From the IMG/VR virus record IMGVR_UViG_3300037485_001404, positions 1 through 64,000 of that record: a DNA stretch of 64,000 nucleotides. The stretch is one strand, 5' to 3'. This DNA is from a virus. Positions 1 to 64,000 of this stretch are shown here, in pieces (the stretch's first letter is position 1; each line of letters starts with the position of its first letter). The notes beneath the pieces were generated by a model. It saw only the letters and a program-made list of their open reading frames with translations. It searched no databases and was not told the DNA's origin. Position numbers and translations under genes: made by a program.

Positions 1-106
1 CTGAGAGATTGGATAAGATGGGTGATCATCACAATGCACTATTGAAATTGGTAAGAGAGAAGGCACCAGATATTTACGTTGAGTTTTGCAATATGGAGAT
101 TAAGTA

Positions 107-253
107 ATGGAACCGAATTTGAAGCAACAGATAAATGAATTGCTGTTCCAGGTATTGAATGAGAGAACAACGCTGAAAGAGTTTGACGAGATCGCTTGCA
201 GTATCTATAAACAAATTTTAGATCATAATGATGAGATGACGAGGAAAGAATGA
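107..253 (+). CDS. small hypothetical protein (48 aa)
   Basis: Read by hand (MEPNLKQQINELL...). TAATG overlap with an upstream partial ORF ending at 107 and ATGA overlap with the next gene. Confidence 0.55.
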   Translation: MEPNLKQQINELLFQVLNERTTLKEFDEIACSIYKQILDHNDEMTRKE

Positions 254-468
254 AAGCGAATATCGAATTTAATTTGCCAGAGGAACAAGATGAATTTGAA
301 TGCGCCGTTGATGCAACGAAGTGGAAGAAAGTGTGTGAAGATTTTGCTAATAAACTCAGAAACCATTGGAAATATGGCGCTGACGTAAATGCAGAGGGTT
401 TGATAAATCTTGAGAAAATCAAAGAAGAATTCTTTGACTGCCTACATTCTGAGGGTCTTAGTCTCTAG
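250..468 (+). CDS. small phage hypothetical protein
   Basis: 72 aa, starts MKANIEFNLPEEQDEF; translationally coupled to the previous ORF. Confidence 0.7.
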   Translation: MKANIEFNLPEEQDEFECAVDATKWKKVCEDFANKLRNHWKYGADVNAEGLINLEKIKEEFFDCLHSEGLSL

Positions 469-2200
469 GTAGATGTGGAAACATATCATCATACTCACTA
501 GAAACCATCTTACCGTCTATCATCTTAGAAGCAATCCGGGGCTGCAATACTTGATTTCTCGGTGAGATCACATCGAGAATACAAGGCAACGGATTATCTT
601 GCATTCTTTCGATAGCTCCACGAAGACTGGACACATGCTTTACATCTTCATAATCTATCCCATAAGCAGAAGCTACATCGCTGAGCTGCGGAAGACCCAA
701 GCCAGTATTCATTCCTTCTCCAATATGCCTACCATCTTGGAAGTTCTTCTGGGTTTGTCTGATCAATAGGTATCCGTCATTGTTTACCACTATGATCTTT
801 ATGGGCCAACCATTCCTTGCTATAGTACCTAATTCTTGGATATTGAATTGAATTGAACCATCTCCAGTGATGCAGTAGACAGATGGATCTGCTTCTTTCT
901 TCCTAGCCTCTGCCACTCCAATTACTGCTGGCATATAACCCATGGTAGACAGACCTCCGGTAATGATACACCGTTGTCCTTCCTTAACTCTAAAGGCTTG
1001 AGCAAACGCATGGAAACAAGAACCTGTGTCTACTACAAACACATCACCTTCTCTACTCAACTGCGACAATATATCCATTAGAACATAAGAATTGATACCG
1101 TCGCCTACATCTCTTATATATTCTTTTAAGCATACCGGGAATTGAAATTTCCAACTCTGAGTCACAAATCTCCATCTCTCTGTATTATATGACTCAGGTA
1201 GCCTGTACCGTACCATCTGGACAAACTCTCTGGCATCCATCTCTATCTTCAGGTCTATGTTCAAAGAAGGTTTTTCTAATTCATCCCAGTCTATGTCTAC
1301 CATTATCTTCTTAGCTTTCGGTGCAAACTTGTCATAATCATGACCAATAAGCCCGATAGCCATTCTACATCCAATGGATATAAGCAAATCACAATTGTTT
1401 ATTGCGAAGTTAGCAGCTCTGTCTCCATAGGTTCCAGGGTGGCCTACAAAGCAAAAGTGATCGTAGGGAACTAGATCCATCCCTAGTCTACTGGTAACAA
1501 TAGGGATGTTATGTGTCTCAGCCAAAGCAAGTAGTTCAGTCCTAGCACCAGATACCCTTACGCCAGCGCCAGCTAGGATTAAAGGCTTCTTAGACTTGAG
1601 GATCAAGTCCATTGCTTTGTCTATTTCTGATCTATTGTTTAGTTTGATCTCCATAGGGCTATACCCTACCTGTAGATCAGGGTCCATTTGCATCCCTTGA
1701 ATATCGAGAGGCACTTCAAACCATACAGGTCCTGGTCTACCCTGTTTTGCTTTGTAGATGCACTTCTCTAGCTCATACTTTACACGGTCTACATCTTCGA
1801 TCATGATGAAGTATTTGACTACATGCTCAAATATAGGTTCGGTATCCCAACCTTGCAATGGAAATTGTCTGACGTTAGTTACTCTGGCTTGGGATAATTT
1901 CGATTGACCAGCGAGGATTATACACGGGGAGCCATCAACGTAAGCACCGGCTACCGAAGTGAGCGTGTTGAGCGCCCCAGGGCCAGCCGTGACCATTGCC
2001 ACACCAGGTCTCCCGGTGAATCTCCCCAAGGCTTCAGCCGCCATGACTGCAGCTTGCTCGTGATTATGGCAGACGAATTGCATCTCTGGATGGACACAAA
2101 TTGCATCGGTTAGATGCATTATCATCCCACCTGAAACCATAAAGATTGTCTCTACGCCTTCTGCGTACAGTCTTTGTATGATGTAATCAGCTACTCTCAT
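458..2200 (-). CDS. thiamine diphosphate-dependent enzyme (acetolactate synthase-like fold, YerE-like clade likely)
   Basis: HNHEQAAVMAAEA (catalytic Glu), VTAGPGALN, GRPGPVWFEVPLDIQ, and the ThDP-binding motif TGDGS...NNDGY. Confidence 0.93.
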   Translation of the reverse strand: MRVADYIIQRLYAEGVETIFMVSGGMIMHLTDAICVHPEMQFVCHNHEQAAVMAAEALGRFTGRPGVAMVTAGPGALNTLTSVAGAYVDGSPCIILAGQSKLSQARVTNVRQFPLQGWDTEPIFEHVVKYFIMIEDVDRVKYELEKCIYKAKQGRPGPVWFEVPLDIQGMQMDPDLQVGYSPMEIKLNNRSEIDKAMDLILKSKKPLILAGAGVRVSGARTELLALAETHNIPIVTSRLGMDLVPYDHFCFVGHPGTYGDRAANFAINNCDLLISIGCRMAIGLIGHDYDKFAPKAKKIMVDIDWDELEKPSLNIDLKIEMDAREFVQMVRYRLPESYNTERWRFVTQSWKFQFPVCLKEYIRDVGDGINSYVLMDILSQLSREGDVFVVDTGSCFHAFAQAFRVKEGQRCIITGGLSTMGYMPAVIGVAEARKKEADPSVYCITGDGSIQFNIQELGTIARNGWPIKIIVVNNDGYLLIRQTQKNFQDGRHIGEGMNTGLGLPQLSDVASAYGIDYEDVKHVSSLRGAIERMQDNPLPCILDVISPRNQVLQPRIASKMIDGKMVSSEYDDMFPHLPRD

Positions 2201-3186
2201 TACCTACTCAACCTTTCTGCTACCTCAAGTATGATATCTTCTTGTCCCCCAACTATTCCTCGTTTGCCTAGCTCGCGGATAACTTGGTGTGGGTTGACGT
2301 TATACCTCTCTGAGACTCTGATAATGTGCTTGATAAATCCTGAAAACACACCCGATATTCCACTGGTGATACATTCATTAGAAATGCTGTGAGTTTTAGC
2401 GAACAGTTTCTCAGCTAGGAGTACAGCATCAAACAACTTATCTAGGTTTATACCACAATACTCACGGTAGATAGAGACCAGTATTTCAATGGGAGTATTA
2501 CCTGCTCCAGCTCCAAAACCCTTAGCTGTACCGTCAATAATGGTGGCTCCTGCCCCGATTGCTTCCAGGCTATTCGCAACGCTTAGGCCGAGATTATTAT
2601 GGGCATGAAAACCAATAGGTATTGGGAGGTATTTGGACAGTTTGGAGATCCGCAGTCTCACATCATCGGGGAACATCGTGCCAGCGGAATCCATCAAAAT
2701 GACAGCTTCCGCTCCATATCTCTCCATCTTTTCTGCTTCCAATAACAACGCTACAGATTCTAGCATGTGAGACATCATCAATACACCATAAGGTATCTTA
2801 CCTGCAGCCCTTACATGCCGGATATGCCGTTCAGTTATGTTAGCTTCAGAGCAATGACAAGCTATTCTAAAGATGTCAGCTCCTGCCTCGATTGCAGGTT
2901 GGATGTCTTTTTTGATCGTGGCAAACCCAGGTATGGCAAAGACTTGTAGCTTGGCTTTCTTTAATGCTGATTTAGCAGCTCTAAGCATATCGAAGTCGGA
3001 TTCTTTTGATTCCCCGAGCTGAAGGGAACTAGCACCAAGTCCATTACCATGGCCTACTTCTACAGCATAAATTCCAGTTGCATCTAAGGCTTTACAATAT
3101 TGCGTTATATGGTCTACGGATAATTGGTGAGAAGCTGCATGATTCCCATCTCTCAAGGTAACATCTGTAAAGGTGACTCCTTTCAT
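2200..3186 (-). CDS. dmpG: 4-hydroxy-2-oxovalerate aldolase
   Basis: DVTLRDGNH, EVGHGNGLGASS, GFHAHNNLGL, GAGAGN, and the C-terminal VGGQEDII of the DmpG/MhpE family. Confidence 0.95.
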   Translation of the reverse strand: MKGVTFTDVTLRDGNHAASHQLSVDHITQYCKALDATGIYAVEVGHGNGLGASSLQLGESKESDFDMLRAAKSALKKAKLQVFAIPGFATIKKDIQPAIEAGADIFRIACHCSEANITERHIRHVRAAGKIPYGVLMMSHMLESVALLLEAEKMERYGAEAVILMDSAGTMFPDDVRLRISKLSKYLPIPIGFHAHNNLGLSVANSLEAIGAGATIIDGTAKGFGAGAGNTPIEILVSIYREYCGINLDKLFDAVLLAEKLFAKTHSISNECITSGISGVFSGFIKHIIRVSERYNVNPHQVIRELGKRGIVGGQEDIILEVAERLSR

Positions 3187-4040
3187 ACTCCCCCCTTTTC
3201 AATTTCTTCAGCCAGTGCTATAGCAGCACAGTTGATAATGTCCAGGTTTCCGGCATAGGTTGGAAGATAATCTCCTCTCCCTGTTACCTTTATCGTCACA
3301 CAAATCCTGCCATTCTCAAGTATAGGCCAAAGGATTATCTGATACCCCTGAACATACACTTCCATTTCTTTTTCAAGAAACTTGAGACAATTATTCAAAG
3401 TATTCAAGTTGGCCATTTGTACTTTTGCATAGATAGTAGTTTGCATATCAATAGGGGGTTGAGCGGGGTTGAGATTTAGTATTGCTTTTGATCTAGTCAC
3501 TCCAGTGAACAATTTGATAGCACTCTCAGTGGCGTGGATGTACTCATCCAGATTGGCGCGCGTTGCAAGCCCCGCACTGTATGATGAAATACTAGATACC
3601 ACTTCGATATATTCTACCTTAAGTTGAGTCTTACTTATGGCCCATGCAATTGGGATGGCAGCTTGTCCACCGCATGTGATCAAACTTAGATTGTTATAGT
3701 TCAAGCATTCCAGCATATTTATTGCGGGGATGCAAGACTTCCCAATCTTGGATGGAGTCAAGTCAATGACACGAATACCGAGCTTAGATAGCACTTCATT
3801 ATGGATCAAATGAGACTCAGCAGAGGTGCAGTCAAAGACCATTTTGCAGCATTTAGGATTATCTTTGATATAGTCTATCCCTCTATCGCTGCATACGACT
3901 CCTGTTTTTGCGCCCACCGCCATTCCAGGGGAATCGAAGTTCCTTCCAAGAAAAGCAGTGCATTCTAAATGCTTCGACCTCATTACTTTGATCAGTAGAT
4001 CCGTACCGACATTCCCGGTCCCTAAGATTGCAACCTTCAT
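3183..4040 (-). CDS. dmpF: acetaldehyde dehydrogenase (acylating)
   Basis: Rossmann GTGNVGTDL, ITCGGQA with catalytic Cys, TRANLDEY, GDYLPTYAGNLDII; adjacent to dmpG. Confidence 0.95.
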   Translation of the reverse strand: MKVAILGTGNVGTDLLIKVMRSKHLECTAFLGRNFDSPGMAVGAKTGVVCSDRGIDYIKDNPKCCKMVFDCTSAESHLIHNEVLSKLGIRVIDLTPSKIGKSCIPAINMLECLNYNNLSLITCGGQAAIPIAWAISKTQLKVEYIEVVSSISSYSAGLATRANLDEYIHATESAIKLFTGVTRSKAILNLNPAQPPIDMQTTIYAKVQMANLNTLNNCLKFLEKEMEVYVQGYQIILWPILENGRICVTIKVTGRGDYLPTYAGNLDIINCAAIALAEEIEKGGV

Positions 4041-4120
4041 GATATTTTCCTCCGAAAAGAAGATACCTTAAGATTGTGAGAAGTTCAAGCAGTGTCTATA
4101 GATTAGACACCTAAAAGGGG

Positions 4121-4149
4121 TTGACAAAGGGTCCGGGAGGGGGTAGGCT
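4121..4149 (+). promoter_or_regulatory. putative sigma70 promoter for the SSB/nuclease/helicase operon
   Basis: TTGACA (4121-4126), 17-nt spacer, TAGGCT (4144-4149); palindrome GTGTCTA-N5-TAGACAC at 4092-4110 just upstream. Confidence 0.55.
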
Positions 4150-4229
4150 TGACTCTCCCCTGCGAGGACCGCCAAGTTGGAAAAGGTTTTCCTATCAGGC
4201 ACTTTCGCACAATATGAAAGGTTCCCACT

Positions 4230-4610
4230 ATGTCGTTTCAGAATCTCGATCTGACCAAAGTCTACCACAAGTATGCAGAAAAAACTAAGGGTGAAGTTAT
4301 CGTAGAAGGGTTCTTTATTGGGTCCACTCAAGGAACCTATGGGATCCAGCATAATTTCCGTACACTGGACGGGAAACTTCATGTGCTTAACTCTGCTGGT
4401 CATCTGAATTACGCTGTAGAACAGCTTACCGTAGGCAACTTTTGTCAAATTAGATATGACGGGGAAATCCGTCTGACCAAAGGACCTATGGCCGGTAAGA
4501 ATGCTCACCAATTCCTCGTTGCAGTAGACCCCGATCGCAAAATGGGTGTAGACCCTACTCCTGTGCCTATCGAGGAACCCAAGCCCGACAATGACGATCC
4601 ATTGTTCTAA
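4230..4610 (+). CDS. putative single-stranded DNA-binding protein (OB fold)
   Basis: 126 aa, beta-rich, with an acidic/aromatic C-terminal tail DNDDPLF typical of SSBs; precedes the exonuclease. Confidence 0.65.
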   Translation: MSFQNLDLTKVYHKYAEKTKGEVIVEGFFIGSTQGTYGIQHNFRTLDGKLHVLNSAGHLNYAVEQLTVGNFCQIRYDGEIRLTKGPMAGKNAHQFLVAVDPDRKMGVDPTPVPIEEPKPDNDDPLF

Positions 4611-4633
4611 TCTTTATCTGGAAAGCATACCCA

Positions 4634-5554
4634 ATGACAGATGAAAATCAGGTAAAGTATATTTCCTATTCAGCATCCAATACTCTCTTAGGGTGTGAGC
4701 GGAAATATTGGTTTGAGAAGGTAGTAAAACAAGCGTATGACGCAGACTACTCTGATGATAAAGAAGCTCTTTGCGTAGGCAAGGCGTATCATCAAACTCT
4801 TGAATTGTCCAAGCATAGCTCGAAGAATTACAGCGATGAACTTCTCAACAAAGCTATCAAAGAGAATAACCTCTCCGATCATCATCGCTACATCGTCTTT
4901 GCCTCTCTCATTGCATACTACAAACTCAGAAGGGGATCGGCTCTCCAGTGTATCGCTTGTGAAATCAAGGTAGGCAATGAACAATTCGTAGGGTATATCG
5001 ATGCCGTCCTTGTGGATTCCTATGGCAACTGGTGGATCTGTGACCTCAAGACCTCTGGACAAATTCAGGAGGGGATGTTCGCTAGGCTCACTATGGACAC
5101 GCAACTTAATCTGTATGCCTACTTTGCATCCCAGGTAGCAGAACAACTCAATCTCTCCATGGATCAATTCATGGGAGTAAGGTATTGCGTTGTCGGTAAG
5201 TCGAGGATGAAGGTCAAGCCCACTGAATCTCTCATTGAGTTTGCTACGAGAGCCAACGTAACCTGTTATGATATTGAGATAGAGAAGCAGGACATGCAAC
5301 CTGTTGCCGCATTTAATTCTATGATGCGGTTATTGGACAGAGCTAATGCACTGACAGAAGTAGAAATAGTTCCTAATAGGAACAATTGCATTCAGTATAG
5401 CTCACCGTGTCCGTATTGGTCGCAGTGTCATAATGGCAAGACTTATTCAGCCTGCTGTGAAGCCGTGAAGTCTTTTGATCAAAACTCAATCAACGATCGA
5501 AGTCGGATTCCAGCGGTTACTGTAGTGGAAAATGACTTAGATATTTTAGCATAA
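4634..5554 (+). CDS. Cas4/RecB-like PD-(D/E)XK exonuclease
   Basis: ISYS...GCERKY, GKAYH, CEI, GYIDAV, ICDLKTS, QLNLY, and C-terminal CxxxxxxCPYxxxC (Fe-S ligands). Confidence 0.88.
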   Translation: MTDENQVKYISYSASNTLLGCERKYWFEKVVKQAYDADYSDDKEALCVGKAYHQTLELSKHSSKNYSDELLNKAIKENNLSDHHRYIVFASLIAYYKLRRGSALQCIACEIKVGNEQFVGYIDAVLVDSYGNWWICDLKTSGQIQEGMFARLTMDTQLNLYAYFASQVAEQLNLSMDQFMGVRYCVVGKSRMKVKPTESLIEFATRANVTCYDIEIEKQDMQPVAAFNSMMRLLDRANALTEVEIVPNRNNCIQYSSPCPYWSQCHNGKTYSACCEAVKSFDQNSINDRSRIPAVTVVENDLDILA

Positions 5555-5568
5555 GAAGGATAAGTACA

Positions 5569-6303
5569 GTGAAAATAGCAATTAAAAATCTCGCAGTTGA
5601 TGTGTACCTTGGGATTATTCGTCTACAAATTGAAATCTCAAACGAAGTTAACTCTCTCGACTGCAACTTTTTTCATCCGGTAAGCAATGAAAAGAAACCC
5701 CTCCCTGCTGAACTGGAGTCGTGGATTTTTGCAAAACAAATCCACGCAGAGCAGATCTTCAATGGAAGATTCTCCGCAAAGTCTGTTGTCGGATCGATTG
5801 AACCTTCCAAAGTACCTGGGATGCCTATTGATAGCGGTGTGCCTGTTCAAGCTCTCGTGGAACCTTTGGCTCCTGTGCCGCCACCTCCACCCGTGATCCA
5901 AGCGGCAAAACCGCCGGTCATGGCTGCAGGGGTTCCACTCTCCGGTCCCAAGGGGATTCCTCCACCCCCTCCAAAACCGCCCGCACCGCCGCCTCCTAGC
6001 CCCGTAGCGACACCGAAACCAGTACCGCCTCCACCAGTACCACCCGTAGTTAAGGCAGATAGTCCTTCAGGAATACTTTACGGGAGAAACAATCCAGAAC
6101 ATACTAATCACCTAAGAGCTATCTTGGTTGCTAAGTACGGTAAAGACTGGTCTACTGATCTTCCGGTCAAGCTCAGAGCACAAGCTATGATCCCATTGCT
6201 TGACGGTAATGTCGTTATTCTGGCTGCAGACGGTAAGACTGTACATCCTTCTTTCCCACAGAAGGTGATAGACTTTATGGATGCAAAGCTTCATTCATTC
6301 TAA
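5569..6303 (+). CDS. hypothetical protein with long proline-rich linker
   Basis: 244 aa; central PPPP-rich segment; GTG start after AAGGA. Confidence 0.75.
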   Translation: MKIAIKNLAVDVYLGIIRLQIEISNEVNSLDCNFFHPVSNEKKPLPAELESWIFAKQIHAEQIFNGRFSAKSVVGSIEPSKVPGMPIDSGVPVQALVEPLAPVPPPPPVIQAAKPPVMAAGVPLSGPKGIPPPPPKPPAPPPPSPVATPKPVPPPPVPPVVKADSPSGILYGRNNPEHTNHLRAILVAKYGKDWSTDLPVKLRAQAMIPLLDGNVVILAADGKTVHPSFPQKVIDFMDAKLHSF

Positions 6304-6401
6304 TTTTCCGGTAGTCGGTCTCCAAGCAATAAACTTTCGTCAATCAAACCTCAGCGACGGAACACGTTAGATACCGGCTACCTTTCCTTTTAGGAGACAC
6401 T

Positions 6402-6656
6402 ATGTCATTTACAGAAGAACTTAGAAAGACTATCGAAGATTTTAGTAAGAAGCATAACAAGAAAGTGTTCATCATCGGCGTTCTGGATAATGATGAAGAG
6501 GATTTTGTTACGTGCATCTACGGTACAGCTAGTATGGGAACACTGGCTAAATGCCACCTGTCTATGGGGGCAGCATTGGCAGATACTATAAAGGACAAGG
6601 CTGAATCTGAATGTGGTTGTCCTGAATGTATTAAAGAGAGGGGAGATGTAAATTGA
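6402..6656 (+). CDS. hypothetical protein
   Basis: AGGAG RBS; 84 aa; C-terminal CGCPEC. Confidence 0.75.
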   Translation: MSFTEELRKTIEDFSKKHNKKVFIIGVLDNDEEDFVTCIYGTASMGTLAKCHLSMGAALADTIKDKAESECGCPECIKERGDVN

Positions 6657-6925
6657 ACCCAGAAGGAATAAGTAATATCGCTAGAAATCAACTAGAGATA
6701 GACCTAAAGATTGCTTTGACAAAGATTATGGCAGACCATGGAACCAATGTTCTTATGTTGTCTTACCTGAAGAAAGAAGGTGACGAAAACACCTTTGGAT
6801 TGTTTATCTTTGGTTTGGGAAGTAGGAGAGATCTTACTGCAATGCATGCAAATAGTGGCAAGAGTCTGCAGCAGATTGTTGCAGGTAAAGTGGGTCTAAC
6901 CCCTGTAGAGGGAGACATGAACTGA
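6653..6925 (+). CDS. hypothetical protein (probable paralog of 6402-6656)
   Basis: Coupled to the previous gene; shares its residue pattern. Confidence 0.7.
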   Translation: MNPEGISNIARNQLEIDLKIALTKIMADHGTNVLMLSYLKKEGDENTFGLFIFGLGSRRDLTAMHANSGKSLQQIVAGKVGLTPVEGDMN

Positions 6926-7329
6926 TGTCTGCTTGTTTCAATTGCTTTTGGTACAGCGGGATATCTTATCTTAGTAGTAACCCCTGCAGTTGGGTTGAAG
7001 AGTTTCAGCATCCATCGCAAGGAAGACCAGCTGATTGTCCTCTTAGGGCCGATGAACAGTATAAGAAACAACTCCAAGAAGAAGTGAGAAGAATGATGGA
7101 AGAGAAGGGATTAGCAGGAACTATGTTGAGAGTCAATAATAATGTCTATGTAGTAGACTGGATTCTGTTTGACGATAGCGACAGTGTGCTGTCTAACGGT
7201 AAGAAAATATTCTCTTCACAGTGTAAGGCTAAAGAGTTTATCCGCACACTTGAAGCAGCTAGGGATACATTGAAAATCAATGTTCTAAAACTCAGAATCA
7301 CTGAAGCTTCGATGACACTAGACTCATGA
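6925..7329 (+). CDS. hypothetical protein, Cys-rich N-terminus
   Basis: TGATG overlap; CxxC...C...CP pattern. Confidence 0.65.
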   Translation: MSACFNCFWYSGISYLSSNPCSWVEEFQHPSQGRPADCPLRADEQYKKQLQEEVRRMMEEKGLAGTMLRVNNNVYVVDWILFDDSDSVLSNGKKIFSSQCKAKEFIRTLEAARDTLKINVLKLRITEASMTLDS

Positions 7330-8618
7330 CTATCATCCTGTACCAGCATCAATTGGAAACGTACGATAGGCTGGTAAAAGAAAAGTACCTGCTTATCGGA
7401 TCAGAGCAGGGTACAGGAAAGTCCTTTCCTGCAATTAAACTAGCCTGTGAACTTAAAAGACGCTGTGTCATAGTGTCTCCCGCGTACCTTTGTGAAAACT
7501 GGTATCGTGAGACTAAGGTTTGGGACGAGAACGCTGATGTCTCTATCTTTCCCAAGATGGCACGCATAACAATTATCAGCTACGACAGAGCATATAAATC
7601 CACTCAGTTGTTCCAATCTATTCAATGTCTAATTCTAGACGAGGTACAGAAGATTGCCAACCTGAGTACCAAGAGAACAAAAGCTATACATGAAGCAGTA
7701 AAACTCTACCGTCCTGAATATGTGGGCCTACTCTCTGGAACACCTATGCGGAATAGAGTACCGGAACTCTATTCTCCTTTAACCCTTCTAGATTATGGCA
7801 GAGAGATGGGTTTCAAAATTGCATTTCCATCTCAGTTTATGTTCAATATGACCTTCTGTGAAATGTTTAATCAGAAGATAGGGTTCAGGTCTATAACGCA
7901 GTTCAGGGGATGCAAGAATGAGGACCTACTGAAAAAATGGCTGCAGCCAGCGATGATCAGATATAAATTGGATGAGTGTACGGATATCCCGGAAGTCGTA
8001 TACTGCAATAGAACTATAAATGCAGATGTGGATAGGGACCTGGAACTTCTCATGGGCACCTCTGTAGATAGAATCCTCGAAGGAGGATGGGAGAATATAG
8101 CGATACCTGATACCCCTCCTGCACACATCATGTCGGCTAAGATGGAATCAGCTATGATGAAGGCTCCATCTACAGTGGAGATTGTTCTAGAGGAACTAGA
8201 ATCCAATAACCCAATTGTAGTATTCTCTGATCATGTTAGACCTGTCCACATGATGGCCGAAGCATTGAGGGAGAAGAAGTTTAAGGTCGCTACGATTACT
8301 GGTTCTACTCCAATGAAAGAGCGTGACAACAATGTTCAAGCATTCCAAGCTGGAAAGCTAGACGTACTTATTGGGACCATAGGTGCTATGTCCACAGGGA
8401 TAACGCTCACAAAGTCTAGGGTCTGCATTTTCAACGATATGTCGTGGGTACCAGCAGATAACATGCAGGCTGTGGGAAGAATTAGACGTATCACTCAGAC
8501 AAGAAAATGCCTCGTTATCCAAGTGACCCGTAAAGGGATTGATTCTAAGATAACGAGGATGCTGAATGAGAAGGCAAAGACCATTAAATCTATTATAGAT
8601 TCAGCTAGTCCTTCTTAG
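7326..8618 (+). CDS. SNF2-family (SF2) helicase
   Basis: LYQHQ, EQGTGKS, LILDEVQ, LLSGTPMRN, VVFSDH, TGITLT, QAVGRIRR motifs. Confidence 0.93.
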   Translation: MTIILYQHQLETYDRLVKEKYLLIGSEQGTGKSFPAIKLACELKRRCVIVSPAYLCENWYRETKVWDENADVSIFPKMARITIISYDRAYKSTQLFQSIQCLILDEVQKIANLSTKRTKAIHEAVKLYRPEYVGLLSGTPMRNRVPELYSPLTLLDYGREMGFKIAFPSQFMFNMTFCEMFNQKIGFRSITQFRGCKNEDLLKKWLQPAMIRYKLDECTDIPEVVYCNRTINADVDRDLELLMGTSVDRILEGGWENIAIPDTPPAHIMSAKMESAMMKAPSTVEIVLEELESNNPIVVFSDHVRPVHMMAEALREKKFKVATITGSTPMKERDNNVQAFQAGKLDVLIGTIGAMSTGITLTKSRVCIFNDMSWVPADNMQAVGRIRRITQTRKCLVIQVTRKGIDSKITRMLNEKAKTIKSIIDSASPS

Positions 8619-11600
8619 GTCTAATCTTCATCATATCTATCAAATTCTTCATTCTCTCAGGGTCACCCTTCTCAAACATCTTAGGATCTAGGTCTTCTGG
8701 TTTCTCATAGATTGGCTCAAGTATCTTGCCTGCTGTACTCTTGTCTACTCTTCCAAGTGCTCCAGACTTAGCTAAGATGTCATAGGTTTCATCCCATTCC
8801 TGGAAGCTTCTATCCATAGCTTGAGCTTGTGCAGCCAAGTCGTCTATTTCTTCTTTGCTGTAACCCAGAGCGGGTCCAACATCGTTGTACCATTTATCAT
8901 AGAAGAAAGAGTTATCAGGTCCGGTGTACTTATTGAATCCAAACTTGACAAGTAAATCCTGCCAGGGATAGTAATGCTCTTTAGCCTGCGATTCACGTTG
9001 TCTGAGTACGTCAAACCCTACTTGCTCTGAGGCACTCATTGCCTCGCTCATTTCGTATTCTCTTCTCATATTTCTCATGATGTATGCGATCTTGAGAGGA
9101 CCGATATCTTTGATAAGCCAAGAAGAGAACACGTTGCTGCGAAACATGGTATCACCGAACATGTTCCACTTCATTGTACTGTAGTAATCCTGGAGTTTGA
9201 TAATCTCCATGTCTATTTCTTGAGCTTCTTTGAACTTGCCTTCTTTATGTAGAGCATTCCTATTGCTTCTCATGATATTGACTTTGGACTCCAGAAATGG
9301 GAGTTCTTTAGTCACAGATTCATAACCCATAGCTGAGGATGTTTCTATCCAATCTTTAATAGCTACACCACCGTAGGCCAGACTTGAACTCCACATATCC
9401 TGGACACCACGGGATGAAAGAGGAACTCTCATTTCAGAAGGAATAGCCAAGGGAACCGCCCTGTCGATATCTTTGAACCCGTAACCAAAAGCTGCGAGTT
9501 GGTTCTCATGACCCTCGAAGAGTTTAGAAAGCCAGTATTCTCTCTCTTCTCTCTCCTTATCCAGTTTAACCTTCTCCATCACGGATTGTCCAAAACCGTT
9601 CTTGAGGAAGTAAGCGGCTCCCATCATTCCTACCAAACCAAACCCGCTAGCATAGACCATTCCTTGCAAGGGCAATGGCATATTTGTGTTACCTGTCTTC
9701 CTAAGCATCGACTCGAATCTAGCTATTCTATTTGCAGTGAATCTAGCTGCATCTACTGAGTTGATTATTACCTTGTACGGACCTTGAGTAATAGCAGAAT
9801 AGAACAGAGACATCTTAGGAAACAGAGGTGAAATGTTATTGATCATAATGGGTGCGGATAATGGACCGAACTTACCGATCACCTCTGAATGAAAGGTCTG
9901 CATAAAGTTCTGTGCAGCAACGTAGGGGGTTCCAGCCTTTACTGCTTTATCTATAGCTAACACCTGCGCCCATACCACGTTAGTGGGGGCTGATCTTAGA
10001 CTATCTTGAATCAACTTGGCTGCTAGCTGTCTGGAATCTGATCTTCCAGATACTAGCAATACTTTAGCTGCCTCGTAGACAGTAGCCGCATTCTCAAGGG
10101 CCATGTGAGAGATGGCAAGTTCAAGGTGTTCTTTTGCATTTCGAGTGAGTAAGTCTTTCCCTTTCTCCCAGAAAGATTGCCATGAACTGGCGTATCCTAC
10201 CCCTCCCATTTTTGTGCCAGGTCTAACATCCAGCAATGCCCTCTGAGCCATTACTGTATTTCTGTGGTCGGCATCTATCAATCCTGCCAAAGTTCTATTG
10301 ATTATAGGACCGAGGTTGGCTCGGTTACTAAGTGCTGTGGCATCTTTTCTAAACAGAACTTGAGAGGTGAAAGACCACCCAATCCTTGCCGCAGAAGCAA
10401 AGAACTTAAACACATAGTCAGGAGCAATACCAAATGCTGCACCAGGGATACCGCCTAAAGAAAATCCAGCTACCCCAAGACCTACTCTTACCGGAGCCTT
10501 TACATACTTCGGGACTCCCCTTAATGCACTAGACCCTGACTGAGTTAGCATGAAGTTTATTGCAGTAATTGCATTGTAGAATAAACTCAGAGGATTAGAT
10601 AATCTTGTGGTCAATGCAGCAGCATTGAGAAAGAGATCCGTGAGAGGCTTAATGACAACGAGGGTAGCGAGACCACCAGGGACTTTTCCCGCTATGTTGT
10701 AAGCTGCCCGAGTGAGGGTTGTCTCAAGATGGTAGAATTTGTTATCCAGTCTGGCAAACTGTTTCATATCTCTACCACCGGCCATGAAAGTCTTGACATA
10801 GCTGTCTACTTTTTCATACCCCATACTCTTAGTGAGTAATCTGTATTTATCCAACACGGTCCTTGAGTGGGCTAGATATGCTCCTTTGATTATTCGTCTA
10901 GAGCTTTCTTGCAGTGTCAGTACAGGGTGTGAGATGTCAGAGGCATCGTCCAATCTGTTAGCCTTGGCGATTTGTCCTGCTTCTGAGGTACCAAATGATC
11001 GTGAGAAATCTTCACCTGTGTATAGAGTATCGGACAAATCATCGATATCATAATTTCTAATCTTCTCGTTCATGACACGTTGTTCGCGCCATTTCTTTGG
11101 GGGTATGTATGTTTTGGTTTGAGCGTACCTCTGGTCTGCATTCTGCTTCTCCAAGATACTGACATGCTCACTAAATACCAAAGAATCCATATCCCTGAAC
11201 CATTTACGTTCTGACCATACAGTTTCCCAGAAGTGCTCATCCTTCTCTGAGAATTCTTTCAGATAGTCAAAGTCTTTATTCGCTTCGTCAACTATTCTTT
11301 GGTAATACTTTGCTCTCTCCTTCGGAGGAAGCTTAGATATATGGTCAGCATCGTATTGTCTTCGGAGTTCTGTATGCCTTGCTATAAACCCTCTTTTATT
11401 GTTATTGGTATAGATACCTTGAGTGTTCTCATTTTCTACCATAAACATCTGCTGAATAACCTTACCCTTGCTGGTAAGGTAGTGCCCACCTTCGTATCCT
11501 CTATGCCCGTCGTAGAAGCCCGAGAATCCAGCCATACCATCTATCTTCTTAAGGGCTAAGGTGACATCTTCTCCCCAGTTCAGAATAGCTCTATGGCGAG

Positions 11601-14600
11601 AGGACACACGCTGACTCCATATCTTATAGATCGCTCTATCGCCTTTTCTATTATCTTCTGCGAATGTAGCAAGGCCCTGGACTGAGGCATAGCCTGTCCT
11701 AACTGCCATCTCATGCTCGCCCATAGTAGCTGTCCACCAGCCTTCATAGGCACTGCGATTAAGCTCTTTGAGCTTCGCTTCGGCACTAACCTGGAGCCGT
11801 GTCAGGTTGAGATAGCCTCTCTGCAAATCCTTCCAAGCATCAAAGGCATTGGTAGGGACGAGAAATTGAGCTAGAAGCATTTCCTTGTCCATCTCTTTAC
11901 CAAAGATCTGTTGGTGCATCTCCGATAACCCTTCCAGCATTCCTTCTGGCAAGTGTGTCAGAGCAGCTTTAATATTTGAGATGTGAGCTTCCATCACGTT
12001 TCTATACTCTGCCGGATTCTCTATCTTGCGGAGCTTATATGCCAAACCCCCTGTCAATTCCATGAACATTTCATATTTACGCTCATGACTGAATGGCATA
12101 TTCTCTGTGAAATCATTCCAGAGAGGAGATAAATCTCTCATAGCTCGGATAGCGGAGGTTCTGAATCTCTCAATGTTGAATTCATTGATAGCGTGAGAAG
12201 CCTTAGCTAATGCGGTGAAGAAAGAATCTGAATCCCCGTATTCGACTACATTCTTAACTGATTTCTCTATATCTAGAACCCAAGACCTCTCCCTATTGTA
12301 CTGCTTCAATGCTTTATGAAATAGAGTTGTGGAAGAGGTGTACCCTTTGGCGGTATTCTTAAGTTCTTCTTTAACCATTCTAAGTTGGTCTTCAAAAGCT
12401 TTAATATCTTGAGGTCTATCGCCCATAGCGGATTCTTCTATAAGGCTTTCGATATCCGATTTCTGCTTTCTAAGATTTGCGCCTGTCACTGTGTCAGTTA
12501 GCTCTTTGTACTCAGCGGTGAGGTTCTCAGGAATAGCTCTCCCCATAGTCATATGGTTTGATATCTTTTCCAGATTGACCAGCATCTTTCCTTCGTTTTC
12601 AGCAGGGAAAGATTTATCAGTCAATAAGTCTCTGTGATGCTCAATGATATTAGAATGAATATCGGGTTGATCGTTCCCATTCTTGAAGATATAATTGACA
12701 AGATTGGATGGTCTGTAGGAAGATTGACTTGAGAGTCTTCTCTGCTTTACAGCGTACTGAGATTGGGTTATTGAATCCTCCATGGAAGAAAGAATCATTT
12801 TCTCTCTGTCAATATCCATCAATCTTTGTTTCTTATTCCATACCTCGACGACTCTTTTTGTTCTCCTAACTGCTCCTCTGAATCCCTCCGAGGTCCCTTT
12901 CATCTCATAAAGCTTGGTGAGCTTCTTTGTCACCTGCTCTTTGGTGAAATTAGATTGTGTCCTGAAAGCATCACGGAGAGTAGCATTGATCTCTACTGCA
13001 GTTCTAATGATTTCATCGTTGCCACCAGAGTTCTTGAGAATGGCCTTCAGTCCCTTGTCAGCCATTCGATAGGATTGCTTGATATCCTCTGCTCTCCTAC
13101 CTAGCTTCTCTACAGTCTTTATTCCAGCAGGGATATTCAATTCCATACTGGATACGCCTTCAAGGATTCCAGCGTTCTTTCTTTTGTTCAACTGTCTTGA
13201 TACGTCATCTGTCTCAGAGTTGAGAAAGTTGTTGAACATATCAACCATGACTTTTCTTCGTACATCATTGACACCAACTCTACCTATGAATTCCTCCATT
13301 GGAGTGTGGATGCTTTCATGGTTCTCTTTCACATAATCCAATAGCTCTTTGGTGTCAGAAGCTCTTCGGTACATTTCTCTCTTAGCTTCTTGGATATCCC
13401 TCATGGATGCTTTATATCCAGGCTCTGCTGTTCTGCCTTCATAGGCAGATTCTATTTTACTCACTCTATTCTGATACGCGAAGTTGATTGCATTGGCATT
13501 TCTGTAGCTCTCAGGTGTCTGACCTGCTACCTCTAAAAGATGAACATCGATCATCTTCTTAATCTCAGGATCGTCTACTCCGATATCAAGAGCTGTTTGA
13601 AGCATATCTGGACTGGTGTCTAGTTTGGTTTCGATTCTTTCCTTGAGTCTATTAGCTCTGGTTACGTTTACTAGTTCATCCTTAATAAGCTTCTGAGGTA
13701 CCCCTTTTATCAGAGGTATTTCCATTTCGCCCGATAAAGTTCTTTCTGCGGTTCCCCTGGAATAGAGATCTTGTGCTATGAGTCTAGCTTGCTTCTGACT
13801 CTTAGGTGTGAAGTCATATCCATGTAAAGCGCCTCCAGCTCCTTGAAGAATTGCAGGCAGCGCAGTATCCAAGACACCCATCCCATCTTGCGGGTATTCC
13901 CGTAGGAATGCCCCCTCTGTGGCTTGGGTGAGTGCAGCCATAGCGCGAGGATGATTTCTCATGGCTCTTATAGCTGCAGCAATCTTTCCAGATGATTTGG
14001 ACATGTTGACTATAGCTTCTGCCTTAAGAACTTGTTCTGCTAGAACCGTTGTAGGTGAAGCATATTTCCCGAGCTTAGATGCCATAGACATCATTGAGAG
14101 GTCATCGTAGAAACCATTTCTAGTAGCGTAGATAAAAGTGTCAGTTACTTGGTCCTGAAACTTTTCCCAGACTTTCTTGTTGACAGATTCAATGCTCTCT
14201 CCAGGCTCTACAATTACCGTAGTGCCGTTGAAATTCATTTCTTTGTCATCATCGAGAACGTCAATCTCTTTCTTTCTATCCCCTGCGAAATCTATTCCTT
14301 CTGGTACCGGAACATAGTCATAGGTTCCTCTTGCCCATCCCACCAAAGCAAGGGGTGCATTGGCAACTATATGATCCATCAACTGAGCGCCGGATTTGAT
14401 AAGAGTACCTAGGTGCTCTGTATCTGGGAATAGTGGATCCCCCCGTTTGAAGTGAGCTTTATTCTCAGCGACATTCATTATTCTCTGTCTGAGCTGAAGA
14501 CCTTTAGATTCACTATCAGGAATACCTGCCGCTTTCTCTGCATCCACGATTTGTCTGGTCAAAGCATCGGCAAGGATTTCATCCTTGTTTGCTTGGATCA

Positions 14601-15150
14601 TATTAGTCTTAATCAATTGCTGCAGGTCTACTTCACCTTTTGGACCTATCTGTAAATCTTGGATGTCCACAGTTTGCGGTGGAGGGAGATCTTCTTCATC
14701 CTCGTCTTTATCTATCGCTTTCCCTGAACTCACAAGGTCCTTAGCAATACCCCAAGCCCCTACCGCAGCTTTTCCTATCCCCCTGAATGCTGGACCCAGT
14801 ACATGCTTTTCTATACCTCCTTCATCTGGGTTAATAAGCCAATCAGGAGATACGAAGGGTAGCTCAGCTCTGCGTTCACTTTCTGCTTGCATAATAGCTT
14901 GCTGGTGAGGTCTTAGAATATGTTTACCCGGTTCAGGCTTTCCACCTTCTACCTTTTGCATAGCTTGTGCAATTTCATTGACCGGAGCTGCTTCTGTTTC
15001 AACTGCTGCCGGTGTGGGAGTAGCAACAGGCTTCTTTGGTTTAATTGCTTCGGGAGTAGCTTCTACTCCCATAGCTTTAGAGATCTCGTCTTGAATGGTT
15101 TCCTCTCCCGATTGAGAGGCTGTTTCATCTTGGTTCAGTTCTTCTTCCAC
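8605..15150 (-). CDS. very large putative internal virion / DNA ejection protein (2181 aa)
   Basis: Last gene of the virion operon; helical composition with Gly/Ala hydrophobic stretches; position matches podovirus ejectosome genes. Function inferred from synteny. Confidence 0.7.
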   Translation of the reverse strand: MEEELNQDETASQSGEETIQDEISKAMGVEATPEAIKPKKPVATPTPAAVETEAAPVNEIAQAMQKVEGGKPEPGKHILRPHQQAIMQAESERRAELPFVSPDWLINPDEGGIEKHVLGPAFRGIGKAAVGAWGIAKDLVSSGKAIDKDEDEEDLPPPQTVDIQDLQIGPKGEVDLQQLIKTNMIQANKDEILADALTRQIVDAEKAAGIPDSESKGLQLRQRIMNVAENKAHFKRGDPLFPDTEHLGTLIKSGAQLMDHIVANAPLALVGWARGTYDYVPVPEGIDFAGDRKKEIDVLDDDKEMNFNGTTVIVEPGESIESVNKKVWEKFQDQVTDTFIYATRNGFYDDLSMMSMASKLGKYASPTTVLAEQVLKAEAIVNMSKSSGKIAAAIRAMRNHPRAMAALTQATEGAFLREYPQDGMGVLDTALPAILQGAGGALHGYDFTPKSQKQARLIAQDLYSRGTAERTLSGEMEIPLIKGVPQKLIKDELVNVTRANRLKERIETKLDTSPDMLQTALDIGVDDPEIKKMIDVHLLEVAGQTPESYRNANAINFAYQNRVSKIESAYEGRTAEPGYKASMRDIQEAKREMYRRASDTKELLDYVKENHESIHTPMEEFIGRVGVNDVRRKVMVDMFNNFLNSETDDVSRQLNKRKNAGILEGVSSMELNIPAGIKTVEKLGRRAEDIKQSYRMADKGLKAILKNSGGNDEIIRTAVEINATLRDAFRTQSNFTKEQVTKKLTKLYEMKGTSEGFRGAVRRTKRVVEVWNKKQRLMDIDREKMILSSMEDSITQSQYAVKQRRLSSQSSYRPSNLVNYIFKNGNDQPDIHSNIIEHHRDLLTDKSFPAENEGKMLVNLEKISNHMTMGRAIPENLTAEYKELTDTVTGANLRKQKSDIESLIEESAMGDRPQDIKAFEDQLRMVKEELKNTAKGYTSSTTLFHKALKQYNRERSWVLDIEKSVKNVVEYGDSDSFFTALAKASHAINEFNIERFRTSAIRAMRDLSPLWNDFTENMPFSHERKYEMFMELTGGLAYKLRKIENPAEYRNVMEAHISNIKAALTHLPEGMLEGLSEMHQQIFGKEMDKEMLLAQFLVPTNAFDAWKDLQRGYLNLTRLQVSAEAKLKELNRSAYEGWWTATMGEHEMAVRTGYASVQGLATFAEDNRKGDRAIYKIWSQRVSSRHRAILNWGEDVTLALKKIDGMAGFSGFYDGHRGYEGGHYLTSKGKVIQQMFMVENENTQGIYTNNNKRGFIARHTELRRQYDADHISKLPPKERAKYYQRIVDEANKDFDYLKEFSEKDEHFWETVWSERKWFRDMDSLVFSEHVSILEKQNADQRYAQTKTYIPPKKWREQRVMNEKIRNYDIDDLSDTLYTGEDFSRSFGTSEAGQIAKANRLDDASDISHPVLTLQESSRRIIKGAYLAHSRTVLDKYRLLTKSMGYEKVDSYVKTFMAGGRDMKQFARLDNKFYHLETTLTRAAYNIAGKVPGGLATLVVIKPLTDLFLNAAALTTRLSNPLSLFYNAITAINFMLTQSGSSALRGVPKYVKAPVRVGLGVAGFSLGGIPGAAFGIAPDYVFKFFASAARIGWSFTSQVLFRKDATALSNRANLGPIINRTLAGLIDADHRNTVMAQRALLDVRPGTKMGGVGYASSWQSFWEKGKDLLTRNAKEHLELAISHMALENAATVYEAAKVLLVSGRSDSRQLAAKLIQDSLRSAPTNVVWAQVLAIDKAVKAGTPYVAAQNFMQTFHSEVIGKFGPLSAPIMINNISPLFPKMSLFYSAITQGPYKVIINSVDAARFTANRIARFESMLRKTGNTNMPLPLQGMVYASGFGLVGMMGAAYFLKNGFGQSVMEKVKLDKEREEREYWLSKLFEGHENQLAAFGYGFKDIDRAVPLAIPSEMRVPLSSRGVQDMWSSSLAYGGVAIKDWIETSSAMGYESVTKELPFLESKVNIMRSNRNALHKEGKFKEAQEIDMEIIKLQDYYSTMKWNMFGDTMFRSNVFSSWLIKDIGPLKIAYIMRNMRREYEMSEAMSASEQVGFDVLRQRESQAKEHYYPWQDLLVKFGFNKYTGPDNSFFYDKWYNDVGPALGYSKEEIDDLAAQAQAMDRSFQEWDETYDILAKSGALGRVDKSTAGKILEPIYEKPEDLDPKMFEKGDPERMKNLIDMMKIRPKKD

Positions 15151-15175
15151 TGGTAGTACCTCTCAACGGGAATAG

Positions 15176-16582
15176 TCAATTGGGTGCCTGACGGGTAGGT
15201 GTTGCGCCTTCGACTTGAGGAGTTCCCACTTCAGATTCAAGTGCAGGCCATCCAAATCCAGCTCCCATGTACTGATTGATTCTAGCCCTGTGTTGATTTA
15301 CTGCGGTTTCATTTCCTGCGGGGTAATTGCCTCGAAGGTCACTGAAGATCCTTGTCAACGCAGCTTTCATTCCAGCTTTTCGTTGAAGATCCGTGACTGG
15401 TTTACCTGCTGATGCCTTATTGACTTCGGCTTCAGCAAATGCCCATACAGATTCTGGAGATAGGTTTGGGATACCTCTGGTACGTGCTTTCAACTCTTGA
15501 AGGGACAAAGCTCCTTCAGGGGCCTGTGCCTTAGCTAGCAATGCCATATTGTCTGAAATGGCTTTGCGTTGCTCAGGCGCTTGTGGCTGTCTGAACTGTA
15601 CCTTCGGTACAGCAGCATTGGCATTCCTCGGGCTTGGTGCAATAGGAGGAATAATGTACGTGGCACCTTGAGTTGTGCCTTGCTTATCCCCGGTAACAGT
15701 CTGACGGAGAATCCCAGTATCCATAAGAGTCTTGAGAATCCTTTGGACTTGTTCCTCAGTATTACCAGCTTCTCTGAGAGATTTCTCAAGCATTGCCGTT
15801 TTATTTGCAATGCCTTGTTCTGTTGATTTCCCTTCTCCCTCTAATCTCTTACCGAGAACGGTCTTGGATTCATCCGCTCCTTGCTGAGCATTGTAAGCAT
15901 CGGTAGGTTGGAATTTAGATCCGACATCAAGATGGGTCATTCCTCCAACGGTACCGGCTGTCATCTTGCCGAGATTCTGGATAATGAGATCCCACATCTC
16001 ACGTTTTCTATTCACGTCTGCTTCATTGCGATAATCCTGAATAGCTGAGTGCATATTAGCTCGTTGGCTAGCAATATCACCGCCGATTGAGTTCTGTGTC
16101 CCGGAGATAGCGGATTGTGCCCAACGTCCTTGAGCATCAGTAGGTGAAGGTAGTCCAGGTGCAGGTGGGGTAATTAGCCTGCCAGCTTCTGTGGCCGCTG
16201 CCTGTGCTGCAGGTGCCATTTCTTTTTCAGTAATAGTGGTAGATTTAGAGTCTGAAGATCCAGCCTTACCAGTGCCTCCAGGAACCACACCTTTTCCAGG
16301 TACTCCAGGGGTATTCTCTTTCGCCTTTGCAGCGAGACCTGAAGCAGGTGCCGCACCTGTAGCAGCAGGAACAGCTCTGGTCTTAGAAGCAGGTGCCGTA
16401 GTAGTCTTGCTCACAGACGGAGTAGCAGCAGGTATTGACCTAGCTTTTGAGGGAGCCGGAGTAGGAGCTGTTGCAGGCTCTCCGCTAGGAGGAAATTCTT
16501 GCCAAACCCAAGAGCCATCAGGTTGCTTGACTTTGTATCCCCATTTCTGCGTGGTAGGGTCTTTAGCTTTAGTCCATGCCAT
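15176..16582 (-). CDS. putative internal virion protein
   Basis: 468 aa, Ala/Pro/Gln-rich; lies among the ejection genes. Confidence 0.65.
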   Translation of the reverse strand: MAWTKAKDPTTQKWGYKVKQPDGSWVWQEFPPSGEPATAPTPAPSKARSIPAATPSVSKTTTAPASKTRAVPAATGAAPASGLAAKAKENTPGVPGKGVVPGGTGKAGSSDSKSTTITEKEMAPAAQAAATEAGRLITPPAPGLPSPTDAQGRWAQSAISGTQNSIGGDIASQRANMHSAIQDYRNEADVNRKREMWDLIIQNLGKMTAGTVGGMTHLDVGSKFQPTDAYNAQQGADESKTVLGKRLEGEGKSTEQGIANKTAMLEKSLREAGNTEEQVQRILKTLMDTGILRQTVTGDKQGTTQGATYIIPPIAPSPRNANAAVPKVQFRQPQAPEQRKAISDNMALLAKAQAPEGALSLQELKARTRGIPNLSPESVWAFAEAEVNKASAGKPVTDLQRKAGMKAALTRIFSDLRGNYPAGNETAVNQHRARINQYMGAGFGWPALESEVGTPQVEGATPTRQAPN

Positions 16583-16593
16583 GATTTTATCTC

Positions 16594-17442
16594 CTATGTA
16601 TTCGATGCGGAATTTACTGTCCTACCAACTTTAGTTCCTGTAGCACCTCCAGCAGCAGCTCCTGCCGGACCTCCATAATAGCCACCAACTACTGCACCGA
16701 TCACGCCAAAAGCACCAGATAGAATAGATGCAAGATTTCCGGCTTTAGCTTGAGCTTCCGCAGCCTTTTTAGCCAGATTGAGTATCCTGTTCATTCTGGA
16801 CTTGGCACCTTCTATGTTCTTATTGGCAACGTCTATTTCAAGCTGCCCTTTAAGAGCCGCCATTTCTACATCGAATTTCTCTTTGTACCCAGCAGCTTCT
16901 AGCTTCAATTTCCCTTCGAGTCTTTGAATATCATCTTTATTCGCTCTACCTGCTTGGAGATCTTGATATAGTTTTTGCATCCCAATATCTGAGATGTAAG
17001 CATTCTGGTGTAGAGCCAATTCTCCACCTTGGATACCTAAGTCAAATGCTTTGATTGCCAGAGCTGTTGCTGCCTCTTCTTTGGCATCGGCAGTCTTTCT
17101 AAGATATCTTGTCAGTGCAGAAGTCTGTCTGCCTGCAAGCATATCCTCTTTCATTTTTGAACCCTGGATATTGAGGGTATCTTGTTCCTTGCCCTGAGTA
17201 GGTAACATCTCTGCTGCCTTCATTTGGGCTTCTTCCATCGCAGCACTGGTCTTCTCTGGTGTTCCCATCCTGGCATTCTGAGCTGCTGCCTTGGATACAT
17301 CTTCTACTAATTGACCGCGCTGTATTTGACGCTGTTCTTTTGCTTCTGGCTGTGCAATATTGATGAACTTGTCATACGCTTTCTCACGCATCCTAGTTGC
17401 GGTATCAGGATCTACCCCGAAATCTTGAAACTCAATCGCCAT
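16594..17442 (-). CDS. putative DNA ejection/pilot protein
   Basis: Coiled-coil body and C-terminal glycine zipper GAFGVIGAVVGGYYGGPAGAAAGG. Confidence 0.7.
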   Translation of the reverse strand: MAIEFQDFGVDPDTATRMREKAYDKFINIAQPEAKEQRQIQRGQLVEDVSKAAAQNARMGTPEKTSAAMEEAQMKAAEMLPTQGKEQDTLNIQGSKMKEDMLAGRQTSALTRYLRKTADAKEEAATALAIKAFDLGIQGGELALHQNAYISDIGMQKLYQDLQAGRANKDDIQRLEGKLKLEAAGYKEKFDVEMAALKGQLEIDVANKNIEGAKSRMNRILNLAKKAAEAQAKAGNLASILSGAFGVIGAVVGGYYGGPAGAAAGGATGTKVGRTVNSASNT

Positions 17443-18139
17443 TAGATATCTCCTCTAGCCCAGGGAGGTTGAAAAACTCTAGTGCGGAGATACCTTTCGA
17501 CAAAGCATAATAATAGCTTTGATTCCTTTTACCTGTCAGTCTGTAAAGGTCTGTCAAAAGTATTCTCCCCCCGTTCAGGGTGAATTCCACATTCTGCCTA
17601 GTATTTCGGCTTTGCAGGGTTCTCGGAATCCAGACGCAGTTATCCTTAGAATACCCCTTAGAGTTGTCTACCCGCTCTATGCTCATGTCTTCCGAAGGGG
17701 GATACCCCATATCTGAAATAAATGTGCCAAAATCTTCCCACTCTTTGCAAACAGAGATACCTCTGCCACCGTATCTATCAAATGAAGCATTCGCGGGGTC
17801 TGAACATCTCCTCCACATGTTCCTGAAAGCCGCAGCAGCCTTCTTAGAGAGCCCTGTTGCGTTAAGAGTTATAAACTTGCCAGACAAGAACTGTGATTCT
17901 TTATAGGACTCAAGATTATTTTTCTGTTTCTCTGTGGCGAGACATCCACATGACTGAGTGCGCCCTAGGACGACATTTCTCAATTGCGTATCCTTAGTCT
18001 TGCCGCAAGAACAAATAAACCCGCCTCTCCACCTAGTAACACCAGAATTATTTCTGTGCATATACACTAGCTGACAAGTGAGTCTTCCATATTCCTTCCC
18101 TAGACTATCCGTAGCTTTAATGTGGTCTGAAGAGATCAT
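17432..18139 (-). CDS. HNH-family homing endonuclease
   Basis: CSCG...TQSCGC, RYGGRGISVCKEW, SIERVDNSKGYSKDNCVW, QSRN. Confidence 0.88.
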   Translation of the reverse strand: MISSDHIKATDSLGKEYGRLTCQLVYMHRNNSGVTRWRGGFICSCGKTKDTQLRNVVLGRTQSCGCLATEKQKNNLESYKESQFLSGKFITLNATGLSKKAAAAFRNMWRRCSDPANASFDRYGGRGISVCKEWEDFGTFISDMGYPPSEDMSIERVDNSKGYSKDNCVWIPRTLQSRNTRQNVEFTLNGGRILLTDLYRLTGKRNQSYYYALSKGISALEFFNLPGLEEISNGD

Positions 18140-18465
18140 ATTTCACTCCCCGACAACACCATTTCAGAATATTGTTCAGGCTGTTTAGCCTTACCTTGCA
18201 GTGTCATCATATGCCGCAACATCCTCTGTCTAGGAGTCAGCTCTGGGCTTGGTTGCACATTGGCTTGCTCCTGTGCCTGAGGTGTCTGCAGTGCTGCATT
18301 GAATGCCGATGGCCTAATTGGTTTATTAGGATTTGGCGTTCCTTCCATTCCCTCCATAGGGAGAGGGGGAGTAGGCTCTTCTGGATCGCCTTGTTCCCTA
18401 GTTCCCGGTCTGGTAATGAATGCCGGATTTTTCATTTGTTCAAGGATCTCTCTTAACCTACTCAT
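18136..18465 (-). CDS. hypothetical protein (virion module)
   Basis: 109 aa; ATGA-coupled on both sides. Confidence 0.65.
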   Translation of the reverse strand: MSRLREILEQMKNPAFITRPGTREQGDPEEPTPPLPMEGMEGTPNPNKPIRPSAFNAALQTPQAQEQANVQPSPELTPRQRMLRHMMTLQGKAKQPEQYSEMVLSGSEI

Positions 18466-19181
18466 GATAGATACCCCGCAGCCGCAGACCCTATGCCGAA
18501 GAGTCCACTAATAAAGGATGATAGATTATTGCCCTTAGCTTCAATCTCCTTCAAAATCATATCCCTCTCAAGACCGCCAATGGCAGTTATATCCTGCAAT
18601 TGATTATTCAAATCAGTTTTCAGTAGGGTGAAATACCTGTCCAAGTCTGCAGTGTCTAGCTGTCCCTGTTGAGCGATGGCAAGCAGATCCATTTCTAGAA
18701 TGCCTTTGTTGTAAGCATCATTCATAGAGTCTATTCTATCAGCGGCGTTCTGGAAAGAGGAGAACTCTATTTTATTCAGAGCTTCCTTTCCCTGCTGCTG
18801 AGTCTCTCGTTGTTTGAGATTTGCCCCAACTTCAAGCTGTCGTTGCTTTTCAGGAATATCAGTCTTGAGCTTTGAGCGATCATACAATGCAGAGCGTACT
18901 TTTTCTGCAAAATCTCCAGTACGTTCATCAATCGATTTAGATAGATCGTATGCTCCCGTGGTGGCTTGTTTCCTTCTATCATATTCCCCTGCATCGTACT
19001 TATTCTCTGCTGCGATATCTGCAGATGCACTAGGCTTAGCTGTTGATAGTCTAGTTCCAACTCCGCCGTACTGCTTGTTCGCTGCTTCTGTAGCCTGTTG
19101 CATCATCCTACGGATAGCAGAGTATTCCTGCGGATCTTTTTCTGCTGTGCTTGCCATTACATCTGACGTAAATGCTGCCAT
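18462..19181 (-). CDS. putative DNA ejection protein
   Basis: Coiled coil; C-terminal FISGLFGIGSAAAG resembles the tail of 16594-17442. Confidence 0.65.
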   Translation of the reverse strand: MAAFTSDVMASTAEKDPQEYSAIRRMMQQATEAANKQYGGVGTRLSTAKPSASADIAAENKYDAGEYDRRKQATTGAYDLSKSIDERTGDFAEKVRSALYDRSKLKTDIPEKQRQLEVGANLKQRETQQQGKEALNKIEFSSFQNAADRIDSMNDAYNKGILEMDLLAIAQQGQLDTADLDRYFTLLKTDLNNQLQDITAIGGLERDMILKEIEAKGNNLSSFISGLFGIGSAAAGYLS

Positions 19182-22100
19182 TACGTGTTCCTCCCTTCCG
19201 CTCTTCTACTGCCACCACCAATGGATTTGTCTCTACCGCCGGATTGCTCTCCTCCCGAAGAACTTCTGTTTTTAGGGGTATTGCGCTCTCTGTAAGGATC
19301 CTCTTCCTCTTCCGTGATATCAGTCTCTTTTGCTGTAGTTCCCCAGGGGACTTGGGGAACGTAGGCATCCGGTACTTCCTCCGCTCTCCATGCTCTCGCT
19401 GCTTCTTCTGCCGCCGCTACACGTTCTGCTTCAGCCGCTGCTACTGCATTTTCAACTATAGCTCTGACAGCACTGTTCCCGCCATAGGGATCGGCAACAG
19501 CTACTGTGTTCGAGCTGGCGGCTGCTATACGTGCTGCCTCTTTATCTTCTGCTACTTTTTTCTCGGACGCTATCAGTGAATTTCTTGCAGCTTCCTCTGC
19601 TGCTGCTTCCGCTGCTCGAATGGATGCGCCGGATGCCGCTGCTGCTGCAAAAGCTTCATCAGATGCTGTCTTAGCTGCAGCCTTGGCTGCATCTCTTTCA
19701 TCTGCTTCCTTCTCTTTTTGTTTAATGAAAGCATCCCATTTAGCATCTTCGGCTGCTTTATCAGTAGCTGCTTTATCAGTAGCTGCTTTATCAGTAGCTG
19801 CTTTATCTTCGGCTGCTTTAGCAGCCGCTGCTCTTGACTTTTCCAAGAATTCTGCAAGAGAACCTGAGTCGGCAGTAGGACTTCCTACTGGTCCCGGAGT
19901 AGCAGGTGCAACCTCCAATCCCTCCTCTTCTCCTTCTCTGTGCATAGTTCTCTCAGTATCAGCTTCTTGTTCAGCGTCTACCGCTCGCTCTGTTTCATCT
20001 GTATCGGATGTCTCTTTTTCATCGCCCCATTTAATTGGAGTATCTTCTACCTCTGCGTCTACTTTCAACTGTTCAGTAGCTTCCTCTCCAAAGGTATCCT
20101 TGTATTCCTGCTCAGACATACCAGGATTTATTTCTTTTTTTGGCTTCTCTTCAACCGTTTGTTGTTTATCTATTCTCTCTCTAGGAGGTTTTTCGTCAAC
20201 GGTTGTTGTAGTCGTAGTCTTTGTCTCTGGAACCACAGGAGGAGCTGTAATTCCGATATCTGCCGTTTCAGGTCCTTGAACTCCAACTCTTACTGGACCA
20301 TATTCTTGAGCTGCCACAGGAATATTGAATTCAGTAATAATGCCAGTCAGGATTGCTTCATCCAATGGCTGATACTTTCCATCTCCCATTTTAACATAGG
20401 GAACGCCATTGATTTGAGAGATGCTAGCAGGGTCTATCTTGAGAGACTGAAGGACTTCAGGTTGAACCCCAAGCGTCATTCCTGCCGTACCCAGTTCTTG
20501 TTGTTTCCCTGTCTCCAGAGCATACTTCATGAGTTGGTCTGGACTGAATATACTCCCATCAAACTTATTGGCCATATTGTCTATCGTTGCACCTGTGGTA
20601 GTAGTTTCAGCCTTAGCTGCTTTAGCCTTAGCAAGACCATCATCAATGGCTTTCCTATTCAGGTCTGCTTGCTCAATTCTAAGTCTCAATGCAGCTTGCC
20701 ATGGTTGACTCTCTGCAGGTCCCTCTGGTATTGGAAGCTTTCTTGCTTGAAGAATGTACCTTTGGAAAATCTCTGAGAGTTTATCTGGCGGCAATTGTTG
20801 AAATGCTTTAATTCTATCAGTAATGCCTAGCAACTCAGAAGTATCTCCAGACCTAATGGCTGACTCTATAGCAGAGGTGTAGGTGCTAGCATTAACCGCA
20901 ACTCCAGCAGACTGAAGAATCAAATTATACAGCTCTGGTGATTGTTCTTGAATTGACTTTATTGCATCTCGGTATGAGTACGACATTGCAATATCGCCAA
21001 GTTCTTTCGGATCAATCTTTCCAGATGCAATTGAGGCTGCTACAACAGGATTGACACCTAATCCTTTTCTGTACAGATCGAACCCAGAACCCAAGGTTGT
21101 TACCACCTGGCGCGAGATCTCGCCTGGTAGATTGCTCAGAAAACTCGCATTTGTGTCTGACAAACCTTTGAGCCTACCACCTGTCAGTTCACCTTTTTCG
21201 TCAAAGGTGGCTTCTTTGTCGATAGCTTCATTTCTTTTGGTCAAGTTATCCTTGGCTGTCTTGATGCTTTGATCATAGCGGGTTTTTATTTCCCGAGCTT
21301 TGCTGAAAATCTCACTAGCTTTACCTTCGATAAGACCTGGGTTGTCCTTCAAAGTTTGAGCTACTTGATTCTGCTTTTGCTCATCCGACATTTTACTCCA
21401 GGTAGCATCGTCTATGCCCATTGCAGATCTCACGGCATTCTCTGTGAGACTTCCGGCAAATGTTTTCAAAGATTCGACGAGGCTCGTTTTCATTGTTTCA
21501 AGTCCGGCATCCAAGTTGTTAGTCCTTGTTGCTTCTGCAATACCTGCCTGAACAATCGAACCAATAGTCTGTCCTGGATTCACCGCCATTTGCTTGACAA
21601 GGGTTTTAAGCTCCGCCTGTTTCTGTTCAGGCGTAAGCTTTGGATCGTTCATAACTCTGAGGATATCGAGTTGCTGTCTAGCATCCGGGGAAATTTGGAC
21701 TTCCCTGTCCTTCCCCTGAGAGTCCTTCGTCACTACAGTAATCGATCCTGTTTGCTGCAGTGAATTCAGCCAGGAGAATAGTTGATTCCCTGTCTGCTCT
21801 CCAGCCTTTCCGATAAACTTGGTAATCTCCTTTCTTTGATCAGCACTCATGCCACTATCCGGGTCATTAAGCATACTGTACAAAGTACCGGAAAGGTTTC
21901 CACCTTGAACTGCTTCTGCCCACATTTGAGCTTCGATGGTTTTACCGCTTTTCTGCAAATCATCGACAATAGCTTTGCCGATAGCAGTAAAACTATCTTC
22001 ATATTTCTTGCGTGCATCGGCGAACTGGCCTCCAGCTTCATCGACAAAAGATTCAAACCCAGCACTCATTTGATTTCGGATTGCTTCTTTTTTTCTATTT

Positions 22101-23065
22101 GATTCTCTGATATCAGCCGATTCAGTGTCGAACAGTCTTTGAAGCGACGATTCAAAATCCCCGCCGAACAATCCCGAAGAGAAATTGAGAGAGTTTTCAA
22201 CTTCTGATTTAATAGTGTCCGCACCCAACTGCGACAACTCCAATGCAGTGTATCCGGTGTCTCCCCTATCTCCGTACCATTTGAGATCTGTTTCATTTCC
22301 GGGAATCCCCATCATCCTTTCATATTGACGCTTGGATTGGAAAATCCCAGAGATATCTCCGGTATGATCCATTGCTGCCAACTGTTCCATAGCTGCTCTA
22401 GCTTCGGATGAATCACCTTTTCCGCTCTTATTCAAGTTGTCCAGGGTGTCCATAGCTTGATTGATGTAAGAAGCTGTCTCCGGGTCTTTCGAGAACATTT
22501 CCCCTACTACATCTTGGAAACTCTTCGCTACTGCCTTGCCCCCAACCATTTTGGTGTAAGGACTGAGGACCTCCTGAAGTCTTTTCTGTTCTTCTTGCTT
22601 TTGTCTGACAACAGGGTCTACGCTACTTTCGGTGATATCCTGAATAGAGTATTCTCCACTCGGATTTACCGTGAACATAGATTTGTCAGACATACCTACA
22701 GAGGTAGCGCCTTTCGTGAGTAATTGATTCACTCTTTCCTGCAGCACAAAGCCGAAAGAGCCAAGTCTGGACGCTACCCCTTGCACCTGGGCATGAAATT
22801 GACCTTGCTCGGTTTCCTGGAGCTTCTGCTGGGCTTTGTCGAGCTTCTCTCCCTGTTGCCCAAGAGTGCCTCTCTCAGGCGCTGAGGTTTCAGTTCCCTT
22901 GGGCTTGACCTCATTGGGTTGGTTCAAGTTTGCAGGGTGCCTTGCGCCTTGCATTCGCTGCTGGTGTGAGGTGAGTTCCCCACCGGCAGGTTCACCTGGT
23001 GCTTGGGCCTCCTCTTCCCCCGTGAATCCGGGTGCAGCCCATTTTGATCTATCGGTTAATGCCAT
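19181..23065 (-). CDS. large putative internal virion protein (1294 aa)
   Basis: Helical, Gln/Ala-rich, with a low-complexity acidic/Ala C-terminal third; virion operon position. Confidence 0.7.
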   Translation of the reverse strand: MALTDRSKWAAPGFTGEEEAQAPGEPAGGELTSHQQRMQGARHPANLNQPNEVKPKGTETSAPERGTLGQQGEKLDKAQQKLQETEQGQFHAQVQGVASRLGSFGFVLQERVNQLLTKGATSVGMSDKSMFTVNPSGEYSIQDITESSVDPVVRQKQEEQKRLQEVLSPYTKMVGGKAVAKSFQDVVGEMFSKDPETASYINQAMDTLDNLNKSGKGDSSEARAAMEQLAAMDHTGDISGIFQSKRQYERMMGIPGNETDLKWYGDRGDTGYTALELSQLGADTIKSEVENSLNFSSGLFGGDFESSLQRLFDTESADIRESNRKKEAIRNQMSAGFESFVDEAGGQFADARKKYEDSFTAIGKAIVDDLQKSGKTIEAQMWAEAVQGGNLSGTLYSMLNDPDSGMSADQRKEITKFIGKAGEQTGNQLFSWLNSLQQTGSITVVTKDSQGKDREVQISPDARQQLDILRVMNDPKLTPEQKQAELKTLVKQMAVNPGQTIGSIVQAGIAEATRTNNLDAGLETMKTSLVESLKTFAGSLTENAVRSAMGIDDATWSKMSDEQKQNQVAQTLKDNPGLIEGKASEIFSKAREIKTRYDQSIKTAKDNLTKRNEAIDKEATFDEKGELTGGRLKGLSDTNASFLSNLPGEISRQVVTTLGSGFDLYRKGLGVNPVVAASIASGKIDPKELGDIAMSYSYRDAIKSIQEQSPELYNLILQSAGVAVNASTYTSAIESAIRSGDTSELLGITDRIKAFQQLPPDKLSEIFQRYILQARKLPIPEGPAESQPWQAALRLRIEQADLNRKAIDDGLAKAKAAKAETTTTGATIDNMANKFDGSIFSPDQLMKYALETGKQQELGTAGMTLGVQPEVLQSLKIDPASISQINGVPYVKMGDGKYQPLDEAILTGIITEFNIPVAAQEYGPVRVGVQGPETADIGITAPPVVPETKTTTTTTVDEKPPRERIDKQQTVEEKPKKEINPGMSEQEYKDTFGEEATEQLKVDAEVEDTPIKWGDEKETSDTDETERAVDAEQEADTERTMHREGEEEGLEVAPATPGPVGSPTADSGSLAEFLEKSRAAAAKAAEDKAATDKAATDKAATDKAAEDAKWDAFIKQKEKEADERDAAKAAAKTASDEAFAAAAASGASIRAAEAAAEEAARNSLIASEKKVAEDKEAARIAAASSNTVAVADPYGGNSAVRAIVENAVAAAEAERVAAAEEAARAWRAEEVPDAYVPQVPWGTTAKETDITEEEEDPYRERNTPKNRSSSGGEQSGGRDKSIGGGSRRAEGRNT
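19752..19811. repeat. 15-bp coding tandem repeat (AATDK-type repeats)
   Basis: GCTGCTTTATCAGTA x3 plus one variant copy. Confidence 0.9.
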
Positions 23066-23077
23066 TATTGCACCTCT

Positions 23078-23596
23078 TTAGATTACGGTTACAGTAACAG
23101 TGTCCAATGCAAGTGGTACCACTGTTACATTATCACAATTGACTTCAGACTCAAGAGTCACCAAGTTACCATTGACATATTTAACAACTCTAGTCTGGGT
23201 ACCAAATCTTAAAGTATCTTTGACATAGAGCTGTCTAACGTCTTCAAACTGAATCTGACTCTTAAATCCAGACTGTCCGGGAGTAAGCCTAAAAGAAATG
23301 AGTCTACAGTTTATAGTAGTAAAAGTTGTGCTAGAAGCTCTCAGCACACAACACTCTACTCTCCCCATAGTAGTTATTCTACTAGAAACTACACCAAGAT
23401 TGTGAAAGACTTGAACATCTGTGGTATCCTGAATAGGAATGGTAGCTGTATACTCCGCAACATCGGGGCCTACCTTCTGTTTATGGAGATTAGATTCCAC
23501 AAGGTATTTAATGACTCGATTATAGTTGAACAGAAATTGTATAAACCAAGTAGGTTCTACTCCCTCTGCTGCAAATGGCGCTCCATCAAATTTCAT
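23078..23596 (-). CDS. putative tail structural protein
   Basis: 172 aa, beta-rich; follows the nozzle gene. Confidence 0.6.
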   Translation of the reverse strand: MKFDGAPFAAEGVEPTWFIQFLFNYNRVIKYLVESNLHKQKVGPDVAEYTATIPIQDTTDVQVFHNLGVVSSRITTMGRVECCVLRASSTTFTTINCRLISFRLTPGQSGFKSQIQFEDVRQLYVKDTLRFGTQTRVVKYVNGNLVTLESEVNCDNVTVVPLALDTVTVTVI

Positions 23597-26500
23597 CGAT
23601 CACCACTCCTTGTGTCTTTCTGAGGTACAAGTCTTGTGTTAAGCAATAGTCCTTCGACGCTGATATGGTAGATAGGACAGTCTGTATCCGCCGATTCTTC
23701 GCGTAGGATAAAAGCAATTTGAGCCGTTCGTTTTCCGAGTGTATCTCTGAGGGTTTTAACATATCGGTCTGTACCGTAAATTGGATTTGTTCCATTAGTG
23801 TCTGCACCTAGTATATTATAAGTTTCTAGTGGCGTTTCGGTGGTACTGTAGTTCTCAGAATAATACACGGCCATGGAGAAATCGCTAGTATTACCAAACT
23901 GGAAGATAGCATTTCTCCAGAATTTGAATTTGATATTGGCTGCTTCTCCTCCTTGGTAAGCCTCCTGTGCAGGAGCATTAGGGGTGTATCTGGTCCTCAG
24001 TGCAAAAGGAATAGGTGAATCATAGTCATTGTACCGAGTGAGTTCGGTCTCGGTTCTCATTTTACCGACGAATCCTCGGGTGGAGGCAAAATAGTATCTA
24101 CCGTCCCTTTCAACCCATCGGAGGGCATCGATACGAGTATTCACTAACCAACCAAGTACACCGTCATTATAAGAATAATTATACTGAGCATCGGGGTGGC
24201 AAATATGGTCACTGTAGGGACTGACGTATGGCGCTCCTAGATAGACATTCTTGCTATAGGTATCTGTGTACCCCGCTGCCAAGGAGAAGAGGGTTCTGTC
24301 TTTGATGGTGTATTCATCGAAAACCTTATTCAGTTTGAACATAGGCTCTACGTTCACACCATCGGTGTAATGAGGTCCTGTGTCATGGAGGAAATAGCAG
24401 TAGGAATCTGTCACTGGTAGATTGTAATGACTGAATGCTCCAACTGTAGTCTGAAGCCTCTTTACGGTATAATCCAACAACGCTTCACCGAAAGTCACAG
24501 CATATATGGAGTTGGACTTGAACATCAGTGCTTGAGACTGAAAGGGTGTTCCACCTGTAAGCTGTGTACCATCTTGTGATCCTAAATCATGATAGGCATC
24601 TTGTTTGAAAGTAGGGATGAAGTTGTTGATTATGGAACTAGAGATAGCTGCTGTCCAGACGAATGCGTTAGGGTAATTATCTACTCTATACGTGAAAGTT
24701 GTTGCCACATAATCGGCTTTAGCTTTCTCTATCGTAACATCAAACGGATCTCCGGGGGAAGGGCGAATAGCCGCATTTATTTGATAGCTTTCAGGGTCTC
24801 CCCTGAACTTAAATACGATAGAGTCGAAGATTTCTGAGGTACCAGTGTTATGGTAGATTTCTGGGTAGGCCCTGTATACCTCCATTCTTCTTTTTTGGGA
24901 ATTCGGCGATACCATTGAAAGCACGAAGAATGAATTCGCAGAGAGGTCTATCTCATATCCATTATTCTTCCCGTAAGAAGAGTGGATGTATTCCCGTAAA
25001 CCTAAATCAGAATCCGCAACCGCTACATCTTGATAATCCAAAGTACCTATAGCGGCAGAAAATCTCTTGGAGATCTGGACTAAAGGATTGTTGGTCAACA
25101 AAGGATTCGCCGTAAAGTAAGGTAAAGCTAAATCAGACAGACTTTCAGCTAACCCTAACTTATATGGAACAGGGACAGGGAACACTCCAGGAGTATCGGC
25201 AATAATAACATGACTCATTGAGATAGAGGTTATGCTTGGGGCGAAGTCGGGGTATATCCCCTGTTGAATATCGAAGCTGGACGCTAGGACAAGAGTATTT
25301 CCGCCATCCTTGACTTCGCGGACGATGTACCAACCTGAAAGCTCCATACACACAGAGTTGTAATCTTTACCCCTAATAATCAAGAATGCTCCGCATTCAG
25401 GCGACGGACTAGCTCCAGATATCGGGAATTCTAAAAGAAAACAAGTATTAAGATAACTGGGTGCGAATTTCTTTGTCGCATTGACTGCAAAAGAACTTGC
25501 ACCGAAACTGAGAGAAGTAGCTACTGCTTGGGTCCAAAGCTCAAAACTGTTCAAGATTCTAACTTTTATCTCATTCTCGCTAATCCTAGTATCTATCTGC
25601 ATAGCAACATCTAGACTAGGGTAGTTAGAGGGAATCTTTGCTGCGTCTGCATCTGAGAGAACAAGATTCAAATAATCGCCAGCGGGAAAACCAGTTACAT
25701 TCCCTATGCCGACAGCTTGGATATTCAGGAACAACGAAGGGACTGAAAACCCAGTAACTGCCGTCACATCCAAATACGCCAGGGTATTTCCGAAGATGGA
25801 CATACTATATCCAGGGAGAGCTGGCTCGCTAACGGTTTGACTCGGGTAGATAGGAGACACTACAGAAACTACCGTAGCTCCTACCACATTTGACAATCTG
25901 ACAGGGGTTAACTCCAGCCGAGATACAGGCCCGAACCCTGTCACAGATGCTGCTGCTGAAGTGAAAGTCAGTCTAGACTCCCAATCCAATATCTCTGAAT
26001 CATCCCCTGACTTGTATCCGCCAAGTCTACCAGGTCCTTGGATTACTAGTACTTTACTAGTAAGGGAACTTATTACCCCAGAAGCGGAAGGAGAAAAGGT
26101 TAGATAGGTCTTACTACCTGTATTATCATTCACACATTCCACATAGGCATCTTTACTTAATACCTCTGCAGCGGTATACGCTTGAATGAAATCAAACGCA
26201 GTGAGGGAATGCCCGTTTAGAATTCTAGGTTTCAAAGCGGCATCAAGATTCTCATCTGTCCACTTAGTTGTTGCTTCAAGCACTACATCTGAAGAAGATG
26301 CGTCAGTCCTTCTAGTAAACACATCTCCAAGGAAATCTATAGAGGTCCCCCTTGGAAAATCCTTGGAAGTAGCTCTAAGCTTCAACTTAAGAGCGGTAGT
26401 TGCATGAGCCAGTCCCAAATAGAACTGTTGAGATAGGTCATTGTACACCACAACCGGACTTGCTATGACGTGAAGTCCGGCTACCAGTGAGATCTTGAAG

Positions 26501-29100
26501 GATGTGAAATCGGAGAAACCCGAAGCGGCAGTTTGTGCCGGAAAACCCGAAGCCGCAGCTCTATTTGCCACTACAAGCCCAGTCCCTGGGTCTAATCCAA
26601 AAGGCATTGTCTGAAGGGTTAACTGGAAATTATCATTGAATGGAATAGGGTTCGATGTCTCTGCTACGTAGGCAGATCCGGGAAAGTTAGGTAGAAATAC
26701 GGAGAGGCTGGCATATGCCTTGAAGTATCCTGCAAGGGTAGTTGTAGTATGGAATACCCCTAATGGCTCTATGATGAAATAAGGATGGCTTGAAATATTA
26801 AGCCCTATCAACCTATTTCCAGCGGAAAGAAGATATTTACATCTTGGAGCTGGTACGTTGTTACCTTCATCCAGAATATACAGTTTTCTTCTCTCTGCAG
26901 GATTGAAGAATTCTGTCTCACCTATAGTAAAAGTGAATTTGTTATGCGGAACCCCGGTCAATACCGTTTTCTCAAGTCTGTAATTGAGTTGTGCATCCGC
27001 TAATGGGTCTAGGGCATTCCTGTAGACATTCAAGGATACTGGATAGAACATACCCCTAGAAGTTGGGGGTGCTTTTACACAGACTTCGACCAGTTCGGCA
27101 TAATTGCTACCGTCCCTCGCTGCCTGGGGAGTAAAAACCACCTCTCCGGGTTCTGTAGACCTAGACTCGTAGGTCCTACCCAGAGAATCCACATAGGAGT
27201 AGGTAAAACACAGATCTATTTTCTCACCTATCCTGGCATTTGCTCCATATTGACTAGACGGGATGTTACTTCTGGTCCCAGGGATAGACCTGATAGAGAT
27301 TAACTCCGGTTTCGGGATATTCTCACAGGCTAGAGAATCACCAAGCAACCTCCAAGGACTTCCGTCAGAAGAAACGTGACACAGTGAATCAGCAAAAGCT
27401 ATGGAACTCTGGACTGAGGTATTGTCAAGTAATTCTCCGGTCTGATATTCAGAAGAAAATGGTATAAAGGCACTCGATAGCAGGTGTATCAGATCCCACA
27501 TAGCCCCAAAATACAGCGTATCTGTGGAGCTAAATGTTACCTCTCTGTCGAGATACGCATTTGTCAAATCTGTGCTAATGATTCGATAGGTAGGAGTATC
27601 CTCACTATCGCTGTTAAAAGAAAGGGTTAAACCTGTTATCAAACCACTCAGCGGTAAAGTTCTACTTGTACGAGTGACGTTGATCTTAGAATACAGGTAT
27701 AGGTTTAGGGTGGTCCCAAGATAAGATACCTTAATCGAGGGGGTTATCTCAACCACGGTAAAAGTAACTGAAGCTTTACTGCCTGAAGTTTGAATAATCT
27801 CATAGGTTAAAATATCACCGACGAGTAGTTTGGAAGCATTATTCAAATTCGAGGTTATGTCAAAATACCCGTCAATACCTGCCGTTACTGCTGCTGCCAC
27901 GGCTACCCAAATATCGGCTAATAGGGTAGGGGCAGTAGGGAAGAACTCACTAAAATCCACCTCTCTAAACAGATTACTGTTATTTGCGGCTACTAAGGTA
28001 TTTAGATTTGTAGCTAGATTCAAATATGAGGCTAGGGATTGTATTCTCCCTGCATTTAATCCTAACCCATACATGAACCTATTGAGGCCACTTGCGGTAT
28101 TAGATCCTATTAGAGTTATAGGTGAAATGTAGAAACGAAATGTAGTGCTATCAACAGCAGCACCACTACTTCTTATCAGTTTGAAGTTCTGACCGGAAAC
28201 GTACGCCATCCTGAAATAATTCTTGACTACAGTAAATCCTGTTCCAAAGGTGCTAGCACCAGTACACCCGATTACAATTGTCCTACTTGCATGGGTGTTA
28301 GAGATTACTTTCTGACCGGAAAGATTATAAGTCCCTACTATCATTGCAGGAGACCCTACAGGAAAGAGATATCTTACATCATCCACTGTCCAAGTAGAAG
28401 CAAAGACAATAGTAGCTTGGGTATTTGCCACATTTACAGAAACAGAGGCAATATCCGACTCAACAACACAGTTTGGTTGAATTCCAACACATAGCTGTAT
28501 CTGGTAACTAGCTGCAGTTACATCAACCGTACTGGACCCTGCGATAAATGCAGGGTAGGCTGCTGTCAGTACTACTCTCAGATTATTTGCGTCGCACTTA
28601 GAGATAACGAAATATCTTCTACTTAGAACTGCTGCAATTGGTATAGGGTATATGCTGGGATAGGTTAAAGAAGTAGAGGTACCTATCAGCATATGATTTG
28701 TAGAAAGAATTATTTCAGGGTAGTCCTCCCAATCTGTCCAATCTACAAGTACGTGCGTGCTAGTCAAATCTCTAGTGGACTGATACCCGAGATATTTGTC
28801 TAGTGAGGCTGATATCATTCCTGTATTGTATGGAATGAATTTGAGGTCTGGTACGGCTATGGCCTCCCATTCGAGTTCTAGGACTGTCGATACTCCGGTA
28901 TTGTAATGAACTCTAGCCGGAAACTCACATCCGTATTGCCCATATCCTGGTCTTTTCTTGATAACCCCTTTAGTGGAGATATCGGCATTTTCCATAAGAT
29001 CGCAGTATCCGTCCGGGATAGCAGTGACAGCAGAGCTTCCATCAATCCCGTGGGAGGAATCAATGGTGAAAATAGTATTAGGGTCTTGTTGAACTCCCAT
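23593..29100 (-). CDS. tail nozzle / stabilization protein (tail tubular B-like), unusually large (1835 aa)
   Basis: N-terminal GID...ENADISTKGVIKKRPGY and C-terminal beta-propeller-like region (LMFKSNSIY, TVGAFS, YFLHDTG) typical of podovirus nozzle/stabilization proteins; follows the adaptor gene. Confidence 0.75.
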   Translation of the reverse strand: MGVQQDPNTIFTIDSSHGIDGSSAVTAIPDGYCDLMENADISTKGVIKKRPGYGQYGCEFPARVHYNTGVSTVLELEWEAIAVPDLKFIPYNTGMISASLDKYLGYQSTRDLTSTHVLVDWTDWEDYPEIILSTNHMLIGTSTSLTYPSIYPIPIAAVLSRRYFVISKCDANNLRVVLTAAYPAFIAGSSTVDVTAASYQIQLCVGIQPNCVVESDIASVSVNVANTQATIVFASTWTVDDVRYLFPVGSPAMIVGTYNLSGQKVISNTHASRTIVIGCTGASTFGTGFTVVKNYFRMAYVSGQNFKLIRSSGAAVDSTTFRFYISPITLIGSNTASGLNRFMYGLGLNAGRIQSLASYLNLATNLNTLVAANNSNLFREVDFSEFFPTAPTLLADIWVAVAAAVTAGIDGYFDITSNLNNASKLLVGDILTYEIIQTSGSKASVTFTVVEITPSIKVSYLGTTLNLYLYSKINVTRTSRTLPLSGLITGLTLSFNSDSEDTPTYRIISTDLTNAYLDREVTFSSTDTLYFGAMWDLIHLLSSAFIPFSSEYQTGELLDNTSVQSSIAFADSLCHVSSDGSPWRLLGDSLACENIPKPELISIRSIPGTRSNIPSSQYGANARIGEKIDLCFTYSYVDSLGRTYESRSTEPGEVVFTPQAARDGSNYAELVEVCVKAPPTSRGMFYPVSLNVYRNALDPLADAQLNYRLEKTVLTGVPHNKFTFTIGETEFFNPAERRKLYILDEGNNVPAPRCKYLLSAGNRLIGLNISSHPYFIIEPLGVFHTTTTLAGYFKAYASLSVFLPNFPGSAYVAETSNPIPFNDNFQLTLQTMPFGLDPGTGLVVANRAAASGFPAQTAASGFSDFTSFKISLVAGLHVIASPVVVYNDLSQQFYLGLAHATTALKLKLRATSKDFPRGTSIDFLGDVFTRRTDASSSDVVLEATTKWTDENLDAALKPRILNGHSLTAFDFIQAYTAAEVLSKDAYVECVNDNTGSKTYLTFSPSASGVISSLTSKVLVIQGPGRLGGYKSGDDSEILDWESRLTFTSAAASVTGFGPVSRLELTPVRLSNVVGATVVSVVSPIYPSQTVSEPALPGYSMSIFGNTLAYLDVTAVTGFSVPSLFLNIQAVGIGNVTGFPAGDYLNLVLSDADAAKIPSNYPSLDVAMQIDTRISENEIKVRILNSFELWTQAVATSLSFGASSFAVNATKKFAPSYLNTCFLLEFPISGASPSPECGAFLIIRGKDYNSVCMELSGWYIVREVKDGGNTLVLASSFDIQQGIYPDFAPSITSISMSHVIIADTPGVFPVPVPYKLGLAESLSDLALPYFTANPLLTNNPLVQISKRFSAAIGTLDYQDVAVADSDLGLREYIHSSYGKNNGYEIDLSANSFFVLSMVSPNSQKRRMEVYRAYPEIYHNTGTSEIFDSIVFKFRGDPESYQINAAIRPSPGDPFDVTIEKAKADYVATTFTYRVDNYPNAFVWTAAISSSIINNFIPTFKQDAYHDLGSQDGTQLTGGTPFQSQALMFKSNSIYAVTFGEALLDYTVKRLQTTVGAFSHYNLPVTDSYCYFLHDTGPHYTDGVNVEPMFKLNKVFDEYTIKDRTLFSLAAGYTDTYSKNVYLGAPYVSPYSDHICHPDAQYNYSYNDGVLGWLVNTRIDALRWVERDGRYYFASTRGFVGKMRTETELTRYNDYDSPIPFALRTRYTPNAPAQEAYQGGEAANIKFKFWRNAIFQFGNTSDFSMAVYYSENYSTTETPLETYNILGADTNGTNPIYGTDRYVKTLRDTLGKRTAQIAFILREESADTDCPIYHISVEGLLLNTRLVPQKDTRSGDR

Positions 29101-30086
29101 TATCTCCTCCCGACAGGTCTGGATTGTGGGATATTGTTGTACCTAGTTTTTCGGATGTGCTGACCCAAAACTCTACCGCCAGTATCGCCTTTGAGAGCTT
29201 CAAGTTGAAGCTTCAAAGTCTCCATCGCAGAAGGATCTGTTTCGTTCAGAGCGCCACGGATTCTAAGGACAGCCCAATCAACGAGGAATTGATCAAAGGC
29301 TTCACCGAAGATAGAAGTGCCAGTGGTGTAACCAAAGGTCACATTATCATCCAACTCAGCAAGACCTGTCCATACCGCACCAGGAAGGGTACCGATAGGG
29401 TATGTAAGATATTGAGTTCTACCTGCTGGCGCTGTGGTTAAAGTGATTGTCTTAGCCACAGTGTCTACAGCATTGTAGCTGTACATTGCTTTGATTTCAC
29501 CTGTGAGTTGATCACTGATAGAGATGAAAGCAAGAGAGGGGATAGCTTTATTTGTATTGATTCTAGAATCGTTCAAGCTTTCCACAGTGATAACATTAGT
29601 ACCCAAAGCAGTAATACGTCCACCAAAGATACCCAGCATTGGGATTCTTCGATTGATGATTAGATGGGCAGTAAAGTCGGTAATAGGAAGCGGGTAAAGC
29701 CCAATAACATTGTTCATGATGGAGCATACTTGAGGGAAGTATGTTTTGATTTTACTTGAAATATAGGGATATGCTTCTTTTCTAGAAACGATAGGTATCC
29801 TAACGTATCCCCATGGAGTCTGAGATTCATGAACTGGACTTGGAACTTCTACTTGCTCTATCCTTTTAGACCAAAGATTCTTGGGTAATTCATACTCAGA
29901 TACGCCAGCGGTAACGGAAAGTAGATGCTCTTGAGCAAAAAGCATATCATTGCTTTTCACCATATGGTTGTAAGTATACCGATAGGCAGAGTTTATCAGT
30001 CTGAGGATATACTCATCGTCTACGGGGTTGGTATCATATTCTAGACATTGATCCCTTATGGTGTTTACCAATTCTAATGTTTGCAT
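29100..30086 (-). CDS. head-tail adaptor (tail tubular A-like)
   Basis: MQTLELVNTIRDQ...ILRLINSAY...AGVSEYELP...LYPLP pattern of podovirus adaptor proteins. Confidence 0.75.
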   Translation of the reverse strand: MQTLELVNTIRDQCLEYDTNPVDDEYILRLINSAYRYTYNHMVKSNDMLFAQEHLLSVTAGVSEYELPKNLWSKRIEQVEVPSPVHESQTPWGYVRIPIVSRKEAYPYISSKIKTYFPQVCSIMNNVIGLYPLPITDFTAHLIINRRIPMLGIFGGRITALGTNVITVESLNDSRINTNKAIPSLAFISISDQLTGEIKAMYSYNAVDTVAKTITLTTAPAGRTQYLTYPIGTLPGAVWTGLAELDDNVTFGYTTGTSIFGEAFDQFLVDWAVLRIRGALNETDPSAMETLKLQLEALKGDTGGRVLGQHIRKTRYNNIPQSRPVGRR

Positions 30087-31621
30087 TATTCTTCACCTCC
30101 TGTAGGAGTTTCTTCTTCTTTTCTCTTCTTACGCTCAGCTAACCACCCGGATAGTGCAGCACCCCCAAGGATTGCTGACCCACCATACTTCTTGAGATAC
30201 TCTTGAACCTTCTCCTCTGGAATATCTTTTCCTTGTTCTCTAAGCTTATCGACAATACCTCTGATATTACCGCCTCGGGTATGTTCAATCTTGTGTGCTG
30301 GAATGCCACCAGTCTGATAGACTTTGACCCCAGTTTCTTCTGGGACTTCAGCTTCAAGAGCCTTGAGTGCATAGGGAGAGTTTCTGCCAGCAACATCTGA
30401 ATAGAGATTGCCTCTAACTTCAGCTTGCTTTTTCATCGCTTCCCTGATTACATTCTTACCAGCTGATCGTATCTTAGCGTAATCTTCCGGGTGTTCTCGA
30501 ATGTATTCTTTCATGTTTCCATAATTTGCGAGGTCAGGGCCTAGATGGGTGTAGCTTGCAAAGGTTGCATCTGGGTCATAAGGGAAAGTAGGATGTACCC
30601 CTAGCTGCCCTACTACTATAGGCCATTCTTGCGAAGCTTCATCCGGCACTGATTGTATCATACCTCCTTTACTCATCATAGTTTTGCGGCCAGAGGTATT
30701 CTCTACGTCTAAAGGTATCCATTCACCGATGAAGTCAGGCCAAGGTCTTCCGGGCTGAACCTCCCTTAATTCTTCTGGGGATGGAGGTTTGCCCTCTCTA
30801 TTCTTAATCTTTTCTATAGACCCTCGAATCCCTTTTTCTCTTCGCTCTTCTCTACCCTTAATCCTTCTGGCTTCACTCTCAGAAAGAGCTTCAAAATTTA
30901 ATCTACTACCTCTTTCCCTATCAAGTACTCCACGGGCCTCAGGACGTTCAAAGATACTAAGAGGAGCGACTCCATCGACTGTGTGATCTATTTCGCTATT
31001 AGCTAATAGTTCTTCAGTTAATTCCTGTAATTCGGTCAGAGATACTCGATCCGTAAGTGCCGAGGATATTCTCTCCCTCGTCTCCGAATCAATGTTTAGT
31101 GGACGATCTGCATTCTCACGATAAACTATCCCCGCAAGTCTATCCCTAGCCTCTCCGATTAACGGGGTATCCCCCGTCATCGGGTTGGTGTTTCGATAAG
31201 TATAAGAGGTTCTCCTACCCGACAAGTCAAAGCTGTGAGAAGTTTGATTCTCAGGTATTGCGCCTTCAGCTACAAAATCAGGTCTTCTTCCGATTTCATC
31301 GAAATTAACCGTCATATCGCTCATAGGAACATCTGGCATAGTTTCATGAACAATAGGGATATCTTGAACCAACTGCGACGGAGTATTAGCTATGGCTCTA
31401 AGTCTATTCCTAACCCCTGTCAAATTACCGTGAGTTGGGTTATTCCTCACAGAGTTCATTAGCATTGAATATTCAGCGGTCTTGGGAGTATCATGTGCGA
31501 GCATTTCGATTTCACGCATGAGACTACGAACAGGGACATGTTCTGCGACCCTACCAGCAGCTCTAGCAACAGGTGCCATGTGCGGTACAGTAAATCGTCT
31601 GGGTCTTATGTTTACTGGCAT
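30086..31621 (-). CDS. hypothetical protein
   Basis: Long ORF; ATG at 31621 with GAGGA RBS preferred over the TTG at 31654; hydrophobic segment near the C-terminus. Confidence 0.7.
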   Translation of the reverse strand: MPVNIRPRRFTVPHMAPVARAAGRVAEHVPVRSLMREIEMLAHDTPKTAEYSMLMNSVRNNPTHGNLTGVRNRLRAIANTPSQLVQDIPIVHETMPDVPMSDMTVNFDEIGRRPDFVAEGAIPENQTSHSFDLSGRRTSYTYRNTNPMTGDTPLIGEARDRLAGIVYRENADRPLNIDSETRERISSALTDRVSLTELQELTEELLANSEIDHTVDGVAPLSIFERPEARGVLDRERGSRLNFEALSESEARRIKGREERREKGIRGSIEKIKNREGKPPSPEELREVQPGRPWPDFIGEWIPLDVENTSGRKTMMSKGGMIQSVPDEASQEWPIVVGQLGVHPTFPYDPDATFASYTHLGPDLANYGNMKEYIREHPEDYAKIRSAGKNVIREAMKKQAEVRGNLYSDVAGRNSPYALKALEAEVPEETGVKVYQTGGIPAHKIEHTRGGNIRGIVDKLREQGKDIPEEKVQEYLKKYGGSAILGGAALSGWLAERKKRKEEETPTGGEE

Positions 31622-31633
31622 AAGATATCCTCT

Positions 31634-31671
31634 AAAATAAAAGCTATCAGACAATTAAATATCTGATAGCT
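31634..31671 (-). terminator. rho-independent terminator after the capsid genes
   Basis: AGCTATCAGA/TCTGATAGCT stem followed on the minus strand by a TTTATTTT run. Confidence 0.65.
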
Positions 31672-31729
31672 CACGCATAGAGAGAGAGAGAAACAGCAAT
31701 TAGTATCTAGACCTACCCATCTGAGATAC

Positions 31730-32089
31730 TTATACCGGCATCTTCCCAGGGGGGATTGCAGCAGGTGCGCCTGCGCCCATAGCCCCAATTCCAGGTGCTA
31801 CGTCCGGTCCCTTCGGAGGTGCCGTAAGGATAGCTTGGATCTGTGCCAGTTTGTCAGGGTCAACTTCAAACCCTGCCATGGTGAGAGCTTCAGCGAGTGG
31901 GTCTTGACCCATCATATCGCCTTCTCCTCCACCCATGATATCTTGTCCCATGATATCGTCAATCTGGGATTCATCACCTTCAGGCTCTGCATGAGGAACA
32001 GCGCCCATATCATCAGCAGGATCATCAAGCATCAAGGGCTTATCTTTAGCCAAGCCAATAGGCTTTTTCTTAGCAGGAGGGAAAGCCAT
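31730..32089 (-). CDS. hypothetical protein (head module)
   Basis: 119 aa, acidic and Pro/Gly-rich; GGAG RBS. Confidence 0.7.
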   Translation of the reverse strand: MAFPPAKKKPIGLAKDKPLMLDDPADDMGAVPHAEPEGDESQIDDIMGQDIMGGGEGDMMGQDPLAEALTMAGFEVDPDKLAQIQAILTAPPKGPDVAPGIGAMGAGAPAAIPPGKMPV

Positions 32090-32091
32090 TG

Positions 32092-32958
32092 TTATTCTCC
32101 AAATGCAAGTGGCACTGCGGCCATGATTGCGTCAAGCTGCAGGACAGAAGCTGTAAAGCCAGTAGTCCACGCAGCACCGTTACAGGTTCTGACAAAGCAC
32201 TGCAAGGGACCAGTGATTACGCCATTCAATGACGCAACACGCTTGTTATTCAGATGAACAACCGTATTGGCATCCACACCGTTGGCATTGTATCCGTATT
32301 CCATCCTAAGTCCGAAGGACCCAGAAGAAGGAACCTCGAATACATCAGACTCAGTAATCGTTCCAGATGTCGTCTTACGCAGACGAATTTTACCCTTACC
32401 TGATGCAATCTGAATAGCCAGGAACACATTGCCATCACCAGGTTCTTTGGCAGGATCGGCAATATTGGCCTTAGTAGCCTGTGAACCCATAACGCCGAGT
32501 TCAGCATAAGTTACACCGGATGCCTGTGAAGAGCCAGTAAGACCGGCAATATCCCAAGCACATTCAAAAGAAGCATCAGAGGTGATCCACAAAGCATTAT
32601 CCTGGATAACTGCCATGCCTTCAGAAACGGCAGCAGCTCCAAGCACAAGACGGCCACGGTGAGTGGCTGCTGTGGGATCGATAATTCCCGTACCAGTGAC
32701 AGCACCAGCGGCGCTGGTATAGATAGCCAAGATCTGGTTGGAATTGTAGACGTAGTAAGGGTCGGCTGCGCCATTCACAGGACCTACGATGAAAGTCGTA
32801 GGAGTTGCAGTGGCTGCAATAAGCTTACCTTGAAATGATTCACACAGACCAGAAATAATACCGGACAGGGCCAAGCCTGACCAAGAGAAACGGCTACAGG
32901 CAAGATGCCGGTTAAGGGCATCCATTTGCAATTTCGTAGTTCCAAGTTGACGTGTCAT
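32092..32958 (-). CDS. putative capsid decoration / minor structural protein
   Basis: 288 aa, Ala/Gly/Thr beta-rich; downstream of the major capsid gene. Confidence 0.6.
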   Translation of the reverse strand: MTRQLGTTKLQMDALNRHLACSRFSWSGLALSGIISGLCESFQGKLIAATATPTTFIVGPVNGAADPYYVYNSNQILAIYTSAAGAVTGTGIIDPTAATHRGRLVLGAAAVSEGMAVIQDNALWITSDASFECAWDIAGLTGSSQASGVTYAELGVMGSQATKANIADPAKEPGDGNVFLAIQIASGKGKIRLRKTTSGTITESDVFEVPSSGSFGLRMEYGYNANGVDANTVVHLNNKRVASLNGVITGPLQCFVRTCNGAAWTTGFTASVLQLDAIMAAVPLAFGE

Positions 32959-32996
32959 GATAACTCATTCCTTCTGAGTTAATTGTTTCGGTCCAC

Positions 32997-33791
32997 TCAT
33001 GGTGTTCCCATGAGTTTCATCTTACGTTTTTCAGATCTAGGAACATAACCCATCAAGAATGCTATATCGAGATGTTTGTTTCTCTCTTCTATAGCTTCCT
33101 CAAGGGTATTAAAGGTACCAGCTCGTAGCGGTTTTCCGCCTCCATACACTGCCGCAGAAACCTGGACAATATACTTGCTGCCCTTTTTGTTTATCCAAAG
33201 CATATCAGGATTACTGTACGGACCAGGATCTGGCTCCCAAACTTCTTCCGTAGAGTCTGGAAAATTAAGTCTAGCGTACTCCCCGAAAAACTTACGGGCA
33301 TAGGTATCATAGCACTTAGCTGCCCGTACTTCATCGTGAAAGAAACCAAGATTCTTTAGAATCTTTTCGACCCTAATCATTACTCGATACTTGCCTGTAC
33401 CTTCATCCCAGAACACACCTTTATAAAAAGAGCTAGTCTTAAAATCGCTCCTCTTCCTGTTTTGCTGATTCTGAGTAGTATCTACTATCCTGAGATTACA
33501 CTTTCGATTGTCTAGAGTGTTTCCATTAATGTGATCTACTATCTTGCCGGAAAGGAAAGGTAGTCCTAGCACAAAGTGGCTTAGTTTGTGGATACGTTGA
33601 TCATACCCATGCTCAGCCACTCTCTTGTGAACCGAAATCCTTTCCTCCCCGACACCCCCCTGAACGCTGCAGTAGCGAGCGAGCTGGCACAGCCACTTGA
33701 ACGGGCTAGCCCTCTCAAAGTCTTCGCTATCAATCAACGCCTCGGCGATCACTTCGTTACTTCTCCAAACCTTCAACATTGCTGTAGTCAT
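32997..33791 (-). CDS. HNH-AP2 homing endonuclease
   Basis: IVDHINGNTLDNRKCNLR HNH motif, then AP2-like YKGVFW...LGFF...AAKCYD...GEYARLNF. Confidence 0.92.
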   Translation of the reverse strand: MTTAMLKVWRSNEVIAEALIDSEDFERASPFKWLCQLARYCSVQGGVGEERISVHKRVAEHGYDQRIHKLSHFVLGLPFLSGKIVDHINGNTLDNRKCNLRIVDTTQNQQNRKRSDFKTSSFYKGVFWDEGTGKYRVMIRVEKILKNLGFFHDEVRAAKCYDTYARKFFGEYARLNFPDSTEEVWEPDPGPYSNPDMLWINKKGSKYIVQVSAAVYGGGKPLRAGTFNTLEEAIEERNKHLDIAFLMGYVPRSEKRKMKLMGTP

Positions 33792-33859
33792 TCCGCCTCT
33801 CTCCTTTCAGAAAGAGGCTAACATACTCCAGCAACAAGATCAAGACGCCTCAGCAAAGT

Positions 33860-35683
33860 CTATAGAATAGATATGCTGAAATTCCGTGCATAACAGGTGT
33901 CACGCAGGTTCTCTACGGTATTTTCGCCCATTATTGTGAAGTATGACTCAATAGCGTTAGTTCTACGGCCAGAACTATTCAGGGACAGGAATGCCTTTTG
34001 CCCGTCTGCTTCAACAGGCTCCATCTCTCCGCCGTACATCTGCAGAGAGTCTTTAGGCATACCAACAACGCGGTCAAGGCGCTGCGAGCTATTCATGTTC
34101 ATCTCGTAGGTCTTGGTGCCAACTTCAATCAGCTTGGCAGAAGTACCACGAATACCCTTACCGTCCGTAATTCTACGGTCGGTTTCGGACAGGGACAGGA
34201 ACGAGCTATAGACCAAGGGATTCATGTCCAGCAGATTGAACTGCGTCACTTCCTTGGAATTAGGATCCTTATCCCGGTTACGGACAAAGTGCTCAACCAG
34301 CGTTGAGAACAGAGAGTTGAACGTCATAGGCTGACCATTCAAATCCTTCTTCGTAGGCAGGTACTGCTGGACCTGGTACCGAGGGATACCATGAACCATT
34401 CCGGTTTCATTATACAGGAGGGTTTCAATACCTGTCATAATGTAAGGGTTGATCATGGAAACATCGATCTTGGTAACATCAGCAAGGGTATCAACAACTG
34501 GATCCCAGCCAAGGCCGAGCATACGACGGGCAGAGTCATAATCGTCCGAGGTATTGAGGTACGTGCTGTTGGTGAACGAACTGAAGTCCACATTGCCCGT
34601 TGCCCAAGCTTGCGCTCCCGTAGGAACATAACCGGGAAGAACAACGAACGTAGCAAGAGGTGTCGTAGTAGCACCGCCACCGCCCATTGAGGCAGGGGCA
34701 AACACGCCGTAGAAGTTGATTGCCGTAACAATCGAAGGTGCAGTCTGGGTGTTATCCCGACCGCGATACAGCGTAGCCGTAACCGCTCCCGTTCCGTCAC
34801 ACCACATGGTAGACGATCCGCCCTGTTGAACATGCTGATCGGCAGTCCAAGTAGTGTAGGGAGTGTAAGTAGTACCATGGTTAGCTGCAGCCCGACGAGC
34901 AGGTGCAACCAGCACTTCATTAGAAGACTGGTTCACACGGACAACTCGGAAAGCATCGAAGAAGTTGATATAGCTTCCCGTTGCAGACTTGAAACCGATA
35001 GTCAAGAACCGAGGAATACAGGTTGCAAGAGCTTTGTTCACGGTATTGGTAACAGCTTCATCGTAGGAAGCATACATCAAGGAAATGACCATGCCTTCCA
35101 TAAGGTGAGCGGCGGCACCAATTGCAGTGTCAACGCCGGAGAGCTTAATCTTCAACAGCGTGGTAGGACTTGCGAGTGAGAACGTAGTATCCGTCGTACC
35201 ATCTGCGCCCTTGTTCAAAGCACCAAGGCCGATCGGCGTAGCCATACGGCCAGTACCATCGCCCAATTGCTGAAGGTTGAGGAAAGACTTCTGGAACAGT
35301 GTCTTCTGTTCATACTCAAGCTTCATGTGGGAGACATAAGCTTTCTTCTCGTTGTCGGTCAACTTTGCGGTAATCTTGTCGAAGTACATCGTCATCGTCT
35401 GGTACTTCGGCACTGCAAATCCCTGGATACCATATGCACGATCGTTATGTGCAAACGTACCACCTGTCTGAGCAAGACCACCAAAGGCAAAACCACCCGG
35501 ATCAACCGTCAGATGATAGCGAATCTCTTTTCCGCCAGCCCACTCTTTACGCTTGGTAATAGAGTCAAGACCTGACACTGTACGCCAAAGAACCTTGGAG
35601 CCATTTTCCTGTACAAACTTCAGAAGGTCTGAAGATGTAAACTGTGCATTCGAGAACTGTGAGGCTTGAGATACATTAGGCAT
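33860..35683 (-). CDS. major capsid protein (607 aa, large central insertion likely)
   Basis: Directly follows portal and scaffold; GGKEIRYHL, LGDGTG, TGIETLL...HGI motifs seen in HK97-fold podovirus coats. Confidence 0.8.
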   Translation of the reverse strand: MPNVSQASQFSNAQFTSSDLLKFVQENGSKVLWRTVSGLDSITKRKEWAGGKEIRYHLTVDPGGFAFGGLAQTGGTFAHNDRAYGIQGFAVPKYQTMTMYFDKITAKLTDNEKKAYVSHMKLEYEQKTLFQKSFLNLQQLGDGTGRMATPIGLGALNKGADGTTDTTFSLASPTTLLKIKLSGVDTAIGAAAHLMEGMVISLMYASYDEAVTNTVNKALATCIPRFLTIGFKSATGSYINFFDAFRVVRVNQSSNEVLVAPARRAAANHGTTYTPYTTWTADQHVQQGGSSTMWCDGTGAVTATLYRGRDNTQTAPSIVTAINFYGVFAPASMGGGGATTTPLATFVVLPGYVPTGAQAWATGNVDFSSFTNSTYLNTSDDYDSARRMLGLGWDPVVDTLADVTKIDVSMINPYIMTGIETLLYNETGMVHGIPRYQVQQYLPTKKDLNGQPMTFNSLFSTLVEHFVRNRDKDPNSKEVTQFNLLDMNPLVYSSFLSLSETDRRITDGKGIRGTSAKLIEVGTKTYEMNMNSSQRLDRVVGMPKDSLQMYGGEMEPVEADGQKAFLSLNSSGRRTNAIESYFTIMGENTVENLRDTCYARNFSISIL

Positions 35684-35686
35684 TTA

Positions 35687-36886
35687 TTAGCCCTTTCTTA
35701 ATTTGAGTCGTCCTTGATCCATACCCTTCAAAACTTCTTCAAAAATTCCAACAGGGTTATCTTGGTCCGCAATCAGTCTTTTCATGCCTGTTTGATTGGC
35801 TGCGGGCTGACGCTGTGAAGTAGAAGACTGAATCCTTGATAGATTCTGCTCTTTCTTGCTTTGCGTAGCTTGTCCGACTTCTCTATCGACGTTTCTAGTG
35901 GGTTTATCCTGTGAGATCAGTTCCAGAATTGGTTTGATCTTCAGGTTTAGCATAGCATCGAGTGTCTTGACTGTGACCACTTCTTTCCTACGAGTCTTGT
36001 CTCTTGCTTCCATCATAACATATTTCATCTGATCTTCAATAAGCGACATGTATTTTTCTGGGACCTTAGAGCCAAGCAGAGATCTCTTACCATCGAGCCA
36101 CGATCCAACGGTGTGCCGGTCGGCATCCATCGCCGCCTTCCTTCGATCTTCGACCAAAGCGGCCTCTCTCTCGGTCAGAGCATCCATCTTAGCCTGAAGC
36201 GCAGCATAATTCTTTAGCTTCTTCTGGGTATCTCTTTGCTGGGGATCTTGATTGAGTTCTTCTGCTTTAGCCATGATCCATTGTCTGACTACTTCATCGT
36301 CAAGGTCCTCAGTAAAGATATTCAACAGTCTATGAGGATCTTTTTCAAGCATATTGTCTATATTGTCGAGAGATTCTCTATCCTTTCTAAGAACATCTGT
36401 TTCTTTCTTCAGTGCTTGATAGTTAGAATAGACTTTATCAGCTACGATAGCTTTGGACACAATAGTGTTAAGCTGTTCAGGGGTACTAATATCGAAATCG
36501 TACTGCTTGCCGTCAATCTCTTGGCTGAATTTGTGTTTAGTGAAATCTGTCTTATTTCCTTTTTCATTAGCGGGTCGGTTTTCCGTAGAGGATCCATCTT
36601 CTTTAATAGATTCTGCTGCAGTGTCATCAGTTGACTCACCATCTCCCTCCTCATCACCTAGTCCGAGGAAATCTTCTTCCGTAGCAGCTCTACCGGACTG
36701 AGATTCAGTAAGATTTGGCATCTCTTCTGATTCAAGGCCCAGAAGCTTTTCCATATCCGCAAACATTGACTGACTATCTGTGTATCCACCTTGAGGAACA
36801 CTCGGGGTAGACGAACCTCCTCCTGAATTAGGAGTAGGTGCTGCCCCACTTTGAGCTACCGGGGTATTTTGTACGTTATCTGCCAT
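35687..36886 (-). CDS. capsid scaffolding protein
   Basis: Acidic disordered N-terminus, EIDGK motif, coiled coils; between portal and capsid genes. Confidence 0.8.
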   Translation of the reverse strand: MADNVQNTPVAQSGAAPTPNSGGGSSTPSVPQGGYTDSQSMFADMEKLLGLESEEMPNLTESQSGRAATEEDFLGLGDEEGDGESTDDTAAESIKEDGSSTENRPANEKGNKTDFTKHKFSQEIDGKQYDFDISTPEQLNTIVSKAIVADKVYSNYQALKKETDVLRKDRESLDNIDNMLEKDPHRLLNIFTEDLDDEVVRQWIMAKAEELNQDPQQRDTQKKLKNYAALQAKMDALTEREAALVEDRRKAAMDADRHTVGSWLDGKRSLLGSKVPEKYMSLIEDQMKYVMMEARDKTRRKEVVTVKTLDAMLNLKIKPILELISQDKPTRNVDREVGQATQSKKEQNLSRIQSSTSQRQPAANQTGMKRLIADQDNPVGIFEEVLKGMDQGRLKLRKG

Positions 36887-36907
36887 TGCTGTTTCTCCTA
36901 TATGCTA

Positions 36908-38896
36908 TTATATTGTCGGACCTTGCATCGTATCTACTGGAGTTGGAGGTGCCCTAGCCGGAGGTGGTGGCTCATTTCCAAATGGTTCACCCTGATCTTG
37001 ACCGGCATTTTCTCCTCCTGCCTGCAGAGGTTTTTGTTTGGCCAATTTCTTAGCCAATTCCTCGGTGTGTTTCTCACCGTGTGCCCAAATAGTCTCTTTA
37101 AGCTCTTCTTCTAGTGCCTCGAAGGTTGCACTGTGTATGAATTCATCCACCATGATAGCATGTGCTTCATGATCGTCCCATTTACGAACTTCTACCTTCT
37201 CTCCCTTCAGGATCTTAGTAATCTCTGCATCCTGCAATTTAGCAGACTTCTCAAAGATATTCTTTACATCCAACATGCTACCATCTACGAGCAAAGGTCC
37301 AATCTTACGCATATCCCCACCAGCCTTCTCAAAGAATCCACTCTTGATGAATTCAAGGAGTTGCTGTTTACGTGCTGCCGGGTCTACGGGGATGTACTGA
37401 CCATAGTCTACATCAACTCCGTAGTCTCCCTTGATATCGGCTACACTGAAGAATTCATCATTGGCAAATCCTTCAATTCCTGTAACCTTGAGCTTTCTAG
37501 TATCTGTCATGAACTGTTTGGTGATCTCAAGACCCATAACATAGATATCACGAAGGAACTGTTTCTTCTTATTGAATAGCCGAATTCTATATTTATCATC
37601 CATCTCTAGTGCCATCTGGACAGCATAAGAAGATAGCTCACGAGGGATTTGACCCTGAGAAAATTCATTCATACCGTACAGATTGTTTATCCATGCCTGA
37701 AGGATTTCATATGCTCGCCATACATCAGAAGTAACATTGGAAGGCTTAAACTGAACAGGTTGAGCGCCAAGAGCAGGGTTGAAAGTACCAATGGCAGATG
37801 GGTCATTAGTATCCATATCATCATTGGTAGCGCCTTCTGGCTTCAAGAATTTAGCTGAACCGTGGAGTGAGATATTCTCCATGATCTGAGTGATCAGAGA
37901 ATCGATGCTTTTCTGTATCTGCCAAGCGTATACGATACGGCTCATGCCAAATACATTACCTGGGATATCAATATCTGTAAGCATTGCGTAAGGGAGTCGC
38001 CTATGCTTAAAAGTATTGTTTTCCCTTCTAAGGATCTTGGGAGCGATAGGATCAAAGAAAAACACATGTGCTCCAAGGAAACCATTCCAAGGTTTACCTG
38101 GTTCCCAGTACTCATAGATAGTGAGCTTTGTCTTCTTCTTTTGTTCAGACATCTCCCCTATCTCTTGGTCATTTGAGACAGCTTTCATGTGGGTATCGAT
38201 CATGGCTTGTTCTTCGGGCTTATCAAAAGAGAACATAGCCTCAGAGTATTCTATCTCTCGTTCTTCTATAGCATGATTTGCTTTTGCCAAGCATGAAGCG
38301 TTGGCATCGGGGAAAAACTTATCTGGCATGATATTCCGAAGTTCGTAGTCACCTTCCATCTTGAAATCTACAGTGGTGATATCCACGTTCTCAGGGATAT
38401 CATCCAAAGGAAAATCTCCCCCGTCTGGATTCCATCCAACATAGAGGATTCCATTCCCGTACACTGAAGTATTTAGATATGGACCTGATTCAAGTTCTTC
38501 CTGTAGACCTGTATGCTTCTTGAAATGTGGGATGTATGCCTGAGCATTCTCTGCCGCTTTCTTATTGGTAGAGTCTTGATTCAGCGGAGTACAGGTCACT
38601 ACTGGTTCTGAAACACAAAGTTTGGAATGCAAGAAAAGAACAGCCTTTATAAGGTCTAATCCTTCTATGTTCAACGGAGTTGTTTCACCCTGAGGAGGTT
38701 GAAACAAAGCATTTGTCAATAGACCTGTATCTAATCCACCTTGAGAATATTCGCTGATTCCTTGATGGAAATGCTTGCACGCATCAAATTCTATCTTCAT
38801 GATATCTTGTTTGTCTTTAGACTCTTTGTATTTACTTGCGATTGAGGCGCACAGTTCCTCATCATTAAGGATTCTTACCCTGGCCATGGCTATCAC
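36908..38896 (-). CDS. portal protein (P22-like)
   Basis: 662 aa; YGNGILYVGW, PDKFFPD, IYEYW, FGMSRI...QKSID, GMNEFSQG; acidic Pro-rich tail; downstream of TerL. Confidence 0.88.
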   Translation of the reverse strand: MIAMARVRILNDEELCASIASKYKESKDKQDIMKIEFDACKHFHQGISEYSQGGLDTGLLTNALFQPPQGETTPLNIEGLDLIKAVLFLHSKLCVSEPVVTCTPLNQDSTNKKAAENAQAYIPHFKKHTGLQEELESGPYLNTSVYGNGILYVGWNPDGGDFPLDDIPENVDITTVDFKMEGDYELRNIMPDKFFPDANASCLAKANHAIEEREIEYSEAMFSFDKPEEQAMIDTHMKAVSNDQEIGEMSEQKKKTKLTIYEYWEPGKPWNGFLGAHVFFFDPIAPKILRRENNTFKHRRLPYAMLTDIDIPGNVFGMSRIVYAWQIQKSIDSLITQIMENISLHGSAKFLKPEGATNDDMDTNDPSAIGTFNPALGAQPVQFKPSNVTSDVWRAYEILQAWINNLYGMNEFSQGQIPRELSSYAVQMALEMDDKYRIRLFNKKKQFLRDIYVMGLEITKQFMTDTRKLKVTGIEGFANDEFFSVADIKGDYGVDVDYGQYIPVDPAARKQQLLEFIKSGFFEKAGGDMRKIGPLLVDGSMLDVKNIFEKSAKLQDAEITKILKGEKVEVRKWDDHEAHAIMVDEFIHSATFEALEEELKETIWAHGEKHTEELAKKLAKQKPLQAGGENAGQDQGEPFGNEPPPPARAPPTPVDTMQGPTI

Positions 38897-39165
38897 CTCG
38901 GTGTTCTAGTGAACCTTTGTTTGAGCTGTGTTTCTGCCTTCTTCTTCTGCAGAATTTTAGTTTCATTTTCATAGATAGAGAGCACTTTTCCGAGAGTGTC
39001 AGTATCCTTTCGGATATTGGCAATATGCTCTACAACGTACGAGGTCCTAACATCGATTGAATGAAGTTTCTTGTTTATCTCCATCAACCATCCCAGAATG
39101 AGTATAGAAAGGGAAATAAGGATTCCCAACATTGCTACAAATAAGATCTGTGTTCCCTCGTTCAT
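38893..39165 (-). CDS. small membrane protein
   Basis: N-terminal TM helix plus coiled coil; coupled between TerL and portal. Confidence 0.7.
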   Translation of the reverse strand: MNEGTQILFVAMLGILISLSILILGWLMEINKKLHSIDVRTSYVVEHIANIRKDTDTLGKVLSIYENETKILQKKKAETQLKQRFTRTPR

Positions 39166-40697
39166 CGTGCTCTCCTGCGTTGTAAATTACCTACCCATAG
39201 CAGATTTCTCTTTTGGAGATTCTGCTTATCAGCCTTTCTCTTTTCTACTGCATCGATATGTTTCTGCAATATTTCTTTCTTTTCGTCTACTGCTGGTTCT
39301 TCGTATTTCTTCAATGGAGTTGGCATCTGTCGAGAGAAGTACATCAGAGTGTCCAGGCAATGATCATCCTTCTTGACTACACCTCCCTTACCGTCCTCTG
39401 AATACCTGTAGTTATTGATCTGCTCCACTAACTTTGCTGCACCTACTCTGAATATCTTGATCTTCTTATTATGAAGCATATCCCGAGTACACATGATAGC
39501 TTCTTGCCTATTCTTTAACAAGCAAGGCTGAAATCCAAGAGATCTGGACTCTGCACCGAACCAAGCTTCTGAGTTATCATATATCGAAAGGATATACCTA
39601 AACTTAGGGTGTGGTTTCTTCTTCTCAATGGCTGCTATGATATCACTAGCTGTTGCTAGTTTACCTCCACCCCAAGTGAATTCATCACCGCAAGTGCAGT
39701 ACCAAATCCCTGTCGTTGGATCCTCTGCAAAGATTCCAATTCCTGTAGTATGTGATGCGGGGTCTACAACTCTAGCTTGTCTCCAATGATTTGGGATTGG
39801 AAAATCTTCTACTATCTCGAAGTCCACATTCTCGAAAACAGCTCTTGCCTTGGGTTCTATGTACCAGTCACCGGAAATACGAGCTGCTCTTTCATGCGGG
39901 GACATGTGAGCAAAAGCGTCCATAGCTCTGGCTAGCTTTTCCGGGTTATCTCGATAGAGAGGGTTCTTATAGAATGGCCAAGAATGTAGAGAAAGCGAGC
40001 CTGATTCTACCATACCATCGAGTAAGATACGGATGTCGTCATTTTCTACAAGAGGAGTGAAGGCAAGGTTTATACAACCGTCCTTGTCGAGAGTACGGAC
40101 AATAAGTTCATTGATAATCTGAGTATCTGGAGGAAGTTCATCAATATAAATTAAGTGACAGGCGAATCCCATTTTAGTTGAGTCTTGTTGACTATAACTT
40201 TTAACCTTGAGGATGTCTCTATTCTTAAATATTATTGAATCGATGTTTCCTTGGTTTGTCTTCTTAATATCCTCAATAAACCACGGAGGAATCATTTCAG
40301 ATAAATACTGTCCCCACATAACATTGTTGACAAAATCGATCGTCGGCCCTAGAATCCAGATTACTTCCGGTTTCGATTCGAGATATTTTATATCGAATTC
40401 CGGGGTAGACATCTTTTTCTGCCAATTCCCTTTACACCCCCAAAGATTGTAATTGGCGCTATATGGGTGTACCCTGCATATTCTCCAAGCCAGGTCTCTC
40501 ATTGCTGAGAAGGTCTTAGAGGATCTGTTCCCACATCTTAAGAGCTTCGCTAATGAAGGATCTTTGAAATAAGCTAGCTGCTCCTCAAAAGGCTTAGCAG
40601 TCGGGTTATTTGGAATAAAAGTGGATAGCAGTCTACTTCTCTGCTTTATCTTTTCCTCTAAGATGGCTTCTATTAGGTCTATTCTATCATTATCCAT
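39162..40697 (-). CDS. terL: terminase large subunit
   Basis: Walker A variant CGNRSSKT, Walker B IYIDE, coupling motif FTP, nuclease VVDP and KDDHCLDTLMY. Confidence 0.92.
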   Translation of the reverse strand: MDNDRIDLIEAILEEKIKQRSRLLSTFIPNNPTAKPFEEQLAYFKDPSLAKLLRCGNRSSKTFSAMRDLAWRICRVHPYSANYNLWGCKGNWQKKMSTPEFDIKYLESKPEVIWILGPTIDFVNNVMWGQYLSEMIPPWFIEDIKKTNQGNIDSIIFKNRDILKVKSYSQQDSTKMGFACHLIYIDELPPDTQIINELIVRTLDKDGCINLAFTPLVENDDIRILLDGMVESGSLSLHSWPFYKNPLYRDNPEKLARAMDAFAHMSPHERAARISGDWYIEPKARAVFENVDFEIVEDFPIPNHWRQARVVDPASHTTGIGIFAEDPTTGIWYCTCGDEFTWGGGKLATASDIIAAIEKKKPHPKFRYILSIYDNSEAWFGAESRSLGFQPCLLKNRQEAIMCTRDMLHNKKIKIFRVGAAKLVEQINNYRYSEDGKGGVVKKDDHCLDTLMYFSRQMPTPLKKYEEPAVDEKKEILQKHIDAVEKRKADKQNLQKRNLLWVGNLQRRRAR

Positions 40698-41269
40698 TAG
40701 CTAAGTATCTCTAATTCTTCTTGAGACATGAACAAATGAGTAACTCTCCTGCATCCTCTGACACATTGCTTAAGGTGTTCCTCCATCGTACAGAGATGGC
40801 ATTCTCGTGTCTCAAGGTTAACTATGACTACAAAATCATCGTCCCTCCTATAGGGACTAACTTTACTTGTTTTCAAATACTGTCTATACTTGCCATCTTT
40901 GGAGGTTGTTTTTACCTCTATTGTTTTAATTACCCCTTCGCCCATGTCCCAAATGAGGTCCGGTCTTCCTCTACCTCCAACTCTCTTTATATTATAGCCT
41001 AGTGACCTTAGATAGGATTCAGCGAGTAGTTCACCCAGTACGCCATTCCTCACCGAAGCCATCGGATGATTTTCGTTACTGGGCAGTATCCCTCTTGCTC
41101 TTCTCTCCGGCACCCTTTGCCCTAATCTGCAATCGGAACAGTATTTCCCATGCCAGCGTTTCCCTTCGCAGTCCACGAAGATTTGCTGGTGGCTAGCTCC
41201 CTGTCTCCCTATGGAGGTGTGCCCCAAAGTACGACCACAACCCTTACATGCTCTCTCTTCTTCACACAT
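40697..41269 (-). CDS. PD-(D/E)XK endonuclease with N-terminal zinc finger (putative homing endonuclease)
   Basis: CKGC...CSDC; GELLAESYL...RPDL...IEVKT. Confidence 0.75.
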   Translation of the reverse strand: MCEEERACKGCGRTLGHTSIGRQGASHQQIFVDCEGKRWHGKYCSDCRLGQRVPERRARGILPSNENHPMASVRNGVLGELLAESYLRSLGYNIKRVGGRGRPDLIWDMGEGVIKTIEVKTTSKDGKYRQYLKTSKVSPYRRDDDFVVIVNLETRECHLCTMEEHLKQCVRGCRRVTHLFMSQEELEILS

Positions 41270-41284
41270 TTTGAATTAGTACCT

Positions 41285-41554
41285 TTAAGGGTGTTTCGCC
41301 CGAGCTGCATTCAGCCTATCTCTTAAATTCACGTCTGAGATTTTCGTTCGCTTGTCTTTTTTCTCTTCTAGTCCGCGTTTCCTTACTGCTGCTCTAATAT
41401 CTATTCGATTAGGACGAGCTGCTGAAATGGTCTTTGCATCAACGAAATCTGAAAGATTGCTGTTTTTGACCTTCTCAAGAAGTTCTTTTTGATCCTGTCG
41501 AGAAGTCATTTTCTTATCACTGTGGTTATACATTGTATGGGTATCTCGAATCAT
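41285..41554 (-). CDS. basic hypothetical protein
   Basis: 89 aa; ATGA-coupled. Confidence 0.6.
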   Translation of the reverse strand: MIRDTHTMYNHSDKKMTSRQDQKELLEKVKNSNLSDFVDAKTISAARPNRIDIRAAVRKRGLEEKKDKRTKISDVNLRDRLNAARAKHP

Positions 41555-41856
41555 TTCTTCTCCTTTTTCTCAAACTTCTTATCGCGAATCTTCTCGCGAG
41601 CTTTATTGCTGTCGGAAGTATTATCACTCCTGGTATTCCAGTAGGCTTTTCCTCCACCTTTCTCGAAGTGAGAACCCCCTGTAACGTGAGATGCTACAGT
41701 ATTCACGCCAGGATCTCTTCCAAGCTTCTGCATGAGATTCTCTCTTGCGAGAGACACTCTTTTGCCGTATCCGAATTTATCCTTGGATATCTTACTGCGG
41801 ACTGACTTGTATGCTCTATTTCCGCCAGCCGACGTGAATTTGTCGCGTATGGTCAT
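41551..41856 (-). CDS. basic hypothetical protein, possibly degenerate HNH-like
   Basis: AGGAG RBS; first gene of the leftward late operon; VASH...SDN pattern only weakly HNH-like. Confidence 0.6.
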   Translation of the reverse strand: MTIRDKFTSAGGNRAYKSVRSKISKDKFGYGKRVSLARENLMQKLGRDPGVNTVASHVTGGSHFEKGGGKAYWNTRSDNTSDSNKAREKIRDKKFEKKEKK

Positions 41857-41888
41857 AGCTTCTCCTTTAATCTAGGGAAACACACTCC

Positions 41889-41917
41889 AGTCTAGCAGGT
41901 GCCTAGACTTTGGTCAA
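41889..41917 (-). promoter_or_regulatory. sigma70-type promoter for the leftward virion operon
   Basis: Minus strand TTGACC, 17-nt spacer, TAGACT with extended -10 TG; overlaps the palindrome AGTCTAG-N7-CTAGACT. Confidence 0.65.
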
Positions 41918-41920
41918 ATA

Positions 41921-41949
41921 TTGCAAACTTTGAGCGCCCGTGGTATGAT
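41921..41949 (+). promoter_or_regulatory. sigma70-type promoter for the rightward late operon
   Basis: TTGCAA, 17-nt spacer, TATGAT with extended -10 TG; AGATACTTT tandem copies at 41955-41978. Confidence 0.7.
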
Positions 41950-42002
41950 CGTTCAGATACTTTAGATACTTTAGATACGCTCTCCCAAAAAGGCAGCACA
42001 CA

Positions 42003-42509
42003 TTGATGAATATTAAGGGCTTTGACATCTTGGATGCCATCGACATACAGGAAGACCCTTGTGAGTTCAAGCCCACAGATCGTCAGATCTCCTTCAAAAT
42101 CAGACTGTTGAAAACAGTCTCTCCTGCTGTCCTATCAAAACTGAGCGCGGATTCATTACATATCATAAAGACACAAGTAGCTCCATTCTCTATAGATCGA
42201 GTGAGAGAGTGGATAGAAGATAATCCATGTTTCTTAGAATGGTGTTTGCTTACAGATATATCTGAAGTTAAGCTATACAAAGCTAAACAAACAGCAATAG
42301 ATACCATCATAGAAATTATGAGCCTATCGGAGACAGATGAGAAGACTATGGCTCTACGACTAAAAGCTGCTGAAGCTATCCTTAAAACAGAGAAGGTAAC
42401 TACAAAGACAGTAAATAATCTAAAGATGCCAATGTTAGGTGTTCCTAAGGACCTACAGAATAAACCTGTAGAAGCGTTACAAGCAGAACTAACACGGTTG
42501 CAAGGATGA
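42003..42509 (+). CDS. putative terminase small subunit
   Basis: HTH-like region (IDRVREWIEDNPCF) then AIDTIIEIM...LRLKAAEAIL, a helical pattern common in TerS-like proteins. Confidence 0.55.
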   Translation: MMNIKGFDILDAIDIQEDPCEFKPTDRQISFKIRLLKTVSPAVLSKLSADSLHIIKTQVAPFSIDRVREWIEDNPCFLEWCLLTDISEVKLYKAKQTAIDTIIEIMSLSETDEKTMALRLKAAEAILKTEKVTTKTVNNLKMPMLGVPKDLQNKPVEALQAELTRLQG

Positions 42510-42513
42510 ACCT

Positions 42514-42936
42514 ATGACTAATTACCAAACGATACCTCTATTGAGGCGGGATACCGTACATGGAGGAACGTGTAGTCTCCGAGTGGTTACAGGACAAACG
42601 AAGGAAACTAGAGCGTTCGATATTACCAATGATGATTCTATCGATGGATTATCGGTACACTACCAGGGATATAGATGGGGTGGAGCCATGACGGTCCAAC
42701 TCCAGCATTCTATGAACGGCAACGGTTCTTTGTGGTACGACGTAGGACTTACACATGATCTAGGCACAGGTGGTGCAGATGAAACTACACCCGCAGATCT
42801 TGATGAGATTCACTGGTATGCCCCTCCATCAGGTAACTTCTTTCTCCCTAGCCTTAGAATTAAGATCTCCACGGCGGTAGTAGATACCGGAGTTGTTCTT
42901 GAAGATCTCTTCAGGACAGTTAGGGGGCTTAAATGA
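42514..42936 (+). CDS. putative virion structural protein
   Basis: 140 aa beta-sandwich pattern (TVQLQHS...WYDV...LRIKI), echoed in the N-terminus of the next gene. Confidence 0.6.
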   Translation: MTNYQTIPLLRRDTVHGGTCSLRVVTGQTKETRAFDITNDDSIDGLSVHYQGYRWGGAMTVQLQHSMNGNGSLWYDVGLTHDLGTGGADETTPADLDEIHWYAPPSGNFFLPSLRIKISTAVVDTGVVLEDLFRTVRGLK

Positions 42937-43901
42937 GTGGACAATATCAACTCAGGGAAATCACAATCCCCAGTCAGTTACGTCTTGTCACCAATGCCGA
43001 TCCTTTACTGCTTCCACTGGGAACTATTTCCGGTGTCGATGCTTCTACCCTTACTACCTCGGTTGTTGTAACCGCAGTAGCTAATATCCCAGCTCAGACC
43101 GCAGCTATGATGATCCAAGAATCATGGGATGGTGGTGTTACCTGGGATGATCTTTCAGGTCTGGACGCGGATACCATTAACGCTGTAGGTACTTTCAAGG
43201 TCAAATTTACCAACACTACAGGTATTTGTTCCCCTCAAATTAGGTTGAAGATCACTCCAACAGGGAATGGAACGCTGTATCTCACCAAGGTATACTGTAC
43301 CACCAATCCGCATGGGCAGATTATTCCCCGTGACTCCTTTACCGCTACAGGTGCTGGCACTACGGATTTCGGAGCTTCGGCTACTGCGTTGCGATGTGCT
43401 TCGCTGCTAGGTAATGTTAATGGCATTGCAGACTTTGGAGCGGGGGTAGCCACTGCTCAAACTCTTAGGGTGTATGATGCTGCCGCTGCTTCAGGAATTA
43501 CAGTAAATCATACTGACCTATTAGCTATCCAAGCACAGCTTACTACTATGCTGGGATACATCGATGGGCTTGAGACACTCGTAACTGATTTGAAAACCCA
43601 GGATAAACCAGAATACTCTTCTGCATTCGCTCCTGTTAGCGGGTTGTCTCTCGTATTGGTATCTAATGTCTGGCTCCAATTCATTGCCAGTACATCTGCA
43701 AAAGCAGTAAGATTCCAATATGTAAACGAATCAGGGTATGCTATTGAACTAGGCTTTGGGGCTGGTGGAGCGGAAGCGTCTAAGGTCGTACTAGCAGAAG
43801 CGGGAGATGTTGATCTTCTGATACCTGCAGGCACCCGGCTCTCCCTTAGATGCGCCACTTCAAACACGCTCCCTGTATTCTGGTTTAGTGCATTTGTTTG
43901 A
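42933..43901 (+). CDS. putative tail/fibre-associated structural protein
   Basis: IQESWDGGVTWDD, DFGA repeats, short coiled coil. Confidence 0.65.
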   Translation: MSGQYQLREITIPSQLRLVTNADPLLLPLGTISGVDASTLTTSVVVTAVANIPAQTAAMMIQESWDGGVTWDDLSGLDADTINAVGTFKVKFTNTTGICSPQIRLKITPTGNGTLYLTKVYCTTNPHGQIIPRDSFTATGAGTTDFGASATALRCASLLGNVNGIADFGAGVATAQTLRVYDAAAASGITVNHTDLLAIQAQLTTMLGYIDGLETLVTDLKTQDKPEYSSAFAPVSGLSLVLVSNVWLQFIASTSAKAVRFQYVNESGYAIELGFGAGGAEASKVVLAEAGDVDLLIPAGTRLSLRCATSNTLPVFWFSAFV

Positions 43902-43951
43902 CAAAGGATTAACTCATACTAGGTGAAAGCCTACTTTCCAAGGAGGAAACT

Positions 43952-46441
43952 ATGAGTATAAAGAATTCAGGAACAACTCGACACGGACGACTAACAAAGA
44001 TTCTGTCTGATGATGGAATCGAAATGAAGGACGCTGCACGGATCAGGTCAGGAGCCGTTGACCCTTCTGTCACTGCAGTAGACGCACCTGCTGCGTCACT
44101 CTATATGAGTTCTGCCACAGGCAAACTATACAGGAAATCTGACGCGGGACTGACTACAAACTGGCAGCTTCTGAACTTCAGCGAGTTCACGAATGACCCG
44201 ACAGGATTCATTAACGAAGAGACAATTGTCGTCACGTATGATGGACCAAACCGACAGTTCTCTCTGTACAACACAGCGACTCCAACGAAGATTGAGTTCC
44301 TGTTGCTTGGGAAATATTACACGTACCCTGCATCTGTCGGAGTTCCATGGATTGTCCCTACGGTCCTAGGGGGCGCAACACCTATCCAACACACAAATGC
44401 AGATGGTATCTATTACCTGCGTGTGAGTGGAGGAAAAGGTGGATACACTCTAGGGCAAGTGGTATTCGACATCGTTCCTCAGCTATTCACAGACCTTCAA
44501 ATCGCTGTCGCTTTCAAAAATGCTACTGCACAATTCGGTATGCGAGAATGCCATAACTTCATGCCTCACGAGGACCATGAAGAGTTCCACTACACGAATG
44601 GATGCTACCTTCGTGCCGCTGCTGTGCTGACAGGCTACACTCTCCCGTCTACAAACACAGCACAAAATATGATCGCTGTTGCACAGATCACAGTCTATGA
44701 TGAAGATTTGTCAACGTCGATTCTCGCAACACCTGCAGCCGTGTGGAATGTGAACACCTACACTTCCGGTGCGTATACTATTGCGTACCATGCCGGTCCT
44801 GCAGGACTGATCAACTTCTATACCACAGCACAAGTGCCGTATATCTCGAATGCTGCAGCTCCTGCCACTGCAGACGCAACGCCTATCAACTACACGTCAC
44901 TCGTCGCTGGAACAGGAACTCTGACGAATGTTGCGGAAGATAACTACGTCAATATCTTCACCCTAGCTCTTCCTGTCACCGCAGATGCCGAGTCACAGAA
45001 ATTCCGGCGCATATTCTTCACAGGGCAGAGAACCTTCACGACTCTCGCCGCTGCACAGCTTGAAGTTCCGTCCCAAGTAGATTTTGGGCAGCTTAGAACT
45101 GCTCTGCCTGAGATGGTCGTGACCTCGATGATCTCGTACCGAAAGAATGCTCTGGGGGTAGGCGCTGTCGCATCAAGTATGGGTCAGTGCATGCTCGATG
45201 CCACGGCAACTCCTGTCGTGTTCACGGGAACAAGGGCTTCGCTCATTGGTGTGACTGGCGTGTCACCCTCGGACCATCAGTCCCTCTCCAATCGGAATGC
45301 CACAGGCGCGACTGTGGCTGATTGCACCCATCCGTCCTACGCTATCAGTACAGAAGGGGTTGCATGGACTGGTGGAGGCGTCCTGAGCGCCACAGAGCTT
45401 ACGGTGCAATCGTCCCTCGATAAGCTGTCAAGCACATTCGCCGGGACAGGAGCTGTCGGTCTTGTCAGCGCAGCGGCACAGAACTTCAGCGGGGCGAAAA
45501 GCTTCTTAGCCCTCGCCACTGCAGTACTCGGCCTAGCAGTGACAGGAGGTGTTGCTGCGGCTGGTACTCTGTCCCGAGCAACGACTATCTGGAACCTTGG
45601 AAACGCACTCACAATCAATGAGACAGGATGTGTCATTGACAGAGTAGCTGGCGGGGATATTGCAATTGGTGGTGTTGCTGCTGTCGCAACATCCATTACG
45701 CTTGGAAAAGCCAGCGCCACAACATGCACAACTTCGGTTGTCGATACGACAGAAGCGACGGTCGGCGGCTTAGGTGCGCTGAAGGTTTCGGGTGGTATCT
45801 ATGTTACCAAAGCATTGTTTGGTGGCAGCACAGCCACATTCGCGACGAGTGTGAGTGCACCACATCTTATTTGTCCCACTGGCGGAACAGCAGCTACCAC
45901 AAAAATCACGCTGTCTGGCACGACTTGGCAGTTTGGACTTGATACCACTGTGAAGAGTTCCATTACCGAAGCAGGCGCGGCGGTGTTTGCGACGAGCATA
46001 ACAAGTCCAATTCATTCTCTTAATTCAGACTCTATAAACGCAGGACTACGCTTCAACGACGCGGCTGGGACAACGGCGCGGTGGTGGCTAGGGAACAGAC
46101 AAGCAGACAATTATTTCTACGTGCTGGCAGCAGGCGCAACCGACGTGATGAATTGCTCACCAACAGGCGCGTGGACGTTTCCGGTGTCGGCCACCATTGG
46201 CACTGCCAGTGGAACTGAAGCACAGACAATTCACGGGTATGTACAAATTGCTGGCCATGCTGCAGGTAAAGTTGGTTTCTTCGGAACAGCGGCTGCAGTT
46301 CAAGCAACGGTAGCAGATGCGGCAGTATCGTTCAGAAGTGACACATTAGGAAATCTCGCAACAGATTGTGGATCACTGCAAACCGCAGTAAACGTGTTAA
46401 TAGATGCATTACAAGCATACGGGTTCGTGAAAGCAGCGTAA
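43952..46441 (+). CDS. tail fibre / receptor-binding protein
   Basis: 829 aa, Thr/Ala/Gly-rich; fibre motifs AQNFSGAKSF, GALKVSGGIYV, KVGFFG...LIDALQAYG; AGGAGG RBS. Confidence 0.8.
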   Translation: MSIKNSGTTRHGRLTKILSDDGIEMKDAARIRSGAVDPSVTAVDAPAASLYMSSATGKLYRKSDAGLTTNWQLLNFSEFTNDPTGFINEETIVVTYDGPNRQFSLYNTATPTKIEFLLLGKYYTYPASVGVPWIVPTVLGGATPIQHTNADGIYYLRVSGGKGGYTLGQVVFDIVPQLFTDLQIAVAFKNATAQFGMRECHNFMPHEDHEEFHYTNGCYLRAAAVLTGYTLPSTNTAQNMIAVAQITVYDEDLSTSILATPAAVWNVNTYTSGAYTIAYHAGPAGLINFYTTAQVPYISNAAAPATADATPINYTSLVAGTGTLTNVAEDNYVNIFTLALPVTADAESQKFRRIFFTGQRTFTTLAAAQLEVPSQVDFGQLRTALPEMVVTSMISYRKNALGVGAVASSMGQCMLDATATPVVFTGTRASLIGVTGVSPSDHQSLSNRNATGATVADCTHPSYAISTEGVAWTGGGVLSATELTVQSSLDKLSSTFAGTGAVGLVSAAAQNFSGAKSFLALATAVLGLAVTGGVAAAGTLSRATTIWNLGNALTINETGCVIDRVAGGDIAIGGVAAVATSITLGKASATTCTTSVVDTTEATVGGLGALKVSGGIYVTKALFGGSTATFATSVSAPHLICPTGGTAATTKITLSGTTWQFGLDTTVKSSITEAGAAVFATSITSPIHSLNSDSINAGLRFNDAAGTTARWWLGNRQADNYFYVLAAGATDVMNCSPTGAWTFPVSATIGTASGTEAQTIHGYVQIAGHAAGKVGFFGTAAAVQATVADAAVSFRSDTLGNLATDCGSLQTAVNVLIDALQAYGFVKAA

Positions 46442-46455
46442 CAAGGAGAGACAGT

Positions 46456-46794
46456 ATGAAGTTTAATTTGAATGTGGAAATCATAGGGATCAACGGAAAA
46501 CCAATGACGAAAGAGGTTGGAGGTAAGGAAAACGACACCTTTCTCAATATCTGCAAAAGCGTAGTTTCATCTGTTCACCCAGATGACCCTAAGAACCTTG
46601 AGCATCTTAATAAGTCGATGAAGATTTATGAAAAGCTCGAAGCAGCAGTTGACGGTGAGGTAGAGTTCAAGAAAGAGTCTATGGTGTGGATTAGGGACAG
46701 AATGCAGAAGTTCCAACTAAATAACCTTGTCATCTTTAAGTTCACAAAGCTTTTCGATGAACCGTTGACGCAGGGCCAATTAGACGAGGTTTAA
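46456..46794 (+). CDS. putative tail fibre chaperone / hypothetical protein
   Basis: ATG at 46456 after AGGAG (preferred over 46366); directly after the fibre gene. Confidence 0.6.
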   Translation: MKFNLNVEIIGINGKPMTKEVGGKENDTFLNICKSVVSSVHPDDPKNLEHLNKSMKIYEKLEAAVDGEVEFKKESMVWIRDRMQKFQLNNLVIFKFTKLFDEPLTQGQLDEV

Positions 46795-46797
46795 GCT

Positions 46798-47025
46798 ATG
46801 GCGAAAAGTAATTTGACAGATGCGGAAAAAGCTGAATTTACCTTGTGTAGTACCTCTTACCTTCATGAGCAACTAGGTCAGATTTTCCCTAATTGGGCAT
46901 CTGATATGGAGCGAATGATGCACGAATGGGTCGATGCAGGAACACTGTCGGCAGCGAGTAAGGCAAAGATTAAGACTGAGATTACTGCTGACAGTATAGC
47001 TTACAAGGCGAAAGGAAAGAAGTAA
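46798..47025 (+). CDS. hypothetical protein
   Basis: 75 aa; GAGG RBS; coupled to the next gene. Confidence 0.65.
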   Translation: MAKSNLTDAEKAEFTLCSTSYLHEQLGQIFPNWASDMERMMHEWVDAGTLSAASKAKIKTEITADSIAYKAKGKK

Positions 47026-47609
47026 TGCATCTCGGTGAAAGATTCTATACTGATTCTGAATTGAAAGACTTCGGTTTCAAAAGCCTCGGAAGAAATGTTC
47101 GGATCAAAAGAAATGCTGGGATCTATTTCACCGAGAATATCTCTATCGGAGACAACGTAAGAGTCGATGACTTCACTGTCATCGTAGCAAGTAAAGAACC
47201 TGTAGTGATAGGAAGCCATGTCCATATAGCCAGTCTTTGCTATATTGCAGGTAGTGACGGTTTCGTTATGGAAGATTTCTCTGGGTTTTCTCCCGGTGTA
47301 CTAGCCTTCACTGGAAGTGATGACTATACCGGGGGGAAACTCACCAATCCTACTATTCCACACCAGTATGCTGGAGGACCTGCAGGTAAAATAATCCTCG
47401 GTAGACACGTTATCATTGGAGCTGGTACTATCCTTCTGCCTAAAACTTCATTAGGGGAAGGATGTTCTGTAGGAGCAGCTTCCTTAGTTAAGTCTGGGGA
47501 TTATCCTCCTTGGGGTATCTATGTGGGATCTCCTGCTAGATGGCTTAAACAAAGGAAGAAAGACCTACTTACACTAGAAAAGAAGTTCTTGGAGGAATGG
47601 AATCAATGA
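47025..47609 (+). CDS. hexapeptide-repeat (left-handed beta-helix) sugar acyltransferase
   Basis: ISIGDNVRVDDF, IGSHVHIA, SDDYTG, VIIGAGTILLP, WGIYVGSPAR. Confidence 0.9.
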   Translation: MHLGERFYTDSELKDFGFKSLGRNVRIKRNAGIYFTENISIGDNVRVDDFTVIVASKEPVVIGSHVHIASLCYIAGSDGFVMEDFSGFSPGVLAFTGSDDYTGGKLTNPTIPHQYAGGPAGKIILGRHVIIGAGTILLPKTSLGEGCSVGAASLVKSGDYPPWGIYVGSPARWLKQRKKDLLTLEKKFLEEWNQ

Positions 47610-48265
47610 TAGTAGATGTAGTAATGCTTGCGGATTCTAAATCTCCATCTTTGATACAGATGACTCAGAATGCTATTGACACGCTTCATGCCAGTGAGAC
47701 TGATCATCAGTTCAATGTAATTCTAGTAGAGTCTAATCCGCATTTCAAGGGCTATGAAAATGCTCACAACATACATCCAGACTTTAAGTTCAACTATCAC
47801 GGATATATGAAATATGGGTTGCAGCACATCTCTCAACAGTTCTCTGATTTCATCTGTCTAGCAAACAACGATCTAATATTCCATAACCGATGGTTCTCTA
47901 AAATTCTAGAAGCTAGTGAAGCATTACCCGCTGTCCAATCATTCTCTTCTTTCAGTCCAAATGACCCGTGGCCGCATGAATCTGGTTGGTTTCTAGGATA
48001 TGGAGTTGGTGGAGTCGTTACAGGCTGGTTCCTTACTATGAAAAGAGAGATTCTAGATATCATCGACCTCTCAGAAGATGTTTCCTTCTGGTGTTCTGAT
48101 AATATCTACAACGATGAACTGATTAAGCATAAAATTCTACACGCTCTTGTTAGAGATAGCCACGTTACACACTTGGGAGGGTCTACTCTTTTCACCCTAT
48201 CCTCAGCGGATATCGGAAGACTCACTGCCGGACAGGTTGAAGCCTACAATAAGAGGATTAAATGA
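47597..48265 (+). CDS. glycosyltransferase, GT2/GT-A-like
   Basis: VILVES, FNY, LANNDLIF, FWCSDN, VTHLGG. Confidence 0.82.
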   Translation: MESMIVDVVMLADSKSPSLIQMTQNAIDTLHASETDHQFNVILVESNPHFKGYENAHNIHPDFKFNYHGYMKYGLQHISQQFSDFICLANNDLIFHNRWFSKILEASEALPAVQSFSSFSPNDPWPHESGWFLGYGVGGVVTGWFLTMKREILDIIDLSEDVSFWCSDNIYNDELIKHKILHALVRDSHVTHLGGSTLFTLSSADIGRLTAGQVEAYNKRIK

Positions 48266-49005
48266 AAATACACATCGTATCTCCTCCATATCACTCTTCG
48301 TCAGGGGGAATTAAGGTTCTTCACTATTTAGGATATCTTGCCAATTGGCTAGGACATTCGGTTGATATGCGTACCCTAGGCATGAATCCAGACTGGGGGC
48401 CTTATCATAAGACTGTCATAAACCCAGATATCTACATTCACCCCGAGATAAACCCTGCTACTACCCCAGAAGATGGAAATATTGTCAGATGGGCACTGTA
48501 TTATCCAGGGAGAATAGCTGGGCCAGTGCCTTACCCGGAACATGAACTGGTTTACAGCTTCCACACCAAATACTTGGAAGAAACACAGAAAGCATCCCCT
48601 CACAGGCCAGTAAAAGTATTTTGCTTGTCAGCAGTAGAGCTTCCGGGGTTTACATTTCCCGTAGAACGTACAAATTTGACTTGTTTCTGGGAAGGTAAGG
48701 GAGATAGAACAGGCACACCTACTGAAACTCAAGCAAATGAGATAACAAGAGGCTGGCCTGCTCCACGATCTGAGCTTATTAAGTTTTTTAAGCAGTGTAA
48801 GACTCTATATTCTTGCGATCCATGCTCAGCTATCAACGATGAAGCTATAATGTGTGGGTGTAAAGTAATGCTGTGGGACGGTAAGCAATATAATCCCTAC
48901 ACTGAAGCTGATCCCGAACTGGTGCCTATGGAGATGACTCGGGATTTGAAAAAAGTTGAGCTTTTCCTTAATGAAGTCGCCAAACATTTTTGGATTAAAG
49001 AATGA
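48262..49005 (+). CDS. glycosyltransferase-like protein (GT-B-like)
   Basis: SSGGIKVLHYL, IHPEI, IVRWALY, LYSCDPCSAINDEAIMCGC. Confidence 0.7.
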   Translation: MKIHIVSPPYHSSSGGIKVLHYLGYLANWLGHSVDMRTLGMNPDWGPYHKTVINPDIYIHPEINPATTPEDGNIVRWALYYPGRIAGPVPYPEHELVYSFHTKYLEETQKASPHRPVKVFCLSAVELPGFTFPVERTNLTCFWEGKGDRTGTPTETQANEITRGWPAPRSELIKFFKQCKTLYSCDPCSAINDEAIMCGCKVMLWDGKQYNPYTEADPELVPMEMTRDLKKVELFLNEVAKHFWIKE

Positions 49006-49736
49006 AAATAGGAATAGGTATCACGACAAGAAATAGACCAGAACTTTTAGCCTATGCTTTGAAGCATTTCTTAACTTTCCCTACCTTCCATAAGTCAATT
49101 ATCGTAGTTTCGGACGATGATTCAGATGAAGCACCGAAGATACCAGAAGAAGTACACCTTCTTACCTCGAATACTAGGCTTGGAATAGCTAAGAATAAGA
49201 ATAAATGCGTAGATTACCTTAGATCTCAGGGTGTAGACCACTATTTCTTGTTCGACGATGACTGTTTTCCTATCAAATATGCCTGGGATTTACCATTTAT
49301 AGCTCTTTCAGCTACAGATAACATCCACCATAGCCTATACCTGGTAGCTGCTGGTGAGGTTTCTGTGAAGGAGACCCATGAACACTATCTTTCTTACTAC
49401 AATTGTGGTGGATACTGTCTATTCTTCACGAAACATGCCATGGATCTACTGCAAGGAATGAATCCTGAGTTCGGAATCTATGGTTTCGAGCATTCTGAAC
49501 TGTCTAAACGTGCTTTCGATAAAGGTTTGACAGGGTTGAACCAGTTCAATGCTCCTATTAGAGCATCCGAATACCTATTTTCTCTCGATATGGATTCCGG
49601 TTGGCTTCACAAAGAGTCGCCTTTGGGTCCTTTCACAGGGGTTTTCACCTCTTCTGTTGAAAGAGAACGGCCTCTAATTGCTGGATATATCGAAGAAAAT
49701 AGGAAGGTGTATGAAAAAATTGTCCTAGGGAAATAA
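49002..49736 (+). CDS. glycosyltransferase family 2
   Basis: IGITTRNRP, VSDDDS, GIAKNKN, FLFDDD, YGFEH. Confidence 0.88.
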   Translation: MKIGIGITTRNRPELLAYALKHFLTFPTFHKSIIVVSDDDSDEAPKIPEEVHLLTSNTRLGIAKNKNKCVDYLRSQGVDHYFLFDDDCFPIKYAWDLPFIALSATDNIHHSLYLVAAGEVSVKETHEHYLSYYNCGGYCLFFTKHAMDLLQGMNPEFGIYGFEHSELSKRAFDKGLTGLNQFNAPIRASEYLFSLDMDSGWLHKESPLGPFTGVFTSSVERERPLIAGYIEENRKVYEKIVLGK

Positions 49737-49768
49737 TTGTGTTAACGTCTTGCTCACGGAGAGAGCTT

Positions 49769-50014
49769 ATGATATTCAACCTGTTCGCGCTGTTAAGTAA
49801 TAACATCAAGAGCATACCCCTGTTGATTCTTATGGGCCTAATGGCTTGGATGGCGAGCACCCTATCTGATGTGGAGGAAGGTATCGCAGGGATGAAAACA
49901 GAAATAGCTGTAATGAATGAGAGTCTTAGATTGCATATGGTTTATACCTACCCTAATACGGGTGTTCCTGCCTTCGTTCTACCTCCTAGCCTTCAGAAAA
50001 AGGAAATACATTGA
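49769..50014 (+). CDS. putative holin / small membrane protein
   Basis: Single TM helix plus coiled coil, upstream of the endolysin; ATG at 49769 after GGAG. Confidence 0.5.
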   Translation: MIFNLFALLSNNIKSIPLLILMGLMAWMASTLSDVEEGIAGMKTEIAVMNESLRLHMVYTYPNTGVPAFVLPPSLQKKEIH

Positions 50015-50649
50015 ACCATACCTTAGGTAAATACATTTTTGACAGAATAAATAAACTGTTTATCCTAGATATCGTTGTCAAGAATGGAAAAACCTATTTT
50101 CAATGCTCCTGCGATTGCGGTATCCTCTGCGAAAAAGATGTCTATAAAGTCCTGTCGGGTCACACTAAATCTTGTGGCTGTAATCTGGTCAATAGGGACT
50201 ACCAAAAAAGACATGGGGGGCACAAATCTTCAGAATACGGCACCTGGGAAGCAATGAAAGCCAGATGCAACAATCCTAAAAATAAGAAATACAGGCTGTA
50301 TGGAGGAAGAGGAATAAAGGTTTGCGATAGGTGGAATGATTTTGTAAATTTCTACGAGGATATGGGCCTCCGCCCGGAAGGGTTAACTCTGGAGAGGATA
50401 GACAGTGACGGAAATTACTGCCCTGATAACTGTAAATGGGCTACTTATTCAGAGCAGAATAGAAATACAACTCAAAATCACTACCTAACTCTTGGAGAAA
50501 CTACTTTAACTATCGTTGGGTGGGCCGAGAGATTGGGATGGGATCCCGCAGTAATCCACGCTAGATTAAAATATGGCTGGTCCATAGAGGATACTTTAAC
50601 AATACCGAAAAGGAATAGGAGTCCCAATGGTACAAGAGAAGCCTTCTGA
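50011..50649 (+). CDS. HNH-family homing endonuclease
   Basis: CSCDCG...TKSCGC, YGGRGIKVCDRW, TLERIDSDGNYCPDNCKWAT, QNRN; same family as 17432-18139. Confidence 0.9.
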   Translation: MNHTLGKYIFDRINKLFILDIVVKNGKTYFQCSCDCGILCEKDVYKVLSGHTKSCGCNLVNRDYQKRHGGHKSSEYGTWEAMKARCNNPKNKKYRLYGGRGIKVCDRWNDFVNFYEDMGLRPEGLTLERIDSDGNYCPDNCKWATYSEQNRNTTQNHYLTLGETTLTIVGWAERLGWDPAVIHARLKYGWSIEDTLTIPKRNRSPNGTREAF

Positions 50650-51844
50650 TAAGTTTTTGAAATTTGTATCCGCAGTTAAGGCCGAATCAATTGAGTTTCC
50701 TGAACTGAAACCGTATCTGGTAGCCCAAGCCATTCTTGAATGTGGCAGGGGTATTACAGAGTTGTTCGACCAATACAATAACCCTTTCGGAATGCACTAC
50801 CATGATTTCCTGGCACCTTACGGTATCGGCGTTCAATATGTGGCCTGCGACGGACCTGGGCTTTATACCAAGTTTGATAATTATTCATCCGCTATTAAGG
50901 GTTTCTACAAGTGGTTCGATGCCTGGGCACACTATGGCGACTGGAGAACCGAGGCACGCAAAGGCGGGCTTGCTTTTCTGAAGCACATCGGACCTTTCTA
51001 CTGCCCTCCCGGATTCACTGAATCCTGGAAAACTGCACATGGAGGTCTTGACTATGCGGACTATATCGTTAACAACCTGCTGGTAGAAGCTAAGGTTTTG
51101 TTGAATGATGCGACAGCAACCCCCGATAAACCCACCCCAAAACCAGTACCGAAGGATTTTACCTATCTTTCTGCAGATACTGCTGAAGCAAAGAACTTGG
51201 TCAATGCTTTGGTGTCTAATTTTCCAAAAGAGTTTAGCTTTAAGCTGTATAAACCACCTACGGATACTCCAGTAGAGCCACCAAAACCCCCAAACCCGCC
51301 AACAACTGCCGGGAAAAAGATACTTCTGAACCCAGGACACAGTGCTTCTTCCCCTGGCGCGGATGGACTGTCATCTAGCGTCCATGAAGAGGTGCAAAAT
51401 CTCCTTGCCGCAAATATTATGGCCTCAGATCTCAGAGCTGCAGGGCATACTGTAGATATCTTTAGGTCAGAGAGCAATGATCTTCAAGCTGTGGGAGACA
51501 AAGCTAAGGGGTATGATGCTGCATACTCTCTCCATCACAATGCTTTTGACAAGAAAGAGCATTACGTCTGGATATTCGGCCCGAGTGGAGAAGCTAACCA
51601 AGCATCTAAAGATCTTGGAGCCAAGATTACTGCAGCAATTGGAAAAGCTCTTAATCTTGCAGATAATGGGATGGAAAAGTCGGGATATACTGTCCCCAAT
51701 CTGTTCGCGAAGAATTGCAAAGGCCCATCTGGTCTTATTGAATTCTATTTCATTGATGCATATGGGGATCTTAATGTTGTTAATGATAGAACAACTAAAG
51801 CGGCACATGCAATGGCTGGAGCAATGATTAAATACTTCGGGTGA
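50627..51844 (+). CDS. endolysin: GH73 glucosaminidase plus Amidase_3
   Basis: AQAILECG...NNPFGM (GH73); Pro-rich linkers; ILLNPGH...E...SLHHNA...LIEFYFID (Zn amidase). Confidence 0.88.
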   Translation: MVQEKPSDKFLKFVSAVKAESIEFPELKPYLVAQAILECGRGITELFDQYNNPFGMHYHDFLAPYGIGVQYVACDGPGLYTKFDNYSSAIKGFYKWFDAWAHYGDWRTEARKGGLAFLKHIGPFYCPPGFTESWKTAHGGLDYADYIVNNLLVEAKVLLNDATATPDKPTPKPVPKDFTYLSADTAEAKNLVNALVSNFPKEFSFKLYKPPTDTPVEPPKPPNPPTTAGKKILLNPGHSASSPGADGLSSSVHEEVQNLLAANIMASDLRAAGHTVDIFRSESNDLQAVGDKAKGYDAAYSLHHNAFDKKEHYVWIFGPSGEANQASKDLGAKITAAIGKALNLADNGMEKSGYTVPNLFAKNCKGPSGLIEFYFIDAYGDLNVVNDRTTKAAHAMAGAMIKYFG

Positions 51845-51847
51845 TGT

Positions 51848-52006
51848 ATGAAAAAAGAATCAATGATTGAAGAACACCGGAGATTAGTGAGAATTCTTAC
51901 TACTGGAACTAAAGCTGAGCAATTGAAAGAAGCTAAAGGCCAGAAGGAAGAACTCAAAGAGATGATCAAACCTAAAATTCGAGAGAAACTATCAAGGAAA
52001 GGGTAG
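51848..52006 (+). CDS. small hypothetical protein (52 aa)
   Basis: Read by hand (MKKESMIEEHRRLVRIL...); fills the gap between endolysin and glycosyltransferase. Confidence 0.55.
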   Translation: MKKESMIEEHRRLVRILTTGTKAEQLKEAKGQKEELKEMIKPKIREKLSRKG

Positions 52007-52007
52007 T

Positions 52008-53051
52008 ATGATAAGATTGGGGGTATTGTCTCCTTCGCCAATAGATACCACGGGTTTGTTTAGGGTAGGTTGGCCTCTAGCTCTATTACGTAGGCAAACC
52101 CCTAATTTTGTATATACGTACATCAATGAAGTATCCTGGCTATCGGCATCTCAAATTGATGCTTGTATGTTTCAAAGACCGTTTACTCCTGAGCATGTGA
52201 CAATCCTTAATAGGTTCAAAGAAGAAAGTGTTCCGACCTGGATTGAGTATGATGATCTTCTTACCGCAATACCGAAGCACAATCCTTCTTTCGATACTTA
52301 CGGTAAGCCAGACATACTGGAAGCATTGAAAATAATACCTGCTCTGGTAGATATTATTACAGTTACTACCCCTTACCTCAAAGAATGCCTACAATCCCCT
52401 TCAGTGAAAGATGTTAGAGTTGTCCCCAATGCTTGGGATGACTATCATCTTCCGATGGAACAAGAGAAGCACGCGGTCAACAAATCTCTCCGTATCGTAT
52501 GGAGAGGAAGTCCAACACATATTTCCGATCTTGATCTATATGCCGATCCGGTTATTAGACTGCACAAAGAGGATCCAAGCATTCACTGGTTCTTCCTTGG
52601 GTTTAGACCTTGGTTTACTAGACAAATGGAACAAACACACTGCCATGTCTTCGAGAAACCTCTAGATATGGTAGAATACATTAGATTTTTAGGGACTATC
52701 AGACCAGATATTCTCGTAGTACCTTTGACAGATGATCCGTTTAATAGGGCTAAGAGCAATATTGCTTGGATGGAAGCATCCTTTGCAGATGCTGTGACTG
52801 TTGCTCCTGATTTCCCTGAATGGAATAGACCTGGGATTATAAACTACAAGGATTCTATTCTAGATACGCTATCGGATACGATAGTGAACATTGATTCGTT
52901 GAAGCACAATACAAAACTATCCTGGGATTTCATCCAAGAAAATCTTCTTCTCTCCAAGGTTAATTATTTGAGATGGGAAGTGCTGGAAGAAATAATAAGT
53001 AAGAAGAAGCCTATTACGACTTCTTTCTTACCTCTAGGATCGAGACCCTAA
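52008..53051 (+). CDS. glycosyltransferase (GT-B/GT4-like)
   Basis: FQRP, EYDDLL, ITVTTPYL, VVPNA, IVWRGSPTH, PLTDDPFNRAKSNIAWME. Confidence 0.85.
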   Translation: MIRLGVLSPSPIDTTGLFRVGWPLALLRRQTPNFVYTYINEVSWLSASQIDACMFQRPFTPEHVTILNRFKEESVPTWIEYDDLLTAIPKHNPSFDTYGKPDILEALKIIPALVDIITVTTPYLKECLQSPSVKDVRVVPNAWDDYHLPMEQEKHAVNKSLRIVWRGSPTHISDLDLYADPVIRLHKEDPSIHWFFLGFRPWFTRQMEQTHCHVFEKPLDMVEYIRFLGTIRPDILVVPLTDDPFNRAKSNIAWMEASFADAVTVAPDFPEWNRPGIINYKDSILDTLSDTIVNIDSLKHNTKLSWDFIQENLLLSKVNYLRWEVLEEIISKKKPITTSFLPLGSRP

Positions 53052-54406
53052 CGCTAAGGAACCATACGGTACTATACCAGAACCTCACCACATCTCAATA
53101 CGCACTACCTCTATTCCACTTTATCGCACAATGCCGTCATGATAACATACAACGCATTACCCTCTCGACACTATAGCATACTTCACCTATTCTTCAAAGT
53201 ATATGATACCACCCTACCTACATAAAACCTCGCTCGACTTCTACGCCACGGGACGGCATCTTACCACTACCGTACCGAACAGCACTCCACTTTACCCTCA
53301 CTCCATGGAACAACACCTAACCAAAGCCCGACCGCATCTCACATCGCTTTATCCGGATAGCAAGTTAAGAGACTATACCTCCATGCCACGAGGCTCGGCT
53401 CGACCACAACCTTACATGACGAAACAATGCTATACCCCAACTGTACGGTCCCGTATAAGATTTCACCTTCTGCAGTACCGATACCAAACCACAACACCAA
53501 ACTACATAACTATGCCGTCACCTTTCCCACCTTATCGGATCTCACCTTTACTTCACGCGAAGAAACTTTACCCCCTACATTAAGGCATCCTAGCTTAATC
53601 TACCTCGACCACAACTAAGTCCACTTGACCATCGCCTTACGTCATAATATCCTATCTTGCAGGAACGCAATCCCAGTATACAATGATTCAACACGACCAT
53701 CGCCTTATCAAACACTGGTTCATCTTACCATCACACCAATGTACGTGGCTCTACCCCCATCTAATCTTATTGCACCCCACCTCTGCTGGAAAGCACATAG
53801 CGCAGCTTTACCTACACCGCAAGACACGTAACGCAGCATTGCCGCTACCTTGACGAATCGAACAGAACAATACCGCTACTTTATTGCCAGATTACTTGAC
53901 CTCAACCCACCTTTAATAGGCGGTACGTGGCATAACTTTAACGGCACTGGACCAAACCTGGACCAAAGACGAATTTACTCCTAACACATACTACGCGGCT
54001 TTACCTTTACCTGCATTAACCTACTACACCTTCGATTGAAGTTAGTTTACCCCACCTACAACCTCACATCGCTTTATCAAACCAATACTACACTTGACTT
54101 TACCTAGACGAAAAATTCATATTATATCACCGAAACTGCAACCTATTTCACTTTACCGTGGCATTGCGCCAATCCAGTCTACCACAACAACATACCGCAA
54201 AATCCTACCATCACCGAACTGTACCGAAGACAACCATACCCTTACAGAATCCAGCGAAACCAGGCCCGCACTGAAGACAACGAAACCAAACCCTCACTAA
54301 ACTGCACCGTGACAGAAGGTGGCTTAACTCTAACTTTACATCGATGGCTTTAGTGCCACCCTTCGATTGAAGTTAGTTTACCCATCCTACAACCTCACAT
54401 CGCCTT
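53051..54406 (-). ncRNA. periodic non-coding array (5-nt period, ~50 units of 5n+1 nt); candidate guide-RNA array of a VIPR-like system
   Basis: Plus strand parses as runs of purine-initial pentamers (mostly AC-NNN) closed by a hexamer, usually RCC-NNN, e.g. 53269 accgt accga acagc actcc acttt accctc | actcc atgga acaac accta accaaa. Lies directly downstream of the RAMP gene. RNA function and strand are inferred. Confidence 0.8.
54029..54403. repeat. 44-bp direct repeat within the array (54029-54072 and 54360-54403)
   Basis: CCTTCGATTGAAGTTAGTTTACCC(CA/AT)CCTACAACCTCACATCGC; 42/44 identical. Confidence 0.9.
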
Positions 54407-54477
54407 TCTTATAACAGTCAATCTCCCACAGACTGTTCCCACCAAAATCATCCGGATTCTCCAGTCATTTCAAGCAC

Positions 54478-55326
54478 TTAGAGCCATCCGGGTGGTAAAT
54501 CTTCTTCGTATCCCGGCAATTCTTCCAACTGATAAAGAAATGCGCCTTTGTTTCCACTGCCTCTCCATGATCCTAATCCCTGATTCTTACCAAGGTCTAG
54601 CAATACCTTCAACGCTTCAAATGTAAATGGTGATCCCTTTCTAACTCTAAGCACTGTTCCCATTTCCGTATCCACAGGTAAGACTTCTGAAACAGCGATA
54701 GCAGTCTTTCGCTTGCCCATAACATCAAAGTGAATAGCTCGCTCACAATAAGCGGGATTGCCCTCACTGTCACGAGCAATATCGCGGTCAGGGCGCATAA
54801 ATTCATCAACAGCTTTAAGGTCCAGAGCACCACAACCACCAGCAGCCACTTTAGTCTTGACAATGGATCTATCCTCCGTAGAAAGCATCACTTCGAGATT
54901 AGCCTTGATGTTACCAAGGATCATATGAGTAGACACCATAGGCCAACCCTTTTCATCTCTCATGAAAACTGTTGCCTGCTTTTGAGTTCCTTCTTTTACT
55001 GCTTCATCAAACTCTTTCTCAACGTCTACGATCAACTCCAGCAATTCAGGGATAGTCTCAGGCAAAGCTTCATTCCTTCCAAGTCTTGCTTGAAAGGATC
55101 TGACTATCCCCTGTAGTTCCATTATTTCTTTCTCCACAGCCAATGCACTACCGGAATACTTTGCCAGTGCCTTGGTGACCTTGGCACCGAGCTTGTTGGC
55201 TTTCTCCAATTCTTTCTTGGTCTTAGAGAGGACGTGCTCATTGTAGATCGATGCTTTAGGGCAAGTGCCCAACATGTCTCGGATAAGCTTGAGGCGAAGG
55301 CGATAGTACAGAAAATTCCCAGTCAT
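54478..55326 (-). CDS. stand-alone RAMP / Cas7-like RNA-binding protein (Vipr-like)
   Basis: RAMP hallmarks in the expected order: first strand YRLRLKLIRDMLG; FMRDEKGWPMVSTHMILGNIK (cf. the Cas7-group G-P-IP---lKG-lR motif); thumb region ERAI...RKTAIAVSEVLPVDTEM; glycine-rich loop GLGSWRGSGNKGAF. AAGGAG RBS. Confidence 0.85.
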   Translation of the reverse strand: MTGNFLYYRLRLKLIRDMLGTCPKASIYNEHVLSKTKKELEKANKLGAKVTKALAKYSGSALAVEKEIMELQGIVRSFQARLGRNEALPETIPELLELIVDVEKEFDEAVKEGTQKQATVFMRDEKGWPMVSTHMILGNIKANLEVMLSTEDRSIVKTKVAAGGCGALDLKAVDEFMRPDRDIARDSEGNPAYCERAIHFDVMGKRKTAIAVSEVLPVDTEMGTVLRVRKGSPFTFEALKVLLDLGKNQGLGSWRGSGNKGAFLYQLEELPGYEEDLPPGWL

Positions 55327-55366
55327 AATTGCTCCTTATGCGTTAAGTGACTTCAGAACCGTTTTT

Positions 55367-55394
55367 ACCCTATCACACCCACCGAGGATGTCAA
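55367..55394 (-). promoter_or_regulatory. putative promoter of the RAMP gene and array
   Basis: Minus strand TTGACA, 16-nt spacer, TAGGGT with extended -10 TG; about 40 nt upstream of the ATG. Confidence 0.45.
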
Positions 55395-55649
55395 CAGGCA
55401 AAGCTTGGACAGCCAAAATCCCGACCACACTTTGGACACCGCAACCCCTTGATATCATTAGACCGATCCAGGGAGATCTACTATATTGAATGACAAAAAA
55501 GACCCCTTTATCCAATAGTCCTAGCACCAAGGCTGAAATCGATTTGGACCCTATACTGATGCGATCTGCTCGAAAAGATTCAACCTTGAGCCTCTGAACG
55601 CGACAAATTTCAGGGCTTATCTGATTGACCGGCCAGTCAAGCCACCCTC

Positions 55650-55678
55650 TTGTATTCCACCTTATAACATGCTATGCT
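55650..55678 (+). promoter_or_regulatory. sigma70-type promoter
   Basis: TTGTAT, 17-nt spacer, TATGCT with extended -10 TG; palindrome TTGAC-N6-GTCAA at 55625-55640. Confidence 0.55.
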
Positions 55679-55699
55679 TCTACTATGAGGAGAATTCCA

Positions 55700-56332
55700 A
55701 TGAGAAGACTGTTCGCGATCTTAACGCTTTCTGCCTGTACTAACGCATCTTTAGAACCAGTACCGATAACTTATCCCAGAGCTACTCTACCCTTTCTTAT
55801 CGAGGGTATTCCGTACACAGGTATAGCTGCAGCCCAGAGGAAAACCTCACAGAAGATAACAGTGAACACACAAAAGGATTCACCGTATCTGTTTATGACT
55901 ACCTGCCATAGGGAACAGTTATTTGAACGTCCGGCACTAAACTTCGACTTCACTTATGTGCCCCAGTTCTGGATAGAGAACACATCCTACTGCCTTATAA
56001 AGTTCACAATGATTTCTGCTCAAGGAAAGACCTTGGTTGGATTCATCGATTTGTCCTCAGAAGATGATCTCCCATATCGCCTTCAGTGTAATGGAAGTTC
56101 TACTTCTCCAGTAGGATATTCTATTTGTCAGTCTCGTTCTGGTTTGATACAGAGAATATCATTTGATGTTAGAGTGGTAGTAGAACCAGCAAAGGGATGT
56201 AGTCTACCTGAACCAGACGGCTTCAGCTACAATATCCCTCTATCTTCAGGTTTATGTCTTTATGTGTTCAGGGCTACCGATGGAAGATTTGCTAGATTAA
56301 CTACCTACGGGTACACTGAGGTGCTACCATGA
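55700..56332 (+). CDS. putative lipoprotein
   Basis: ATG at 55700 after GAGGAG; signal peptide MRRLFAILTLSA/C with lipobox; Cys-containing beta-rich mature part. Confidence 0.75.
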   Translation: MRRLFAILTLSACTNASLEPVPITYPRATLPFLIEGIPYTGIAAAQRKTSQKITVNTQKDSPYLFMTTCHREQLFERPALNFDFTYVPQFWIENTSYCLIKFTMISAQGKTLVGFIDLSSEDDLPYRLQCNGSSTSPVGYSICQSRSGLIQRISFDVRVVVEPAKGCSLPEPDGFSYNIPLSSGLCLYVFRATDGRFARLTTYGYTEVLP

Positions 56333-56535
56333 TAGTTCCATTCCTTCCCCTTATTGCGTCAGTGGCCACTTACTTCGTCAACCTATTCATAAAAGACAAA
56401 GCGAAGCAAGAAGAGTACAGACTTAAAGTTCTTCAGGCTGTAGACTCTTACAATGCTACAGCTCTGGATTCAGCAAAGTTAAGGTCAGAGTATGTGAGGT
56501 TGAAAAATAAACTTAAGGCTGGACCTACTACTTAG
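56329..56535 (+). CDS. small membrane-anchored protein
   Basis: N-terminal hydrophobic helix plus basic coiled coil; ATGA overlap. Confidence 0.65.
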   Translation: MIVPFLPLIASVATYFVNLFIKDKAKQEEYRLKVLQAVDSYNATALDSAKLRSEYVRLKNKLKAGPTT

Positions 56536-56608
56536 GGTTTTTGTAGTATATCGTTTCTATAATTTCTTAGAAACGATTGTGGATATCTGTATAAGAGGAG
56601 TGGATATA

Positions 56609-56974
56609 ATGACAAAAGAGACTCATGAACCTATCGGTTCTTTCGGTGTGAATGAAACACTGGAAGTTATTTCCTTTGGGATGCTTACTGCGAAAGGAAT
56701 CGTAGACTCATTGAAGTCGGATGGAAAACTTGATCCGTCAGACTATACCAACTTTCTTCCGGGTCTTATGCAAATACCGGATGCGTTGACAGGGTTGACG
56801 GATATCCCTAATGAGTTGAAAGAACTTTCACCGGAAGAGATGATCCTTATTAGGGACCATATTCTCACTTCACTCCCTGATATCGGTGAGAAGTGGATCG
56901 TTGTCGCCAAGGAGTCTTTCACCATCGGATTCTCAATCCTCAATATCCTTAAGGCGATCAAGAAGACTGCATGA
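56609..56974 (+). CDS. hypothetical protein
   Basis: ATG at 56609 after GAGGAG; helical. Confidence 0.7.
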   Translation: MTKETHEPIGSFGVNETLEVISFGMLTAKGIVDSLKSDGKLDPSDYTNFLPGLMQIPDALTGLTDIPNELKELSPEEMILIRDHILTSLPDIGEKWIVVAKESFTIGFSILNILKAIKKTA

Positions 56975-56990
56975 AAGATGCCTCCGTTTT

Positions 56991-57024
56991 AGGGTTCTAC
57001 AATGCTTCTTGTAGGACCTTTTAT
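56991..57024 (+). terminator. rho-independent terminator
   Basis: GGTTCTACAA/TTGTAGGACC stem followed by TTTT. Confidence 0.55.
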
Positions 57025-57147
57025 GTTATAGTCCTTAGTATATTAAAGGTAGAACGAAGTGCCACTAAGATTCCTCATCCTTTCAAACGCCCAATTTAGC
57101 ACGCTGGCAGATTACATCTCCCTATGTAGCTGCCGGAGGTGCGGGGT

Positions 57148-57498
57148 ATGACTCATTTAGATATACTATTAGACAAACGAAAAGAAGCTAGAACTGAGGT
57201 AAAAAGAGTTGAGCAATCCATTGCAGTAGAAGCTTGTCCCCATAAATTAGGACAACTTGTAACCTATACCCATAAAGGTGGAAAGGTTCAAGCTATAATA
57301 ACTCAGATCAGCTTTAGGGTTACTCCTCCTTATTATTACATATCACTGAGTGTTATCAATGAGGACCATACACTGAAGAAACCTAGAAGAGTTTATCGTG
57401 AGAGTAGTTTAACTATACTAGACCTCAAAGATGGAAAGAACGATGCTCTCCTCAAGAAAAGGGTCAAAGAGTTATCGGAGAAAGGATTCATCCTCTAG
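57148..57498 (+). CDS. hypothetical protein
   Basis: ATG at 57148 after GGAGG. Confidence 0.7.
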   Translation: MTHLDILLDKRKEARTEVKRVEQSIAVEACPHKLGQLVTYTHKGGKVQAIITQISFRVTPPYYYISLSVINEDHTLKKPRRVYRESSLTILDLKDGKNDALLKKRVKELSEKGFIL

Positions 57499-57589
57499 AC
57501 TATCCATAATAGTAACATGGTATATTGTTGTTCCTCCCTAACAACAAGCGATGGTGGGGGAGGGGAGGGGTGGTATAGGTCTTCCCTTA

Positions 57590-57662
57590 TAAAATAACGC
57601 AGGGCCACCATAATACAGTGTCGTACAAAGAGATTCTTTATGTAAAATAACGCAGGGCCACC
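57590..57662. repeat. 20-bp direct repeat pair
   Basis: TAAAATAACGCAGGGCCACC at 57590-57609 and 57643-57662. Confidence 0.9.
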
Positions 57663-57732
57663 TTGAGAGCGATTTTTTGTACCCCCTTGAGAGCGATTTT
57701 TTGTACCCCCTTGAGAGCGATTTTTTGTACCC
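57661..57732. repeat. 24-bp perfect tandem repeat x3
   Basis: CCTTGAGAGCGATTTTTTGTACCC x3. Confidence 0.95.
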
Positions 57733-58345
57733 CCTACCCCACACCCCTACGCCATCCCACATTACCCTTATCCCGCCATGATATATCTAGGCATAGTATT
57801 ACCTAGTCATAATAATAATTAGTCTTATCCTGCCTTGTCTGATTCTATCCTGATATGACCTGTCAGAATAGACTGTCGGGCTAACATCACACCAAAACGT
57901 GATCAAACTTCTTGAGCAATTCCAGCGGGTTTCGCCAAATCACGCGCTAACATCAAGCACACTCCCGCGCTAACATCACGCCACTCCCTGATATTAACCA
58001 CCAGTTAAGATCCCCCTTACCTCAACAATTTCCCTAGCTTACACCCTATTCATTCCTTTTATATCCATCTACCCTACATAAGATTTCCTCTATGACCTGA
58101 CCTACATCGCCAGCCGCTCATCATTCCTCCCCTATGATGACTTACCATAGGATATCCTTCACCTTTACCGCCAAGTGTCTAAGCATTTTTTCCTCTCAAC
58201 TCCTTGGACACCTCCATCTAGCCATCCAACACTCTTTCCATTATCAACTACGACACAAAAAGTTATTCACCTTTCACTATTCAACCATCTATTCCTTGTA
58301 CACTACACTTAAACATCAATCGTAATAATTCTACACGGTTAATGT

Positions 58346-58362
58346 TTGGCACGATACCTGCA
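58346..58362 (+). promoter_or_regulatory. sigma54 (-24/-12) promoter
   Basis: TTGGCACGATACCTGCA versus consensus YTGGCACGRNNNTTGCW: one mismatch, correct GG-to-GC spacing, upstream of the early gene block. Confidence 0.6.
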
Positions 58363-58661
58363 ATGTGTTTTTTCGATGGCGCAGTATACTCCGGTCATCT
58401 TGGCACCCAACTGATTGCGTGGTTTGGTGTCCTCCCGCATAGCGTAAAGCCAACCGGGAAGTTACTCGTCGACGATGCCCGTTCCTTGCCCCGTCAACAA
58501 AAAGGCGGTCGGTACAGCAACAACCGGGACTAAGCGGAGGAAAGGATAACTCGAAATCCTACTAGGCTATAGGAAAGAGTATATCAAAACTCTTCCTGCT
58601 ATGATGAATACAATGCCATTGTATTCATCTCAATGCTGGTATACAACATGCTAGCAGTGAG

Positions 58662-58943
58662 ATGAAACAAGACAATAACGATGAAAAGGATAAGACAATG
58701 TGTTTGATTCTCTGTATCTCTGATGGATTTGGTGTTGAACAATACTGTGGTTTCTTCCATGATGTTGACCTCGATGAATACAATAACGATGATGAAGATG
58801 AAGACTGCGATAACATCTTCTCTCTGTTCAAGGTGAATGATGATGACTGGCTTAACAAAGAGGAGACATGGTTTAATGAATTCCATCCCTCATTCTGGTT
58901 GGCTAGACATGGCAAGGAATTGTGCTTCGGTGACTACGTTTAA
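58662..58943 (+). CDS. acidic hypothetical protein
   Basis: 93-aa acidic ORF at the start of the early block; start codon uncertain. Confidence 0.5.
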   Translation: MKQDNNDEKDKTMCLILCISDGFGVEQYCGFFHDVDLDEYNNDDEDEDCDNIFSLFKVNDDDWLNKEETWFNEFHPSFWLARHGKELCFGDYV

Positions 58944-58953
58944 GGAGAATGAT

Positions 58954-59610
58954 ATGCTAGTGAATACTAATGGTTTCAATGTGACTCGTGCTATCGTGGA
59001 GAACATCAAGACAGTGGACCGTATCACTTACTATGATATGGTTGCCTTAATGGAAACAATCAACAGTCTTACCAATCCTATCCTGGATTGCATCGTCTTG
59101 AAACGTGGAGAGAATGGCATCATACCGATGACAAAGGTATCACGTCTGAGTCAATTCGATATGACTCATGTACAGAACCTGAACATGTGGAAGAAGAACT
59201 ATCCTGACTTGTCAGGGTATAGCATCGTGAGATGCAAGTACAATTCCAACCTCGATATCGTCCCATCTACATACGATGAACTTGTCAAGGTGTGTGAGAT
59301 ATGGGATAGTGAAGCGGAACATTACGAAGCTCCTACCAATGACGGTATCTACTGTCGTATCATGGGAGATATATCTGAGCATATGAAACAGGTTGTGGAT
59401 GAACAGGGAACAACACTACAGCAGAAGATAGATTATCTATCCAACGTTGATACCTTTCCCAGCAATCAACGCCTCACCCTGTACCCTGAAAAAGGTGGTG
59501 TCTATCTTGACTTTGTTATCGAGAAGATAACTGAGAAAGGATGGACAAAGATGATCAACGGTGGTCTAGTATACCGATTGCCTGATTGTACCTGGACTTC
59601 CCATACTTAA
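58954..59610 (+). CDS. hypothetical protein, C-terminus DUF4120-like
   Basis: ATG at 58954 after AAGGAG; ends INGGLVYR...WTSHT. Confidence 0.65.
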   Translation: MLVNTNGFNVTRAIVENIKTVDRITYYDMVALMETINSLTNPILDCIVLKRGENGIIPMTKVSRLSQFDMTHVQNLNMWKKNYPDLSGYSIVRCKYNSNLDIVPSTYDELVKVCEIWDSEAEHYEAPTNDGIYCRIMGDISEHMKQVVDEQGTTLQQKIDYLSNVDTFPSNQRLTLYPEKGGVYLDFVIEKITEKGWTKMINGGLVYRLPDCTWTSHT

Positions 59611-59683
59611 TGCTTGACAATCTGAGCATCCATTGTTATGGATGCTCTAGTGGTCTTAGTGTTAATACTCAATGGAGTTACCA

Positions 59684-59944
59684 ATGAAAGCTTTCTGCCT
59701 CTTCGCTTTACTGTCATGTTGTGCTACTGCTTCTCCCGTACCTGATACAACATACCGTTGTGTCTGTAACAACGTAGACAAGGGCAGATGTGAAACCATT
59801 TACATCAAATACTCTGAATACACATGGTATGTTAATTTCTATTTCAAAGAGACTACCATCTTGAAACGATTGAATGAGTGCAGAGTAGATCGAACTGCGA
59901 CAGACCCTTTCCCTAACCTTAACCTTACGATAGGTAGACTATGA
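59684..59944 (+). CDS. small exported / lipoprotein-like protein
   Basis: MKAFCLFALLSCC signal-like N-terminus after GGAG. Confidence 0.55.
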   Translation: MKAFCLFALLSCCATASPVPDTTYRCVCNNVDKGRCETIYIKYSEYTWYVNFYFKETTILKRLNECRVDRTATDPFPNLNLTIGRL

Positions 59945-60009
59945 CCCTTAACCTTTCTGACACTGAGGGATACTGACCTGACTGGTCGGCCAGTCAACTA
60001 GGGTAGACT

Positions 60010-60279
60010 ATGAAAGGATTCTTTATGAAACGCATGAAATGGAATGGATTAAACCTTGAAGTGACTGAGTTGATACTCCTCCGAAATGGATGGGAGTATT
60101 ACGTGATCGGTGAACGTACTCAAGATATCTTCAATGCTTTGGTATGGGGTTTTGAAATAGAGTTAGGTGACGTATCCTATGAAGAGATTAAGCCATACAT
60201 CATGTGTAGCGAGATGCTTGACAAAGACAGTGATGCTCTCCCAATTCCAGATGGAGAATGGATGGATAACAATGAATAG
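60010..60279 (+). CDS. DUF2958-like protein
   Basis: WEYYV...FNALVWGFEIELGDVSYEEI pattern. Confidence 0.65.
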   Translation: MKGFFMKRMKWNGLNLEVTELILLRNGWEYYVIGERTQDIFNALVWGFEIELGDVSYEEIKPYIMCSEMLDKDSDALPIPDGEWMDNNE

Positions 60280-60466
60280 ATTGCAGAATATGCGTGATAG
60301 GTTTGCAGAGTTAATTCAGCTTGACAGTGGAGCATGTAGCGTGATAGCGATGGAAGTTGTAAGACTGTACCTCGAAGATACAGGTAACACTGACCTAGCT
60401 AAACGATTGATAGGACCAATCAACTATCGCTTAGCAGAGATAAGGGAGCAAGATCCAAATGGCTAA
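60272..60466 (+). CDS. small hypothetical protein
   Basis: ATG at 60272; overlaps both neighbours by 8 nt. Confidence 0.55.
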   Translation: MNRLQNMRDRFAELIQLDSGACSVIAMEVVRLYLEDTGNTDLAKRLIGPINYRLAEIREQDPNG

Positions 60467-61916
60467 AGTTAATCCACCGTTCACATGGAAATTTGCAACA
60501 CCTCCACCGATTAGACCTGATATGATGAAAGGAATAGACAATGGACCAGAAGACAAGGTTGAGCATACTGAGGGAACAGATGCGATTGAAACAGGAACAG
60601 ATGGATCGGCAACTGGAGAACCTGAAGATAATTCAGGAACAGATGAAGGAATTGAGCCTGATGATACAGACAGTGAAGGGGTATTAGATGGAGAAGATAT
60701 GCCCAATCCAAGCGGAGATCCAGGAGAGAACACTGACAGCCAAGAAACTAAAACTCCTGATAGAGAAGATGAAGAGGCAAATCCTGACAATGGAGAAGGA
60801 GATAGTACTGAGGACGAACCAGATGACTCACAACAGGGAGATGATAGCGACACTGAAGGACAATGCCAGGGAAAGCTCTGCGAGCTAGTCCAACAGCATG
60901 ACGAGATGATAGGCGAACAGGCTAAGATAATGCTTAGTCTTAAGCAGGAGACTAGTGCTAACACTGCTACCATGAAGTCTCATGATAGGGTATTGAAAGA
61001 GCATCATGATCGTTTCCAGTCAGTCAATGCCGGTATGGCCAAATTGTCAGATAGACTTGACTCTTCAGGCAAATGGGCTAACACTGTCAATGAGAAATTG
61101 CTTAGCCTTAACGAAGCAATCAAGCTACGACAGAACATTGTCCGTATTGAATTGACAAAAGATGATGAAGTTGTCAAGGCAGTAGAAGGCCAACACTTCA
61201 TGTTTGACGTGTTGCTAAGAACAGTCATGACGGGCAAATTCGTATGGCTTGTTGGCCCGGCAGGTAGTTTCAAGACCGTATCTGCTAAAATGGTAGCAGA
61301 TACGCTAGACCTGCCTTTCTACTGTACGTCAGTGTCTAGTCAGACCTCGGTCACGGCATTAGTAGGGTACATGGATGCAGGTGGTACCTACCGACCTAGT
61401 GCCTTCAGGAATGCTTATGAGTTTGGTGGTGTATTCCTGCTAGACGAAGTTGATGCAGGCAATCCCAATGTTCTAACGGCATTGAATAGTTCTGAGAATA
61501 CGTTCTACTCATTCCCTGATCAGATGGTCCAAAGGCATCCTGCTTTCCGACTTATCGCTGCGGGAAATACGTACGGTACTGGTGCATCAAGGCAACACGT
61601 TGGACGAAATCAGCTAGACGAAGCCACGTTGAACAGGTACGTGTTCATTGAATGGCCTTATGATAATGAAATGGAGATGAATCTAGCCACTAACAAGGAA
61701 TGGTGTAAACTTGTACAGCATGTGAGAAAAGAAGTTGACAACATGGGTATGCAAATCATAATCTCACCTAGGACAACGCTAATGGGGGAAGCATTGCTAA
61801 AGAAAGGTATCAAGCAGAAAGATGTAGTCAACATGGTCATCATCAAAGGATCCAATGCCGATACCAAGGCGAAGATAGAGAGAGTGATCAATGATTATAA
61901 CAGACAACTCAAGTAA
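60459..61916 (+). CDS. MoxR/CobS-like AAA+ ATPase with acidic N-terminal extension
   Basis: GPAGSFKT, FLLDEVD, IAAGNT, LDEATLNRY, ISPR. Confidence 0.9.
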   Translation: MAKVNPPFTWKFATPPPIRPDMMKGIDNGPEDKVEHTEGTDAIETGTDGSATGEPEDNSGTDEGIEPDDTDSEGVLDGEDMPNPSGDPGENTDSQETKTPDREDEEANPDNGEGDSTEDEPDDSQQGDDSDTEGQCQGKLCELVQQHDEMIGEQAKIMLSLKQETSANTATMKSHDRVLKEHHDRFQSVNAGMAKLSDRLDSSGKWANTVNEKLLSLNEAIKLRQNIVRIELTKDDEVVKAVEGQHFMFDVLLRTVMTGKFVWLVGPAGSFKTVSAKMVADTLDLPFYCTSVSSQTSVTALVGYMDAGGTYRPSAFRNAYEFGGVFLLDEVDAGNPNVLTALNSSENTFYSFPDQMVQRHPAFRLIAAGNTYGTGASRQHVGRNQLDEATLNRYVFIEWPYDNEMEMNLATNKEWCKLVQHVRKEVDNMGMQIIISPRTTLMGEALLKKGIKQKDVVNMVIIKGSNADTKAKIERVINDYNRQLK

Positions 61917-62697
61917 ATTTCTGGTACGCTTTGATAGCGTACAAGAGATGATGGAACACAATGAAATGATCCCTGAATACAACGATGCTGATGAATTCAG
62001 GGGAGGAGTAACCTATAAGCAAGCTGAGGATCTGCTCCTCAGAGGATGGCCTGAAGGTAGACGTAAGCTAGGTGCTATCACTCATGCTAGTGGGTTCTCA
62101 GAAAAGCAATCCAATAATGTATTTGATCTGATCGAATCGGTATCAGGTAGCATGGTAGATATGGGCAAGTATCTATCAGGTGAGCCAGAATGTATGCTAG
62201 AATTCACAGCGGGGAGATCAGACAAGCTAGTGTCTATTCTCTATGCTCCTAAGCTACACAAGGAAGTAAGCAGCAATGCTATCTTCATGTTAGGTGCTTA
62301 TCTGATGCAAGCAATTGATTCGCTAGAGGCTGATGGGTATCGGACTGAGATCATCTATCGATTTGGAGTAAACGGAGAACGAGCATATGCGGCTGATATC
62401 TACATCACACTGAAGACTTTCACTTCTATCATGGATGAAGACTTCCTAACATTCTGCTTGTGTCATCCTGCATTTCTCAGATGTTTGCTATTCTGCTACA
62501 TGGGAAAGATGAAACTTCGAGATCCTGCTAAGTTGAACGATCACTTAGGATATCCCTGTAGTGCAACGGACAAAGAGAAAGAGAACTATGATATCGTTAT
62601 CGAAGACTTAGTGCTGTATTCGGAACTATCGACAAAAGAATCCATCGAGAAATGTTTCGGGAAGTACAATTTGCACTTGACAGAAGAGGAAGAGTAG
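61891..62697 (+). CDS. putative VWA-like partner of the MoxR ATPase
   Basis: Follows the AAA gene; YLSGEPECM, IDSLEADGY, LCHPAFLR motifs seen in phage AAA-associated proteins. Confidence 0.6.
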   Translation: MIITDNSSKFLVRFDSVQEMMEHNEMIPEYNDADEFRGGVTYKQAEDLLLRGWPEGRRKLGAITHASGFSEKQSNNVFDLIESVSGSMVDMGKYLSGEPECMLEFTAGRSDKLVSILYAPKLHKEVSSNAIFMLGAYLMQAIDSLEADGYRTEIIYRFGVNGERAYAADIYITLKTFTSIMDEDFLTFCLCHPAFLRCLLFCYMGKMKLRDPAKLNDHLGYPCSATDKEKENYDIVIEDLVLYSELSTKESIEKCFGKYNLHLTEEEE

Positions 62698-62738
62698 GAT
62701 ACTGAGATACTACTGTTGAGATTCCAAGGAGATCGATA

Positions 62739-63038
62739 GTGGGACTGAGTAGGTTTACGGACGTTGGGATAGTTACGATGATCCATCCGAGTCGAGAATC
62801 GACAAGGACAGGATCCCCAAGTATCTGTTTAGAGATTGATGTGGGAGAAGGGGAGAAGCACTTCGTCATGGCGACAGGACGACAGATGCTTGAATTCGTT
62901 AACGATAAGCTAAAGACAGGAGATACTATATACGTCGAAGGGAAACAGAAAAGAGACAAGACGTTCAGTGCAGAGATGCCGAAAAACATCATCATCAAAT
63001 TCGCTAATCATATCTCAATTCTATCCGAGGTCGGATAG
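62739..63038 (+). CDS. SSB-like OB-fold protein
   Basis: HFVMATGRQMLEFVNDKLKTGDTIYVEGK resembles the SSB core; no acidic tail. Confidence 0.6.
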   Translation: MGLSRFTDVGIVTMIHPSRESTRTGSPSICLEIDVGEGEKHFVMATGRQMLEFVNDKLKTGDTIYVEGKQKRDKTFSAEMPKNIIIKFANHISILSEVG

Positions 63039-63074
63039 GTTGAGTCGAGCTACGACAAGAAAAGGAAACAGCAT

Positions 63075-63542
63075 ATGACAGAAGTTATCGCAAATGTGGA
63101 AGTTAAGGCCAAGTCGAAGAAAGGTCCCCAAGGACCTATTAAGCAATACGTTATCATCGGCGCAGAGCTTGGTGTGTTCGAGATGCTCGAAGAGTATTGC
63201 GAACGTACTGGAGCTGCCAAGGAAGATCTTCGGGCAGCTCTCAACCTTGCTTTTGCAACGGATGCCCGAAAGTCTATCCGGGTTCCCTTTGACCATCCTG
63301 CACTCGTTCTGGAAGCCAAGGCGAAGCGTGACCACACGCAACGTTACTTGTTCATCTTCGCCGATGGTACTGCGGCATACAGCTCTAAAACGCCAGAGAG
63401 CTATATCTCTGTCATTGACCTCAAGAACAAGACCATGACCAACTCGGTTGGAACCTTGGCACTCCCTTGGGAGAAGGGCGAATTCCACGGCACCCGGCCT
63501 GTCTCGAAGAAGGATAAGCCTGTCGAGGTTACTCCTGCCTAA
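63075..63542 (+). CDS. hypothetical protein
   Basis: 155 aa; AAGGA RBS. Confidence 0.75.
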   Translation: MTEVIANVEVKAKSKKGPQGPIKQYVIIGAELGVFEMLEEYCERTGAAKEDLRAALNLAFATDARKSIRVPFDHPALVLEAKAKRDHTQRYLFIFADGTAAYSSKTPESYISVIDLKNKTMTNSVGTLALPWEKGEFHGTRPVSKKDKPVEVTPA

Positions 63543-63616
63543 GCACTATACCAAGACATTAACCTGATAGGGAAGATATGCCAATATCTTTCCTATCTCT
63601 ATTTGGAGATCCTAGG

Positions 63617-63940
63617 ATGATTAAATTTAGAGCCAGTAAAGAACAGCTTTGTCAGATTATGGCTAATGCTGTTAATGCCTCTGCCCCGATGGGTATGGGA
63701 TTTCTTCGCTACGACAAAACTAAGCAGTATAAGCCTGAAGACTTTGAAGATAACGTTGCATCTGGAAACCTAGAACTAGACTATGTTGACGGTAGGATGG
63801 TTAAGTTATCCATTCGTTCTGCAGAAGAAGATACCTACACACTACGGGAACCGAGACCTGATTACCAATCTTGGTGCCGGAAATACCATACCGTGGCTGA
63901 TCTGGTCACCAGTGCTGGTGCAGAGGTACTTGACACCTAA
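63617..63940 (+). CDS. hypothetical protein
   Basis: ATG at 63617 after GGAG; PMGMGFL...LDYVDGRMVKL. Confidence 0.7.
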   Translation: MIKFRASKEQLCQIMANAVNASAPMGMGFLRYDKTKQYKPEDFEDNVASGNLELDYVDGRMVKLSIRSAEEDTYTLREPRPDYQSWCRKYHTVADLVTSAGAEVLDT

Positions 63941-64000
63941 CTGGTGCTCAACATGCTCTGTTGAGTCTCCTATCGCTATTTTGAGGGTATTATGGTCCGC

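What the first reader, a model, noticed from the sequence alone, without database searches (positions are those of the whole stretch)
53051..55394. Phage-encoded solo RAMP/Cas7-like gene plus a 5-nt-periodic non-coding array: candidate RNA-guided system with a gapped guide code (VIPR-like)
Seen in sequence: a 282-aa gene with RAMP motifs, its own putative promoter, and about 70 nt downstream on the same strand a ~1.35-kb stretch with near-continuous 5-nt periodicity. On the gene's strand it reads as fixed GY/GGY positions alternating with variable bases, e.g. GGT AA AGT GG AGT GC TGT TC GGT AC GGT. No cas1/2/3/5/6/10 and no repeat-spacer CRISPR were recognised in the window. Established: Cas7-family RAMPs polymerise along guide RNA with a fixed nucleotide step per subunit. 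Inference: one subunit binds each pentamer, gripping the constant bases and displaying the variable ones, so the array would encode about 50 non-contiguous guides, plausibly against competing phages or host genes. From memory this resembles the recently reported viral VIPR systems (RAMP plus GGY/NN RNAs); I cannot verify family membership, and this scaffold is more degenerate than strict GGY.
Basis: partly seen in the sequence, partly recalled or inferred. Interest (0 to 1): 0.97.

Follow-up and report, generated by a model that had tools for sequence, protein, structure and literature searches.

The report
Phage VIPR system, punctuated pentamer array
A complete 75-kb sediment phage carries a lone Cas7-like protein gene followed by a 1.3-kb array of about 49 short five-base-repeat units, a divergent example of the VIPR RNA-guided silencing systems first described in 2026; it is real and tidy, but its class is already in print and its targets are still unknown.

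Summary
The gene at 54478-55326 (-) encodes a 282-aa protein with a Cas7/Csm3 RAMP fold. A non-coding array lies downstream on the same strand, at 53041-54343. Its 5-nt periodicity has z = 9 at lag 5. It is the only such stretch in the whole 75,234-bp phage genome.

The array has two levels. Pentamers read Y-N-N-N-G, and they are grouped into about 49 units of 5 or 6 pentamers plus one extra G (26 or 31 nt).

The gene-plus-array pair recurs in 49 of 53 assessable homologous loci (46 of 50 without duplicates). No other gene is conserved beside it. All 25 arrays analysed have 5n+1 units. In near-identical arrays the scaffold G never changes (0 of 538 sites), while the three N positions take 35 of 41 substitutions.

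The locus fits the published VIPR class (bioRxiv 10.64898/2026.04.26.720920), whose text already mentions YNNNG repeats and "staggered" arrays. Homology to SUSP1 Vipr is remote: hhalign probability 86%.

No target was found under any decoding rule, and no RNA data exist for this stretch.

This scan has already noted VIPR-like loci in at least 386 other genomes.

Verdict: a new member of a known kind. The uncharacterised detail is three variable bases per protomer, with no tail and no accessory gene.

The parts
55367..55394 (-). Promoter-like site for the RAMP gene: TTGACA, 16-nt spacer, TG-n-TAGGGT
   Evidence: Read directly. The -10 hexamer is too weak for the consensus scanner to list it. 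Inference only.
55332..55337 (-). Ribosome-binding site AAGGAG, 5 nt before the ATG
54478..55326 (-). vipr-like gene: 282-aa solo RAMP (Cas7-like). It has an RRM core, a long beta-hairpin thumb (residues 193-216), a G-loop (G250-G261, motif G-L-G-x-W-R-G-S-G-N-K-G) and an inserted bundle of three helices (residues 27-114).
54344..54477 (-). Leader between gene and array. It holds a weak hairpin plus T-run (54464-54452), a TG-T-TATAAG extended -10-like site (about 54417-54409), and a 47-nt non-pentameric element (54406-54360) that recurs at 54075-54029.
   Evidence: The roles are inferred.
53041..54343 (-). vrRNA-type array: about 49 units of [Y-N-N-N-G] x 4-6 plus one extra base (G in 29 of 49). 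The commonest unit lengths are 26 nt (20 units) and 31 nt (12 units).
53004..53025 (-). Terminator-like hairpin plus T-run that ends the array. It faces the convergent glycosyltransferase gene 52008-53051 (+).

Best explanation
This is a VIPR-type RNA-guided DNA-binding system of a lytic-looking sediment phage. It consists of only a Vipr-like RAMP gene and a long 'staggered' vrRNA array.

Proposed mechanism:
1. The gene is transcribed from its own promoter. The array is transcribed on the same strand, by read-through or from leader or internal promoters, and ends at the hairpin at 53025-53004 (inferred).
2. One RAMP protomer binds each pentamer. The constant G (position 4) and the following pyrimidine (position 0) are gripped at the protomer interface by the G-loop Trp-Arg pair (W254, R255), and the variable bases are displayed (inferred from the SUSP1 structures).
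3. The extra G after every 5-6 pentamers breaks the 5-nt register. It therefore delimits about 49 separate short guide units, each with an A-rich first pentamer (Y-A-A-R-G) and a G-G end. These are probably cut apart or assembled as separate mini-filaments (inferred).
4. Each unit recognises double-stranded DNA of a competing mobile element or of the host through a gapped code, and silences transcription by binding. No nuclease or accessory gene accompanies the system.

Shown here: the fold, the array anatomy, the conserved gene-array linkage, and purifying selection on the scaffold G with variable N positions. Inferred: RNA expression, binding, processing, the pairing rule and the targets.
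For: Fold:
- The AF2 model has pLDDT 78.
- The top Foldseek PDB hits are all Cas7-family RAMPs, with E 1.7e-5 and probability 1.0.
- The nearest viral models are solo viral RAMPs: A0A822ZZ46 (E 4e-12) and A0A8S5R426 'Cas system-associated RAMP' of a Siphoviridae (E 4e-10).

Sequence:
- A family profile of 145 sequences hits type VII Cas7 (E 8.8e-7) and the Csm4 G-loop (E 3e-4).
- The profile-profile match to the SUSP1-type Vipr family has probability 86% and E 4.9e-6 over 129 columns. It aligns W254/R255 with SUSP1 W178/R179, which hold G2 and Y3.
- SUSP1 D177, which reads G1, is S/T/A/Q here. This fits N-G-Y rather than G-G-Y.

Linkage:
- 49 of 53 assessable homologous loci (46 of 50 without duplicates) carry a G-rich 5-nt-periodic array next to the gene on its strand.
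- The RAMP gene is the only conserved ORF across 60 loci.

Architecture:
- All 25 arrays segmented have 5n+1 units with an extra G. Unit length is clade-specific: 26/31 nt here, and 36-46 nt in L004, L006, L047 and L048.

Selection in near-identical arrays:
- Substitutions: 0 of 538 at the scaffold G, 1 of 112 at the extra G, and 35 of 41 in total at the three N positions.
- Indels are one pentamer (5 nt), one unit (31 nt) or blocks of units.

Uniqueness: there is one array in the whole genome.

Literature: VIPR is defined as Vipr plus pentamer vrRNAs. It is mostly viral, has alternative YNNNG repeats and staggered tail-less arrays, and acts by transcriptional silencing.
Against: - There is no evidence of transcription or processing; no RNA run holds the stretch.
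- No target was found under NN or NNN rules with target periods of 2-5. This was tested in the phage's own genome, in 464 kb of related contigs, and in five exact-pattern scans of IMG/VR.
- The sequence link to the only biochemically studied Vipr is weak: HMMER E 0.28 and hhalign probability 86%. The family profile scores better against CRISPR type VII Cas7.
- SUSP1-type Vipr models did not appear among the top 50 BFVD Foldseek hits.
- A unit of 5-6 pentamers would give only 10-12 specifying bases under the published two-base rule. That is too few for unique targeting in a bacterial genome.
- No 3' tail, ribozyme or Rfam family marks unit ends.
Confidence: 0.8

Rival explanations
1. Same parts, different target: the RAMP-RNA filaments bind RNA (mRNA of a rival or the host) rather than double-stranded DNA, as Csm3, Cmr4, type VII Cas7 and Cas7-11 do.
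For: The closest solved folds, and the best sequence hit of the family profile, are RNA-targeting Cas7 proteins of types III and VII. The variable positions are purine-rich and C-poor on one strand. That asymmetry would not be expected if both DNA strands were targeted equally.
Against: The family alignment shows no invariant acidic residue soon after strand 1, which is where, from my own knowledge of Csm3, its catalytic Asp lies. The only characterised systems with pentamer guides bind dsDNA. No RNase partner is conserved.
Confidence: 0.1
2. Decoy or sponge: the long array RNA, with or without the RAMP, does not guide anything. It soaks up a rival phage's or satellite's Vipr protein, or host Cas7-family proteins. 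This would be an anti-VIPR or anti-CRISPR RNA.
For: Solo vrRNAs that redirect a rival's VIPR machinery are reported (abstract). The array is unusually long, its scaffold is degenerate, and no targets were found.
Against: The array is linked to its own RAMP gene in 49 of 53 assessable loci. A pure decoy would not need three hypervariable positions or discrete 5n+1 units with conserved polarity.
Confidence: 0.06
3. The periodic stretch is a DNA-level feature (a satellite-like tandem repeat, a protein-binding DNA array, or a recombination hotspot) that is only accidentally next to the RAMP gene.
For: There is no expression evidence. Arrays change by block insertions and deletions.
Against: Strand orientation relative to the gene is conserved in nearly all loci; the G-rich strand is the gene strand. 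Selection is position-specific. Linkage persists across unrelated phage backbones that share no other gene.
Confidence: 0.03

Closest known systems
VIPR systems with alternative repeats and 'staggered' vrRNA arrays (bioRxiv 10.64898/2026.04.26.720920; Methods 'VIPR type classification' and legend of fig. S18)
   Same: A lone viral RAMP. A pentamer array on the same strand whose consensus is degenerate relative to GGY/NN (the paper lists NNNGG, YNNNG and NNNNG). Units abut directly, so that the end of one marks the start of the next. There is no CRISPR array and there are no cas genes.
   Different: I could not see the figure or the tables (no supplements are held). It is therefore untested whether this clade is among the paper's 667 systems, which of the seven types it belongs to, and whether their 1-nt stagger is the same as the 5n+1 extra-G rule found here. 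The paper states that staggered arrays were not among those confirmed by small-RNA sequencing.
Type II VIPR of Escherichia phage SUSP1 (Vipr, PDB 36pp; vap1; four vrRNAs)
   Same: A phage-borne solo RAMP with thumb, G-loop and helical bundle. The G-loop Trp-Arg that holds G2 and Y3 is conserved. There is one pentamer per protomer by analogy. An A-rich T-A-A-G-G pentamer sits at the start of the repeat tract in both systems.
   Different: - The protein is 282 aa against 195 aa, with an 88-residue three-helix insertion.
- Sequence similarity is detectable only profile-to-profile.
- The Asp that reads G1 is absent.
- The pentamer has three variable bases, not two.
- Units are 4-6 pentamers without a pseudoknot tail, against 9-16 repeats plus a tail.
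- There are about 49 units against 4.
- There is no vap gene.
CRISPR Cas7-family backbone proteins (Csm3/Cmr4 of type III, Cas7 of type VII, Cas7-11)
   Different: Here there are no cas partners, no CRISPR repeats and no Cas1. The step is 5 nt instead of 6. Guides are hard-wired in a repeat-free array instead of being acquired as spacers.

Membership tests
RAMP superfamily (Cas7-like) | Glycine-rich loop and thumb hairpin | tested here: met
   G250, G252, G258 and G261 are invariant, in the motif G-L-G-x-W-R-G-S-G-N-K-G. The model has a long hairpin at residues 193-216. The G-loop aligns to those of Csm4 and Cas7.
RAMP superfamily (Cas7-like) | Match to the curated Pfam/NCBIfam RAMP models | tested here: not met
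   There is no Pfam, PHROG or NCBIfam hit for the protein. PF03787 finds nothing in the genome. Only 5 of 145 family members hit PF03787 weakly. The curated models simply do not reach this clade.
VIPR system | Vipr protein homologous to published Vipr proteins | tested here: inconclusive
   The family profile against the SUSP1-type profile gives hhalign probability 86% and E 4.9e-6 over 129 columns. HMMER against 36pp_D gives E 0.28. The narrow profile aligns only the G-loop. The paper's own seed and PSI-BLAST set could not be consulted.
VIPR system | Adjacent tandem pentanucleotide repeats with GGY/NN or a related consensus, at least 4 units, on the gene strand | tested here: met
   The array is 1,303 nt of Y-N-N-N-G pentamers. 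The same is seen in 49 of 53 assessable homologous loci. YNNNG is one of the consensus forms the paper lists.
VIPR system | Scaffold positions conserved, guide positions hypervariable | tested here: met
   Among near-identical arrays there are 0 of 538 changes at G and 35 of 41 changes at the three N positions.
VIPR system | Non-CRISPR context: no cas operon, no CRISPR array; viral genome | tested here: met
   The genome is a complete phage genome with direct terminal repeats, a terminase and an endolysin. It has no Cas1, no second RAMP and no repeat-spacer pattern.
VIPR system | Accessory vap gene beside vipr ('typically' present) | tested here: not met
   No neighbouring ORF of the window has a homologue in any of 60 loci, and no second gene family is conserved next to the RAMP gene. 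The paper names six vap genes for seven types, so one type would have none; this is my inference.
VIPR system | Conserved structured 3' tail capping each vrRNA (type II) | tested here: not met
   Units abut directly. There are no inverted repeats in the array and no Rfam family or ribozyme. This fits the tail-less 'staggered' architecture rather than type II.
VIPR system | vrRNAs expressed and co-purifying with Vipr; DNA binding by the 1-nt-skip rule; natural targets in rival elements | not testable with these tools
   No RNA run holds the stretch. Computational target searches under several rules did not exceed shuffled controls or found nothing.

The most novel reading that the evidence does not exclude
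This clade uses a different gapped code from the published one. Each protomer grips only G-Y and displays three bases, not two. The one-base register break after every 5-6 protomers makes about 49 tail-less mini-guides of 26-31 nt. SUSP1 filaments have 5-6 subunits per helical turn, so each mini-guide would span about one turn. They would be released without ribozyme, tail or accessory protein. That would be a second, independent rule set for programmable gapped recognition, with the smallest guide units known.
Probability: 0.3. Interest if true: 0.7.

Novelty: new member of a known kind. Interest (0 to 1): 0.42.

Why it matters
VIPR is a months-old class, and only type II has been dissected. 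This locus and its roughly 60 relatives define a clean, accessory-free clade. It offers one 282-aa protein and a hard-wired array of very short, punctuated units with three variable bases per pentamer.

If these units are separate guides, the published rule of two paired bases and one skipped base cannot give them enough specificity. The clade is therefore a direct test of whether the VIPR code has more than one form, and of how tail-less arrays are cut into guides.

The position-specific substitution data and the loss of the G1-reading Asp give concrete, testable structure-function predictions. For the wider scan it is a further, well-documented VIPR example rather than a new kind of system.

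Tried and rejected
1. Direct database naming. There was no Pfam, PHROG, NCBIfam or PDB sequence hit for the protein alone, and no nucleotide or protein match in the phage collection.

The contigs of the closest homologues (89% and 83% identity) could therefore not be fetched.

3. RNA evidence. No RNA holder is listed. Laying three DNA runs gave only the probable source contig and 151-nt fragments of near relatives.

4. Targets.
   - Units were decoded as N4N5, N5N1 or NNN with target periods of 2-5.
   - Against 464 kb (own genome plus related loci) they gave no excess over reversed or shuffled guides. The period-5 'hits' were other arrays, and an apparent 18-versus-6 excess came from duplicated loci.
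   - There were no self-targets in the phage genome.
   - Five exact-pattern scans of IMG/VR found nothing. They comprised two units under NNN period 3 and period 4, and one two-unit pattern under the published rule.

5. Codon test. NNN triplets show only general TA depletion, not stop-codon avoidance.

6. Host. The phage has no tRNAs. The terminase is at most 25% identical to any cultured phage. No relative of the RAMP occurs in 185,579 species genomes by the pattern scan. The host is therefore unknown, and host-genome target searches were not possible.

7. A weaker 5-nt signal at 59751-60250 is not vrRNA-like by inspection, and the genome-wide HMM does not call it.

8. Spacing of GGY sites as an HMM-independent test was only mildly informative, because G at position 3 creates internal GGY sites. 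The autocorrelation is the cleaner test.

9. Supplements of the discovery paper are not held, so type assignment was not possible.
Full report
**What is there**

The window belongs to a complete 75,234-bp virus record with direct terminal repeats. It encodes a large terminase, an endolysin and glycosyltransferases. It comes from a sediment metagenome.

On the minus strand, a 282-aa ORF (54478-55326) has an AAGGAG ribosome-binding site and a TTGACA-N16-TG-n-TAGGGT promoter-like site upstream. A leader of about 135 nt follows the stop codon. Then comes 1.3 kb without credible ORFs, closed by a hairpin plus T-run at 53025-53004. That hairpin faces a convergent glycosyltransferase gene.

**Is the periodicity real?**

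Base identity at lag 5 is 0.376, which is 9 standard deviations above shuffles. The in-phase signal fades by lag 15-25. Lags 21, 26, 31, 52 and 57 stand out at z = 6-9. The 5-nt phase therefore slips by +1 roughly every 26-31 nt.

A Viterbi segmentation with a slip state resolves the stretch into 49 units. Each unit is [Y-N-N-N-G] x n plus one extra base. The extra base is G in 29 of the 49 units. Unit length is 26 nt in 20 units and 31 nt in 12.

The same model with a background state, run on both strands of the whole genome, calls a single array, 53041-54343 (-).

**The protein**

No curated family names the protein. An AlphaFold2 model built on 23 homologues (pLDDT 78) matches only Cas7-family RAMPs:
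- Foldseek gives E 1.7e-5 and probability 1.0.

The family alignment has an invariant S-T-H-M-I-L-G-N-x-K helix start and a G-L-G-x-W-R-G-S-G-N-K-G glycine loop. The model has a long thumb hairpin at 193-216. It also has an inserted three-helix bundle at 27-114 that shorter relatives lack.

The nearest viral models are solo phage RAMPs, with E 4e-12 and 4e-10. Atlas neighbours are unnamed viral clusters.

**Relation to published Vipr**

VIPR is described in three 2026 preprints. It consists of a lone, mostly viral RAMP that polymerises one protomer per pentamer on vrRNAs of GGY/NN repeats. The complex binds dsDNA with a one-base skip and silences rival elements.

I located the SUSP1 locus in NC_028808.2. 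Its Vipr is identical to PDB 36pp.

- The window's narrow family profile aligns only the G-loop with it.
- A 145-sequence profile of the wider family aligns 129 columns with a 40-sequence SUSP1-type profile, at probability 86% and E 4.9e-6.
- The same profile scores type VII Cas7 at E 8.8e-7 and SUSP1 Vipr at E 0.28 by HMMER.

Homology to Vipr is therefore probable but remote, and I mark that membership feature as inconclusive.

The alignment is informative. SUSP1 W178 and R179, which hold G2 and Y3, correspond to the nearly invariant W254 and R255. SUSP1 D177 reads G1 and is essential. Here it is S, T, A or Q. That matches an array in which only G-Y is fixed.

**Linkage and conservation**

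I fetched 7 IMG/VR and 55 JGI loci that encode relatives. Of the 53 with enough flank to judge, 49 carry a 5-nt-periodic array beside the gene, G-rich on the gene strand. Most arrays lie immediately downstream and a few lie upstream as well. Without duplicate records the count is 46 of 50.

No other ORF is conserved. None of the window's neighbours has a homologue in any locus, and clustering finds only the RAMP gene across 60 loci. The module is thus a two-part cassette that sits in unrelated phage backbones, without a vap gene.

The pattern scan found no relative in 185,579 reference prokaryote genomes.

**Two-level architecture is a family trait**

All 25 arrays segmented show 5n+1 units closed by an extra G. 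The preferred n is clade-specific: 5-6 here, and 7-9 in L004, L006, L047 and L048, whose arrays reach 4 kb and more than 100 units.

I pooled 442 units of exactly 5 or 6 pentamers:
- The first pentamer is biased to Y-A-A-R-G.
- The last pentamer ends in G (93-97%).
- The extra base is G in about 80% of them.

Units therefore have polarity and defined ends.

More distant relatives make the punctuation explicit. L064 closes each unit with a constant G-T-G-A-A-G-T-A-A-G-G plus G, and L063 repeats G-C-A-A-A-G-G. SUSP1 repeat tracts also begin with T-A-A-G-G.

**Selection**

Alignments of near-identical arrays from different samples show 41 substitutions:

| Position | Substitutions | Sites |
|---|---|---|
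| 0 (Y) | 5 | 537 |
| 1 (N) | 8 | 538 |
| 2 (N) | 15 | 537 |
| 3 (N) | 12 | 538 |
| 4 (scaffold G) | 0 | 538 |
| extra G | 1 | 112 |

Indels are one pentamer (5 nt), one unit (31 nt) or multi-unit blocks of 142-294 nt. Blocks also move between arrays.

Position 3 is the counterpart of the first G of GGY. It varies as freely as the two published guide positions. The data cannot say whether it pairs with the target or is merely unread.

**Mechanism**

The most likely reading (0.8) is a VIPR-type silencing system. Its array is transcribed with or after the gene and is coated one protomer per pentamer. The register-breaking G divides it into about 49 short guides.

- A 26/31-nt unit would carry 10-12 specifying bases under the published rule, or 15-18 if all three N positions pair. 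Only the latter would be specific in a bacterial genome. That is an argument, not evidence.
- The SUSP1 filament has six subunits per turn when free and five when bound to DNA. This equals the pentamer count per unit here but not in the 7-9-pentamer clades, so I treat it as a coincidence worth testing.
- No nuclease or helicase partner is present, so binding and repression, not cleavage, is the expected output.

**What failed**

- No RNA data exist for this stretch.
- Decoding units under NN or NNN rules with target periods of 2-5 gave no excess over shuffled or reversed guides in the phage genome or in 464 kb of related contigs.
- Five exact-pattern scans of IMG/VR found nothing.
- The host is unknown.
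- The array has no Rfam family or ribozyme.
I could therefore not assign a VIPR type or fetch the closest relatives' arrays.

**Novelty**

The class is in print. The paper's text already lists YNNNG repeats and staggered, tail-less arrays. This scan has 565 VIPR-like notes in at least 386 genomes.

This report adds a documented clade:
- a 282-aa Vipr-like protein with an enlarged helical bundle;
- no vap gene;
- G-Y/NNN pentamers;
- a quantified 5n+1 punctuation rule with position-specific selection;
- a residue-level rationale for the degenerate scaffold.

I file it as a new member of a known kind, with moderate interest.

Noticed in passing
window 54360-54406 and 54029-54075; also about 53707-53688, 53639-53620 and 53353-53338: A 47-nt element that does not follow the pentamer rule occurs twice at 94% identity, once in the leader and once 331 nt into the array. 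Its first part, T-A-A-R-G-C-G-A-T-G, recurs five times. It may mark internal promoters or sub-operons of the array, or recent duplication.
   Followed up: partly
L064:1790-2100 and L063:1000-1200: Distant relatives of the RAMP (26-32% identity) have arrays with explicit constant punctuation. L064 uses G-T-G-A-A-G-T-A-A-G-G plus an extra G after each run of G-Y-N-N-N pentamers. L063 uses a recurring G-C-A-A-A-G-G. An A-rich T-A-A-G-G pentamer also opens the SUSP1 repeat tracts (L008:27990 and 27810, minus strand).
   Followed up: partly
L006:6873-10800, L047:1049-4800, L048:5696-8150: These relatives carry arrays of 2.5-4 kb with 65-109 units of 7-9 pentamers. The scaffold G is weak in them (about 0.5), so that only the pyrimidine is fixed. 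A 308-aa ORF recurs beyond the array in four of these loci.
   Followed up: no
L003, L021, L022, L023 and L031, L032, L035: Near-identical phages from different samples differ in their arrays by clean block insertions or deletions of 142-294 nt. One 119-nt block sits at different positions in two arrays. The arrays therefore evolve by cassette gain, loss and shuffling.
   Followed up: partly
L007:6700-7200: In the most distant IMG/VR relative (30% identity) there is only a short, weakly periodic stretch of about 150 nt. It is followed directly by a gene that looked ParB-like to me by eye. This is a possible accessory gene in that lineage.
   Followed up: no
window 50627-51844, 52008-53051, 60459-61916: An endolysin with both amidase_3 and glucosaminidase domains; a glycosyltransferase convergent with the array; and an AAA_5 ATPase that matches a PHROG labelled porphyrin biosynthesis (CobS-like).
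   Followed up: no
window 59751-60250: A weak excess of lag-5 identity (0.109) in a stretch with small ORFs. It has no Y-N-N-N-G pattern, and the genome-wide HMM does not call it.
   Followed up: yes

What the first reader, a model, noticed from the sequence alone, without database searches (positions are those of the whole stretch)
53051..54406. Two-level architecture of the array: pentamers grouped into 5n+1 units by a one-base phase slip at GGY
Hand parsing of the plus strand gives consecutive units such as 53051-53081 (31 nt), 53082-53112 (31), 53113-53138 (26), 53139-53164 (26), 53165-53190 (26), 53191-53221 (31), 53243-53268 (26), 53269-53299 (31) and onward to 54270-54295 (26). A few units are 16 or 21 nt and a few carry 1-nt indels. 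Each unit is 2-5 purine-initial pentamers followed by a hexamer that usually begins ACC/GCC. In over half of the units the base before it is T (TACC, i.e. GGTA on the minus strand). Units share a register rather than a repeat sequence, so CRISPR finders would not call it. Inference: the hexamer marks guide boundaries or processing sites, and unit length sets filament length at about 5-6 subunits.
Basis: partly seen in the sequence, partly recalled or inferred. Interest (0 to 1): 0.85.

Follow-up and report, generated by a model that had tools for sequence, protein, structure and literature searches.

The report
Phage VIPR guide array, one-base punctuation
The 1.3-kb five-base rhythm with regular one-base slips is real: it is the guide-RNA array of a phage VIPR system (a CRISPR-related RNA-guided DNA silencer first described in 2026 preprints), and the slips cut it into about 45 short guide cassettes, so it is a good example of a known kind.

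Summary
On the minus strand, 53022-54308 is a chain of units of the form G + (G-Y-N-N-N)n. Most have n = 5 or 6 (26 or 31 nt). Each unit reopens with a strong GGT(A). A pentamer-plus-insert HMM scores LLR 151, against -14 +/- 10 for dinucleotide shuffles. Of 50 register breaks, 46 are +1.

The array lies directly downstream of, and co-oriented with, a 282-aa Cas7-like RAMP. That protein is homologous to the published Vipr of phage SUSP1 (hhalign 91%, E 1e-6).

The same 5n+1 grammar follows the homologous gene in 53 of 62 related metagenomic loci, with 1525 of 1656 slips being +1. Unit size is lineage-specific.

Between related phages, units are shared, lost and replaced as whole cassettes, and homology starts exactly at the GGY.

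This matches the 'staggered vrRNA arrays' and 'YNNNG repeats' named in bioRxiv 10.64898/2026.04.26.720920. The scan has also reported the same slip punctuation on other DNA.

Reading the slips as guide boundaries is supported by comparison. Processing, filament length and targets remain untested: no RNA runs were listed and no targets were found.

Verdict: new member of a known kind.

The parts
54478..55326 (-). vipr-like gene: 282-aa Cas7/Csm3-like RAMP with a ~90-residue helical insertion (about residues 27-114) and G-loop GLGSWRG
   Evidence: ORF. AF2 model has pLDDT 78. Foldseek best hits are Csm3/Cas7 of type III and VII complexes, E 2e-5 to 1e-4. Profile-profile match to the SUSP1 Vipr family: 90.8%, E 1.2e-6, 175 columns. 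No Pfam or PHROG family matched.
53022..54308 (-). guide (vrRNA) array: about 45 units of G+(G-Y-N-N-N)n, mostly 26 or 31 nt, each starting with GGT(A)
   Evidence: HMM parse and shuffles. Per-position profile. It is the only such array in the 75-kb genome, on the minus strand only; the background HMM calls 53049-54308.
54309..54477 (-). irregular stretch between the gene's stop and the first clean unit; holds one copy of the 47-nt duplicated element and a weak hairpin at 54452-54464
   Evidence: Parse, direct repeat D2, terminator-like scan.
53004..53025 (-). terminator-like hairpin plus T-rich tail at the 3' end of the array, inside the 3' end of the convergent glycosyltransferase ORF (52008-53051, +)
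   Evidence: 8 pairs, loop of 6, then CTTACTTATT. This is a consensus match only.
54029..54075 (-). second copy (94% identical) of the 47-nt element at 54360-54406; partly non-periodic, contains a 4-bp hairpin (CTTC-AATC-GAAG); role unknown
   Evidence: (family D2) and the sequence.

Best explanation
The region is the guide-RNA array of a phage VIPR system, in the 'staggered', tail-less layout.

Inferred: the RAMP gene (55326 to 54478) and the array (54308 to 53022) are transcribed together on the minus strand and end at the hairpin at 53025-53004.

Shown: each unit is one guide cassette. It has a conserved G, then n repeats of G-Y-N-N-N (n = 5 or 6 here). Y is always a pyrimidine and the preceding G is kept in about 70% of repeats.

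Inferred by analogy with SUSP1 Vipr (bioRxiv 10.64898/2026.04.26.720927): one RAMP protomer binds each repeat, sequesters G-Y and presents the following bases for gapped pairing with target DNA.

Shown: the 'extra' base is equivalent to the first G of the GGY that opens every unit. It shifts the next unit's register by +1.

Inferred: this slip marks where one guide and its filament end and the next begin.

Shown, with an inferred link: the family's G-loop has S/A/Q where SUSP1 has D177, and it has no aligned counterpart of H17. Those are the two residues that read G1 in SUSP1. The tryptophan and arginine that hold G2 and Y3 are kept. This fits a G1 position that is free inside units.
For: The architecture is statistically real.

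The adjacent gene has a Cas7/Csm3 fold and is homologous to published Vipr.

The same HMM recovers exactly four vrRNAs of 76-86 nt in phage SUSP1, one upstream and three downstream of its vipr gene, as published. This is a positive control.

In 53 of 62 related loci an array lies on the gene's strand, usually starting within about 10-200 nt of the stop codon. None is on the opposite strand.

Across 63 non-redundant arrays (50.5 kb), slips are +1 1525, +2 61, -1 42, -2 28. Of 1268 clean units, the commonest lengths are 31 (359), 26 (318), 36 (214) and 41 (124) nt.

Unit size follows RAMP phylogeny: one clade averages 5.2-5.9 repeats per unit and its sister clade 6.0-8.2.

Cassette behaviour: arrays beside 100% identical RAMPs differ by in-register block indels. 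L033 and L037 (81% identical RAMPs) share about 6 of 55 units. Homology begins at G1 and ends at the last base of the unit.

In diverged homologous units, positions 4-5 are better kept than position 1 (12.0% against 19.0% mismatches, Fisher p = 5e-4). This fits the published reading of NN as the specificity positions.

The RNA shows no selected secondary structure (z = -0.42).

The preprints name YNNNG repeats and staggered arrays in which vrRNAs abut with a 1-nt offset.
Against: There is no direct evidence of transcription, strand, processing or RNP formation for this clade.

No natural target was found.

Five or six repeats give only 10-12 specified bases under the published NN rule. That looks too little for unique targeting unless position 1 is also read or neighbouring guides cooperate.

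The conserved GGT(A) at unit starts gives microhomology. One 151-nt indel lies between GGTGATGGTA repeats. Cassette-shaped turnover could therefore partly reflect where recombination is easy rather than where function ends.

No conserved vap partner gene is present, although published loci 'typically' have one.

Fig. S18 itself could not be viewed, so equating this array with the 'staggered' type rests on its legend.
Confidence: 0.8

Rival explanations
1. The locus is a VIPR array, but the units are not separate guides. The array, or long pieces of it, acts as one scaffold, and the +1 base is a structural phasing device. For example, it could relieve strain about once per helical turn: published SUSP1 filaments have 6 subunits per turn free and 5 per turn on DNA. 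Specificity would then come from several units together.
For: Units of 5-6 repeats equal one published helical turn. Single units carry only 10-12 NN bases. No tail or ribozyme separates the units.
Against: Related phages swap, lose and keep single units independently in colinear order, with homology ending at the slip. That would break multi-unit guides. The sister clade uses 7-9 repeats per unit, so 'one turn' does not generalise. One two-unit NNx pattern found no match in IMG/VR, which is uninformative.
Confidence: 0.13
2. The array is a decoy or sponge RNA. It would titrate or redirect a rival phage's Vipr, or a host RNA-binding protein, rather than guide the phage's own RAMP.
For: Satellites and VIPR-null phages carry solo vrRNAs that redirect a competitor's VIPR (abstract of bioRxiv 10.64898/2026.10.15.759431).
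Against: Here, and in 53 of 62 relatives, the array is physically coupled to and co-oriented with its own RAMP gene. Repeat grammar and unit size co-vary with that protein's lineage.
Confidence: 0.04
3. The signal acts at the DNA level. A period of 5.2 bp is half a helical turn, so the stretch could be a protein-binding or structural DNA tract rather than an RNA.
For: The mean period of 5.2 equals 10.4/2, and the lag series 5, 10, 16, 21, 26, 31 fits a pure 5.2 period.
Against: Strand asymmetry is strong (GC skew about -0.45). The G-rich strand is always the gene's strand. Slips are discrete and fall at a conserved GGY rather than as smooth drift. Units evolve as cassettes. The adjacent protein is an RNA-binding RAMP.
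Confidence: 0.03

Closest known systems
VIPR systems with 'staggered' vrRNA arrays and YNNNG-type repeats (bioRxiv 10.64898/2026.04.26.720920, text, Methods and legend of fig. S18)
   Same: A phage-borne lone RAMP gene with a pentanucleotide-repeat array beside it on the same strand. Only G-Y is conserved within repeats (YNNNG register). Guides abut without tails and are offset by one base.
   Different: The preprint text gives no numbers for this layout and says it was not confirmed by sRNA-seq. This report adds the 5n+1 rule with counts, lineage-specific unit size, cassette turnover, a ~90-aa helical insertion in the RAMP, and the absence of a conserved vap gene. Which of the seven published types this clade belongs to could not be determined, because no supplementary files are held.
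Type II VIPR of Escherichia phage SUSP1 (KT454805; Vipr 195 aa, vap1, four vrRNAs)
   Same: Homologous RAMP (hhalign 90.8%, E 1.2e-6). The G-loop W-R that holds G2 and Y3 is conserved. Repeats have a 5-nt period with a pyrimidine at position 3. Both are phage-encoded.
   Different: SUSP1 vrRNAs are 11-15 uninterrupted strict GGYNN repeats followed by a ~40-nt hairpin/pseudoknot tail, each a separate ~100-nt RNA. Here the units have 5-6 relaxed repeats and no tail, about 45 are fused head to tail with +1 slips, and no vap is present. The G1-reading residues D177 and H17 are not conserved.
Class 1 CRISPR Cas7 backbone filaments (type I, III and VII crRNPs)
   Same: Cas7-like RAMP fold. One protomer binds per fixed RNA step, with periodic base flipping by the thumb.
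   Different: There are no direct repeats or spacers, no cas1/cas2, Cas5, Cas6 or large subunit, and the step is 5 nt rather than 6. Guide identity is spread over short variable positions rather than held in a contiguous spacer.

Membership tests
VIPR system (Vipr + vrRNA) | Effector is a minimal RAMP (RRM core, G-rich loop, thumb) outside any CRISPR-Cas locus | tested here: met
   AF2 model and Foldseek: top hits are Csm3/Cas7, E 2e-5 to 1e-4. G-loop GLGSWRG is present. Neighbouring ORFs have no cas families. No CRISPR-like repeats were found. The thumb was not examined residue by residue.
VIPR system (Vipr + vrRNA) | Sequence homology to published Vipr proteins | tested here: met
   Profile of this family (48 sequences) against the profile of the SUSP1 Vipr family (23 sequences): probability 90.8%, E 1.2e-6, 175 columns, end to end. 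The narrower 23-sequence profile (A1) against the single SUSP1 sequence matched only the G-loop (2%).
VIPR system (Vipr + vrRNA) | Adjacent non-coding array of pentanucleotide repeats (GGY/NN or a related consensus such as YNNNG) | tested here: met
   Column profile is n / G 0.65 / Y 0.93 / N / N. LLR is 151 against -14 in shuffles. The same holds in 53 of 62 related loci, always on the gene's strand.
VIPR system (Vipr + vrRNA) | vrRNAs are expressed and co-purify with Vipr | not testable with these tools
   No RNA run holds the stretch. Only DNA contigs could be laid on it.
VIPR system (Vipr + vrRNA) | Variable NN positions specify DNA targets with one skipped base per repeat | tested here: inconclusive
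   Eight pairing rules tested on 367 kb of held phage DNA gave no excess over permuted guides. Three exact NNx patterns found nothing in IMG/VR. Indirect support: positions 4-5 are better conserved than position 1 in diverged homologous units.
VIPR system (Vipr + vrRNA) | Accessory vap gene next to vipr ('typically' present, not obligatory) | tested here: not met
   All-against-all BLASTP of ORFs flanking vipr in 63 loci: no neighbour family occurs in more than 7 loci and none occurs in the window.
Type II VIPR (SUSP1-like) | 9-16 uninterrupted GGYNN repeats capped by a conserved structured 3' tail | tested here: not met
   Units have 5-6 repeats and no tail between them. Rfam gives no hit. 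Folding z-score is -0.42. The SUSP1 control shows the tail and uninterrupted runs.
Staggered vrRNA array (fig. S18 of the preprint) | Consecutive vrRNAs abut, with the end of one marking the start of the next at a 1-nt offset | tested here: met
   46 of 50 register breaks are +1. Family-wide the figure is 1525 of 1656. Equivalence rests on the legend text only, because the figure is not held.
CRISPR array | Identical direct repeats of 25-40 nt alternating with unique spacers; cas1/cas2 nearby | tested here: not met
   No such repeat family was found. No cas genes were detected.

The most novel reading that the evidence does not exclude
Whole units are gained, lost and replaced in colinear arrays beside identical or near-identical RAMP genes, with breakpoints exactly at the GGY. 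This could reflect an active, register-aware way of acquiring new guides, a primitive 'adaptation' step in a phage VIPR array, rather than passive recombination. In that reading, the 5-6-repeat mini-guides would each form one helical turn of filament and act cooperatively.
Probability: 0.1. Interest if true: 0.75.

Novelty: new member of a known kind. Interest (0 to 1): 0.4.

Why it matters
VIPR is a months-old, preprint-only class, and its only experimentally characterised arrays are of the SUSP1 type. This locus and its roughly 60 relatives give a large, clean data set for the untested 'staggered' layout.

- The data set yields an exact grammar: G + (GYNNN)n.
- Unit size is inherited with the protein.
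- Units turn over like CRISPR spacers.
- A residue-level correlate, loss of the G1-reading Asp and His, fits the relaxed repeat.

These points make three open questions directly testable: how tail-less VIPR guides are delimited, how long a working filament must be, and how arrays diversify. None of this changes the picture of what the system is.

Tried and rejected
- **RNA evidence.** The look-up of sequencing runs listed no RNA holder. Read laying showed only 151-nt DNA unitigs of relatives from two freshwater-sediment runs. Neither bears on expression.
- **Target search, local.** Eight pairing rules (NN or NNN with 0-3 skipped bases) were run for 1151 units against 367 kb of held phage DNA. 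Results equalled those of permuted guides.
- **Target search, IMG/VR.** Exact NNx patterns from two long units of relatives, and one pattern joining two adjacent window units, found no match. The window's own units give only 10-12 specified bases, below the tool's minimum of 14.
- **Codon statistics of the variable triplets.** TAA and TAG are depleted but TGA is not. Residuals correlate with several reading frames. This is inconclusive on whether position 1 is read.
- **Cross-validated conservation test.** Detection at 80% identity on half of each unit picked up mostly chance pairs. It was replaced by a stricter whole-unit threshold.
- **Known RNA families.** Rfam gave no hit in the whole window.
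- **Close relatives in named collections.** No DNA or protein match in the INPHARED phages. No relative among GTDB species genomes.

Full report
**What is there.**
The window is 64 kb of a 75,234-bp phage genome with terminal repeats, assembled from a sediment metagenome. Between two convergent genes lies about 1.4 kb without ORFs. The + strand gene is a glycosyltransferase-like ORF ending at 53051. The - strand gene is a 282-aa ORF ending at 54478. The minus strand of the gap is G-rich and C-poor, with GC skew about -0.45 on the + strand. Rfam finds nothing in the window.

- T and G autocorrelation on the minus strand peaks at lags 5, 10, 16, 21, 26 and 31.
- GT-to-GT distances peak at 26, 31, 52 and 57.
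- An HMM with five pentamer columns and an optional extra base gives LLR 150.9. One hundred dinucleotide-preserving shuffles give -14.4 +/- 10.4.
- 34 of 53 parsed units are 26 or 31 nt, against 4.2 +/- 3.2 in shuffles.
- With equal priors for +1, +2, -1 and -2 slips, the parse uses 46, 3, 1 and 0.
The boundaries differ by a constant 3 nt, which is only a choice of register.

**Anatomy of a unit.**
Aligned units read G-G-Y, then variable bases, then n-G-Y-N-N repeated, then one extra base. The simplest description is G + (G-Y-N-N-N)n.
- The pyrimidine is essentially invariant. Across the family it is never G and almost never A.
- The G before it is kept in about 65-75% of repeats.
- The three following positions are variable.
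- The 'extra' base is equivalent to the additional conserved G that opens each unit (G 0.88, G 0.95, Y 1.00 over 1268 family units).

**What it belongs to.**
The adjacent ORF has no Pfam or PHROG family. Its AlphaFold model (pLDDT 78) matches Csm3/Cas7 subunits of type III and VII CRISPR complexes. The literature search then found three 2026 preprints describing Viral Interference Programmable Repeat systems. In those systems:
- a small RAMP (Vipr) polymerises on a vrRNA made of GGY/NN pentamers;
- one protomer binds per repeat;
- the NN bases pair with DNA, skipping every third target base, and transcription is silenced.

The Methods name alternative repeats, including YNNNG. The text and the fig. 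[quoted passage not shown] That layout was not among those confirmed by sRNA-seq.

**Membership tests.**
I located the SUSP1 locus in KT454805. Vipr is at 28474-29061 on the minus strand. Its arrays are 11-15 uninterrupted strict GGYNN repeats followed by a hairpin tail. My HMM recovers exactly four arrays of 76-86 nt there, one upstream and three downstream, as published.

A profile of the window's family, extended with ~200-aa relatives from the representative search, aligns end to end with a profile of the SUSP1 Vipr family. The match has probability 90.8%, E 1.2e-6 and 175 columns.

In that alignment the G-loop reads G-L-G-(S/Q)-W-R against G-V-G-D-W/Y-R. The tryptophan and arginine that hold G2 and Y3 in the SUSP1 structure are kept. 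D177, which reads G1, is S in the window protein, and H17 has no aligned counterpart. That fits a repeat in which G1 is free (inference).

The ~90 extra residues are three long helices inserted after the first strand. No conserved accessory gene accompanies the RAMP in 63 loci.

**The grammar is a family trait.**
Homologues of the RAMP occur only in viral and metagenomic contigs: 24 in the clustered protein search, and 62 loci fetched. None was found in GTDB genomes or in named phages.
- In 53 of the 62 loci, a background-aware HMM finds an array on the gene's strand, usually starting within about 10-200 nt of the stop. None is on the other strand.
- Seven of the nine loci without an array end within 140 nt of the gene.
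- Over 63 non-redundant arrays (50.5 kb), slips are +1 1525, +2 61, -1 42 and -2 28.
- Clean unit lengths are 31 (359), 26 (318), 36 (214), 41 (124), 46 (71), and so on.
- Mean repeats per unit follow the RAMP tree: 5.2-5.9 in the clade holding the window and 6.0-8.2 in its sister clade. Relatives share labels, so this shows inheritance, not co-evolution.
- Within arrays the spread is narrow. In the window it is 5.24 +/- 1.05 repeats. I did not compute a random-slip null; by my own reckoning, slips placed at random (a geometric distribution with that mean) would give a spread of about 4.7.

**Units are cassettes.**
Three loci with 100% identical RAMPs (L004, L023, L024) differ by block indels.
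- One is 151 nt, exactly six units, between GGTGATGGTA repeats that span a unit boundary.
- One is 192 nt and leaves a 16-nt hybrid unit, which is still 5n+1.

Elsewhere there are a one-unit 31-nt indel and a 306-nt in-register indel.

L033 and L037 have RAMPs that are 81% identical, yet share only about 6 of 55 units. The arrays of L007, L049 and L050 share scattered units in colinear order among unrelated ones.

For 20 such isolated homologous pairs, identity at variable positions is:
- 0.34 in the 15 nt upstream;
- 0.975 in the first 15 nt inside;
- 0.91 in the last 15 nt inside;
- 0.325 downstream.

Position -1 scores 0.40 and position 0, the first G, scores 1.00.

A caveat applies. The conserved GGT(A) also offers microhomology for recombination, so part of this pattern may be mechanical.

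**Which positions carry information.**
In diverged homologous units (3 or more differences, up to 20% mismatch), positions 4 and 5 differ in 12.0% of cells and position 1 in 19.0% (Fisher p = 5e-4). G2 and Y3 change freely within their purine or pyrimidine class. Examples from relatives show NN kept while positions 1-3 vary. This agrees with the published NN code. It leaves a puzzle: 5-6 repeats give only 10-12 specified bases.

**What could not be shown.**
- No RNA run is listed, so strand, expression and processing are inferred from co-orientation in 53 loci, a terminator-like hairpin at 53025-53004 and the homology to Vipr.
- No target was found locally or in IMG/VR.
- Codon statistics of the variable triplets were inconclusive.
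- The array RNA has no selected fold (z = -0.42), as expected for a protein-coated single strand.

**Rivals.**
- A single long scaffold in which the slip is a once-per-turn phasing device is not excluded. It is disfavoured by single-unit turnover and by the 7-9-repeat sister clade.
- A decoy RNA is disfavoured by the tight coupling to its own RAMP.
- A DNA-level half-turn signal is disfavoured by the strand rule, the discrete GGY-marked slips and the RAMP partner.

**Verdict.**
The element is a VIPR staggered guide array, a kind already published in preprints. Other agents in this scan have already reported it, with the same slip punctuation, on other genomes. I rate it a new member of a known kind, of moderate interest. 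Its main use is as a large comparative data set for the untested array layout.

Noticed in passing
window 54360-54406 and 54029-54075 (minus strand): A 47-nt element occurs twice (94% identical). One copy is at the 5' edge of the array and one is mid-array. Part of it (GGGTAAACTAACTTCAATCGAAGG) breaks the pentamer rhythm and can form a 4-bp hairpin. It may mark the start of two sub-arrays, as a leader, an internal promoter or a processing signal.
   Followed up: partly
window 54063-54078, 53338-53353; variant at 54394-54409: A recurrent unit family (GATAAAGCGATGTGAG...) appears two or three times in the array, so some guides are duplicated or are close variants.
   Followed up: partly
window 54478-55326 (protein residues 250-255): The G-loop is GLGSWR. 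The residue equivalent to SUSP1 Vipr D177 (which reads G1) is Ser here and S/A/Q across the family, and H17 has no aligned counterpart. W and R (which hold G2 and Y3) are invariant. This matches the relaxed first position of the internal repeats.
   Followed up: partly
window 55336-55600 and relatives L002-L066: No conserved vap-like accessory gene flanks the RAMP in 63 loci. The RAMP carries a ~90-residue three-helix insertion that might stand in for a helical-bundle partner.
   Followed up: partly
L007:4869-8756 (also L047, L048), L049:1051-4766, L050:6287-9531: Sister-clade phages carry very long arrays (3.2-3.9 kb, about 85-100 units) with 7-9 repeats per unit. These are among the largest guide repertoires seen here.
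   Followed up: partly
L014 array, units 10 and 15: Two guides in one array share the same NN series, except that one has an extra pentamer. This is what would be expected for two variants of a target that differ by one codon.
   Followed up: no
family-wide variable triplets (all arrays): In the register N4-N5-N1, TAA and TAG are depleted (z about -4.5 and -4.9) but TGA is not. AAA/TTT, GAA/TTC and GAT/ATC are enriched as reverse-complement pairs. This may echo codon-aligned targets on both strands, but frame tests were inconclusive.
   Followed up: partly
window 52008-53051 (+) against 53004-53049 (-): The last array unit and the terminator-like hairpin overlap the 3' end of the convergent glycosyltransferase-like ORF.
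   Followed up: no
window 50011-50649 and 50627-51844: An HNH endonuclease ORF sits directly before a two-domain endolysin (glucosaminidase plus amidase_3) in the late operon upstream of the glycosyltransferase.
   Followed up: no
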